Positions 1 through 64,000 of a stretch of 64,000 nt of DNA are shown in pieces. Where the stretch lies: NCBI RefSeq assembly GCF_036971445.1, contig NC_091478.1, positions 102,982,001 through 103,046,000 on the forward strand, written 5' to 3'. How positions within the stretch are numbered: position 1 is the first letter of the stretch; each line of letters starts with the position of its first letter. Below the pieces are notes generated by a model. The model did no database searches and was not told the DNA's origin. It saw only the letters and a program-made list of their open reading frames with translations. The position numbers were made by a program, and so were the translations under genes. Source of the stretch: Narcine bancroftii (taxonomy: Eukaryota).

Positions 1-1262
1 TAATGTGAACGTCTTAACGTTCTGCAGGAGGTTCTGCTACTTTTTGAAATGTCAAAATGTAAAGCTCCAAACTAATTCTTGAATGATTCTAGAATTCTTT
101 CCTCCACTACTTCACCACACTGTCATTCACCACTCTTGTCACACTTGTGTACATTAGCTCAAGGCAGCATTCACATCTATAAGATTCAAATTTTTAATGT
201 CCATGAACAATCCAATTTGCTACTTTCCTTCTTCGAAGTTTATGGAGAACTTTAGGGTTAAGAGACATGAAGCTACTGTCCTGTGGAAGCAACATTTTAG
301 AGAGGAAGTGGTCTGAGGAACAGACTGCCTGGGAAGATGATGCTTTGAGTAATGACTTGGTCAGAAGAAATTAAATGGATTTCCCTCAGAAAACTGGTGG
401 ATAAACACTTGTAGGTTTTCTTGCGCCATTTCAAAAGTTCAAAGATTCCTTTTATTGTCAACATAATACATTAAAAATGTAAATACGCATGATATACCTT
501 ATCTTTCGACTGCCGTAAGGCAAGCAAAGATCTGCCATGAGCATTGTCTGGAGAAAGAGAAGCCAAAGAGAGTCCCTTCAGAAACGCTGAGTGTCCGGGG
601 ATTCACCTCCAGCGCTCCCACAGCCTCACAGACTCTGGCTCCGAGGCACTCTAATTGATAGATGGAAATAGCTTGGTGTGTGAATTTTAGGATCGTGGAG
701 AGGAAGATAGGCAAACCTCACTCACCTAGAAATTCCTGTGTCCTTTAGAGGTCCCTGTCTTCTACATGTTAATGGCATTCTGAGTGGATATCCAGGCCAG
801 TGAGCCCTCAGTCCAATTAAACATCTGCATCAGTAAAACTGCAATCATGAGCATAGAATTAATTAAGAGAAAACTACCAATAAAACAATTGTTAGCTCAG
901 CATAATTTTGACCTTCAAACAAATTGACTGTATTTTCCTTTGGGAATGCATCCATCAAATTTGCAATACTTCAGCAGCTCAAATCGACTCCACAGTGTCA
1001 ATCGTGCATGGAATATGCAGGGCAGATAAAGGGTATTCAGCACAACTCATAACGCTATCCCGTTATCCCCCGTTATCAGCGCTCCCCACCATTTATTTCT
1101 CCCTTCTGCGTTTGACTAGCTTTCCCAGAAGAGGGCCAACCCAAGGACCACAACCGCTCCCAGAGGTAGAAGTTCCATTCACCTTGTCAGCAAGTTTCCA
1201 AGAAGGCAAACAAGCAAACAGCACAAGTGAAACACGAAAGCCTGCTGGCGCTGAGATGGTAT

Positions 1263-1681
1263 TAAAAACACACAGGAATGCTGGAGGAACTCAGCCGGTC
1301 TCGCAGAGTCCATAGCGGGTAAAGGTAGATTACTGACATTTCAGGCCGGAGCCCTTCCTCAAGGTATAAGCAAAAAGCAGGCAGTCACCTTAGTTGAAGA
1401 TTAGAGATTAAGGGGAAAGAATGGGGGGAGGAAGAGTTCAGACCAAAGAGCCACTGCCTCCTTTCACCGAGCCAAAATCAATTCTCACCTTTTGGCTCTT
1501 AGGTCTAGACTCCTGCCCCTCCCATTCTTCCCCCTTAATCTCTATAATTTAATTAAGATGCCTGCCTGCCTTTTGCTTGTACCTTGAAGAAGGGCTCAGG
1601 CCCGAAACATTGGTAATCTATCTTTACCTGCTTTGATGCTGTGAGACTGGCTGAGTTCCTCCAGCAGTTCTGTGTTTTTAC
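1263..1681. mobile_element. Penelope-like pseudo-LTR-derived inverted repeat (foldback) element
   Basis: Arms ~1263-1432 and ~1505-1681 are reverse complements. The same motif (gatgctg...cctgctgagtt.ctccagca) recurs at ~5870-5945, ~33835-33960, ~49760-49950, ~62160-62280 and after the Penelope endonuclease remnant at ~52340-52450. Confidence 0.6.
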
Positions 1682-2310
1682 AACGAACAGTAGAAAAGAG
1701 GGTTAATTCTCTTTCAAAATGGCTCCGTACCTGCTTTGTGTCTTTATAAGGGAATAAAGAATAATTGAGACATTCTGTACCAATACAGGCCTTTCATCCC
1801 CCCCTGTCTATGCTGACCATCCCGAGGATAGAGCAGCTCTTGAGATGCAAATCCCAGTGAAAATGCCCTCTGCATCCCAGATGGATTAGTTAAAAGGACA
1901 TTCACGCTGCCTGCTCTAATCTTTTAACAAAACAAACCTGGCAGAGGGTTGAGGCTGAAAATTTATCGTTCCCCTTTCTGTTTGGAGCTGTCATTGATCC
2001 AGCATCAGGTTTTTAGCATTGCTAAACACCGAAAGTGGGTCCTGCTGACAACATTACTTTTGTGATCACGCTCTCGGCTGGGGTAATGCATTTTATTAGA
2101 GGCAGGTTTCACTTTGTTTAATGTCCATCTTGCCAAGCTGGCTTTTATCAATGTTTGGCAGCCAATGTCAGGATTAGATGGACCACAGTTAACATCACCA
2201 CAAGATAGTTAAAGTTCAAGTTTATTATCACCTGTCCGAAAACAAAACAGCGTTTTCTGGTCCTCAGTGCAAAAACATGCAAATATACAACTAGACATAA
2301 CACACTAAGA

Positions 2311-2549
2311 GGTAAAGGTTCCATTATTGTCATGTAATACGTCATTTAGAATGTAACATACATGAAATTCTTTAACTTTTGTCAACCATAAGGCAGACAG
2401 AGAGTTGCCACTTTGTCTAGCGCCCCTCACAGAAACCTACACCACCCGTGTTTCCTGGGCGGTCTCCCCTCCAAGGACTGACCAGGCCTGAGCCTCCTTA
2501 GCTTCCTAGATCAGGCAATCTCAGGTGCATTCAGGCTATTCGGTGCTAC
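2311..2549 (-). mobile_element. 5S rRNA-derived SINE (SINE3-type), copy 1
   Basis: The reverse complement reads ...cctgaatgcacctgagattgcctgatctaggaagctaagg...ggcctggtcagtccttggaggggagaccgcccaggaaacacgggtggtgtaggtttct, a decayed 5S rRNA, followed by a ~120-bp tail shared with the copy at 14955-15200. Confidence 0.85.
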
Positions 2550-2824
2550 AAATCATGCATTTGCAGTACATGTATAAAAACTAATAAGCATTGTTTAATA
2601 AATAGTAGCATCTCAGAGGGTTTATATGAGGAGCTCAGGGGCACTCCACTCACTTTGCAAAAACTGTTGAGCATGTAAAGTGGCAATGATATTCTACAAA
2701 AAGCTGAGGCTTTTTTAGAATGCCAAGTCATCGAATTTTACAGTCCAGATGGAAAGCATTTGATGAGATAAGTCAATAAAGAGCTCACTGAGTTGAATCC
2801 TCCCTTCGGGCTCCCCCACAGCCG

Positions 2825-3060
2825 GAAGGTTGTGACTCTTCACAAGCAATTACTGTGCCAGCGACCCAGGTTCGAATCCACCACTGTTTGTAAAGAGTTT
2901 GCACATTCTCCCCGTGACCTTTGTGGGTTTTCTCTGAGGGCTCCAGTTTCCTCCCACCCTCCAAAACACATGGGGTTAGTAGGTTAATTGGGTGTAATTG
3001 GGCGGCCCGGGTTTCAAGAGCAGAAGGGCCATCTACTATGCTGTATCATTAAAATTAAAA
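2825..3060 (+). mobile_element. tRNA-derived SINE with AT-rich tail
   Basis: B-box-like ggttcgaatcc, conserved body (gtaaagagtttgcacattctccccgtgac...) and taaaat tail. Related copies at ~4740-4940, ~16405-16660, ~36745-36980 and ~12800-12950 (minus). Confidence 0.7.
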
Positions 3061-3559
3061 TGAAAAGCTCAACCAGGATAACTATGGTGAGAGCTTCTTC
3101 CTTCATCTATTAGATCTAAGTTATAGATTTCTACCACTCTCTGAGTGATAGATTTTTTCCTTAATTCCCCTCTAATCCTTCTTCAAGTTACCTTAGATCT
3201 ATATTGCCTTGTGTTTCTCCACTCTGTGAAATGAAATGGGTCCTTAATGTTCCCCTTCACTCGGCCTCCCACACAATGATTGCATCTCCCCTCAACCTCC
3301 TCTGTTCCAAAAATATACCCCCATTTGGGCTTTGTGAAGCCCTGAATAACACTCATTTGCTAATTTAACATTTCAAATCAATCACCTTTCACCTATAATT
3401 CTCATTCAGCGGTTACATTTGGCATTGTTTATGATGTTTGCATTTATTTCCCAGCAAATTATATTCTCTGTAAATGAAGTAAAGTCCAACTTAAATATAA
3501 CATTATTCTATGTATGAATAAAATAATTCAGAGGTTAAAATTATGTATTTTATCCAACC

Positions 3560-4300
3560 GTATAACCATTTGCAGCACAGAAACAGGCCACGTTGGCCCT
3601 TCAGGTCCACCCTGGTTCACTTGAATAACTCCACTAGCTCCCCCCTCCCGCTCTCCGCCCACAACCCTCCAACCCCCCTCACATGCATGAACACATCCAA
3701 CCTTCTCTTAAATGACAGAAGGGACCCTGCCGCAACTATCTCTTCTGGAAGATCATTCCATTCTGCCACCACTCTCTGAGTGAAGAAGCCACCTCTAACA
3801 TTTCTCCTAAAGTTTTGACCCCTTATCCTTATGCCCTCTTGTTCCAACCTCCCCTGCCCTATTTACATCTAGTCTATCTATTCCCTTCATAATTTTAAAT
3901 ACCTCTATCAAATCCCCTCTCAGCCATCTATGTTCCAATGAATAAAGTCCCAGTCTCCTTAATCTTTCTCCGTACTCTAGATGCTGAAAGCCAGGCAACA
4001 TCTTGTAAAAATCTTCTCAGCACCCTCTCCTTATCTATATCTTTTCTATAATTTGGAGACCAGAACTGAGCACAATACTCTAAACCTGGCCTCACCAATG
4101 CCTTAAACAGTCGCAGCATCACTTCCCAGCTCCTATACTCTATGCTCTGATTTATGAAGGCCAGCATACCATATGCCTTCTTAACCACCCTGTCTACGTG
4201 GGAATCGACCTTCAATGAACTCTGTACCATAACCCCCCAGGTCCCTCTGCTCCTCTGCGTACCTCAATGCTCTCCCCTTAACTGCATATGTTCTATTTTG
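3560..4300 (-). mobile_element. CR1-clade LINE 3' fragment
   Basis: Frameshifted ORF2 C-terminus: KKAYGMLAFINQSIEYRSWEVMLRLFKALVRPGLEYCAQFWSP; YGERLRRLGLYSLE; FFTQRVVAEWNDLP. Confidence 0.9.
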
Positions 4301-5108
4301 GTTATTTTTTTCTAAAGTTACCAATAAATTGTACAGGGATAATAGGTTGATTGATGTAACCGGAAGGGCCTGTTACTATGCAGTATGTCTAATTTAATTT
4401 TAAAAATTAAAACATATACATTGAAGATAAATATGTATAAACGGATAATCTATTTCACTTTAAATAGGTTTGTAAATTTACTTGATTTCATTGTTGAAGT
4501 GCTTGCGAAGACGCCATCATTTCTTTTTTGAATCCAATGTAAAAATGTTTTTTTCTCCAGTTCAGGAGCCGCGAACGCCACTCTGAAAAGCGCCGAGTTT
4601 TGAGATGAACGTCTTTGAACAGAGAACTGAAGTTGTTCGAAATGAAAAGGGAGATCAGGTGGGATAAGTGGTGTCTGAGGGATGAAGACTTTTCCCCAAA
4701 AGCATGACCAGTCATTAATGGACGGCAGGGTAAGTGGAGCAGTTGACACTGCACTGTGACAGCACCAGAGAGCAGGATTCAAATCCGGCGCTGTCTGTAA
4801 AGAGTTGGTACGTTCTCCATGTGTCTGCATGGGTTTCCTCCAGTTTTCCCCTGGGTGTTGTAGGTCATTGAGCAGCATGGGTTTGTGGCCTGGAAGGGCC
4901 TATTCCTGTGCAGTATGCCTAAATGAATTTTATTTTAATTAAACAGGGAAGTCTACAGATGCTGATGTTGGGTGCAAGACACAAAGGTTCTGGAGAAAAT
5001 CAGCAGGTCTATTTCTCTTACCGTTATTGTTGTAGCCTCAATTACTTGTGGTTTTAGTAAAATTCAAATTCTGAGTGCCTGAATTGGAGTTCTGTGATGT
5101 GATGTGAT

Positions 5109-5127
5109 GCCCACCAGAGGGCAATAG
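5109..5127 (+). promoter_or_regulatory. Candidate CTCF-binding site
   Basis: GCCCACCAGAGGGCAATA closely matches the CTCF core CCACCAG(G/A)GGGC. Motif match only. Confidence 0.4.
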
Positions 5128-6464
5128 AGAGCTTACAACTGGACTGGAAAATGTACAGCCTCGTCAACAACGGTCATAATCAGAATTTATTGGCGTGTCT
5201 ACGTGCCATGAAATTTGTTGTTTTGTGGCGGCATTACAGGTGGGAAATTGCAATAAAATGCTTTTTTTTTTAAATGAATAAATTAGTGAACAAGAAGAGA
5301 AAATGTTAGGTAGCATCTGTGATTCATTGTCCGTTCAGAAACCGGATGGGGAAGAGGATATTTTTGCACCGCTGGGAGCTCGTCTTCAGGCTCCTGCACT
5401 TCCTTCCTGATGGCAGCAGTGAGAAGAGGGTGGGGAGGGTCCTTGATGATGGAGATTTCTTCCTTAGATTTACATCCAGGTGGTCAAAGAAACTTTGAAA
5501 GAGGGCCTTTATTTACAGCTTGTGGTTCTTTAATTTTTTCGTGCTAAAACTTTCATTTCGCAGTTGGTAGTTCAAATAGTGTTATTTGGGAAAACAGGTC
5601 ATGAACTGGTGTCACAACATGGTTTTTCATCTCAATCATTTAATTTCCCCGATTCCTCATTTTAGTAAATTCAAAGTGAACTCTCCCACATTGAGATCAC
5701 TGAGAAATGTGTGGGCTATCGTTCTCTCCCGACCACAGCTCTGGACCTCACTCACTTAGACCTGCCTCTCCGACACTTTGTCCTCCACCTATCCTGTTAG
5801 CCTGTGCTCCTCCTCCTGCTCCCTCCCCGTCCTCCCACCTTTTTATTCAGGGGACTACCTGTTTTTGCTTATACCTGATGACGGGCCTAAGCCTTTACTT
5901 CCTATGGATGCTATGTGACCTGCTGACTTTCTCCAGCACATTGTGAATTCCACTTCCCCTCCCCCCTCCCCCCACCAAGCATCTCCAGACTTCCCAGTCT
6001 TTTCAGACTTTCTTGTTTAACTCCAATGTGCTTGAATATCGGTTTTCAAGTCAAGGAACAGCCCTTTCTGTGCAACTCATCCATGCAGATTAAGTCGGCA
6101 TTCTGGGCCAGTCTTTTTTTTTCTAATCTACTTTAGATCGCTCCTTTTCTAGAATAGTTTATTTTTCAAAATCTGCAAGTATAAAACATTCTTTTTTATC
6201 TAAGTTTGTTATTACAGATGATTGGCATTTTCTAAATCCTACCTGCAGAGAGTACTTTTTTTTAATCTAACGTTCATCGTTTGTATTCAAGGACTGATTA
6301 TTTTTTAATTGATAATCAATTAATCTCTCTGACTAAATTGTGTGAGTGTCAAGGAATAGTGATTTCCGATCATGTCCCAGATATATCTTTGAATATCTAT
6401 GATAAATCCCCTATCAAGAAACAATGAAGATTTAATATTACTCTTCTTGCCGATAGAGAATTTA

Positions 6465-7130
6465 GATTTTATTGTTTTGCGGCAGCGTTACAGGCCAAAT
6501 ATTGCCATAAAATTACATTTAAAATAAATAAATTAGTGCAAAAATAAGAGGGCATGAGGAAGTGTCTGTGGTTCATTGTCCATTCAGAAATCTGATAGCG
6601 GAGGGGAAGAAACTGTCCTTGTGCCACTGGATGTTCATCTTCAATCTCCTGCACCTCTTTCCTGATGGTAGCAGTGTGAAGAGGGCATGCTCTGGATGGT
6701 GCGGGTCCTTGAGGATAGAGGCTGCCTCCTATAGACACCGTCACTTGTAGATATCCTCAATGGAGTGAGAGATGTGCTCATTACGGCGCTGACTGAATTC
6801 ACAACTCTGAGTTTTTTCTTGTCCTGTGCATTGGCACCTCCATTCTAGGCAGTGATGCAACCAGTGAGAATGCTCTCTGGGGTACACCTGTCAAAATTTG
6901 CATGAGTCTTCAGTGACATACCAAATCTCCTCAAACTCCTCACGAAGAACAGCCACTGGCAAGCCTTCTTCATGACTGCATCGATGTGGACGTCGTGGAA
7001 GCTCCAGGACAGATCCTCAGAGATGCTGACACCCAGGAACTTGATTACCTTCACCATATCCACTGCTGACTCCTCGATGAGGACTACTTCATGCTTTCTT
7101 GTTCGTGTTCATGCTCACAGTAATCCTTCG
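6465..7130 (-). mobile_element. Rex-Babar-type LINE 3' fragment
   Basis: KFLGVSISEDLSWS...KKACQWLFFVRSLRRFGMS...ESILTGCITA followed by the typical 3' end. Confidence 0.8.
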
Positions 7131-8439
7131 AGATTCGACTATTTATGAAACAACATTGATTTATTTTTATATATGTTTCTATGTACTGCTTGTCTGTATG
7201 TGTTTTGTCTGATTGTATGTTTGCATATTTTTGCACTGAGAACCACAGAACTCTGTTTCGGCGGGTTGTACTTGTGCAATCGGATGATAATGAACTTGAA
7301 CTTGGAAATCTATCCATTCTTGTTCATTTATTGGACGTGTCAATCCAACGTGCTTTAGAGGAAGACTTCAGGACACTCAAGAGGGCACAATAAACCAAGC
7401 AGCAATTCATAATGAATTGATTGAGCTTATACAGTGTGGAAATCGGGGCACTGCAACTGGGTAAAGGGATAAAGAACCATTGGTATGGCTGCTTCTCATC
7501 AGAAAAGCAAAGACGTTGACTTTGGTTATGGACTTAGCGCATTGTTGCTCTTAACCATGATTCAGACACAAGCAATCATCATTTGAGTGAGGAATTAACC
7601 ACCATGCAAAATTCAAGCTTTTAACCGCTACCTTCTGCAATAAAACACAGGATGTTTATCTTAAAATGCATCTAAATAAAGGTTGAATATTCTGAAGCAC
7701 CAACACCCCACTCCTGCATTACCACTCAGTTCATAAAGGGTTAAAGGCAGGCAGGCCAAAGCCAGGTCCCTAATTCATGACTGCAGTCAAAGAAATTGTT
7801 TCTAAAATAAGAAAGGAATCTTGAGATCATGGCAACGCATTTTTGCATCCCTTGTTTGCATAGTAGAGAAACAGCTTTAGCGAAGGCAACGTTGAGTTTA
7901 CTTATGGACATCTGGAGTAGAGAGCAATGGGGATATTGTCCTCAACTACTTAACATTGCAGAGATCAGGCCAAGCTTTGGGAAATGAATGGAATGCAGGA
8001 ATTTAAAGAAAAGGATTAGAAAGTTGCCATCTTTAGCACCATTGTAAAATGAAGCCCAGAAAATATTTTTTTTTTGTCTGGGATTACAGCATGGACTTAG
8101 TTTGATAGTGACTTCATTCCACATAATCACCATAATTATGGAATTACTTCTTCCCAGGTGGTGAATTTTGTTAAAATTGTTTTTTTTTTATTTTTGGAAA
8201 GAAACCTCAAAAGTTTGATTTCATAAGTTTTTCAAGCTGTGGCCGACTTTGATGGTCGACTGTGATTTAGTGGACTGAACTCTCACTGCTGAGTCAGACA
8301 CCGTGGGTTGGGGTAAACAGTGAGGCTGGAGGAACTCAGTGGGTCAGCCAGCGTCCATGGAGAGAACAGTCAGTCAGCATTTCGGATTGAGTCCCAGCTG
8401 TGGGTTCAAACAGGAACATAGAGATTGAGACTGGCACTG

Positions 8440-8965
8440 AGGTTCCCCAATCGAGTTCAAGAGCAGTGAGGTAATATTACAGCTTTGAAAGGCCGAGGTG
8501 AGACCCCACTTGGAATACTGAGATCACCTCAGTTCCAGTCACCTCATTACTGGAAAGATGTGGATGCCATAGAGAGGGTGTGGACAAGATTTACCAGGAT
8601 GCTGACTGGAGAGGAGAGCATACTTTATGAAGATAGGTTGAGTGGATTTGGTCTTTTCTCCTTGGAACGACCAAGGATGAGGGGTGACCTGTCAAGAGGC
8701 ATTGTCAACAGAATCAGAAATGGCAATGAGGAAGCGCACAGGAGGGAGATAGATCAGCTCATTGGGTGGTGTAACGACAATAACCTTACGCTGAACGTCA
8801 GTAAAACCAAGGAGATGATTGTGGACCTCAGGAGGAAATCAGGGGAACATGACTCAGTCCCCATCAAGGCGTCAGTAGTGGAGAGGAACAAGAACTTCAA
8901 ATTCCTGGGTGTCATCATCTCGGAAGATCTGACCTGGATCCTCCAGGTCAATGTGATCATGAAGA
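8440..8965 (+). mobile_element. Juxtaposed CR1 (8440-8690) and Rex-Babar (8690-8965) LINE fragments
   Basis: The 8485-9012 ORF is a chimera: HYWKDVDAIERVWTRFTRML...FSLERPRMRGDL (CR1), then REIDQLIGWCNDNNLTLNVSKTKEMIVDLRR...KFLGVIISEDLTW (Rex-Babar). Confidence 0.8.
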
Positions 8966-9670
8966 TGGCAGCACTGTGGACCCCGGAGAGCAGAGACACA
9001 GCCCTGCCCTGAAGGGTTCGATTTCCCCTGTCTGACAGCATTTTTAATTAAAATCCTGCAGCCTCAGGTTCTGTGCCCAAGATGACGGTGCATGTTCGGC
9101 AGCAACCATGAGGGGTTGCCGACTCCGGGGGAGCACCAGACCAGATACCAGATAGGGAAGCACACCGCCCATTGAGAAGGAGAAGCGGAGATCACCTTAT
9201 TAGGACTGCGACTGCAGCAGCTGACCAGCAAGGGGCTCAGCGGCTAAAGGGTTCACACAGGCTATGGGCTGTTAGTAACTCGCAGCTGAAGGACTCACAC
9301 AAGCTGTGGGCAGTTGGCGCCATGATCAGGGTCTGCTGTCTGGATTGTGAGAACCAGGTATCGGAACTGGGATTTGAAAGGGAACTGAGGGCAAGAAGAG
9401 CCCCTGATGGGTTTCGGGCACTGAAGGCTTCCTGATTGTGTCAGAGGTATGGATCTGGAGCTTGGGTTGCCGATGGTTTGAACTGGGATCTGCTTGGCTG
9501 CAAAGGCTGTGGAGGCGAATCCACGGACACTCTGAAGTGTCTCTGAAGGTACTGCCTTTTGCTTCTCTTCATCTTATTGTTTGGGGCGCTGGGCAATGCT
9601 CATAGCGATTTTTTGTCTGCCTTACAGCAGGCAGACATTAAAGTACATCATGTATGATACATTTTTCATG
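8965..9670 (+). mobile_element. GC-rich non-autonomous interspersed repeat
   Basis: Homologous to minus-strand copies at ~10885-11470 and ~440-650 (shared gcactgaaggcttcct motif and 3' tail). Confidence 0.6.
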
Positions 9671-10601
9671 GGCTGGAGAGCCAGCTGACATCCTGCACAG
9701 TTAAAGTGTGTACCTTTAGGGAGGACATCTAGCATTCAATAACTGGCCCAAGGCAAGGGTCGCCAGATCACGCTCCTTGCCCAAGTGTCAATGATATACA
9801 AGTGTGAGGGTGTTGAAGTCAAGTTCAGGTCCTGCCCACAGATGCCCTTCGAGAAGGCATTGTTGATTTCTTAATGCCTGAGTCAACAACAGCCAGGCAC
9901 TGCTCTATCCACGAGCTATGGCAGGAGTTCCACATTGTTCACTCAGCTTGCTTCCCTTTGATCACCTGCAAAATCCCCAGAGCCCTTCAACCCAAGCCAT
10001 GAACCCAGGCTCGATACCTCACCTGGAACTCCCCTGCAAATGGCATGAACAAACTGCATTGAACAACCTAAAAAAAAAAGTCATCCCTTATATCACCTTC
10101 AGAAAGATGGTGGAACTTTTTAAAAACTCATCGTACAAATGCACAGCCAAGTTTTACTGACCCACATCTGAGCTCCATTCCCCGACTTTGCCAAGTTATT
10201 TGGTCCCAGTGTGAATAGCAGTTAAGATACTGACATCCACAGATGAATGGGTAATGAGGTGGGGTGCAATGGGTCAATTCCATTCAATTGCTTGCAGTTA
10301 CTGAAATCAAATCACTTTTTTAACTGGAAATGGAAGGATTTAAATCTATGTCCTTTGGTTCTTGACTCTTCTACCAAAGTGAACAATTCCTACTGTCGGG
10401 ACCATTCAATATTTTGTTTGATGCCATTTGATTCAGCAAATTGAAGTGAAATATTTACTTTTTAGGGGTGGGGATGTTAATAGTGAAATTAAAACTTTTT
10501 TCATAGGACAAGTCCAAACTATCACATTTTTAGATTGTGAAACTGAACAACAGTAATGCTCTGTTGAGCAGTTTCCTCTCCAGAAATTGCAAGAATTAAA
10601 A

Positions 10602-10790
10602 TAGTGGTTCTCAACCCTCCCCTCCGTTCCCCCCCCCCCCCCCACCCCACTCACACACTACTATGGCTTAGGATGGCGTGGGTGCTCTGTGGTTAGTAAG
10701 GGATTGCTTAAGAGGTTAAAGCTACAACCTACAGAATTTTGTGATTTTCTTCAAGAGGTATATGAGTGGAAAAAAAGTTGTGAACCACTG
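10602..10790. mobile_element. hAT (Charlie-like) MITE without cargo
   Basis: TIRs tagtggttctcaacc / gttgtgaaccactg; imperfect 8-bp TSD aattaaaa/aataaaaa. Confidence 0.75.
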
Positions 10791-10884
10791 AATAAAAATA
10801 TGCATTTCTCCTGCAATAAATGCAATGTCCAGCAGGTGTCAGGAGTGGACCACTGTGGGAGAATCAGTGCTGTCCCAGACTGAA

Positions 10885-11470
10885 AAGGTTCCAGGATTCC
10901 TTTTATTGTCATGTAATAATGCATTAAAAAGACAACATACATGATATACTTCAACTTTTGCCTGCTGTAAGGTAGATTAAGATTCACCATTAGTGTCACC
11001 TGGTGCCCCTTATGGTATGAGAGAAAGAGAAGCAAGAGGATCTCTTCAGTCACTGAATATCCATGGATTTGTCTCCAGCTCTCCCATCATCGCTACTACC
11101 GCAGACTCCTGTTCAATCATTTCGGCAGCCAAAGCTCCACATCTAAACCTCCAACGATGAGGAAGCCTTCAGCACCTGAGATCCTTTCGGAGCCTTTATT
11201 GCCCTCAGCACCCTCTCGAATGAATTCAGGACCTGGGTTCCCATTGACCTGATGTCCAGCAGCCCACAACCTGTGCAGATTCCCTGACTCCAAGTTCCAA
11301 GCAGCCCGCAAGGCCCCCCTCCCCAACTGTAAGTCACCCAGCCTCTAAGCCCCTCGTTGGTCCGCTGCCGTGGTCACTGTCCTCCAAGTTTTCTTCTCAA
11401 CAGGGTTTATTCTCCCCATTTCTGGTGCCCTGTGCTACACTGCTCCTCCCCGGAGTCTGCAACCCTTATC
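10885..11470 (-). mobile_element. GC-rich non-autonomous interspersed repeat (same family as 8965-9670)
   Basis: Reverse-complement similarity to ~9280-9670; 3' tail ...catgacaataaaaggaatcc. Confidence 0.6.
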
Positions 11471-12131
11471 ATCCCTATTGAGTCTCCATTAAAGTGTCCT
11501 GACCTAAAACATCGTCTGACCATTTCAACCCAATGGATGCATGGTGAGGTGAATGAACTATTGATGTATCCAGCCGGCCAACCAAAAATAACAGAGAGAA
11601 GATAGATGATTAGCATTTCAACTCATCTGAAAGCTAGTCATATTTGTTCTTTTAAAGTATCATCTTATTTGGAGAGAAAACATTGATGTGCTGAACACGA
11701 ACAACAAATAAAGATAACTGGATTTATATTGCAGATAAAGATCAACCATCATGATCCCTTTTGGTTGCAGCATCATTTTAAAAAGACATAATATGAAGTA
11801 ATTATCTGATTCACCATTTGCAGAACCTTCCCCCTTTGCCTTTTAACTGATGACATTTATAGAACGGTTCATAATTTTCTTAATGAAGTAATGTGTGCAG
11901 GGCTGAGGTTTGGAAACACAAAAGTAATTTCACATTTCACTGACACAGTAGGTCACAAGAGTTTGCAGGGTTTAATAATCTTTAGTTTTCAAATCTTGTA
12001 GCAATCACATTAGGATAAATGATGAAAGTTGGAATAATTTCCTCCCGCAGAACAACAGCTTCTGTGAGTCTCCAGTATACTTCGAGACCAATTCTCAGTC
12101 CAACCCGGGGTGGGTGGCAGGGGGGAGAAAA

Positions 12132-12206
12132 TCACTTAGAAGACTCTTCAATTCGCTTTTGCATCCTTGCAGCGTGCTCCCTGTTTTTGGCCCTCTTGGA
12201 TTTTTG
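12132..12206 (-). CDS. CMC2: CMC2 (COX assembly twin-CX9C protein), last coding exon
   Basis: Acceptor ctctcaaccttcag; QKSKRAKNREHAARMQKRIEESSK*, phase 0; resembles the vertebrate CMC2 C-terminus. Confidence 0.9.
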   Translation of the reverse strand, partial: QKSKRAKNREHAARMQKRIEESSK

Positions 12207-12491
12207 CTGAAGGTTGAGAGAAAACAAGAACAGATGTTAGAAAATGGAACCGAGCTGCTCAGTCCAATGGGTCACTGGTTTTATTTAGTGAGGAGCTGGA
12301 ACGCACCGAGCAGGAAAGGTCTCCAGGTCCCCAACTTAATAACTAATCTCCAACAGCACACTCAGAAAGGGATCAAAAGTGGTCACGATTTCCATCATAT
12401 ATTTTACTATTTATAATTTTATTTTTACCTTCATTTTCACTGGTGGTGCATTATCTTAATTTAATTTTATATTTAAATTTTAACTTTAGAC

Positions 12492-12788
12492 CGGTGGTTC
12501 TCAACCTTTTACCCCCCCCTCCCCCACCTTAAGTAATCCCTGAGGTCCTGAGTTCATTCGAGAGGGTGCTGAGGGCAATAAGGGCTCCGAAAGGGTCTCA
12601 GGTGCTGAAGGCTTCCTGATTGTTGGAGGTTATAGTGCACTATTTGTACTCACTTCTTTATGGCACTGCATGGTGCTCTGGTTGGTAAGGGATTACTTAA
12701 GGAGGTAAAACTACAACCACGGGCTCTACAGAATTTTGTGATTTACTTAAGATGGTGAGTGTAAAAAAAAGCAAGTTGAGAACCACTG
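12492..12788. mobile_element. hAT MITE carrying captured local sequences
   Basis: TIRs cggtggttctcaacc / gttgagaaccactg; TSD ctttagac/cttttgac; interior includes copies of 11146-11234 (inverted) and 15391-15429 (direct). Confidence 0.8.
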
Positions 12789-13320
12789 CTTTTGACTTGC
12801 AGTACAATAACAGGCCCTTCAAGCCCGCGAGCTCGTGCCACCCAAATATGCTAATAGACCCTGGTACATTTTGAAGAGTTGAGGGGGGGGGAAGAAATCA
12901 GAGCGCACCCAGAGGAAACACAGAGAGAATGTACAAACTCCTCACAGACAGTCATATGATTGAGTTAATGTACAGTTTACAAATGCATGAAATTGCTGGC
13001 TGCAGCTACACATGTACGTAGAACACACGTGAATGGGCAGCACCACAACAACTGAGATTCAAATCCAGCGCTGTGACCCAGTAATATCTGATGTGTAGAG
13101 ATCAGCTGAGGCTTTTTGGGTTTTTTTTATATAGTCCTGTTCTAAGATGGTGATAATATGTATGTTTGCACGATGATGTTGTCACAAAACACTGAATTTC
13201 ATGACTTGTTCGTGACAATAAATTCTCATTCTGGCTTTTAATAGCAAAAGGCTCACTTTCAACCAGAGAGCACTAAACCACAGCACAAGCCCTTCCACCC
13301 TCAATGTTGTGCTGACTGAC

Positions 13321-13530
13321 CATAATGTTTGGGACAAAGACACCTTTTTCCTTTATTTGCCCCTGTGCTCCAGTTTTGTAATCAAACAATTCACATGTAA
13401 TTAAAGTACACGTTCCAGACTTTATTCAAGGTTATTTGTAGATATTTTTGTTTGACTATGTAGAAATTACAGCACATTTTATACATTGTCCCCTCATTCC
13501 AGGACACCATAATGTTCAGGACGTTTGGGC
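13321..13530. mobile_element. Tc1-like transposon terminal fragment
   Basis: Matches 44228-44443 (cataatgtttggga.aaagacac...), the end of the Tc1 element that starts at 44218. Confidence 0.7.
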
Positions 13531-14643
13531 ACCACCCCTGGGAAGGCATTCCAGGCACCCACAATCCCTGTGTAAAAAGCTTACCCCTGATGTCTCTGCT
13601 AAATTTTCCTCCCGTCACTTTGTACAGATCTCCTGCACTAGGAAAAAGGTGCTGGCTGTCTACCTTATCTGTGCCTCTCTTAATCATGTAGACCTCTATT
13701 AAGTTCTCTCTCAGCCTTCTTTGTTCCAAAGAGAAAAGTCCTCGCTCTGCTAACCTTGCCTCATGAGACTTATTTTCCAATTAAGAACCAGCAATGTGGT
13801 CAAAATACAATTGCCACACTGAACTGGTTCAGCAAGTCCCCCAGTTCAAAGGGGTAATTAGGAGCGTACAGTGGTTGCTGGCATAGCCAGCAAAAGGCCA
13901 AGTCTTGAGAAGGAAGAACCACCAGACCAAAAACAGAGTTTAACCTTCAGATTCTTGGAGTCCCAATCGCACAGAACACTGATCACGGGTTCACAGTTCA
14001 CCAACCCAGCTGTGCAGTCGGGATGATGAAAAGAGATGAACCTCAGTCATTCAGTGAGATGCTACAGCACAAGGAACGACCAATGTGGCTACCAGTACAT
14101 CCAAGACAGATCCAGCTGTCGGATGGGAAACAAGGAGGGAAGATGTTTTGAAGAAAGAAGCGAGTTTTTTATGAAAGTTTTGTACTCCACCATATCACAG
14201 AACAAAGTCCAGAAACTTTAAAATCATCCTACCTCTGCACTTAAGCAAAGTCTCATCTCTCGGTCCACATCATTACATTTCCCCAGGAATTTCATGAAAC
14301 TATGCTGTTGGGAGAGACGGGAGAGTTGATGAGCTACAAAGTTAGAACTTTGTTAACAAACTTGCTTTGTCAAGATTATTGTAATGAGTTGATGGGACAG
14401 GATATTAGAAATAAAATAATTGTCTCGTTCATCACCCACAGGGGATTAAGAGACAAGTTAAAATCTCACTATGGCCCTGAGAGCTTTTAAATTCAGTTAA
14501 TTAAATGAATCTAGTAAAAGCAATGACTATCATGAAACTACCAGAGTGTTTTTGTCAACAGCCAAATTACTTTACTAAAGCTTTACAGGGAGGGCGAACT
14601 GCCCCTGTGGTCGATCCTGAGCCTAAGCAACATGCAAAAGTGC
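13531..14643. repeat. Segmental duplication, copy A (source; includes the second CMC2 coding exon and a CR1 fragment at ~13531-13780)
   Basis: Reverse complement of 43068-44172. The ORF track shows near-identical peptides on opposite strands (14036-14221 vs 43482-43667). Confidence 0.95.
14233..14304 (-). CDS. CMC2: CMC2 second coding exon
   Basis: ccaacag|HSFMKFLGKCNDVDREMRLCLSAE|gtagga; 72 nt; contains the second CX9C motif. Confidence 0.95.
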
Positions 14644-14954
14644 GAGCAATGTTCCGGACCTGCTGATGCTGCATGACCTGCTGAGATTCTCCAGCTCTTC
14701 TGTGTGTTACACTCGACACCAGCATCTTTCTCTCCTGAGCCAAAGCTTTGTGATGGACTCTATCCTAATCTGAAATGGCCCAATCATCCTACAGTTTGAG
14801 GACAATGAGAGATGGGGACTAAATATACTCTGTGGGTGTCTATGACACCTACATCAATCAAAAGGAGACAGCAATGAAGGCAACACAAGTTAAGAATTGT
14901 TATACAGCCGCACTATGGAGTTCAAATACTTATAAATAGTCAGTTGTGCTGCAT

Positions 14955-15200
14955 GGTACAGCACCTAATAGCCTGAATATGCCTGAGATTGTCTGATCTC
15001 AGAAGCTCGTCAAGCTCAGGTCTGGTCAGTACTCGGAGGGGAGACCGCCTGAGAACATCAGGTACTGTAGGTTTCTGTGAGGGGTGCTGGACAAAAGTGG
15101 TGACTCTCTGTCTGCTTTATGGGAGACAAAGTTAAAGAATTTCAATTATGTTACATTCTAAATGTAGTATCACGTGACAATAATGGAACCTTTACCTTTT
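14955..15200 (+). mobile_element. 5S rRNA-derived SINE (SINE3-type), copy 2, in a CMC2 intron
   Basis: cctgaatatgcctgagattgtctgatctcagaagct...ggtctggtcagtactcggaggggagaccgcctgagaacatcaggtactgtaggttt aligns to 5S rRNA (~14955-15074), followed by a non-5S tail. Confidence 0.85.
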
Positions 15201-15414
15201 TTAACTTTCTTTTCCTAAATCTAAATGTGTTTAGATTCCCCCACATTACCAGAGTTTTGTAGAAAATCCAATGGATGCTGAAACCGGATGTGACTGGCAG
15301 AAAGATATAGTGGGCTGATGTGCACGGTGAGCAATATTATGCACTACACTACATCTTGTCTGAAACAGGAGCACCACGGGTGTCCAGAGATTATAGTGCA
15401 CTATTTGTACTCAC

Positions 15415-15495
15415 TTCTTTATGGCACTGTTGGAGGCGTTGAATTAGAAGGTTGCACTCCTGCGTATGCAGATGTGGTGATAGGTCGGGGTGCAT
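15415..15495 (-). CDS. CMC2: CMC2 first coding exon (exon begins at 15544 with 5' UTR)
   Basis: [27 protein letters not shown]|gtgagt; canonical CMC2 N-terminus with the first CX9C motif. Confidence 0.97.
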
Positions 15496-17437
15496 CCTCG
15501 TTTTCCCGTTGTAAGCCAAGTGATATCAGGAATAAATCTTGCGTCTGAAAATCAGCAAATGACCATCGTTCTCAAAAAAAGCACTCACTCTACATCACCA
15601 TGAATGAACTCCATTTGCAAGTGGAACTGGGTGAGCTGGTGTTAGAAGAGCAAGAATGCTCTTGTTGAGGGTACAATGGCATAACAAGCTATATTACTCA
15701 ACATCATCCAGGAGTCTTGACTAAACTCCTGGATGAACCAGTTGACCACCCCCATCCCAACTAAGATGGGGAGTATAAATCATCTATTAAATATCAAGAA
15801 TGGCCAGGAATCTAACGAGTTGTCACACAAACCAATTCTGGTTCATTGGTCTCCTTTCAGGCTAAAAATCTGTGTCCTTTTCCCGTAAGACCGCAGACCC
15901 ACATGGCTGATCTTTAAAGCCAAGCACTCACATGCTACCTCAGGAAGGCAGCCAACACCATAAAGGACCCCCATCACCCTGATCACAACCTCTATTCACT
16001 GTTCCCTTTGGCCAAAAGGGACAGAAGCCTCAAGACGAGCACCTCTGCTTTGTTTCCAACAGCTGACAGGCTTTTGAACCTCCCCTTGCTACACTGATCA
16101 CAAACGACTCTGACACGACACAAAGACCCGTCTGGCTTAACCCAGCGTCCTTTTAATTTAATTTACCATAATTTTAATTTAGATGTACAGCACAGTGATG
16201 GTAACACCACTTTTTTTTCTTGCACTCTGGTAACTGTGAATATTATCCTTTGTATGGATTTTTTTCTTTAATTTGATGTTTACTATTATAATTGCTTTTT
16301 TTTACAAGAAAAAAATAAGATTTGTACAAGGTATAGACTCATTAGTAATGGGTGGGCAGAATGATGTATTTCGAACTCTTCATTAATTAACTCTTCTTCA
16401 TTAATTGGGTGGGATGGTTAGTGTACCCCTTGGTACAGAACCAGCAACCTGGGTTTGAATCCCACGCTGTCTGTAAGGGGTTCGTAATTCTCCTTGTGTC
16501 TGCATGGGTTTCCTCCGGTTGCTCCAATATCCTCCCACCCTTTAAAAAAAAGTACAGGGGTTGTCGGTTAATTGGTGTATTTGGCGGGCATGGGCCTGTG
16601 GGCTGGAAGGGCCTGTCACCGTGCTGTACATCAATTAAAATGATGGTGAATTAAATTAAAAGGACTTTGGGTGAAGCCAGCTCTGAGAGGAGATGTGTGA
16701 CGAAAACCCAGTGAAGAAGAGGAGGTGAAGCATGAACGAGCCGGAGAAGGGCTGAAAGAAGTGGGAGGTGGGGAGAAACTGAGAGGGAACAGCATCCAGA
16801 TTTTAGTCACCACCATCTCTGCTCCCTGGAGGAGGTTTTCCAGTCCAGGACACCTGAGGTGTCCATCTTCAGAAAACATGGCTTCATCTCTCCTGGCATT
16901 AACTCCGCCCTCATCTGCATCTCCCCTTCGGGAGAGAACAGCCAGATTCAGATCTGATCTGGCAAACCGGGTGGGTGAAGCTCAGGCAGACCTGCAAGGG
17001 TCCCCGTGGAGTGGACTGGGAAGAGCAAAGAGCAGGTTGGAAGTGGACCAGGCAGTGGTGGCCTGGAATGCATTGCTGGAGGCTGGTCCAATGGGGAACA
17101 CTGAAAAGACTCATGGATGGAGGGGAAATAGAGGTTCGTGGGCTGAGAGGGAGGTGTGGAGGAGGTCCTCACCATATTGTGGGCCGAAGAGCCTGTACTG
17201 CTCTCTGGATTGTGTCCCATCCTGAGCACATGCTCAGCATTTTCTGCTTTTATTCCTAAGCAATTTGCATTCGCGACGTCTGAAAAATCGAGTGAGAGGG
17301 TTTTGATGGAGATGACCTGGATCTCCGGAGTTCAGGGTCACAGAGAAGGCTTTAATGTCTGCACCTATATTTACAATTCGCCCCCTTCGTTGATGCAGGA
17401 TGAGACGATGATCTGCAATGTCACCCACGCCACTTAC

Positions 17438-17480
17438 CCTCTGTCGCGAACCGCTCCCAGGAAGTAACATTTCACTTGTC
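17438..17480 (-). other. CMC2: Probable CMC2 non-coding exon 1 (5' end approximate)
   Basis: Strong donor agg|GTAAGT on the minus strand (cacttac at 17431-17437) inside a CpG-rich patch next to promoter motifs. Confidence 0.6.
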
Positions 17481-17720
17481 ACGGACAAGGCAGCGGACCA
17501 ACGGGAGACGACCGTCCAATTCATCCACCAATGGGCGAAGGGAGTGGGCGGATCCCCCGAGGAGATCAGCCAATCGGAAAATGGAAAGTCTTTCCAGCCT
17601 CGCGGAGAAGCGCTGGAGAAAGTCTCGGGAAGGGGCCAAGACAGTCTGAGCAAACCCACCCCCCACCTCTGCTGCCGGATGGGGGGGCGGGGGGGGGCTG
17701 GCCGCCTTATGCACAGGAGC
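17455..17720 (-). promoter_or_regulatory. CpG-rich CMC2 promoter
   Basis: ETS-type ggaagt (~17460), CCAAT boxes (~17528, ~17570), GC box gggcgg (~17546). Confidence 0.6.
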
Positions 17721-18200
17721 AGGCTTACCCATAAATTCCAATGGTGCAATCCTGGGATAATTAATAAATATGATTCTCCTTCACAGGCTGGACATTGCAC
17801 TTCTTTTTAAAGGTAGTAAAGTTTCCCCGTGTCTCTTCATTTCTTCCTTGTTCCATTACTCCTCTGCTCTCTGTCACAAGAGACTGAGAGTTGGAAACAT
17901 GTGTATATTTTACTGGTCTCCAGGCCCTCGGAAATTGTAGTACCAATGCCCTCGGTCCTGAGCTTCTGAAAGCAATTAGAGGTTTATCCCTTGACGATGT
18001 CCTTCCTCTTTATACTGCTCTGGGGAGAACTGTCATCCAGTTAGAGTTAATGCCCTATTTTTAAATGCACGACTCTACGCTTGTTCACTGCAGGCACTGA
18101 GAAGAACAGGAGATTCTGGTGATAAAATTATTGTCATATACATAAGTACAATGCACCAATGCTCCACATTATTACTTGCCGAAGCCACACGAGTCCATAA

Positions 18201-18899
18201 TGTGAGAGATGGGAAAACTGATCTAAAATTATGAACATGAAGGAAACTAAAATTCATACATCAGTTAATGGCTGTAACCAGTACAAACAGGATGAGCTTG
18301 GGGATTAGGATGCAGGAAAGCAGAGTCAGCACGATTAACATAAGAATCTTCTAGTCTGTGACAAGAGCCACCATAAGACTAAGATAAGGAGTGGTAAGGA
18401 ACAATAGAATGTAGGAAGTTGAGGTAGTCTGGATCAGATAAGGGTCTCCTAGCCCTGGACAGAAGTACCAAGTCCTACATATCTAATTAGCTAACCTTAC
18501 ACAGATTTATACATATTAAATTAGCCAACCCTAGACAGGATGAGCCAACTCTGCATACCAAGAGACTGTAGCCCCGAGAAATCAGGAAGGTGTGAATAAG
18601 GACAATGACATGAAGGGACACCAACAGGATATCCCCTGGTCCTCCAAGTCTACTGAAACTGCACATAGGAAGGAAGGATTGCCTAATGCCAAACCTCTCC
18701 AGCAGGAGGCAGAAGAATGTAAGGGGGAGGGTATTCCTATACTGAAATCAACTGTATAAAAGTTGGGTGAGCCCCAGTGTATGTGTGTATTCCCAAGGTA
18801 AGGGGAAGCACCCAACTTTGCATTGTGGTTATAATAAATGTTCTTTGTTCTCAATTTTTGTCTCGAGCAATTTCTTTAAAGGTACTTCTATTTCTAACA
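18201..18899 (+). mobile_element. Solo LTR (ERV1/Gypsy-type), copy 1
   Basis: TG...CA termini, 4-bp TSD ATAA, TATA-like gtataaaa (~18754), AATAAA (~18833); near-identical inverted copy at 44984-45680. Confidence 0.9.
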
Positions 18900-18974
18900 A
18901 TAATAAGAAGCATAAACAATGATAGTATAAATTAAATTTCACTTACTCCATGGAGGATATTTACATGAAATAGT

Positions 18975-19295
18975 GTCTTAATAAAAGCAGTCTTGATCAT
19001 CAAAGCCTCCCACCGCCCTGGAAAAGCCTTCTTCACTCTGCTACCATGGGGGAAAAGGTACAAGAGCCTAAAGACGAGGACTCAGCGGCACAAGGACGGC
19101 TTCTTCCCCGCTGCCATCAGATTCGTGAGCGATCAATGAATGAAAGACACTGCCTTACTTTTCGTAAACTATTATTTTTCTCTTTTTATAGAGTAAATAT
19201 TGTGAGATGGTTATAATAGGAACGTTTGCCCTGTGATGCTGCACAAACACCGAATTTCATGACTTGCTCATAACAATAAAATCTGATTCTGAAGT
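18975..19295 (+). mobile_element. Rex-Babar-type LINE 3' tail
   Basis: Similar direct copy at ~45990-46400; ends in ...acaataaaatctgattctga. Confidence 0.65.
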
Positions 19296-19666
19296 TACCA
19301 TAATGCACCATGAATCAGAAAAATAGATGATTAATGTAACAGGTTCAGCTCGTGCCACCCAACCAAAAACACTTGTGGTCATCTGGGTTCTGAATGACAT
19401 CTTTTTTTTTTGAACGACAGACCTGAATTTGAGGAAGGTCAAGCTTATTGTCGCCTGATTGTACAAGTCCAACCCAAGGAAGTCGTGTTCTCTGGTCCTC
19501 GGTGCTAAAAGCGCGCAGACACACAACCAGACCTAGCGCTTGTCCAGATAAACAATATAGGTGCAGGACAAGTATTTTAATCTATACTAATAAATAAATA
19601 TCGTGAGCAGTTCCGCTCGTGGTTCAGCATTCTCGCTGGCCATGGATAGAAGCTGGTACTCAGCCT

Positions 19667-20647
19667 GATCTGATGCTCCTGGGTCTGATGCTCCTGGATC
19701 TGATGACCTTGGGTCTGATGACCCTGGATCTGATGCTCCTGGGTCTGATGCCCCTGGGTCTGATGCCCCTGGATCTGATGCTCCTGGGTCTGATGACCCT
19801 GGATCTGATGCTCCTGGGTCTGATGACCCTGGATCTAATGCCCCTGGATCTAATGCCCCTGAGTCTGATGCCCCTGGGTCTGATGCCCCTGGATCTGATG
19901 CCCCTGGATCTAATGCCCCTGGGTCTGATGCCCCTGGGTCTGATGCCCCTGGATCTAATGCCCCTGGGTCTGATGCCCCTGGGTCTGATGCCCCTGGATC
20001 TGATGCTCCTGGGTCTGATGTCCCTAGATCTAATGCCCCTGGGTCTGATGCCCCTGGGTCTGATGCCCCTGGATCTGATGCCCCTGGGTCTGATGCCCCT
20101 GGGTCTGATGCCCCTGGGTCTGATGCCCCTGGGTCTGATGCCCCTGGGTCTGATGCCCCTGGGTCTGATGCTCCTGGGTCTGATGCTCCTGGATCTGATG
20201 ACCTTGGGTCTGATGACCCTGGATCTGATGCTCCTGGGTCTGATGCCCCTGGGTCTGATGCCCCTGGATCTGATGCTCCTGGGTCTGATGACCCTGGATC
20301 TGATGCTCCTGGGTCTGATGACCCTGGATCTAATGCCCCTGGATCTAATGCCCCTGAGTCTGATGCCCCTGGGTCTGATGCCCCTGGATCTGATGCCCCT
20401 GGATCTAATGCCCCTGGGTCTGATGCCCCTGGGTCTGATGCCCCTGGATCTAATGCCCCTGGGTCTGATGCCCCTGGATCTGATGCTCCTGGGTCTGATG
20501 TCCCTAGATCTAATGCCCCTGGGTCTGATGCCCCTGGGTCTGATGCCCCTGGATCTGATGCCCCTGGGTCTGATGCCCCTGGGTCTGATGCCCCTGGGTC
20601 TGATGCCCCTGGGTCTGATGCCCCTGGGTCTGATGCCCCTGGATCTG
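19667..20647. repeat. 15-bp minisatellite (GGGTCTGATGCCCCT)n, ~65 units, with a 495-bp higher-order duplication
   Basis: Read directly. Variant units ACCTT (19706/20201) and GAGTC (19861/20356) recur at a 495-bp offset. Confidence 0.97.
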
Positions 20648-20699
20648 TTCCCCTGCTGGGAGAAGCTGCAAGATGCTGTGCGCAGGGTGGAAGGGGCTC

Positions 20700-21030
20700 C
20701 TCAATGATCCCAGTCGATCACGTCGCTGCCATGCAATTGGAGTCGAACACAAAAATCTGCAGATCCCGTGAAAGGAGCAAAAACACATGGCTGGAGACAC
20801 TGAGCAGGGTCACAGTCAGCAGAGGGAGAAGCGAGGCGCTGGGTCTTGGAGCTGGGCATGCGCAGTTGTGCCGCGCTCGCCGAGCCTGGGGGCGCTGTGG
20901 CGGGAGGGCAAAGGCAGGCGCCTGCAGAGCCCATCTTGCTCAACGGGCTCGTCGGGGATTGGCTGCTTTCATTTGAAAACAGAGAGCGTTCGGCGCCGCG
21001 GCGGCGAGTGGAGGTTGGATCCGGGGGCGG
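20700..21030 (+). promoter_or_regulatory. CpG-rich CENPN promoter with cell-cycle motifs
   Basis: NRF1-like gcatgcgca (~20857), inverted CCAAT ATTGG (20958-20962) and CHR-like TTTGAA (20972-20977), upstream of the first CENPN coding exon. Confidence 0.65.
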
Positions 21031-21149
21031 GGGGGGGCTGGGAGGGGGGGCTGGGAGGGGGACTGGGAGGGGGACTGGGAGGGGGAGGAGGAGGAGGAGG
21101 AGGATGGGGGGGCTGCGGGGGCGGGGGCGGGGGCTGCGGGGGTGGGAGG

Positions 21150-22010
21150 GGGGAGGAGGGGGGGCTGGGGGGGAGGAGGGGGGGCTGGGGGGGAGGAGGG
21201 GGGGCTGGGGGGGAGGAGGGGGGGCTGGGGGGGAGGAGGGGGGGCTGGGGGGGAGGAGGGGGGGCTGGGGGGGAGGAGGGGGGGCTGGGGGGGAGGAGGG
21301 GGGGCTGGGGGGGAGGAGGGGGGGCTGGGGGGGAGGAGGGGGGGCTGGGGGGGAGGAGGGGGGGCTGGGGGGGAGGAGGGGGGGCTGGGGGGGAGGAGGG
21401 GGGGCTGGGGGGGAGGAGGGGGGGCTGGGGGGGAGGAGGGGGGGCTGGGGGGGAGGAGGGGGGGCTGGGGGGGAGGAGGGGGGGCTGGGGGGGAGGAGGG
21501 GGGGCTGGGGGGGAGGAGGGGGGGCTGGGGGGGAGGAGGGGGGGCTGGGGGGGAGGAGGGGGGGCTGGGGGGGAGGAGGGGGGGCTGGGGGGGAGGAGGG
21601 GGGGCTGGGGGGGAGGAGGGGGGGCTGGGGGGGAGGAGGGGGGGCTGGGGGGGAGGAGGGGGGGCTGGGGGGGAGGAGGGGGGGCTGGGGGGGAGGAGGG
21701 GGGGCTGGGGGGGAGGAGGGGGGGCTGGGGGGGAGGAGGGGGGGCTGGGGGGGAGGAGGGGGGGCTGGGGGGGAGGAGGGGGGGCTGGGGGGGAGGAGGG
21801 GGGGCTGGGGGGGAGGAGGGGGGGCTGGGGGGGAGGAGGGGGGGCTGGGGGGGAGGAGGGGGGGCTGGGGGGGAGGAGGGGGGGCTGGGGGGGAGGAGGG
21901 GGGGCTGGGGGGGAGGAGGGGGGGCTGGGGGGGAGGAGGGGGGGCTGGGGGGGAGGAGGGGGGGCTGGGGGGGAGGAGGGGGGGCTGGGGGGGAGGAGGG
22001 GGGGCTGGGA
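21150..22010. repeat. G-rich 20-bp tandem array (GGGGCTGGGGGGGAGGAGGG)n, ~43 perfect units
   Basis: Read directly; potential G-quadruplex array. Confidence 0.95.
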
Positions 22011-22300
22011 GAGGGTTGAGCCCATCCGTGACCGCCGTGGTGCTGGGTTTGGGGTCACTGGAATTGTGTCACCAGCAGCCTCGTCAGGTGGGATCGCTCC
22101 TTCACTCAATTCCCCAGCCGTGTTGTCGTCAGGGTGGCCCGGTTCGTTGGGGTGCTGTTGGTCCTTCTGTTCCTGATTCGGATTTCGTGGAGGGTGGCAT
22201 TTGTTGCGGTACATAGGAGGGAGCGGATGTTACGAACCCCAGTGCCAATATAATTTCATTGATTTTCTTTTGCAATTTTTTTGACATCAAGGTTTGAGAG

Positions 22301-22468
22301 ATGGATGGGACGGAATACATGATTAAGGTCCTTTCAAGGTTTCGAATGGCTGACTTCCCTCAGCTTTTGAAGTCGTGGGATTTTCTGTCTGAAAGCCAAA
22401 TTCAAAGTGTGAACTTCAAGAAAAACACAAGAAAAGATGTGATTTTGCAGTTAGCTGCACTTTGTGAG
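22301..22468 (+). CDS. CENPN: CENP-N coding exon 1 (acceptor before 22292)
   Basis: MDGTEYMIKVLSRFRMADFPQLLKSWDFLSESQIQSVNF...LCE|gt; the WDFLSE motif is typical of CENP-N. Confidence 0.93.
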
Positions 22469-23289
22469 GTAATGTACAAAATAGACAAAGTGGCTCAGGC
22501 TTGGAATGGAAATTGACATTCATTTGTGAGATGGACAATTGGATATGTATGACTAACATCTGTAGACCAAGTTTTTAAACCTCTCATTCATCAGGCTTTT
22601 AGCCAAAAAAATAATTCCAGCAGTGCTCTTGAGTGAATGAGATTGATTTGCATGGACTCTGGACAATAAATTAGAACAGAGAGGGTGCTTCAATGTCTGC
22701 TTTGACAAATCAATGGTATATTTTAAAACATTTGAAAATACTATTGTCCTTGTGGGATGTTGATCTGTTTAGACAAGGTAAATGCTTCATATAATCTGTA
22801 AACTCCAAGGAAAAAAATGCCCGCAAATAGTGTTAAACTGGATGCTAGGGTTGAGTGCAATAAACAAACGTGCTGAGTTTCTCCAATACATTTATTTGTG
22901 TATTGTCTGCAAATAGTGAAGCTAAGTCACTTTGTTCGAGTTGCTGTCACTCTTCTTGGAACTGAAAATTTAATTGAGATTCCTGTGTTTGTTTTGAATT
23001 GGTGATGATGGAGTTTAACTTTTATTTTCTTCCACTGTAAATAACCAGGCATTGGGGATGGATGTTGGTTACAGGAGTAAATCGCCTGAAATTATACTTC
23101 ATTGATTGAGCAACTTTAGAAGATCAAGGAAGAAACTTTTAAAAATATTTATTGTTAACCAAAATCTTTGTGGTAAAGTGAGTTGAAGCTGAAAGGCATA
23201 TTTTAGATTTATTAATTCTTAACCAGTGGAGTATTTTTTAATCTGCCACAAAGGTGAATGTGAAATTATGTTGTTTCCTCCTCTTCAAA

Positions 23290-23737
23290 TTCACTCAGGA
23301 CTCAGGGTTTATCGTCACTCAGGACTCGGGGTTTATCGTCACTCAGGACTTGAGGTTTATTGTCACTCAGGACTCGGGGTTTATCGTCACTCAGGACTCG
23401 GGGTTTATCGTCACTCAGGACTCGGGGTTTATCGTCACTCAGGACTCGGGGTTTATCGTCACTCAGGACTCGGGGTTTATCGTCACTCAGGACTCGGGGT
23501 TTATCGTCACTCAGGACTCGGGGTTTATCGTCACTCAGGACTCGGGGTTTATCGTCACTCAGGACTCGGGGGTTTATCGTCACTCAGGACTCGGGGGTTT
23601 ATCGTCACTCAGGACTCGGGGGTTTATCGTCACTCAGGACTCGGGGGTTTATCGTCACTCAGGACTCGGGGGTTTATCGTCACTCAGGGCTCGGGGTTTA
23701 TCGTCACTCAGGGCTCGGGGTTTATCGTCTCTCAGGA
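23290..23737. repeat. 24-bp minisatellite (GGGGTTTATCGTCACTCAGGACTC)n, ~18 units
   Basis: Read directly; intronic. Confidence 0.95.
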
Positions 23738-24174
23738 CAATGTGCAAAGAATTGAAGCAGAAAGCAGCAAACATCATCTGTGCAAGAAAATAAGTTTTTA
23801 CCTGTTCAGTTCTAATTTTCCCTTTCTGAATAAAATTCCCCCATTTTCTGCTAAACAGCATCTAAGAGTTTATGACCATTGAGTTGTGCCTTATTTTATC
23901 TTGTCAGTTCATTGGACCTTTGCCCTGAATCATTTTTTTCCCCTTGAGTGAGTGAAACTGTCATTGGTTTATGACTGCCCTTTGATAGAATAAATTTGAA
24001 ATAGTTTAGAAATGCTCTTTTGGAGTTATCCAATTGTATATTTTGAGTGCTGCTTGAAGACAAGTCCCTCTGCTTTATGGTGTTTTGTATTGCATGCTCA
24101 ATTGTTTTGAGAACTTTGAAAGATTTTCTACAACTTGATTTTTGTTTTAATGCATAGCTTGAAATTTATTCTAG

Positions 24175-24220
24175 GACAATGGTGTTACACTCAAACAAAT
24201 AGCAGATTTGGAAGTGATTT
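24175..24220 (+). CDS. CENPN: CENP-N coding exon 2
   Basis: ctag|DNGVTLKQIADLEVI(Y)|gtaagt; 46 nt. Confidence 0.9.
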
Positions 24221-25679
24221 GTAAGTATTACTTTATTTATCATCATTTTGTAGGATTTGCATCATTGCAATTAAAACAGATTTTACCGAAGGGTTTTTGT
24301 CCCAATTTGCACGCCATTACACTTTGTTCTACATGAAGTGTTATTAAAATTTTGAACATACAAAGAATTCAGTTGTATTTTGAAAGATCTTCTCGTACTT
24401 AGTTTTAATTTTGCTCAATAGCTTGTAAATATTTAAGGTATTAAAATACAAATAAGAAACTCACCAGATGTTTGTAGTTTGAGCTACTGAGCCACCCAGG
24501 CCAATAAGCATTCCTGCACCACTTTCTGTGGGTGGCTGAATTCACTATTGATAATGGTGCTACTGTAAGTGAGTTTAGCTCGGGGATTGGAGCTTCACTA
24601 TGGAATCTGTAAATTCTGTTGACAGCTATAGACAGTGGTGTCAGAGGGGGAGGCAATTTGTAGTGGTACAGTATGTGATAATGCTCTTAAAGTGATAGTT
24701 CAAAGCTCTAAAGAATAATAGAGGCATTTTTTCTTTGTAATGTTCATGGTTTGTTATGGGCTCCATGTATACAACAGGAGCAATTTCACCCTCATGTCAG
24801 ATTGATGCTTCTTGAGCTGATAGTTACTGTTGACCATTCATTTTACTTGTGAAAATCTAGCTTTCCTGCTCCACCTCTACAAACTGCTTTTCACCCCCAC
24901 TCTTAATCTTAATTTTAGAGACGGGGTAGATACCTAAATCAATCGCTGATTTTGATACGTTTTCTCTTGAGTAAAACTTAATCAACCTGTTTTTTTTTCA
25001 TAGCTCTGCTGCCTCTTCCAGTACAACAATCTTTTTAAATATCTGGTTGCTTCCTGAGCAGCATTAAATTAACGTTCTCAGTTTGGAAACTGTTTTCTGC
25101 CTGTAAATTACTTGGGAGTGGGCAGTAAAAGTTACTTTGGCTCGTATAATAAAAAGGAGTTTAGTTGAGAAAATGCTTTAATATTTGGTGTATTGTTGCT
25201 CAATATGAATCCAGCTTTATAGTTCACAGCTTTCATTAATTACACTATGGATGCTCTTAGTTTGCAGTTTCCATATTCAAAATAAATTTACCTTCAACAC
25301 AGTGGCGTATTGAGGGAAAATAGCACCTATGACAATGCGCATCCCCCCACCCCTGTTAAAACTTCAACCCTTCACCCCACAACCATCTCATGCTGCCACC
25401 ATGCCATCCCTTCCCATCCTCACCACCTTCTCTCTCCCCTGAGTCAAACTCCAACGTTTGCAGACTCCATGATTCAATTAAAAACAAGGGTGGAGAAACT
25501 CAGCACAGCAAGTAAAATAGTGAGCAGGTATTGGGCAGGTGAGGACAGTGGTGCCCAGGGTGCCATACCCTAGATATGCCAATGCTTCAGCAGCTTGATT
25601 GACTACCATTGCTATTTAAAGCAAAGTGTCCATTTATAAAACTTGATGAGAAACATTCAAATTCAGGGGGGTGGTTCAA

Positions 25680-26545
25680 AAGTCTAGACATAGATGGGAA
25701 TCAGACTTAAATGTAAGAATTGGCGAGCAAAACTGGTCTGAATTATGTTGGGATAATATGACTAATACAATAAATGTAAAATATAGATTAGTACAATATA
25801 ACCTTTTGCCTCAATTATATCTCATACCACTGAAATGAAATAAATTAAAATCAGACTGATGTTTTGGATGTGGTGAGGTAGGAACCTTTTTATATTCAAC
25901 TTGGTCAAGTCCTAAAGTGAGACCTTTTTGGGTAGATTTGGAAAATTTCTTAGAGCAGATTACAAGAATTCAATTTCCACAAAACCCAGAATTATTTTTA
26001 CTGGGGAATATTATAGGGATAAAACCTAAATTGAAACGAGCTAAATATCAAACAAAATTTGTTAAAATTGCATTGGGAGTGGTCAGGAAATGTATAACAG
26101 TTATTTGGAAGTCTGATTCACATCTCGGTATGGCATGTTGGAATGCAGAAATGCATCGTTATGTTCCTCTTGAGAAGATTATCTGTAACTTGATAGAAGT
26201 ACGACATTTTTACAAGTTTGGCGTCCATATTTATAAATCTCAGATTTAAATCGTTAGTTGTGTTCTTCCAAGTCCTCGACACCTATGTTGATCTTCTCCA
26301 AAAATTTAAATGGAATATGAAATTGTTATCTGTGGTGTGTGCATCACTTTTCAACAATCCATTCTGCTTTCTCTTTCTTTGTCTTATGTTTTTCGCTTTT
26401 CTTTTTTCCATATCTACATCTTTTCTTTGAGGTCTTTGGTGGGGATTAGGGTATAACTATCATTGGGGTAAATGCTGGATCTGCTTCTTAAACTTTGTAA
26501 TTGATTGCGTGTATGGTCAAAAATTTTAAATAAAATATTAAAATA
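25680..26545 (+). mobile_element. L1-clade LINE 3' fragment
   Basis: Degenerate ORF2 C-terminus (NVKYRLVQYN...STWSSPKVRPFWVDL...VPLEKI) and A-rich tail. A related fragment lies at ~42600-43000. Confidence 0.75.
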
Positions 26546-26707
26546 AACATTCATATTCTTTCCTTTGGGTCTAATTGGAAGGAAATGGGGTGCTGGAAAT
26601 CTTGATTAAACAGCCAGTTACTGACTAAAGTGATAAGACTGCAATGTCCATGCTTTTTACTATATTCATAAGATGTTTTATTATTTTCTAAATGTTTATT
26701 CTTTCAG

Positions 26708-26767
26708 ATAATTGTGCATACCCTCAGAAGAGAAGGTGGAACACCTATCAAATGTTTAATTCGAAAG
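26708..26767 (+). CDS. CENPN: CENP-N coding exon 3
   Basis: ttcag|(Y)NCAYPQKRRWNTYQMFNSK(G)|gt; 60 nt. Confidence 0.9.
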
Positions 26768-26914
26768 GTGATCAAATTATTTAATTTTGCCATGGCTTTG
26801 TTCTTTCATTACTTTCTTGAATATTTTATTTACGTTTTTTTTATCTTTCACTCCTTTTAGCTGCTTCCAGTCTATTGCAAAGTGCTGAGACCAAATTATG
26901 GTTTTCCTTTTCAG

Positions 26915-26994
26915 GTGTAGAAGAAACACACTTATTTGACTTTGAAATCTTCAGAAAGACATTTGAAAGAAATCTCAAAATGCTCATAAGAAAT
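26915..26994 (+). CDS. CENPN: CENP-N coding exon 4
   Basis: ttcag|(G)VEETHLFDFEIFRKTFERNLKMLIRN|gtaagt; 80 nt. Confidence 0.9.
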
Positions 26995-29403
26995 GTAAGT
27001 TGGAACATTTAAAGAATTAGAGGACCCAGCTTTGTAGCCAGTTATGACTGCTGGCCTAGATACCAATTGTAGGTTTGACTAGATTAACTCCATTTTGTTT
27101 TCCAAACCTGTTCCAATCCTGACAGCATTGTGTAATGCAAAGCTGTCAGGGTGGGGGATATGATTTTAAGATGATGTGGCATGTAACAGAAGAGAGTTCA
27201 TCATAACGTGACACGAGATGTGTTGTATTCCGAGGAGTCTGCCAACTGTTAGAACTATTAAGGAGTTTAAATACTTCTAATGAAATGTTTGTGAGTTGGA
27301 GAAAAATCTATTGAAATTCAACTGAATGTTTTTAGATGAAAATACAACAATCTGTAGATACTAGAATTAACTGAAAAATAATTTGATTTTAAAATTCAGT
27401 TAAACATTTAAGGCAAACTTGGTAATTGAAAATTACCCTTAACTTTGCTTTTCTACTTTGCAACTGTTCTTCTAGATTCAAATGTTGGAACTCATTGAAT
27501 CTGTACCGTGATTAATCTGTCTCAATTTCATAGGGCTGATTTTATCCATCATTCTTGAAGAAATATAGAATTCTTCTACCCTCAGAACATTGCTGGCCGT
27601 TCTCTGGCTGCAATGCAGAGCACGACCAACAACTTTGAGATGCACATGTTTGCTCAGGGGGTCTTGTGCTATTTTTCATGCAATCAGTATTGGGAGCTGA
27701 CAGGATTGCTAGCAGTTTGTTGCTGAACTTGTTGGAAGAAGTGGGCAGTTTAGCCCAGTTGTCATGACTACCTTGCAATCCATCAAAATGTGTGTATAAT
27801 CTTAATTAACTAGTTTTTATTCTGGCATTAAACAGCATGTTAGTATGTAAATCAGAAAGTTTGAGTTCTGCTCCAGCCATTTAAATGTGAACTAGGCTGG
27901 CACTCGGGAAGTGTTTATTTAAACCTTTTTGAGGTGCTATGTGTTCCTATAGGTCAATAGGATAAATGTAATGATGCTATTTCAAAGTGGAACAGTGAAG
28001 TTGTTCCTGGACCAAGCCAAATATAATTAACATGGCAAAGAAACAAATTAACTAGTACTTATCACATCACTGGAGGTGCAAGTTTGTTATGTATAAACTG
28101 GTTGGAGCAATTCCATGCATTACAGTGATATGGTAATACTGCCTGTTTTCTCAAAGCATTTTACATTTATTTTTGAACTTCAGGGCCTGTTGACAAACAA
28201 GTTTGGCAATTATTTTTAATGCAGATTCGCAAAGTGGGTGCGGAGTGGGATGCAGGAAGCTCTTTTACTGTTCATCCCTAATGATAGCGTGACAGAGGAC
28301 TCCCTGATTTATGGACTGTTCCTGGGAACCCACTCTGAATCCAATGTCCAGAATTGCTGGAAGACCATTGGTCAGCCCAAAACTTGGTGGTCTTTTAATG
28401 GCCCAGGAATGCTGCCACCTGGCATATTCCAGGCTGCAGGATTATGTGCTGAGGATTGCTGCAGCCAATTAGAGGGCACTGTGGGGAAGGAATACAGTTT
28501 AGAGCCCCCCCCCCCCCCCCCCCATTACTGGGCTCTGAAGGGCTGACACTCAGGGGAGCTCCTCAAACCAAGGGGAGAAACAAAAAGGTGCCACAGGGGT
28601 GGTGACTTTCTGATTTAATGTTAAATATGGAATGTAAAATATAAAAAGCTTCTGAACAGTTCTTGTACTGCAAATAATTTCCTTGATATGAGATAATTGA
28701 CACTATGTAAAAGTTTAAATATTACTCAATAGGATTGAAATTAAGAATGTAAAGTGTGGAACAGATTTTAATCTTGTATTGGACATAATTGTGAATGAAA
28801 TTTATTTTTGGGGAAAAAAATTGTTTTGCACTAGTGTCAGTAACAAGGGGGAAATGGTGAGTGCTGCCTTTATCAACATGAAGTTCTAATTCAAATCGAA
28901 TAGCAAAATACCATAGACACTCGACACATACTCAGATTAAAGATCATTAACCTGAAAATGTTTGTCTCTACAAGCATCCTGCTTGATTTAAGTATTTCCA
29001 GAATTTTGTTCCTATTTGCTTTTCCTTCTGTTATGAAGAATCCTGAACTCGAGAGGAATAGCTGCATGAATGCTTTTAGCTTTTATGATTGCCCTTCAAC
29101 TGGGTTTCAATAGCTCTGCCAAAATTTGTGGGTGTTCTGACTGGCCTACATAGACGTATGTTTGCATCCTAATTGGACACATAGTCGTCAGGAGGGATGT
29201 AAATGATGGAACTCTTGCACATAGTGACATTAGGAAAGTGACTGTAATTAAAATGAAATTCAGCTAAACTTGATTGATTAAGTTTATTTTCCTTGTCCAA
29301 AGCCAAGATCTTAAAATAATTTGTTTCAATGGAGCAAAATGTTCAATGACAATATTTTCGTATTTAAACGTGCTTGATCTGCTTTTGTTTATGCCTTTAT
29401 TAG

Positions 29404-29574
29404 GTCATGGTTAACATTTTAGAACACGGGGAGGCTGTCTGGATCAGAATTGCTTGGGGGAAACGTCATTCTCCACCTAACCAGCAAAGACCTTCATATG
29501 CAGTGTATTACCCACAGACTCCTTATGTTTTCATAGCTAATCTGCCTGCACAGTACAGAGTATATGTCTCTCAG
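29404..29574 (+). CDS. CENPN: CENP-N coding exon 5
   Basis: VMVNILEHGEAVWIRIAWGKRHSPPNQQRPSYAVYYPQTPYVF...SQ|gt; hallmark AVWIRIAWG. Confidence 0.97.
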
Positions 29575-29869
29575 GTAAAAATAAGTTTTTTTTTGAGTTA
29601 TTTTAGTCAGTAAACCATTCTCCCATTTGTTTTGGTATCCTTTCTATTAATGCCTCATTTAAATAGCAGTTAATCCAAGTTCAATCCCTTTTCTTTGTGC
29701 TAAATTGAAGTTTTAAGTGCAAATTTTACAGCTTTTTTTCATTAGTTTTTCCACAACATGAGCACTGCTGACAAGGTAAGCCAATCTCTACAGCCCTTGA
29801 ATTGAGAAGGTTGCTTGGCCACTTTGGAAGACATTTTACATTAATGAAGTTGACCAGACTGAACGAAGA

Positions 29870-30470
29870 TAAGAACACCAAAAAAAAAGGAGCAGAAATA
29901 GGCTATGCAGCACATTGAACGTGCTCTGCCATTCATCAAAATTCAGGCTGATCTGGGTGTGAACTCAGCTCCACTTTCTGGCTCATAAAGGTCGAACTGT
30001 CTTCAATGCATTTCACGATTGCAGCTTCTACTGCTTCCTTAGGCAGAGAATTCCACAGAGAAGCCGACTTAAAAATGCTTCTTCCAAATCTTGAGGCTCT
30101 ATCCTCTATTTCTGCCCTCACCTGTAAGTGGAAATGACCTTGTTTCTATCTTGTGCATTCTTTTCATAATTTTGTTTCTATAAGATTCTCCACTTCCTTT
30201 CATCCTTCCAAATTTAAATGTATTCCCAGGCTACTTGACCATTCCTCAAAATATACACCCTCATTTTCCTGAACCAAGCTGGTTAGCCTCTGCACTGCCT
30301 ACAAAGCCTGTCTATCCTTTCTCAAGTAAGAAGACAAAACTCCAGGGGCAGCCTCACCAGTCCCCTGTAAAATTGCAGCAAACATTCTTGCTTTTTTACT
30401 TTGATCCCTTTAGAAATGAAGGGCAACATTCCATTTGTCCTAAATACCAGCTGAACTTGCAAACTCCAAG
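29870..30470 (-). mobile_element. Degenerate CR1 LINE 3' fragment
   Basis: SLWNSLPKEAVEA motif and CR1-type 3' UTR. Confidence 0.7.
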
Positions 30471-30843
30471 TTCTCCAGCTGGACCTGCAGAAGTTCCAGC
30501 TCCTCTTTATTCATGAAGAAGAAAAGATTAAGAGAAATTAAAAAAATATAATGGAAATAGATTAGAATATACATCCTTTCTGGAGCTCCCTTGACAGAGA
30601 TTTAAAAGTTATTAGTTACAAGTGAACCTGCAGTTTATTTGTTTCCATGTTATCCAATCAACTGAGTGGGCATGTACAATTCTGAGTATGATTTTAATTA
30701 TTTTGACATGATATATTTTGCATACTACTAAGCCATAATATTCTTGCCATTCTAAGTGACATGGTCATCAGGCAGTAATTTAAATTTATCATTGCTGAAC
30801 AAAAAAAAGTTGCCCTTTCTTAGATTGGCTCTCTTATTTACAG

Positions 30844-30945
30844 GCTCTGGTTGTTGCAACTGAGCATAACATGCTGAAGGAGATGGATCTTCGAGGCCGA
30901 TGCTTGAATTCTCTCAGGGACATAGCTCTTAAAAGATTCAATCTG
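30844..30945 (+). CDS. CENPN: CENP-N coding exon 6
   Basis: cag|ALVVATEHNMLKEMDLRGRCLNSLRDIALKRFNL|gt; 102 nt. Confidence 0.93.
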
Positions 30946-31224
30946 GTGATGCGTAGCATTCTTTTCTCCTATGACAAGTTAATAATTTTGTGCTGGATTG
31001 ATTTCTTTGCCTTATTTTTCTTTCCTCAATCTACCTAATGTCTCTTCCTTCCCCACCTCGCCAAAGAAAACACAGTGTTAATGAGCTAAACATCGTATGT
31101 TGACAAATCACACCAATTTCTGATCTGTAGTAACAACAAAAGTGTATGTGCTCAAGTCAGAGTACCATGACAACTTCCTCTATTTGATACTTCTTTAAAG
31201 CTAACTACTGTTGATAATCTTGGG

Positions 31225-31880
31225 CACACATGTCAAACTCAGGCCCGCGGGCCAAATTTGGGCCGTAATATTACATTTGGCCCGCAAGATCATATCAAAT
31301 ATGTATTAGAGCTGGCCGCCACACCATTATAGCGTATGCACAGCTAATACTCCAAATCCCAGAATGCTTTGCAAATGTGTTGGCGTCAGCCCGCTAATCG
31401 CCCCCACCTCCTCTCTTTACTTTCATTAGTATCTGCGACCTGTCGCCTAACTCACATGTAATAAACCCCTTACGAAAAATGGCCAAATGAAAGACAAAAC
31501 AGGACCTTTCAAGACAGGTGGAAGGCAGACTATATGTTCATCATTTTAAAAGACAAACCTGTTTGTCATTGAAGCAAGTTGTTATTTTTCTGACTTGTTG
31601 GCTTGTGAAAAAAAATACATTTAAAGGGAGCTTAAAGGCTATAGAGAAATATTATTTTTTGAATATTTTATTTCTCATTTGTTAATGCTTCTTCTGGAAA
31701 GAGTTTAACCCAAACTATTATTAAACATTTATTTTAATAAGAAAAAGTTTAACATTACATATGTTGAAAGAAGAGAAAACATGCAGATGTTGAAAACTTT
31801 CAATAAATATTTAGTTTGGCCCACGACTTAGTCCAAGTTTTTAATTTTGGCCCTGTGTGAATTTGAGTTGGACACCTCTG
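31225..31880 (+). mobile_element. Non-autonomous hAT-Charlie DNA transposon
   Basis: TIRs cacacatgtcaaactca / tgagttggacacctctg; TSD atcttggg/atctaggg; decayed transposase start (MAK...NRTFQDRWKADYMF...KDKPVC). Confidence 0.85.
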
Positions 31881-32046
31881 ATCTAGGGGGTGGGGGTTGA
31901 TGTTAAACATTTAACTGTTAATTTCCAAAGTCTGGCCACTTTGACAGTTTTCCTTGCTTGAGTCATTATACAACTCTTCCAAACTTTTACTGCATGACAA
32001 ATGTGTTTTTGTATTTTTTATTTATTTTCTCTTTATTTAATTTCAG

Positions 32047-32104
32047 ACATTTTCTGTACCCTACAGGAAGCCTCTACGAGAGCTCAACTCCAATCAGGAC
32101 ACTG
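32047..32104 (+). CDS. CENPN: CENP-N coding exon 7
   Basis: ttcag|TFSVPYRKPLRELNSNQDT(A)|gt; 58 nt; phase-consistent with its neighbours. Confidence 0.85.
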
Positions 32105-32204
32105 GTATTGTTTTATTTATTGCTTAATTTTAGGAACAATTAAAAGCATTTTTTTTAAAAAGGAATAGAATGTAGAACAGTGTCATGCTGAATTACCCCT
32201 AATG

Positions 32205-32940
32205 TTAGTAAGAATACCAAAACCAAGGAGCTGATTGTTGACTTCAGGAAGGTTGTGATCATTGGGGGGGATCAGAGGTGGAGAGGGAGAGAAAATTTAA
32301 GTTCTTAGGAGTCACTATCTCAGAAGATCTTTCCTGGATCCAACACTAATGGCAGTGTGAAGAAAGCTCTACTTCCTCAGGAGCTTGTGAAGGTTTGGTA
32401 TGTTATCAGAAACCTGGCAAATTTCTGCAGTTGTGTGGTGGAAAGTGTGCTGACTGGCTACATCACAGTCTGCCATGGGGGGCACCAATACCTCTGAGCG
32501 TAAAGCCTTGCAAAAGGCAGTGGCCACAGCCCAGGACATAACTCTCCCTATTGTCAAGAATGTCTACAGGGAACGCTGCTGTCGGAGAGCAGCAGCAATC
32601 GTCAAGGATCCACACCACCCAGCCCACGCTCTGTTCTCACTGCTGCCATCAGAAAAGAGGACTAGGTACCACAAGACTCGCCCCATCAAGTTCAGGAACA
32701 GCTGCTCCCCTCCACCATCAGACTCCTCAACAACAAACTCAATCAGGGACATGTTTAAGGACTCTCACTTTTGCATTTAAGTTTATTTTCTCTCTCTGTA
32801 TTAGTCAGTTTGTTTACATTTCTTTAGTTGTTTACATGTGTATATTGGGAATAGTTTTTTTTGCGCTGCCAATAAAAGATAATTCTGACTTGCCAGCAGA
32901 AAAAGAATTGTATGTCATGTATGTACTCTGAATAACAATT
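32205..32940 (+). mobile_element. Rex-Babar-type LINE 3' fragment
   Basis: KTKELIVDFRK...KFLGVTISEDLSW...IVKDPHHPAHALFSLLPS. Confidence 0.8.
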
Positions 32941-33542
32941 ACCAACTGTTAAAATTTAGCTGTTGCTCATTGTTGTATTTTAACACTTTGTGGGAGGGAA
33001 GACTTTTTGTTTTAGTGCTTGTAGTTTTTCATATGAGTATTCCAGGTTCCAGTAATATGAATTTCCTTTTAGCTGTGGAAGAATCTTATTTAGATGGAGC
33101 ATTTTAGTCAGTGTTTAAAAACTGTATAGTTAAGCAGGTACAGCATAGAGGTTTGTACTTTATCTTTGTTTGTTTGCAGTGGGTCAGAGGAACTTTAATT
33201 GGGTTGTAAATTACTAAAATTACTCAATGTTCACCTTAATGATCCTGGCCTTTAGATGAATTGTGTATCACATATACATTATTACTCCGATTGTGGAGGG
33301 GAGGGAGATGTAACACTGGAAAATTTGCATGTCCTTTCACACCAGTTATTTGCTGAAAATGTGATTTTTAAAAAAATAAGTCAGTGCATAATCCTTTAAA
33401 TGTAAAGAATGCTTTCAACAGTATTTGATTTGAACCTTTTAGCCGACCCTCTTTTCTGGGGTTTGGAGGGGGAAGAAATCTAGCTATTGGCCATCACTAC
33501 CTGATCATTTTGATTCTTTTCTGCCCCATCTCCCCAAATTAG

Positions 33543-33658
33543 CACAAGACCAAAGGATCATTGTAGAGCATCTCAGAGAGAAAGAAGAAGCCAAAAGATT
33601 AACAACATCAGCATTTGGAGAAGGATCACTGCCAAAGCTGGAGGAGGTTCACTATAGG
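33543..33658 (+). CDS. CENPN: CENP-N coding exon 8
   Basis: ag|(A)QDQRIIVEHLREKEEAKRLTTSAFGEGSLPKLEEVHYR|gt; 116 nt. Confidence 0.92.
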
Positions 33659-34561
33659 GTAGGCACTGAATGACATTCTCATTTGATGGACAGTGTGCAC
33701 TTCTTATCTATAAGTATTTCTCTGGAAAATGCACTTAACCTCTGTATAAAATGGGTGCATGTATGGGGGTTGCTGTAATGTTCTATGTAATTTCCTGAAA
33801 TTGTCAACTTAAATGACGAGCTTTTCCAGTAAAAACCAATGCTGGAGAGACTCAAGGTCAGGGCTCAAGCCTGAAACATTGGTTATGTATTTTTAGCTTT
33901 CCTGCGCTGACCTGCTGAGCTTCTCCAGCATTTTGTTTTTACTTCAACCACTGTGTCTACAGGTTTTTGTGATTTACTTCTGACTAGCTTTTCAAGTCTG
34001 TTTACAGCACAGAAACAGCCACATAATCTTTGAGAACTTGAGTTCTCAAACCGATCTTAACACAGTGATCTTGAAAAATGTGGCAGTTTGACTAAAGTTT
34101 TTGTTTTAAATGAGGGATTTGTGATCCTCTCCAGTTCGGTTAGACCTAAAACACACCATGGTGCACCTCAGATTATTGAATCTTGGTGATCATTTCGGTA
34201 TCAAGCAATGCTGCAATTGTATTATCTTATAAGTTTTTAGACTATGTGACACTAATTGGATAGCTCTAGACAAATTGGCCCAACTGGTTTTTCTTCCATG
34301 TGATAGCAGTCCCACTTGTTCTCTGCTCCACTGGAGATATTTTGCCTTTTGATGAATATTTTGGTGTTATTCTTCATTGCAAACCCTTCACTCATTGGAA
34401 TCGTTGTCCAAATGCAAGAGGCTGCAGATGGCTGACGGGGAACTGAATCTGATTGGTTCCTTCTTCCAATGCAGTATGAAGAAAAAACATCGATAAAACC
34501 GTGACAATGCTTTAATTTTTCACTGATCTTGCTATTTTTAATACTTGTATTCTTGTGTCAG

Positions 34562-34688
34562 TTGCAAACCATCTTTAAGGATGAGCTCAACATGGGGATT
34601 TTAACAGACCGAAATAAACCATTCCGATGTGTGGCAAAATTTTCCAGTCCGAATATTCTTGAATCATTGCGAGCACTACCAGAATTGG
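34562..34688 (+). CDS. CENPN: CENP-N coding exon 9
   Basis: cag|LQTIFKDELNMGILTDRNKPFRCVAKFSSPNILESLRALPEL(G)|gtaagt; 127 nt. Confidence 0.95.
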
Positions 34689-35038
34689 GTAAGTACGTCA
34701 CACTTTCATTCATCACCTCCTTTGACTTTTTTTGACGTTTCTACCACAAGCATGGAATTTTCGTACAAAATGAGATTTTAACTCTCCTTACTCTCTCTTC
34801 ATACAAACCTGCTGTGCTTTCTGAGCTTCATGTTACTGATGCTTCATTGAGCTGTTGTTTGCAAGTGGTGAGCTCTGGATTATTTTCAAGCTTTCATTAT
34901 TTCAAGCTCACTAATTTCTTTCGTGGCTTGTTCAGCCTGAAAGTAATGGAGGAAAAAGATCAATGTCTGAAATTTTAGTTTGACAATGGAAAATGTAATT
35001 TTGTCAATAAATCAGGTAATTTTTGTTTATCTTTCAAG

Positions 35039-35151
35039 GGGTTGCCGATGTTCCCATTTCAACCATGTTCAGCAGTATTTCAGAAAAGGGGAAGAATTAT
35101 TTCAAGATAACAGACAAAAGGACTGGTGGGCATAATACATCAGCCCCTTAA
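35039..35151 (+). CDS. CENPN: CENP-N last coding exon
   Basis: aag|(G)VADVPISTMFSSISEKGKNYFKITDKRTGGHNTSAP*; total CDS 1041 nt = 346 aa. Confidence 0.93.
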
Positions 35152-38100
35152 CTCCATAGTTCAAATGCAAGGGATATTCTGTAAATAACTTTTTTTCCTA
35201 TGGAAAAATATTTCTGCTCCTGTATTGTCATTTACCTTTTCAATATCCCTCGTGTTGTGCAAAATTTGGGTCAGCAAATGAATGTGAACATCTTGAAATT
35301 TAATAATAATTGTCTTAAAGCAGTTCTTTTGCTTCCTTTTGTTGCAATAATGTGTCGTGTGGTGACTGCATTCATTTGAAAGCAAAGTATTTTTATCCTC
35401 TTGGGTTCTCCTCTGCATGAGCAAGGCGATTGGATAATTGAGGTCAAGAGTTAATAAGCTATTGAAATAACTGTTCAGGCTTGTTATTTTGTAATAATAC
35501 TTGTTCCAGTAACTCTGGGCTGTGAGCCATAACCACCCCAATGGAGTTTTTATAAATTACTAATGAACCCAAAAAACCTAGGCTGACAGGTTGGTGCACA
35601 ACTGAAGGAGATATGCTTTGTCAGAGATGTTGTCTTTTCATAAGATTATAAATACAAGATACCCTCTACTCAGTGATCAGAAATGATCCTGTGGATTCTG
35701 TTTTGAGAAATAATGGAGAATAATTCCCAATGTCCCTGGCAATTCCTCGCTCATTTTCATCATTTTTTTAGCAAAACTTGATCCTTTTGACCTTGCTGTT
35801 TGTGGGAGCATTTCCTGGATACAGGTTTAGCTTTGGTAGTATATTTCCTATCACTTTGATAGAGATGGCATTTACCATTCTGAAAATGTCGATATCTGCA
35901 ATTGCAGTTCACAACAAACCCTCCACCCACCACCCTGCCTTGCAAAAACCATGATACTAGATCCTGATTGGGAATTAACCCTTTAAATAGCTTTTCAGCC
36001 ACATTCACAATTGTGTTGATGGGGGGTAGTGAAATCTGCTCTCAGTTTTGACAAAGGATTGGAGAATGGTGCAAATGTATGCTTTTAATGTTGCAGAGAA
36101 AAACTGATATCTTGCAGGTGCTTTTTGTTTTAAATGTGTGCTGCACTGAATAGGTCATATTTTTAATTATGATTTATTTCACTCTGAAAATTTAACAAAT
36201 GATTCCTAAGAAAACTTGTTTCTTCTCTGTATTAAAATTTTCCCTGGCTTTTTCTTTCTCTTGTACCTGATTTTACCAAAATTTTCCATTAATAACCCAA
36301 CTTTTTTCCTCTTCTAGCTGTCATTTCTTCCAACTAGAATAATGTTCAATTCAAAGCGCTGACATTTATCCAACCAGTTATTTAGGTGAATTTGTTTTTA
36401 AAAATTGAACAGAAATTGGGACATTCGGACAAAGTATTAGCATGGAATCTTCATCATGGGATAGCTCAAGTCAATAGGTGAGATAAAAATCCTTGCATGC
36501 CGTCATCTTTCTGCTTGCTGTCAAGATGCTGATTGTGAGGTTTTGGGAATATAATTGTCTAGAATTCAAATTTCTGATTCGGAACAAAGCAAGAAAATAA
36601 CGCATGCTTCAGGAAGCCTTTCCCATAATAAAGATCCTTTCTGGCCTTGAATTATTCCTACTGTATTATGGCTACGGGCTTTATGGAAATTGGATAATTT
36701 ATTTCTTAAGAAATCAGTTTTCGAACTTTAAGATTTAAATTTGGGCAACACAGTTAATGTTGTGGTTAACAAAACGCTATTACAGCACTAGTGACCTGGA
36801 TTTGAATCGGTGCTGTCTGTAAGGAGTTTGTACGTTCTCCCTGTGTCTGCGTGGGTTTCCTCCCACCCTTCAGAACGGACGGAGGTTGTAGGTTGATGGG
36901 GTTATTTGGGCAGCACGAGGTTGTGGGCTGGAAAGTCCTGCTACTGTGCTGGTTCTGTAAATAAAAGTAATTAAAATGCAAGGGAGGCGTTTGAGTATTT
37001 CCTCCACTTTAACTGAACTTTATTTTGCTGGAACTTTCCCATTTGTATTTTTCTCCCTCAAAGTTGATCCCAAATGTGGCCAATTAATTGTTAAACAGGC
37101 TCCCTCTCCAATTCAGGACACTAACCTGTTGGGTCATTAATGCTAATTCCTATTCAGCTGCAAGGAGTCATCCTGCTTTTTTCTCTTACAAGAAAAGTAT
37201 AAGGGTTCAGAATTTTATGGAAAGGCAGAATGGGAGGCTAAAGTGGTTCAGTACCATTTATATTTTTAACATGTGTTAGGCAGGTTTAGAGTTCATTTAA
37301 TAAGATGCGAAGCTTTCCCTTCCTATTCACTTGTTAACCCATATCAGTTACTAGTACAAGATTGGTTGGAGGCATGGTCTTAGCTTCATTTGAGTTGAAT
37401 GGAATAAGATTTACAGCACATTCCCTCAGAAAGAACTGGAACTTCACGATCAGTACATGAATCTGCCGTTAGCATACTTCCGATGAAAGATACATACTAG
37501 CATTATTTAGTATACTGCCTTGGGTTTCTTGAGCTTATTTTGTTATAGAAGCCATCAAAATACTGAGTTTGTGAACTTCTATGGCCATCTTTTTTTTCTC
37601 CAGTTTTAATGAATATTGTATTCAGTTTCAACAAAAAATAACAGCTGGATCGAGCACAATTCGTTCGTTCACTTTCAGTTGATGACAAACTAAAAATGGA
37701 AGATCCTGGGCATTAATAAAAATGTATAATTCTGTGTAAGCTAAGGAAATGTACCTCGTCTGTGTTTGCTGCATGCATTATTTCATGTTTAAGTCAGTTA
37801 ATTGGGCAAACAGTCTTTATTGATTAAGGTCTGACTGGATGAATCACAGAGCATCTTACTGTAAACAAATTTATTGGAGCAGAAGTGATGTTTCATCTTT
37901 ATATTTTGAGGCTGGATTGAAATCCAGTTTGTGGCCCTCATCATTTTGTAAAATATTGTAAAATTATTTGAATGTTTTGGCATAATTTTATGTAATAATA
38001 AACTTTTGTACTTAACACGCTACATAGTTTCTTTTGGTATCACAAGCTAAAAATGTTTTGCTCTTTGACATTCAAGGAGTGCCGAAGGAAACCTGAACCA

Positions 38101-38244
38101 GTTTAGAGGCATTGCCCAAATGTTATTTGAATGATGGAAAACATAGATTTTCAGATTTGTCAGAGTACATACGCGACTTAACAGACAACCCTGAGATTCT
38201 TTTATTGTGCACGAGAGGCTGAATTACCACTTGGTGGAGTAGAA

Positions 38245-38812
38245 GTTAAAAAATCTTGGATGCCAGAAATCCTAACCACCCGAGAATTCAAACTTTTCAA
38301 AATCACTCAAAACTTTTTAACTTTAGTGGGCCTTGTGTGGGTGCATAAGTGCTACAGATACAGAGCGGCAACCATAAATAGCAAACGTATTTGCAAACCC
38401 ATAATAATAGATCCTACAGTAAATAAACTTGGCAGTCTGAAGAGAAAGAAGAACGCATTGAAAATGAGTGATAAACTTGAGATAATAAAGAAACCAGAAT
38501 GTGGTGTGAGCAGCACTAGTGAAAACCTACTACATCAGAAAGTCCACAATCTATGCTATTTTTTTCTTTTTAAAAAGTCCATGGAAATGGTTATTAAATT
38601 TGTGGATCAACTATAGTTCAAGACATGCAGAATAATCTTATCACCAAAGTTTCTAAAAGCAAAGGAAACATCAAGAAGCACAGCAAATGACCTAGAAACT
38701 ACAAGTTTTCCACCCACAAACGATGCAGCTTTCTTTATTCCTCAAATTTTAATGCACCGTCCAAAAAATCCAGATTAATCCAATCCCAGAGCAGTCTGGA
38801 TTTTTGGACTTC
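38245..38812 (+). mobile_element. Tigger/pogo-like DNA transposon remnant
   Basis: KRKKNALKMSDKLEIIKK resembles a Tigger N-terminal HTH; decayed terminal repeats. Confidence 0.55.
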
Positions 38813-38824
38813 TGTCGGGCCAAA

Positions 38825-39232
38825 AAAGCAACAAATAAATGTTTTTAAAAAAAACTAAAAGAGAGGGAAAAAAATCAAAATGCAAAAGTCCCTTAAATGA
38901 GTTCCTGATTGAATTTGTCGTTGGAGTCTGATGGTGAAGGGTAGCAGCTACTCTTGAATTTGGTGGTTGGTACAAGTCTTGTGGCATCTACACCTCTTTC
39001 CTGATAGGGAGGGTTTTGCCTGTTGTGTCCACTGCCTTTTGGAGGGCTTTACACTTGGGTTGATTGTCTGGCTGTAATCCACTGCCATGCGCAGTTTTTC
39101 TCCTGACTTACTACAACCACCTGGGCTCTCCAGGGGCTGGTGCACACTTTCCACCACACCTCTAGAAATTTGCCAGGGTTTCTGATGTCATACTGAACTT
39201 GTCCAAACTCCTGAGGAAATCGAGGCATTGTC
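38825..39232 (-). mobile_element. Rex-Babar-type LINE fragment with an 86-bp Gypsy RT insert (39056-39141)
   Basis: Aligns to ~32370-32800 except that one internal block is replaced by sequence encoding SPWRAQVVVV/GEKLRMAVDYSQTIN. Confidence 0.7.
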
Positions 39233-39818
39233 ATACTGGAGAGGGGGAGAAGGTGGAGGAAGTGAAATGAATGGTGACCTTTTTACTTGTGATAGCACAA
39301 CATGCCATTGAATAACAATGGCAACAAAGACATATTTTCAAGATGTACTTCATCCCATATTGTTGTACATTTGATGGCCATGTTTCTGAAAAAAAAAGCT
39401 GGATATTTCTGGCCAATTGGAACTTTGATGAACACTTGGATTTGATTCAAAACACAACAGAGAACTGTTGCTGAACAACATATCTAACAATGTGAATCAT
39501 TCAGGAATGAGATACTTTGGTTCTTCACTGAGTCTGGCCTCACAATAGTCTTACTGGATAGCAGGATCAGGTTGACTGGCAGTAGGGATCATCATGACAA
39601 GGGCTATTAATCACTGATCTTCCCAATAGAGGGCAGCATGTCGGTGGTAGTCACCACAACTTCCTGAGCTTTTGCATGTCTAACAATGTAAATCATTCCA
39701 GGATGAGATGCTTTGGTTCTTCACTGAAGTTAATGTCTTGGGCAATTACTTTCAACCCCAAAGATAAAAAATAGACAAAATGATAGTGGGGAAGGGCTAA
39801 TTCCAATGGGATCTAGGG

Positions 39819-39988
39819 TAGGGGTAGCCAACTTTTTAATTTAGACATACAGCACGGGAACAGGCCATTTCGACCCACGGATACATAACGGGGGTGTAGA
39901 ATAATTGGGTGGCACGGACACGTGGGCTGAAATGGCCTGTTCCCGTGCTGCATGTCTAAATTAAAAATTAAAAGGTTGGCCACCCCTG
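39819..39988. mobile_element. hAT MITE containing an inverted pair of SINE tails
   Basis: TIRs taggggtagccaac / ggttggccacccctg; perfect 8-bp TSD ATCTAGGG (39811-39818, 39989-39996). Confidence 0.85.
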
Positions 39989-39989
39989 A

Positions 39990-40450
39990 TCTAGGGAGAG
40001 TAAATTGGAAACAGATGTTCTCAGGAGAAAGCACAGAAATGTGGAGGACGTTTAGGGACTACTTGCACAGGGTTCTGGATAGGTTTGTCCCATTGAGTCA
40101 GAGACAAGGTAGCATGAAAAGGGAACTGATTGACAAAACAAGTGAGAGCGCTAGTTAAGAGGAGGACGAAAGCATACATTAGATTTAGGAAGCAAAAAAA
40201 CAGGAATGGCTCATGAGTATTTTATGGTATCCAAGAAGGAACTTGAGAATGGAACTTGAGAGAGAATGGCAGAGGAGAAGATCTTGGCAAGTAAGATTAA
40301 GGAAACCCTTAAGGTGTTCTATGTTTTCATGAAGAACAGAAGGATGACGAGAGTGACGTTAGGACTGGTTAAGGACAAAGTTCACTAAGGACAATGTGCT
40401 GGGAGGCAGAGACGGTTTGGGAGATCCTGAAAGATTACTTTGGATCAGTA
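39990..40450 (+). mobile_element. CR1 LINE internal fragment
   Basis: VNWKQMFSG..MWRTFRDYL..VLDRFVP; LASKIKETLKVFY..MKNRRMTR. Confidence 0.65.
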
Positions 40451-41101
40451 TTTTGTCTGCAGACTTTCATGTTTTACTCTCCAAGATTGCAACTGATCTC
40501 ACCTTGGCTTAATTTGCCTCAACTTTTGACCTTGTGTTTAAAGACGTTTCAGCAATCATCTGAAGGTCAGAATTGGAAGGATTTCTTCCTCTTTGGGAAG
40601 AACCTCCCTTCCCAATCTTAAGTGATTAATCTCTCATCGTGAGATTTTGCTTGCCTTGTTCTAAACATCCTAACAAGGGGAAACATCTGGGTCTACCCCT
40701 TCAAGTATTTTCAGAAACTTGTGTTTCTGAGAGATCATCTCCATCCTCTTGAACTTTCATCATAAGCTAACTCCATGTACCAAAGGTGTAATTTATACCA
40801 TTGTTGATTGACCTGTACTTGTGCATGCAACAAACTAATCTCAATCTTCTTATGGCTACTCTTGGGATCTGAGCAGAAATCTAGCTCATCCGGTTGTAGT
40901 ATTGATGAGCACTGCACAATTCCATTTTAATGTCTCATCTGAAGTAGAAATGGAAATGACACTTTTGAAGGGTTAGGAACCTCTCCAGTTTGAACTACAT
41001 GTGTCATTTGTCGAAGAAATAGAAACATAGAAAACCTACAGCACAATTCAAGTCCTTCAGCCCAGAAAGCTATGCCAAACATGTCCCTACCTTAACAATA
41101 G

Positions 41102-41758
41102 TTAGAATATTAGCTATAGAATATCTAGTTATGGGAATTATGATGAAGAAACCATCTCAAAGACTTTGGCAGTAAGCTGAGAGAGAGAGAGAGAGAGAGA
41201 GTAACCAAGGACATTCCAGACACCATCTAAAAGCTGCAATAAGCCTCCAGCACCACTCATTGTTTCAGTACTGAGGTTTTGGTCACCATTGTCAACTTCA
41301 AGAATCTAAGATTACTATGAAACTAGTCATTTACATGTATAAACTGGAAACCAGAATCAGGGAGCAATAAAATAGATGCTGATGTACTGTGAGCAACCTT
41401 TCCAGACTTTTTTTATATACCAGAAGGATGTTCTTAATTATAATTGGTACATGAGATTAAATGACCAACAACAAATCATTTTGCTGCCTTTATGAAGAGG
41501 ATATGCAAAATGTAAAACATAAGCTGTAGCAATACCTTCAAAGAAATGATATCCAATTTGTATGCAGGAAAATACCTTAAATATTGTACCTTGTGACTGT
41601 TCTTTGAATGAGACCAAACTGTCTTAGTGAGGTGATCTTGCCTACCCAACACTACAGACTGCTCATTCCCGCTAGCGTTATTCCAATAAAGTCTGTTTGA
41701 ATTGTACTGTGTGGCTTGGTTGTATTTTTTGTATCTTGACAGGAGCTCGACTTTAACA
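41102..41758 (+). mobile_element. Candidate older solo LTR inserted in a CR1 3' tail
   Basis: Ends in TAACA; 4-bp ATAG on both sides; AATAAA at ~41685; flanks rejoin as CR1 3' UTR; the 5' TG is missing. Confidence 0.45.
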
Positions 41759-43067
41759 ATAGCACTCGATTTTTCTAAGCTTCATGTTCCTATCCAAAAG
41801 GAGAAAAGGCTGAGTTCACTAAATATCTGCACTTTTTCTACGTCCCACATCCTTCTGGTAGTGAAGCGACCAGAACTGAGCATGGGGTCTGACCAGGGTC
41901 CTATTTAGCTGCAACACCTGTAAACAGATAAAACACTCATGGAGACAGAAACTTTATCTATGAAGACTTATTTCATAATATCCTCAGGGCTTAGTACCAG
42001 GGCTCTATATTTTTGAAATATAAATAAATAATTTGGACAAAGAGGTTTGTGGCAAGGTCATTTTGGTGATTGGCATGAAAATATATACTACAGTGAACTG
42101 TGGAGAAGGTTCTTGGGTTTGTAACAGGATCTAAATCAGATGGAGAAATGGGCTAGGAATGGTGTGGAAAGGGTTCATTGTCGGTTCCATTTGCACCTGC
42201 TTTGAAGTTCTTTCCAAACCAGTTCCATTGTCTTTTGCAAAGCCACTGGTGCCTGAAGGTCTAGCTTCAGCAAAGCTCTTGCATTTTAAATGAGATGTGA
42301 AGTGTAAGTATCTGTTTGTGAAATGACTTACACTAAACCCAACCCCCCCCCCCCAATCTATCTCTTTTAAACACATATAACCCGTAACACTTGTTTCACT
42401 CCTAATTCTCTATACTTGTACTGTTCTCATTGGGATGACTTCCTTTCACTCTGGTATTGTGAATTCAAAGTAAATACGGCTTAAAGATGGGAGATAAAAA
42501 TATTTTATTAAAACATAACAAAGGAACTTTGAGGCTAAACTTTTTATTGAAGATTAGATTGATCAAGAGGAAAGTTAGATTAAATTTAATGAAGTAAAAT
42601 TTAACAGCATGACAACAGGTACAGGTTGGTGCAAAATAAGTTCTTGCACCATCTGCAACTCACCTCAAAATTACATAAATCGAAACCAGAAATTTTGGAA
42701 ATGTGCTTTAGGTGTGGAACCTTTATCCACTCCGCTTGGCTGTGTACAAGGGTGAGATCCTTCTGGGAGGACCTTTTGAAAAAGATTACAAAGGTGGATT
42801 TCCCTCAGGATCCAGAAGCCTGGGAGACATTGGGGACGTGAGTTTTAAACTATCTAAATGCCAAATTCAGTTTGTGAAGGGCGCCTTGACGGTAGCCTGG
42901 AAGTGTACAGCGGTCACATGGAAGTCTGACTTCCAACTAATCACCACACGATTGAATATGGAAATACTGAGTTCCATTGCCCTGGAGGAAATCACTCTGT
43001 AAAAGGCCCGGAACGTTGCTCGCCTCGTGCTTCCTATGGATGCTGCATGACCTGCTGAGTTTCTTCA

Positions 43068-44172
43068 GCACTTTTTCATGTTGCTTAGGCTCAGGATCGA
43101 CCACAGGGGCAGTTCGCCCTCCCTGTAAAGCTTTAGTAAAGTAATTTGGCTGTTGACAAAAACACCTTGGTAGTTTTATGATAGTCATTGCTTTTACTAG
43201 ATTCATTTATAATTAACTGAATTTAAAAGCTCTCATGGCTTTAGTGAGATTTTAACTTGTCTCTTAATCCCCTGTGAGTGATGAATGAGACAATTATTTT
43301 ATTTCTAATATCCTGTCCCATCAACTCATTACAATAATCTTGACAAAGCAAGTTTGTTAATGAAGTGCTAACTTTGTAACTCACCAACTCTCCAACAGCA
43401 TAGTTTAATGAAATTCCTGGAGAAAAGTAATGATGTGGACCGAGAGATGAGACTTTGCTTAAGTGCAGAGGTAGGATGATTTTAAAGTTTCTGGACTTTG
43501 TTCTGTGATATGGTGGAGTACAAAACTTTCATAAAAAACTCACTTCTTTCTTCAAAACATCTTCCCTCCTTGTTTCCCACCCGACAGCTGGATCTGTCTT
43601 GGATGTACTGGTAGCCACATTGGTCGTTCCTTGTGCTGTAGCATCTCACTGAATGACTGAGGTTCATCTCTTTTCATCATCCCGACTGCACAGCTGGGTT
43701 GGTGAACTGTGAACCCGTGATCAGTGTTCTGTGCGATTGGGACTCCAAGAATCTGAAGGTTAAACTCTGTTTTTGGTCTGGTGGTTCTTCCTTCTCAAGA
43801 CTTGGCCTTTGCTGGCTATGCCAGCAACCACTGTACGCTCCTAATTACCCCTTTGAACTGGGGGACTTGCTGAACCATTTCAGTGTGGCAATTGTATTTT
43901 GACCACATTGCTGGTTCTGGATTGGAAAATAAGTCTCATGAGGCAAGGTTAGCAGAGCGAGGACTTTTCTCTTTGGAACAAAGAAGGATGAGAGAGAACT
44001 TAATAGAGGTCTACATGATTAAGAGAGGCACAGATAAGGTAGACAGCCAGCACCTTTTTCCTAGCGCAGGAGATCTGAACAAAGTGACGGGAAGAAAGTT
44101 TAGCGGAGACATCAGGGGTAAGCTTTTTGCACAGGGATTGTGGATACCTAGAATGCCTTCCCAGGAGTGGTG
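43068..44172. repeat. Segmental duplication, copy B (inverted copy of 13531-14643)
   Basis: Continuous reverse-complement match with scattered substitutions and small indels. Confidence 0.95.
43399..43470 (+). pseudogene. CMC2: Duplicated CMC2 exon (pseudo-exon)
   Basis: ccaacag|HSLMKFLEKSNDVDREMRLCLSAE|gtagga; three substitutions vs 14233-14304, all non-synonymous, including a CX9C Cys to Ser change. Confidence 0.9.
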
Positions 44173-44217
44173 GTTGAGACTGAAACATTTGGGTTTAATT
44201 TTTGGTAGGAGTATATA

Positions 44218-45988
44218 CAGTGCCCTGCATAATGTTTGGGAGAAAGACACTCTTTTCCTTTATTTGTCCCTGTGCTCCACAGTTTTGAATTTGTAATCAA
44301 ACAATTCACATGTAATTGAAGTGCACATTCCAGATTTTATTCAAGGTTATTTGTCGACGTTTTGGTTTGACGATGTAGAAATTACAGCACTTTTTATACA
44401 TAGTCCCCTCATTTCAGGACACCTTAATGTTTGGGACATTTGGCTTCACAGGTGTTTGTGAGAACTCAGGTCTATTTAATTGCTTCATTGGTGCAGGTTT
44501 AAGAGAGCTCGACTGACTTCTAAGCTTGTGATCACCTTTGGAGTCTGTAGTTGCCATTTTTCAACATAAGGACCAGAGTTGTGCCAGTGATAGTCAAAGA
44601 AGCTATTATGAGGCTGAAAAACAAGAATAAAACAGTCAGAGACATCTATTAAACCTTAGGGTTTTCAATATCAACAGTTTGAAACACTATTAAGAAGAAA
44701 TAGTGTACTGGTGCGCTCAGGAATTGCAAAGGGACTGGTAATTCCTAGGAAGACCTCCACTGTTGATGACAGAAGAATTCTCATCATAATGAAGAAAAGT
44801 CCATAAACTTTTGTCTGATAGATCAGAAACACTCTTCAAGAGGCAGGTGTGGATATGTCAATGACAACTGTCTGCAGAAGACTTCATTCATAGCAAAGGT
44901 GGCATGCTTTGAATCTTGGACAGTTCCATAATGCCTCCACACTTTGCTCTTGCCATCACTCTAATACAGGTTAATCTTGGTCTTGTTAGAAACAGAATTT
45001 ACCTTTAAAGAAATTGCTCGAGACAAAAATTGAGAACAAAGAACATTTATTATAACCACAATGCAAAGTTGGGTGCTTCCCCTTACCTTGGGAATACACA
45101 CATACACTGGGGCTCACCCAACTTTTACACAGTCAATTTCAGAATCAGAATACCCTCCCCCTTACATTCTTCTGCCCCCTGGATGGGTTTGGCATAGGCA
45201 ATCCTTCCTGCCTACGTGCAGTTTCAGTAGACTTGGAGGACCAGGGGATATCCTGTCCGTGTCCCTTCATGTTATTGTCCTTATTCACACCTTCCTGATT
45301 CTCGGGGCTACAGTCTCTTGGTATGCAGAGTTGGCTCATCCTGTCTAGGGTTGGCTAATTTAATATGTATAAATCTGTGTAAGGTTAGCTAATTAGATAT
45401 GTAGGATTTGGTACTTCTGTCCAGGGCTAGGAGACCCTTATCTGATCCAGACTACCTCAACTTCCTACATTCTATTGTTCCTTACCACTCCTTATCTTAG
45501 TCTTATGGTGGCTCTTGTCACAAAGACTAGAAGATTCTTATGTTAATCGTGCTGACTCTGCTTTCCTGCATCCTAATCCCCAAGCTCATCCTGCTTGTAC
45601 TGGTTACAGCCATTAACTGATGTATGAATTTTAGTTTCCTTCATGTTCATAATTTTAGATCAGTTTTCCCATCTCTCACAGTCTCATCTGTCCACAGGAC
45701 CTTTATCCAAAATTCTGCAGGCTCTTTTAAATACATCTTGGCAAACTGTAATCTGGCCAATCCTGTCTGGCTATCTAGTGGTTTGCATCTTGCAGTGTAA
45801 CCTCTGTACTTTTTTCATGAAGTCTTCTGCAGACAGTGGTCATTGGCATATTCACACCTGCCTCCTGGAGAGTGTTTCTGATCTGTCGGAGAGGCATTTG
45901 GGATTTTTCTTCATTACGATGAGAATTCTTCTCTCATCAGCAGTGGAGATCTTCTTTGGAATACCAGTTCCCTTATAATTACTGAGCT
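44218..45988. mobile_element. Rearranged Tc1-like transposon (plus-strand 5' part 44218-44888; minus-strand part ~44895-45988 interrupted by an LTR)
   Basis: TA-CAGTGCCC terminus; transposase remnants RLKNKNKTVRDI...RKTSTVDDRRILIIMKK (plus) and VLWTDETKIN (minus). Confidence 0.8.
44984..45680 (-). mobile_element. Solo LTR, copy 2
   Basis: TG...CA termini, 4-bp TSD GTCT; reverse complement of 18201-18899. Confidence 0.9.
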
Positions 45989-46559
45989 GGTTCCATCACG
46001 ACCTGGTATGGAGGTGCCAACCTCAGGACAAGAATAAACTCCAGAGCGTTGTTAACTCGTCCAGCGACTTCATCGAGGACATCGACATGAGACGGTGTCT
46101 TAAAAAAAGCAGCTTCTATCCCCAAAGACCCCCTTCACCCAGGCCCTGCCCTCTTCACTCTGCTACCATCTGGAGCACAGGAGCCTAAAGATGAGCGCAC
46201 AAAGGCACAAGGACGGCTTCTTCCCCGCTGCCCTCAGGTTCCTGAATAATCGATGAACCAGAGACACTGCCTTACTTATCGGGCACTGTTCTTGTTCTAG
46301 TAAAGTTGTAAGATGGTTATAATCTGAATGTTTGCTCTGTGATGCTGTCACCAAACAACAAATTTCATGACTTGTTCATGACAATAAATCCTGATTCTGA
46401 ATGTGAGTCCATATGAAAGGGAATATTCTCTTTTCCTTTAAAGTTCAATTGATAACTAGGGTTTGTACTATATGATGTTCAGATGGACATTACTGGTAAT
46501 CACTGTCAACACATTAATTAAAACGAGCCCAAGAGAAACATGAACACATTCTCACATTG

Positions 46560-46751
46560 AGTTGGAGCTCCAGTCCTTTAGTCCAGGGGCTGAGCTGAGG
46601 ATGCGGGCTCTGATTGATGTGTCCCTCAGCCAATCAACGCTCGGACAGCTTCGAGGGAGGTGAGCCGGATAGACGGAAACGAGCCAATAGGAATTGGCCG
46701 AGCTTTGATTGATGGTGGGTTGTAGGCGGGGAGGTGCGGCAAGATGGCGGC
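46560..46751 (+). promoter_or_regulatory. ATMIN CpG-island promoter
   Basis: CCAAT boxes (~46630, ~46684), ATTGG (~46693), YY1-type CAAGATGGCGGC overlapping the start codon. Confidence 0.7.
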
Positions 46752-46995
46752 AACGTGTGCCTGCAGCGGCCGGGAGAGCGGCGATTCGTCGCAGCCCCCG
46801 GCGGCGGGTGAGAGGCCGCAGGGACCCCCGGCGACGGCGGCAGATGTCCCGGCCTTCCAGCTCATCAGGCCGTCGGTGTCCGAGCTCAGCCGAGAAGTGA
46901 GGACGAATATCCTGTGCACGGTGACGGGATGCGGCAAGATCCTCCCCAACCCACCGGCCCTGGGGATGCACCTGGTCAAATCCCACAGGGTGCAG
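46744..46995 (+). CDS. ATMIN: ATMIN/ASCIZ exon 1 (zinc finger 1)
   Basis: LIRPSVSELSREVRTNILCTVTGCGKILPNPPALGMHLVKSHRVQ|gt; 252 nt. Confidence 0.95.
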
Positions 46996-47006
46996 GTGGG
47001 TTCGCA

Positions 47007-48841
47007 NNNNNNNNNNNNNNNNNNNNNNNNNNNNNNNNNNNNNNNNNNNNNNNNNNNNNNNNNNNNNNNNNNNNNNNNNNNNNNNNNNNNNNNNNNNNNN
47101 NNNNNNNNNNNNNNNNNNNNNNNNNNNNNNNNNNNNNNNNNNNNNNNNNNNNNNNNNNNNNNNNNNNNNNNNNNNNNNNNNNNNNNNNNNNNNNNNNNNN
47201 NNNNNNNNNNNNNNNNNNNNNNNNNNNNNNNNNNNNNNNNNNNNNNNNNNNNNNNNNNNNNNNNNNNNNNNNNNNNNNNNNNNNNNNNNNNNNNNNNNNN
47301 NNNNNNNNNNNNNNNNNNNNNNNNNNNNNNNNNNNNNNNNNNNNNNNNNNNNNNNNNNNNNNNNNNNNNNNNNNNNNNNNNNNNNNNNNNNNNNNNNNNN
47401 NNNNNNNNNNNNNNNNNNNNNNNNNNNNNNNNNNNNNNNNNNNNNNNNNNNNNNNNNNNNNNNNNNNNNNNNNNNNNNNNNNNNNNNNNNNNNNNNNNNN
47501 NNNNNNNNNNNNNNNNNNNNNNNNNNNNNNNNNNNNNNNNNNNNNNNNNNNNNNNNNNNNNNNNNNNNNNNNNNNNNNNNNNNNNNNNNNNNNNNNNNNN
47601 NNNNNNNNNNNNNNNNNNNNNNNNNNNNNNNNNNNNNNNNNNNNNNNNNNNNNNNNNNNNNNNNNNNNNNNNNNNNNNNNNNNNNNNNNNNNNNNNNNNN
47701 NNNNNNNNNNNNNNNNNNNNNNNNNNNNNNNNNNNNNNNNNNNNNNNNNNNNNNNNNNNNNNNNNNNNNNNNNNNNNCCCTTCTCCCTGCCCTTCCCCCT
47801 CCCTTCCACACTCCCTTCCTCTCCCCTCTCCCCCTCCCCTCCCCCCCCACCCCTCCCTCCCCCCCACCCCTCCCTCCCCCCCACCCCCTCCCCTCTCCCT
47901 TCCCCCCGTCCCCCTTNNNNNNNNNNNNNNNNNNNNNNNNNNNNNNNNNNNNNNNNNNNNNNNNNNNNNNNNNNNNNNNNNNNNNNNNNNNNNNNNNNNN
48001 NNNNNNNNNNNNNNNNNNNNNNNNNNNNNNNNNNNNNNNNNNNNNNNNNNNNNNNNNNNNNNNNNNNNNNNNNNNNNNNNNNNNNNNNNNNNNNNNNNNN
48101 NNNNNNNNNNNNNNNNNNNNNNNNNNNNNNNNNNNNNNNNNNNNNNNNNNNNNNNNNNNNNNNNNNNNNNNNNNNNNNNNNNNNNNNNNNNNNNNNNNNN
48201 NNNNNNNNNNNNNNNNNNNNNNNNNNNNNNNNNNNNNNNNNNNNNNNNNNNNNNNNNNNNNNNNNNNNNNNNNNNNNNNNNNNNNNNNNNNNNNNNNNNN
48301 NNNNNNNNNNNNNNNNNNNNNNNNNNNNNNNNNNNNNNNNNNNNNNNNNNNNNNNNNNNNNNNNNNNNNNNNNNNNNNNNNNNNNNNNNNNNNNNNNNNN
48401 NNNNNNNNNNNNNNNNNNNNNNNNNNNNNNNNNNNNNNNNNNNNNNNNNNNNNNNNNNNNNNNNNNNCCCCCCCACCCCCTCCCCCTCCCTTCCCCCTCC
48501 CCCTCCCTTCCCCCCTCCCCACTCCCTTCCCCTCTCCCCACTCCCTTCCCCCTCCCCACTCCCTTCCCCCTCCCCACTCCCTTCCCCCTCCCCACTCCCT
48601 TCCCCCTCCCTTCCCCCTCCCCACTCCCTTCCCCCTCCCCACTCCCTTCCCCCTCCCCACTCCCTTCCCCCTCCCCACTCCCTNNNNNNNNNNNNNNNNN
48701 NNNNNNNNNNNNNNNNNNNNNNNNNNNNNNNNNNNNNNNNNNNNNNNNNNNNNNNNNNNNNNNNNNNNNNNNNNNNNNNNNNNNNNNNNNNNNNNNNNNN
48801 NNNNNNNNNNNNNNNNNNNNNNNNNNNNNNNNNNNNNNNNN
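47007..48841. other. Assembly gaps (N runs 47007-47777, 47917-48467, 48684-48841) with C-rich low-complexity islands
   Basis: Read directly; the islands contain (CTCCCTTCCCCCTCCCCA)n-type repeats. Confidence 0.98.
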
Positions 48842-48877
48842 CCATTCATCAATCTCACAGCAGGTGGGAAGAAAATA

Positions 48878-49235
48878 CAGTACAACTCCAAATGGTCAGG
48901 ACTGGACCCATTTCAGATAAACTTTTTAAAAAATAAAACAGCCCATTAGCACCAGCAAATCACTTGTAATAGCATTTATACAACAACAAACAATCAGCCA
49001 AGGCTTTTTAAGCATTAAAAAAAAGTTTAATTCTCACCAAAAAAATACTGGCTACTGCCGATCACTGACACTTTCCCATCGAGGCACAACTTGTGCCAAG
49101 AGGCCGAGGATCCCTCTCCTGCTTGGGAGCCCGAGGTCCATTGCCACCTGACATCCCCTTTCAGTTCTGTTCCAAAAAAATTTTGGATAAATTATTATTT
49201 CAGATATCCGATTTCAGATAATCGGAGTTGTACTG
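48878..49235. mobile_element. Tigger-like MITE
   Basis: TA-cagtacaactcc ... ggagttgtactg terminal inverted repeats. Confidence 0.65.
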
Positions 49236-50197
49236 TGTTTTCCAGACTGGTAGTCCTGATTTTTAATGTGCTTCCTTCATGGTAGTGGGTGAAAGATACT
49301 GAGTGATGGATGGCAGGGACTCTCTAATTCTTTGAACCCTGTTTTAGCAACACTCCTGATGAATGTTGTCAATAGAGGAAAGGAAGAAACTAGTGATCAT
49401 CTCGGCTGATTTAATGATCCTCTGATATCTGGTCTGATGCTTTGCAGCTACCATACTATGCAATGATGCTATTAATTGTGGAGGGCACTCTTAATTGTGT
49501 TTTTCTACCCAGTACTGGTTTGTAACTTAGATCTTTTCTGTTGACTTTTGTCTTCGGGAACCTGCTGAGCTATTTGTTTTCCTTTTGAGGGATGGTGATT
49601 TCTAATTGCATTGCATTTCTAATTTAATTGTGCCCCTGGTTATGCAAGGGCATTCTAATCAAGCCATCCCTGCCTCTGGAAGAGAAATCGAGAGTCTATT
49701 CACCAGCACTAATTATGGTGGACTTCAGGGTAATTGAGTGATCAAGCAGCGAAATAAAAATAGAAAATGCTGGAAACACTCAGCAGGTCAGGCAGCATCT
49801 GTGGAAAGAGAAGCTGAGTTAATATTTCTGGTAGTAGACACTTAGATGAAAGGTCTTTGACCCTGAAATATCAAGTCCATTTCTCCTTCAACAGATGCTC
49901 CCTGACTTAGTGAGATTTTCTAGCTTTTCATGTTTTTATTTCATATTTCTGCAGTCATTTTTAATTTCCCACTGTAAGACGCTTTATGGCTTCAAAAGCA
50001 TGGGGATGACAGTGGCTCGTGAAAATTGTTTTTTTGGGATTCTTGAGATCTTAAATGTTGATTTTTCTTGCATTGGGAATATGAGTCAATGGCTTTAGCA
50101 GAATTAGAACAAAAAGTTTAATCAACTTTTAATATGCAGTGAAAGGGGACAGAAAAGAAAATATAAGACATATACTGGAGAGATTAAATTACGTACA

Positions 50198-51115
50198 CTC
50201 TCTTCTCTTTGGCTTGGCTTCGCGGACGAAGATTTATGGAGGGGTAAATGTCCACGTCAGCTGCAGGCTCGTTTGTGGCTGACAAGTCCGATGCGGGACT
50301 GGCAGACACGGTTGCAGGGGAAAATTGGTTGGTTGGGGTTGGGTGTTTCCTCCTTTGTCTTTTGTCAGTGAGGTGGGCTCTGCGGTCTTCTTCAAAGGAG
50401 GTTGCTGCCCGCCGAACTGTGAGGCACCAAGATGCACGGTTGGAGGTGATATCAGCCCACTGGCGGTGGTCAATGTGGCAGGCGCCAAGAGATTTCTTTA
50501 GGCAGTCCTTGTACCTCTTCTTTGGTGTACCTCTGTCACGGTGGCCAGTGGAGAGCTCGCCATATAACACGATCTTGGGAAGGCGATAGCCCTCCATTCT
50601 GGAGACGTGACCTACCCAGCGCAGTTGGATCTTCGGCAGCGTGGATTCGATGCTGTCGGCCTCTGCCATCTCGAGTACTTCGATGTTAGGGATGAAGTAA
50701 CTCCAATGAATGTTGAGGATGGAGCGGAGACAACGCTGGTGGAAGCGTTCTAGGAGCCGTAGGTGATGCCAGTAGAGGACCCATGATTCGGAGCCGAACA
50801 GGAGTGTGGGTATGACAACGGCTCTGTATACGCTAATCTTTGTGAGGTTTTTCAGTTGGTTGTTTTTCCAGACTCTTTTGTGTAGTCTTCCAAAGGTGCT
50901 ATTTGCCTTGGCGAGTCTGTTGTCTATCTCGTTGTCGATCCTTGCATCCGATGAAATGGTGCAGCCGAGATAGGTAAACTGGTTGACCGTTTTGAGTTTT
51001 GTGTGCCTGATGGAGATGTGGGGGGGCTGGTAGTCATGGTGGGGAGCTGGCTGATGGAGGACCTCAGTTTTCTTCAGGCTGACTTCCAGGCCAAACATTT
51101 TGGCAGTTTCCGCAA
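50198..51115 (-). mobile_element. RTE-clade LINE, 5'-truncated, long open ORF2 C-terminus
   Basis: FGLEVSLKKTEVLHQP...FTYLG...RLAKANSTFGRLHKRVW...LRWVGHVSRM...RGTPKKRYKDCLK; short tandem-repeat 3' tail. Confidence 0.92.
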
Positions 51116-51679
51116 AAAAGCAAAAGGAGGATAGTGTTTGGGCAGGTAAAGAAATGAGATGGGTCTTAAGGCGATGTATATGAAAATAGTAAAATCATTA
51201 TCTGAAATTTTGAGTTAAGAATGCTGCAATATGTTTAAAAGATGTTCCTTTTGATATAATTGTATTTCTTTGCAACAGTGCAGGAGCCAAGGACTACTTT
51301 GGGATTGGGTCATGTTCATTGTGAGTAGATATTCTTCACACCAGTCACTTGGTTCTTCCAACTCTAGAGGAAAGTCCACTGTTAGCAGCCAATCCATTAT
51401 AATAAATTGAAATTGCTGTTAATCCATAATGAATGTTTGAGAGCTTGGTGACTTTTTGTGATTTAATTGTCCTGCCTTTTACTACATACCTTACCCATTT
51501 CTTCTTCCCTCCTCCACCACCCTCTTTTATCTGTATCTTTTAATCTTATTCCTTCCGGGTGAAAGATCATTTCTTTGTTCGCATACTACCTGGTCAGTAT
51601 TTGCAATTTTATTTTGATTTCTATTCCTTGTATTTCACTTGAAGTTCTATTATTTATTTGCATTTGTGTATAATTATAG

Positions 51680-51808
51680 GATTGCAGTGTTAATCCAACT
51701 GTGAGGAAAGATTTGAAATCCTCTGTTCAGAAATTATACTGCTGTCCCATTGAAGGTTGTCCAAGAGGACCGAACAGACCATTTTCTCAATTTGCCCTTG
51801 TTAAACAG
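51680..51808 (+). CDS. ATMIN: ATMIN exon 2
   Basis: tag|DCSVNPTVRKDLKSSVQKLYCCPIEGCPRGPNRPFSQFALVKQ|gtgagg; 129 nt. Confidence 0.96.
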
Positions 51809-51879
51809 GTGAGGAGAGCAATACCACAATTCTATTTTTAGATGTAATTTGTGTATGTTGCCAAAGGAATCAACAGAAA

Positions 51880-52450
51880 TTTGCATGCATGTGGTCTATC
51901 CTAATTTGTTGCCTTTGCTGTATCCAATGTGGCTTCGTCTGCACTGGTGAGCTAAACACAGATTGGGTGACTGCTTGGCTGAACACCTATGCACTTTTGT
52001 GAGTCTAAACCGGAGCTTCCCGTAGCCAACCCCAACTTCTCCAACATGTCAATGACATGTCTGTCCTTAGCCTCATCCAATGTCAGAATGAGGTCAAACT
52101 AAACTTGAAGAACAAGACATCATATTCTTTATGGACAGCTTTAAACCTAACAGCATGAGCAGTGAATTTTCAAGTTTTAAGTATTCCCCCACCCCATCTG
52201 ATTTCATTGTGTCCATTTCTTACCCTTTTCCTTCCTCGTGGTTTCCTCCTTGACCTCTCCCATCTGCTGTCCTATTGCCTCTGGACTCCTCCCCCAGCTT
52301 CTTTCTCCCTTTATACATATAATATTTATTACCTGTTTTATCTTAGTTGATAAAGGGTTTGGACTTGATGTTGAAAGACCATTTCTCGCTATAGATGCTG
52401 TTTGATGAAGGTTCTTTATCCATTCAAAATTCCAAGACTGCAGCTTTCAT
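51880..52450 (+). mobile_element. Penelope-like element 3' remnant (GIY-YIG endonuclease end plus pseudo-LTR)
   Basis: Decayed RLGDCLAEHL...PELPVAN...DMSVLSLIQCQNE...LEEQDIIF...PNSMSSEFSSF, then a pyrimidine-rich tract and the pLTR-like motif. Confidence 0.7.
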
Positions 52451-53347
52451 GTTTCTCTGTTTCAGTTTTTTTAATTGTTTCTATTGGTTGAATGGAATTT
52501 TTAAATATATGAACTTGAAAGTTCTTATCACGATTATAGATGTCCCGGAAAAAGCTAAATTTAGGCCAGATTTTTCTTTATAAAAGCATTTAAGCTTCAT
52601 CTGCATTTTAATGATTTTTATGGAGTCAGGAAGAGGGGAAATGAAAGGTGAAAGCAGATACCTTGCATGGGTGTGAATAGGAAAATTTCTTGAACCCTTG
52701 TTCTGGGATAAGATGGGCATCTGCAGACTTGGAATCACCACTCATGCTCGTTTCTGAAGAGAACCTGATGTTTGTTCAGTGTTTTCTATAATGTAGTTTG
52801 TAATTCTGTGCATAGTAATTTTAACATCTTCATAAGAAAGCCAATGGAATTTGGAACTGAGAGCCACACAAGATGATAATAATTAATGACCAAAGCGGTG
52901 GTTGATGGTTGTATAAATGCCTTAATGAAAGAGATAAGTGGGGAAATGAGGTGTTCCCAGCTTAGTCAACTGATACCATAATCGTGTATTAAAGTAATAG
53001 ATACAAAGACACCAATCTCATGGTCCTCCAAGGATTATAAAACGAGTTTATAAAGGTGTACACTGAGATAGACAGGGTTGAGACCATGGAACGTTATGAA
53101 CATAAAGGTGAGAATTTTAACATTACAGCATTGTTGTATCAGAATAAAAATGGAGAGCTCAAGGATGATTTGGTCATAAGGACTTGGTGAAGGTGAAGTT
53201 ACAGCCAGCAGAGTAGGCAGTGGAAGATGAAGAGCTTACAAGGAGACTGAGAATGGTGAAGACCAGAGACAAGAGTGAAGGCTTGTTTGGTGAAGGCTGT
53301 TTAAATGTTGTAGCTTAACTCCTGTTTGCCATTTTCTTGCTCTCCAG

Positions 53348-53547
53348 CACTTTATGAAAATTCATGCTGAAAAGAAGCACAAGTGTGATAAATGTAGTCA
53401 TTCGTATGGTACAGAATGGGACTTAAAGCGGCATGCTGAGGACTGTGGGCGGATTTTCAAGTGCACTTGCGGCTGTCCTTATGCCAGCAGACCAGCACTG
53501 TTGTCTCATGCTTACAGAACTGGACATGAAATCCCTGCAGAACATCG
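53348..53547 (+). CDS. ATMIN: ATMIN exon 3 (zinc fingers 3-4)
   Basis: cag|HFMKIHAEKKHKCDKCSHSYGTEWDLKRHAEDCGRIFKCTCGCPYASRPALLSHAYRTGHEIPAEH(R)|gtaagc; 200 nt. Confidence 0.97.
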
Positions 53548-56500
53548 GTAAGCGAATGGTATTTTGGACAATCCCAGACAGATGAAAATGTTCGCACATC
53601 TTTCTTTGTATTACTTTTGGTGTAGCAAGTCATATGCCCTATTGTATCATGCATTTAAATTTGTCAAATATTTTATTGGATTTTTTAAAAATTACCATGG
53701 AGATCTAATGACAATATTCCTTGCTGATAAACAACAGACAAGGTTCTGTAACTTGTATTGGCTGAAAGGAGTTTTATTGATGGGTCAGTGCTGACTCTCT
53801 CATTCCAACACTGACACCATGTGGCCCAACTAAATACAGTATTCCAAAGTTGATGGTGATGCTGTGCCTTTGAAGGCATAATGTACATTATCATAATTTC
53901 AACTTTCCACAAAATATTTCATGGTAAAAATGTAAAGAAAGATTAAACATTTAACTTTCTAAAAAAAAATTAACACAAAATTAGTGCTGAACAATGTCTA
54001 TGACCTAGAAATGAATTGTCCTGATGTGAAGTGCCATTCCCTCCTTTTACCAGGTTTTTTCTTCATCTCATGGGCATGGTTGAATTTTTATGTTGCTTTT
54101 TTTTTTAAGCTAGCAGTTAGAACATTTCTCGGACTGCTGCTTCAATCTCTCCAGCTCTGAGAATTTGTGCTGAAGAGAAGCTCCATCCACAAGATAAAAT
54201 CTCTCTTTAGGAGGTGCCAGATTAGAAATCACACTTGCCTGTGAGAGAAATCTATGCCACATTATTTTCAGTGTGTAATTAGATTGCTTTCTGAAAGACG
54301 ACAAAGATTCAGTAGGTCTGATGCTCCTGGATGTGCTGACTCTTGGTACATATGTGCAGGTCAATCAATGTTTTCAGCATACTATTTGTCATAAATTACT
54401 TGGGGTGGGAAAAAAAACATTGGTGTTGTCTCCTCCAATCTCAAATGGCTGCTTATGCCATTTTCCTTGAACATTTTGACCAAAAAAAGACCATAAAGTG
54501 TCTACACGAGGAGGAACAAGAACATTGATTAAGGGAGAAATTTCTTTTGGAACTTGCATCAGGTATATGTTGCTTTGGAATTCATGTCCTCGTACACAGA
54601 AACAAGAAACTGCTTTGACAAGAAAGTTCTGCTCAGCCATAAATCAAGATTCCTTCTGGGCATAAAGTGACATTCCCATCCACCTACACAAATCTACAGA
54701 CTTAAATCTGGACACTAACAAGGTGCCACCACTCATATACACAATGATGGCCAATAGTGAAACCAATGAGAAACACATCTGGATTTTAAAAAAATCAAAA
54801 TCTGTTTCCCTCTTTCCTTTCTTACCCCAACTTTCAGTCTCACTTCTCATGTACTTCCCTATTCCCTACTAAACCTGGAGTGCCTTGGTCACCACTTGGA
54901 CATCAATCATTTTGAATCATTTGGGTCTAAGGAAGTTTGAGGAAATGCAGGTGAGCTTTAATTCAAATTGTCATGGAACTTGTGGGCTCCATTTAGCTCA
55001 AGCCATACATGCAGATATTTCTGGATTGCAAGATCAGTGTCCAGCCATAGTTAAGGGCTTCCGTTTGGTGCTCTTGATTAAGAAATTCCTTTATTAAAAT
55101 ACATTTTATGGTTTTGAGAATAGTTCATTAAAAAATTATTTCCTGAAGGGATTTTTTGATTGCATATTTTACAAACGTGTTAATTATACAATTCCTCTAC
55201 CTCGAGTCTAGATAATCTGTTAATGCAGATAAGATTTGTTATTTAACAATGAGATGAAAGTTCTTTACTCTTACAATTCAATTTTTCTGCTTAGTTGTTG
55301 AAAACCTTTAAGGCTATGTTTGGAATTTTGGATAGTAATCTAATAAATTGGATTTGGAGATTTTGGATAGGTTGGGATTGTCAACAGAAAGAGATTTAGC
55401 TGCTATTTAATGACAGAGTACCCTTGAGATCTTGGGTAGCTTGCTGCTATTCCTTGTGTTCTTTAAACAGAGCTGTGTTGAGTTGGCAGCAGGCTGCAAA
55501 GCAGCAGATTTCAAGACTGCCTCCATGCAGAAGTTGATTTGTGTGGAAGCCCGATTAATCACTTTGGACATCTCAAAGAGCTATATATTTTAGTTAGACT
55601 GGGAGTCACTTCAGAAAGAACCAAACAAATTCAGATCATTTTTATGTTCCTTTCCCATCATTGATCTGAAATTGGAGTGCAGATTGTGTCACGAAGAAGC
55701 AGTTCTGGCAATTTGATGCCAGAGATTGAATGGTTCCACTTGAACACCAATGGGGAAGAAAAGATTGTTTTCATCACTGGGGGTTTAATTATTCTGCAGA
55801 GGCACATGGAAGAAGTCAATGGCCATCAGTTCCACAGCAGTAAACAGGTCAGCCAATTCCTGAAAACTTTCACGACGCTTGTGAGGAACAGACAAGAGGT
55901 TAGATGCTTGACTTCCAAATCCACCGTTAAGCTCCGCATGGTCTCTGCACAAATAGTAGCTAATCCTCTTCCTTCACAATCTTGCCTGAACCCAAGATTC
56001 CTTGAATTCCTTATTATCCAATTGATTACAGTCTTTAATTTACTCAACAACAGCATTCAAAAGACCTTGACCCTTTTCCTGTAAATTCTGCAAAACACTA
56101 TCTATTAAAAAAAAAAGGAAACACTGAAGCTGAAATTTCTCAAAAGTCCAGGTAAGGAACTTGGTCACAATTCATCCATACTTGGCCCCTCCAGCTTTAC
56201 TTCAGCTGGTATTCATTGCATGGTCCCATATATTTGAAGAGCTGTTGCCCTAGATCAAAAAGTATTTTATTTAATTATTATAATGTTCATATTTTAATTT
56301 AATTGCCTCATTTAAATATGTTTATCGCTGAATTCTTTTACTTTTTAGCTATCCTTTCAAACATTTTCGAAATGTTTCTGATCATTGGGCTGTTAAAAGA
56401 ACCATTGTGGTAGACGAGGGGGAGGTTGCTTTAGGAGGCAATGCCTTGCGTGTAATTCCTGTCTGTGACACCTACCTGAAGGGTAGTATTGGTAACACCA

Positions 56501-56628
56501 GAAAATCATTTTGTTGGGTGGGGCAACAAATGTACAATGTGATCACAGGATTGCCAGAGGTTGAGTGCAAAGCACTAGCTCAATTTAGCCTAAAAATGCA
56601 AATTGATTCACCATTATAGTACCTATTA

Positions 56629-57572
56629 CAATAAAATCCCCATTATCCGGTACCAACAAGGACCACGGATGCCAGAAATGCGAATTTTCCAGTTGTTTGT
56701 GACTCACTATTGCAATGTCTAACTAATACATCTCCCTTAAGAATATACTTTTTTGAAAGACAAAAGACAGTGCAAAATGTAAAGTAATTTGAAAAAAAAA
56801 TCAGTATTCTAGTCTTTAATTATGTAAAGTTCATTTTAATCAAGTAATTCCTCCAACATACAAAATTTAAACTCTAACCCCAGATACTGGTGCTGTAACA
56901 GTGTTGTGCTCACCGTGCTGCCATCATAATTAACCTGCCCTCCTCGAGTTTACAGGTAAAGCTTTACTAATATACCTAATACTAATAAAGATATACTCGG
57001 CAACTCTCCCATCAACTGGGTCTTCATCCTTTTATCTTAGTCAGACCCTTGGTACAATCTGACTCTCCTCCAAGCAAATGTCTCAGTCAGACCCTCGACA
57101 CACCTTCCCCGCGCTGATAACCTGACTCGCCTCCACTCAAGTGCATGATAAGACCCTCAGCACACCTTCCTTTAAATACGAACTCCATTTACGAGCGCTG
57201 TAACAGTGCTAACCATGTCACTATCATAATTACCCCCATCCCCCTCCCTCCATGTTTACAGATAGAGCCTTACTAATGTACTTTATAATGGAGTAAAACT
57301 CTAACCAGGCAGGAGTAAGGAGGCGCTTTGGGAGAGTTGCCCCAGTGACAAGTGGCACCAACCAACACCGCTGCCGTTTTATTCAAATGCAACTTTATTA
57401 AAACAGCTGCTTGGTCAGGGCACAATCAGGGCGCTCTGCTGTCTAAATGTTTTCTCTCGAGGAGCTGTGTATTGCTTCAGAGAATATTTATTTTTCTTAT
57501 TTTAATTTTAAAAAATATATTTCCTCTTTTTTTAAGTTTCCTGTTGATTGCCAGATAATGGGGGTTTTACTA
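56629..57572. mobile_element. Tigger-like non-autonomous DNA transposon
   Basis: TA-flanked TIRs caataaaatccccattatccgg / ccagataatgggggttttacta; internal duplication (~56895-56975 vs ~57197-57280). Confidence 0.65.
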
Positions 57573-59079
57573 TACTTTGAATGATGACACAGGGATTTCT
57601 CCTTCTTTGTCACTGCACTTTTGCTCTAGCCAGGCTATGCATCTATTTCTGTTAGATGTTTCCTCCTGGACTTTGTTGCTCTGCCTGGTTCAAGCTCGAG
57701 ATCTCAAGCATCCTTTCCATATGCTCTGTTCTTTAGTTGCAAATCCAGTACAATAGGAAACTGATTAATCATATGATTTATGATGTATCTGAATTAATGT
57801 GGTAAATGTAGGTTTGAACATTCGTTTTTTTCCCTTTTTTAAAAATAAATAACGAATATTACGTTGAGGGTTAGTTCATTTTTCATGGCTTAAAGACAAG
57901 CATAAAAGAAAAATAGTTTTGTATTCTGTCAACTGGTCCTTGTGTTTAATCTGTGAATTCTGTCAATTAAATGAAAGAATTGAAAGGACTATTTTTTGAC
58001 CATTATTGAATTTTGAACAAAAATCCTTGGATTCCATTTTGTGAAGGAATATATTGCAGTCAGAAATGTTTTCATTCTCTTGGGCTTTGCAGTATCATGA
58101 CGGAGTAGCATGGAGAATGAGCATAGATAACAGAATAACAAGCAGGCAATCTGGAGAAACTATCTCCCTTGAAAACATTGTATTTGGTGTGGTAATGGAT
58201 TTTAGTATAAGCTTGCTGTTATATTTGATGCAATTTTTTTTTGACAATTAAAGACAAAATCCCTACTGTCTTCGTCCTCTATACCTTTTCTGAACCCGTC
58301 AATTTTGAGACACAAGGAATATCAGATACTTGTCATGTATGTCAGACTTCAAGATTTCCTTTCTTCACTGCTACCAATTGCTGCCTGTCCCCCTGCAGCT
58401 TTCTCCCCTCATGTTGTCAAATCTGGATTTAGATTTTCCACTTTCATTGAGTTGGTGAAGGCAATAAGTTAACCAAATAACATTGGAATCGCAGGACATT
58501 TGACATTGACAAGTTTCATTCAAGCTGGGATTAAGTCAGTGCCTGTTTATTCCTTGTCAGAATTTTATTTGATTCTTCTGTTAAATTTTGTTTTAAATCT
58601 ACCCATTGACACATATTTCTTCAGTCTTGTGTTCTAATAAATTAATACAGTACTGATCCTAAATATCCTTTTCCTTCTAAAAGATGCTATGCTAGAGGGG
58701 AATGGTTGGCTAGAGATGTAAAGGTAAAGCATTAAGCCAGGAGTAATTTTCTTCCCCAGGATTCTCTGGACATTGTAATTGACCATTGGATACAAATGAT
58801 AACTGTGGTTCTGTCCTGATTGATTCACAGTTAGCAAATTGCTTGGGTGTAAATGTTGCATTTGATCAGGGTTTAAAGAAAATGTTGTTGTTATTTGCTT
58901 TGTTATTTGATTGATGATTCACTGATAAAAGATAGAAATTGTACATTTTCAGGCCAATAAATGATAAATGGATTCCTTGCTAGAAAATGTACCATTACTA
59001 AACATAAAAGATAACTGGTATTTTATGTGATTTTATCACTGAATTCTAATGGACTAAAACTTGTCTATCTACCGTCTAG

Positions 59080-60880
59080 CGAACCACCGCGCAAGAAAAA
59101 GAAAAGCGAATGGTTAAATCAGAATCATTTGAGCAGCATTGCAAAAAAGCAGGAAACCCAAATGGCCCAAGAGTCGATGGAAATGAACAGAGGAAGCTAC
59201 GTTGAACACTCGCATGGAGACATCAGCAATAAGCAGACCCCCGCTCCTGTAAAACAAATACAGAAATTGTTGTTACCAAAGCCCAAAGCTACATTCGTCA
59301 AACTTCCTGTAATGCACTTAACAACTTTACCAGTTCTTTTATCTTCAGGCATGGCCATGGATAATTCTGTCAAGTCCATTGTTGTTGCAGTTGACAATCA
59401 AGGATCTGTTGTGAACACAATGCATGCTTTACCAACATCAGTGGGAACTCTGATACCAACTTTGGAGACAAAAGCATTGAATTTAAAAAGTGACTTGCCC
59501 ATGACAAAGGTGCCCAGCCTCATGATGGTTGAACCTGTCAGCACTGCAGTACAAGTCAACATGGATTCAGGTTTTCCCAGCAATCTTGGAGACCTGGGTC
59601 ACAAGGACAAATATAGTTCCATGAATGTTCAGACAGATGTATCGTACCTGGCACAGAGCACAGCACCAGAACCTCTAACCATGTTTGGGGCCTCAGAGAG
59701 CACTGCGTCAGCTTGTGCACAAACTGATCTAAGTTTTGGGGCTCAGGTGTTGTTACCTGTAAATGTTCAAACCCAAACATTTGAACCAGACACCAAAATC
59801 ACCACGTCAATAAGTGCTCAGACAGATGCCTTTGGCCAGTCCTATTTTCCATTGTGTAGTGTTTCCAGGAAAACACAAACTTTGGTTAATTCTGGTCAAG
59901 AGAAAGAGCCTGTGATTCAAACACTAATTAATGCAAATAATCCTGAAGAGATTTTTAATCATTCTTTAGTTCCATCTTGCAGTGTGTGCAGGCAGACTCA
60001 AACGATCGCCCGGGAAGCAATGGGCATGGACCAAACACTATCCCATACAACCAATGATGCTCTTCTACAGAACTCTAGTAAATCAGCTGTTGAGTTTCAT
60101 ATTCAATCCACTTTACTTCAACAGAACCCAATGACAGACAATCAAACTCAGACAATTAACCTTTTTAATGACTTGGAAAATATCTTGTCAGCAAGCATAG
60201 AAGATCATTCATTAGAACATCGTGGTCTTGTATCTGATGTTAGCAACGCCTCTGGGGAGAGTATGGCGGGCAGCCAGTCGCAGAATACGGGCATTGACTT
60301 TGACATTGAAGAATTTTTATCCGCAAGCAACATACAGACCCAGACTGAAGAAAATGAATTTGGTACTCTACAGGCAGAAACTGCATTGGAATCTTTGGAT
60401 ATTGAAACTCAGACAGACTTTTTGTTTTCAGATCATCCTTCCCAGGTATACAACCGGGGACAGGCCAGTTATTTAGGACTAGAAATGTTTGACACACAGA
60501 CTCAAACAGACTTCACTTTCTTATTGGACAATAGTCCACATCTACCCCTAGATGGCATTTTGAAACCGTCCAATTTCTCCCTAAATACAGAATCTTCTGG
60601 GACAGAAACCCAAACCGAGGATTTGCCTGCTAGCAGTTTTAGTAATACTGCTGAGAGCCAGGTTCAATTGAACTCGGCTCAAACTCAGACAACCAACAGT
60701 TCCTTTGAAAACCTTGGCAATCTTTTTTTCACTAGCAACGAAACCCAGACTGTAATGGATGACTTTCTCTTGGCTGACATGGCATGGAACACCATGGAAT
60801 GCCATTTCAGTTCAGTTGAGACACAGACGTGTGATGAACTTGTTTCCTTGTTTGAAACTGCTGATAAAAGCACCAGTTAA
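59080..60880 (+). CDS. ATMIN: ATMIN exon 4 (TQT-rich DYNLL1/LC8-binding region)
   Basis: tag|(R)EPPRKKKK...KLLLPKPK...many TQT motifs...DDFLLADMAWNTMECHFSSVETQTC; total CDS 2382 nt = 793 aa. Confidence 0.97.
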
Positions 60881-63800
60881 AAGGTGTAAAGACTACAGAG
60901 GGTAGGAATTTCATGTTACTGTGCCGTCTTCCGGGAATGCAATTTTCACTGAAACTGGCAAACAAAAATAACCCTGATATTTAAATTGATGGAGGTATGG
61001 GGTCTTTCTTCCCCTTGGTGGGGAGAGGGGCTCCACATATTTTCTTGTGACTTTTGAAAATTCACCATTGTAAACTGGTGAAACATAGCTTTCATTTCTC
61101 CTATCCAATTTACTTGTTTTGCTTTCCTCTGAGTGCCTTCATTGGGCACACCATTCGAATTTGCATGTTTCATGGGGCAATCGCACAATCAAATGAAAGG
61201 CAGTATGTACCGTACTCTGATGCCAATATATTTCACCGGTACAATTTCTCTTGTATGACGCTTCCTCTGACTTAACTGCTTGGTGGCTTCGTTTCATGAG
61301 CATCTGGCAACATTGTTAAGGGGTTAGTTTACATGTGTGACCCCTTCCAAGCTTTGAAGAACAGGTTTTTGGGTAAGAAAGTACATTATTGCCAATTTGG
61401 CACCACAACTACATTTTCTGCATTCTGTCCAGTCTAACGACACTTTCTCCACTGCTGTCGTGCTGAGTCGATAAGTTAACCCATTAAGAGAATTTGTTTT
61501 AAAGGCTTTGTTTCCCCTTTAATGTTGCTCTGAAGATTTTGAACCTAGGTTACTCATGAGTCAGTTATAATAGTGGACTCCAGGACAGTCTTGGAGGATT
61601 GGACATCCCGATTGGAGCCAGGCCCAATTGGTCTCTACTTTGAAGCTGGTTTTTTGGGGAACTCCAAATGTGGCAGAACTCTAGACACTACCCATCGAAG
61701 AGTGCAATCTGCTGATTGAATTTTGAAAGTGATTGCGAGTCAAACATTTAGTTTTACACTGAAATGTCAAACAGCTGACTGAGTATTGGTTACACTTTGG
61801 AAGGAAACTGGCACACGTGAAAACAAAATGCTCAGTAAGTCTGGCAGTATCTGGAAGTCTGGAAAGAGAAACATTAACATTTTGGATCAGAGACCCTTGT
61901 TAGGACTAGAAAGGGAGAAAGTTAATTTTTGGTGCATAGAGGATAGGGGTGAGGTATATTTTGAAAATCTCTGTTAAGGCAATACCAAATAATTTAATGA
62001 GGAATTTAAAGGCAGATCACATTTGGAAGATTAGTCTGTCTCTGACTGCCTCGTTAAATCGTTTAGTCTTGCCCTATCAGATATATTCCATTTTTTTTGT
62101 TTTTTTTAATACCTTTTAAAAATTTCGTTCACAACATGGTCCTACTTCTGTAACTGAAACTGTTCTGATGAAAGGTTTTGCACATAGAAGGTAACTGTTT
62201 CTTCATCAGATGCTCCCTGACGTGCTGATTGTTTCCAGCCGTTTCCGTTTTCAGTTCAGATTGACAGTACCTGCATTTTTTTCAGTTGAACATAAGTTAA
62301 TGTCCATCATTGCAACAAGACTAATTCATGCAGGTTAATAGTTACTCTTGCCCAACTCAATTAAAGATCAGATTATCTCTTTAAATAAAATGAAATACCT
62401 GCTCTTTTAAGACACTTGACTAATGAGCTCGATCCTCCTATTATTGCTGCAGGAGGCAGCAGGTGTAGCTTTTCTGTCATTCACTACAGCATTGGGTCTT
62501 GTGTTATTCATTTACAGGAATATTTTAATCTCGTGGCCAATAGCATTGTAAAACTTGGGTTTCACAACCAGTATGTTTAAAAGTCACCACCATTTCACAT
62601 GACAATGTTGTTATTTTCTACTCTATTATATCTGGCTTGTATTTTTAACAGGATAAAATGAACAAGACTTTTTTGTACCTGTATATGCAATGTAGCTGAC
62701 AGACTTGAAGCAACATAATTAAACTGTGTTTAACTGTCCTCCCTGCCATAGGAAATTCTTATCTGAGGATCCAAGCATTAATGCAGCTTCCAGTTTTATT
62801 AAAGTAGATCGCAATTATTCAAAAAATTTTCACCCACAATATTAATGCAAAGCACAACTTTGAAGACATAATTACATTTGGTATGTCTAATCATCCATGC
62901 TTAAAGAAATGCTTCTATCTGATGCAAGTCAAGGGTGAGATACCTGTAAGTTAATGCCATCAAAGTTCATGTGCATTTGTGGAGAATATGAAGGTTGGAT
63001 AGTATGGGAAGCTTGGGTGTTCTAAATTTAGTCTTGCAGTGTATTATCATATTTAGCACCTGTTTGAATGTCATGAGGTCCTTTCAAGCCTTGCTCAAAT
63101 AATATGTATCACAATGTGCTCGCTGGATTGCTGATGGATATTTCTGATACTAATTGTAGAAGAAACCTGTTACGCTTGTTAAATCTTGTAACTAAATATT
63201 TTTTCGCCAGAATTCCAGGAAAGAGTATTTAATCTTCCAGATGTACACATGTGTATCCTACACCCTTAGATGGATGCTTCTTTCCCATTTAGAATCCTTT
63301 GAAAAGTGATATTTTCTGGTACTACCAACAAACTTAGAGCCTGAGTATAACCAGGAGCACTTCTGGAAAAGAGCATCTGCCTGAATTGATAGCTATGAAT
63401 TAGTAAAAGTCTATTTTTTCATCAGGATTGGTGAAACAAATTACCATAAAAGTATTGAATTCCCTTGGTTCAATCAGTTGAGAAGGAATCAATAAACACA
63501 ATGAAGTCGGGGATCCATTTGTGAGCTATAAAACTGGTTTCTCAGTGGAGCTGTGGTTCCATGTATTTGGTTGCCATGTCTCAATTTAAGGATTAAATTT
63601 GTTTATGTAAACACTGTCCATAAATAACGTAGCTCGACTTTGAAGGCACTTCAAAAGCCATGAGGCGTAGGAAACCTGCCAAGGGGCCATTTTGAAGTTA
63701 TATTTATGAAAGTAATGGGACGTGGAGAGTAGAGCAGTGATGGGGGAAATGATACTTAGAATTGGCCATTTACCTCTGTGGGCTAGAAGCCAGTAGCCAG

Positions 63801-64000
63801 GTCAATCTTGGATTACGGTCCAAATCATATTTCAAGTGGGAATGTCAGCTTAATTTTGGAAGCTTCGTCTCTTAGTTTCGTTGAAACTGTGATGATGTGC
63901 TGGCTTTCTATATTGCACTTATCCTATAATATTTTCCTTTCTGAATTTTGCTTTTTTCTCACATCATGAAGCTGTATCCGATTGATGTGAGTGCCACTTG

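Follow-up and report, generated by a model that had tools for sequence, protein, structure and literature searches.

Nearby DNA in the hairpin tip of a hAT-type MITE of Narcine bancroftii: a probable scar of template-switching break repair

The window analysed here, a 64,000-nucleotide stretch of the Narcine bancroftii genome (contig NC_091478.1, positions 102,982,001 to 103,046,000), contains a MITE whose interior is a patchwork of sequences that also occur on either side of it. The question raised by this locus is whether the patchwork represents gene-fragment capture by an element of the Pack type, as proposed in a first-pass annotation made from the sequence alone, or was left behind by the repair of a break in an element that was already resident. 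The answer depends on the identity of the donors, on the age and copy number of the chimera, and on the behaviour of the MITE family to which the element belongs.

The element, its family and its host gene

The MITE (12492-12788) sits in intron 2 of a minus-strand gene of the Cmc1 family in a genome of 3.3 Gb, and its parts, together with the donors and the host exons, are listed in Table 1. It is short, non-coding, bounded by TIRs and flanked by an 8-bp TSD, and its family reaches a high copy number, with 6,922 exact genome-wide matches for the 18-mer 12524-12541 of the outer left arm. Its predicted membership of the hAT group rests on the TSD and the TIRs. Copies of the family mostly measure 115-185 bp, with 14-bp TIRs and 8-bp TSDs; one or two TSD mismatches are seen in several free-standing copies, and more in clustered ones. 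The TIRs of the present copy are near-intact, as originally described, the right one being unchanged and the left one carrying a single change at position 2.

The family is one that we take to be of the hAT-Charlie/MER20 type, with which it shares a short TIR beginning CAGTGG, the 8-bp TSD, thousands of copies and, often, a central TCTAG-like core, and from which it differs in being a near-complete foldback palindrome often found in nested or paired units. The palindrome is near-perfect, and a natural long-form copy folds into one hairpin at -66 kcal/mol, whereas the folding of the present, interrupted element is unremarkable (z -2.0). An Rfam search of the element returned no match. An 18-bp inverted match between 12524-12541 and 12688-12705, considered as a possible third captured piece, proved to be the family's own arm. 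Copies of the family often stand in pairs with a common spacer of about 100 bp or are nested into their own tip, and one copy carries another repeat in both arms, in opposite orientations and at matching sites, as if one arm had been copied to the other.

Table 1. Coordinates, within the window, of the element, its insert, the donors and the host gene
Feature	Position	Strand	Remarks
Left TSD, 8 bp	12484-12491	+	7/8 identical to 12789-12796
Left TIR, C-rich tract and outer left arm	12492-12541	+	family-own sequence by family alignment, not captured
Single base at junction 1	12542	+	filler or copy-specific change; unlike donor A and the natural family copy compared
Piece A	12543-12631	-	inverted copy of 11146-11234; 5/89 mismatches
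9-mer	12621-12629	+	equals 3' flank of donor B (15428-15436)
Piece B	12630-12668	+	exact direct copy of 15391-15429; 15 coding and 24 intron bases
Possible in-frame cryptic exon, 24 nt	12654-12677	-	MITE-derived AG and copied donor
Right arm, restarting just beyond the hairpin tip	12669-12701	+
Second, older insertion	12710-12749	+	3'-end fragment of an abundant retroposon-like repeat
Remainder of right arm and right TIR	12750-12788	+
Right TSD, 8 bp	12789-12796	+
Sister MITE	10602-10790	+	different TSD; carries the same private insertion in its right arm; inner part of left arm missing
Donor A	11146-11234	+	segment of an old, dispersed repeat (about 10885-11465) in the host gene 3' UTR
Donor B (15391-15429) with flanking 9-mer (15428-15436)	15391-15436	+	exon 1/intron 1 junction
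Host gene, first coding exon	15415-15545	-	ATG at 15495; spliced contig, Pfam
Host gene, second coding exon, 72 nt	14233-14304	-	corresponds to the 72 letters separating the two pieces listed for the spliced contig
Host gene, last exon with 3' UTR	10948-12206	-	as far as the contig reaches

Two exons of the host gene, which is presumably CMC2, match the Pfam family PF08583 (Cmc1). Three exons are fixed by a spliced contig, since it joins the first coding exon, 72 letters and the last exon; this contig was among the longest sequences of a single run that is probably RNA, none of the listed runs being recorded as RNA. Pfam and the spliced contig together bear out the earlier view that the 39-mer within donor B spans an exon/intron junction of the gene.

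The two-piece insert, its donors and its junctions

The insert measures 126 bp and stands in place of the hairpin tip between the left and the right arm. Both of its pieces had been recognised in the first-pass annotation, and the coordinates, the five mismatches of piece A, the exactness of piece B and the overlap of the two through TT are all reproduced, with E-values within the window of 7e-35 and 2e-15 for pieces A and B, respectively. Repeat-derived sequence accounts for 89 of the 126 bp, and coding sequence for only 15 bp.

The donors flank the element at distances of 1,309 bp on the left (donor A) and about 2,720 bp on the right (donor B). The repeat from which donor A is a slice is dispersed, with 817 candidates in a genome search, of which the best 40 were scored; piece A belongs to this old repeat and is therefore not unique host sequence. 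The proposed nearby origin of the interior thus holds in that the local copies are the sources, and has to be amended in that one of them lies in dispersed repeat DNA. Piece A differs from the local donor at five positions and from each of 29 other copies of the repeat at 20 or more, and deletions of 2 and 3 bases are common to piece A and the local donor and occur in none of those 29 copies; these private deletions and the difference counts rule out a distant copy as the source. At three of the five mismatches the base in the donor, and not that in piece A, deviates from the majority of the repeat family. The intronic 24-mer of piece B occurs at exactly two places genome-wide with up to two mismatches allowed, which disposes of the possibility, named at the outset as one that would count against the proposal, that the 39-mer is a dispersed repeat. 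Both local donors are unambiguous.

At junction 1, CCC is present on both sides, in a near-match offset by 2 bases, next to the single base at 12542; at junction 2, the shared TT lies inside a GAG.TT match of five bases in six; at junction 3, G or TG is common to both sides. The insert has no poly-A tail. The 9-mer that precedes piece B does recur at the 3' edge of donor B, as the first reading had it, with the qualification that eight of its nine bases are shared with donor A and that the ninth, one of the five mismatches of piece A, is the base seen in the flank of donor B and not the one in donor A. Piece B ends exactly where the match to this 9-mer starts at donor B. The 9-mer lies beyond the donor and therefore is not a simple primer for piece B. 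A flank match of this kind is expected by chance at 0.07% (at least 9 bases) to 0.4% (at least 8 bases) per flank tested, and since several flanks could be tested, the support that it gives is modest.

The left arm ends at 12541 and the right arm resumes at 12669; the insert thus occupies the place of the loop and of the inner part of the left arm. The loss would amount to about 30 bp if this copy had the long palindromic form, as one diagnostic base and the tip of the sister MITE suggest. Among the matches listed, no piece from two other organisms covers the element, and as no outgroup with an uninterrupted element was seen, the pre-break sequence, the size of the deletion and its timing rest on comparison with the family.

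Piece B carries an intact 5' splice site in the sense of the host gene, identical to the donor of exon 1, and a MITE-derived AG lies 24 bases upstream of it. The candidate micro-exon between the two is skipped by the one spliced contig listed, and a minor isoform that uses it is possible.

Age and copy number of the chimera and fragility of the hairpin tip

The insert differs from its donors at 5 of 126 positions (4%; 95% interval 1.3-9%), the element from its sister at 11 of 104 (10.6%), and the family shows a median divergence of 16.8% over 171 pairs of 19 complete copies, which are a mix of sub-forms. These divergences point to a capture later than the insertion of the element, and the insert is likely to be younger than the split from the sister as well. 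The two pieces show no detectable difference in age (5 of 89 versus 0 of 39 differences, p 0.32), which fits a single event. A genome-wide check for further copies of the chimera, as suggested in the first-pass annotation, found none in the best 40 of 817 and the best 40 of 757 candidates, among 7 pattern matches or in a genome-wide 24-mer scan; the locus therefore falls outside the definition of multicopy Pack-TIRs and Pack-MULEs, which asks for at least two copies with different TSDs. With no further copy found and an insert younger than the family, the patchwork probably formed when the element was already resident, and the element has probably stayed in place since then.

The sister MITE carries no two-piece patchwork, as had been noted, and is nevertheless not a plain reference copy, having lost part of its left arm and sharing with the element the private insertion in the right arm. 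This insertion is surrounded by a duplicated 7-mer (12695-12701 and 12745-12751). Its 5' junction is found at only two places genome-wide, the element and the sister; the zero further matches speak against a subfamily bearing the insertion elsewhere. A scan with the 3' junction gave six matches, namely the element itself, one ordinary MITE, three unrelated sites and one place where this repeat has inserted independently, and at greater length, next to a MITE arm. The shared insertion combined with different TSDs is likely to reflect an older local hop or gene conversion. The retroposon-like repeat, which we take to resemble Penelope-like elements and in which no Rfam hammerhead was found at 12 loci, has inserted independently into or beside other copies of this MITE, and this suggests that it has a target preference for the MITE.

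The state of other family members bears on the cause of the break. The first 100 arm matches listed, taken in positional order, were classed as 92 distinct places, seven of the remainder adjoining a counted place and one being the second arm of a counted copy. The opposite arm was missing in 7 of the 12 copies that carry the long-form letter (a script gave 6, and one call was corrected on inspection), in 1 of 49 short-form copies and in 5 of the other 31. The long and short forms thus differ (Fisher p 1e-4 to 1e-5), in a test that was post hoc and with a letter that is an imperfect marker, as one of the 12 copies is short and one has an inner deletion. Each of the seven half-elements stops at most a few bases from the tip and gives way to unrelated sequence, and the surrounding DNA examined contains no other half; their seven downstream sequences do not match one another, which excludes that they are the ends of one longer element. 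These observations support a fragile palindrome tip, and breakage of the foldback palindrome at its tip, a feature that the first-pass annotation does not mention, is the likely cause of the break. Capture at the tip appears to be rare, since locally templated filler was found neither in the 7 broken or truncated copies checked nor in the 6 distinct long-interior places inspected, from the 95 found; the 50 long-interior matches listed of these 95 are, by eye, mostly nested or paired family units.

The repair event, its alternatives and related systems

We conclude, with a probability of about 0.8, that the insert is the scar of one germline double-strand break that was repaired by template switching in a resident MITE. 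Multi-template repair inside a DNA transposon, the core of the first-pass proposal, is upheld by the two local donors, the microhomology or filler at the junctions and the lost centre. The absence of a second chimera from the searches and the divergence of 4% against 17% make a break-repair scar likely in preference to Pack-type mobilisation. From the donors, their orientations, the lost centre and the single copy, which are observed directly, four steps of repair may be inferred. The palindrome would have formed a hairpin or cruciform and broken near its tip. With the 3' UTR repeat 1.3 kb to the left as its first template, the left end would then have primed and produced an inverted copy, the orientation expected when an end copies from its own side. 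By way of the microhomology of five bases in six, the new end would next have switched to the exon 1/intron 1 junction, which lies 2.7 kb to the right, and made a direct copy there. Finally, it would have been rejoined to the right arm through the 1-2 shared bases, with loss of about 30 bp of inner arm and loop. The match of 8-9 bp beyond donor B may have served as an anchor for the strand and halted copying at that point. Transposase would not be required, and the element would have made no detectable movement since. The orientations of the pieces suit this one-ended path, as would one in two of all orientation pairs, and a two-ended path suits them as well. The kilobase distances of the donors are a better fit to SDSA-like switching than to classical polymerase theta joining.

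A two-ended form of SDSA, in which the left end copied donor A and the right end donor B before the strands annealed at TT, with the 9-mer a product of chance, departs from this course only in the last two steps and is a real, if tentative, contender. PMC2671141 explains chimeric duplications by this model, and an 8-mer match contributed by an abundant repeat has a chance of 0.4% per flank, with several flanks testable; it leaves unexplained why piece B ends exactly at the 8-9 bp match, and the match of five bases in six at junction 2 suits priming. Classical polymerase theta end joining as the origin of the whole insert is unlikely. Theta-dependent insertions (PMC5068794) have in common with this insert its short microhomologies, the repeated priming and an inverted copy, yet here the donors lie kilobases away, the tracts are 89 and 39 bp long, piece B is free of errors, and at three of the five mismatches of piece A it is the donor and not the copy that has left the family majority; the first-pass annotation had allowed for this polymerase beside SDSA, but with tracts of such length and donors at 1.3 and 2.7 kb its suggestion is a poor fit. 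That piece B was copied from the unspliced RNA of the host gene is very improbable: both donors lie inside the transcription unit and a transcript copy would give the direct orientation of piece B, but piece A is inverted and cannot come from that RNA, piece B holds 24 intron bases with no poly-A or TSD, and DNA templates are enough to account for it.

Capture of the Pack type, either before transposition or in the course of it, with later mobilisation of the chimera, is hardly tenable. In its favour, the TIRs and the TSD are near-intact, and the private insertion shared with the sister despite different TSDs implies that a composite of this family likely moved or was converted locally once; against it, no second copy was found among the candidates scored, the sister has no patchwork, both donors flank the present site, and the age of the insert is below that of the family and likely below that of the sister split. 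Pack-type gene capture therefore overstates the case for an element that appears to be much older than a mostly repeat-derived insert with so little coding sequence. An assembly chimera is the least credible of the explanations. No spanning record for junctions 2 and 3 is among those listed, whereas five differences between piece A and its donor, three of them changes on the side of the donor, are not expected from a mis-join, the arms and TSD are in register on either side, and a 1,603-base short-read contig (10983-12585) crosses junction 1 with one differing letter, reaching 43 letters into the short side and possibly deriving from the assembly's own sample.

The closest known counterparts are the proximal repair-mediated duplications of the human genome, of which 824 are described in Pace 2009 (PMC2671141), including 20 two-donor chimeras; they are insertions into transposons from donors up to 5 kb away, in which exons, UTRs and splice sites have been copied, and in the five chimeras with both donors near, these lie 289-3,432 bp apart. 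The present locus shares with them an insertion of at least 50 bp that interrupts a transposon, donors 50 bp to 5 kb away and unambiguous, microhomology, filler or deletion at the joints, the lack of poly-A and the use of two donors. It differs from the both-near cases in that its donors flank the break on either side with about 4.2 kb between them, and from the set as a whole in that one donor is repeat DNA, which the Pace filter would likely drop, that the break site is a palindrome tip and that no empty orthologue was seen. Tan 2021 (PMC8277862) states that single-copy Pack-TIRs arise by gap filling without transposition, that hAT elements host 208 of 370 of them and that the pipeline asks for one parental copy covering 80-120% of an interior of more than 100 bp. 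The likeness extends to the hAT host, the retention of both ends (termini of at least 10 bp), a donor within 5 kb, an internal break and an exonic piece, and the divergences point here, too, to a capture after the element had stopped moving; unlike those cases, the non-transposon interior comprises 39 bp instead of more than 100 bp, and two donors of 89 and 39 bp take the place of one parental copy. Multicopy Pack-TIRs and Pack-MULEs have in common with the element host DNA between TIRs with a TSD, and they differ from it in its single copy, its donors in cis and an insert younger than the family. For polymerase theta, priming lies no more than 10 bp from the break in about 85% of inserts, most inserts are shorter than 25 bp, and errors number about 1 in 30 bases (PMC5068794); repeated priming, snap-back and direct copies and tiny microhomology are shared, and the far longer template distance and tracts and the accurate copying are not. 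The finding thus likely matches a known repair-mediated duplication and works like a single-copy Pack-TIR, and is not a mobile gene-capture element.

As such, the locus is a worked example of a known process, the duplication of nearby DNA into old transposons by break repair, which is mostly inconsequential. A broader reading, which we hold to be improbable, is that the fully palindromic MITE acts as a dispersed germline break trap and that the scar records anchored loop-back copying. In such a course, the new strand would pair by 8-9 bases just past donor B, its unpaired tip would prime about 40 bases behind this anchor, and synthesis would halt at the anchor; this would fix the length of piece B and plant a working splice donor able to add an in-frame micro-exon. 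If an anchor in the new strand sets the ends of copies, the result would be a recognisable repair signature that could be tested in insertion catalogues, and long-form MITEs that are often one-armed from the tip would report palindrome fragility genome-wide in a vertebrate germline.

Short local near-duplicates are common in the DNA compared, with 14 pairs, of which two are the present insert and some are young repeats, in 461,920 bp that were partly chosen around MITEs. Upstream of the window lie a 101-bp near-exact duplicate with copies about 1.3 kb apart and an inverted one of 60 bp about 2.4 kb apart, and downstream an exact 86-bp duplicate 280 bases apart; these local duplicates within 264 kb around the window are candidates for further repair scars. 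Elsewhere in the window, BLAST pieces starting at 13321 and 13530 in the region 13321-14643 match 43068-44443 at 87-96%, the two regions likely being young copies of one repeat. A 5S rRNA-like match at 14954-15073, which at 35.3 of 38 bits falls just below the Rfam threshold, is likely the head of a high-copy SINE-like repeat. The segment 20001-22000, with 73% G+C and a strong G skew, is probably a simple or tandem repeat.
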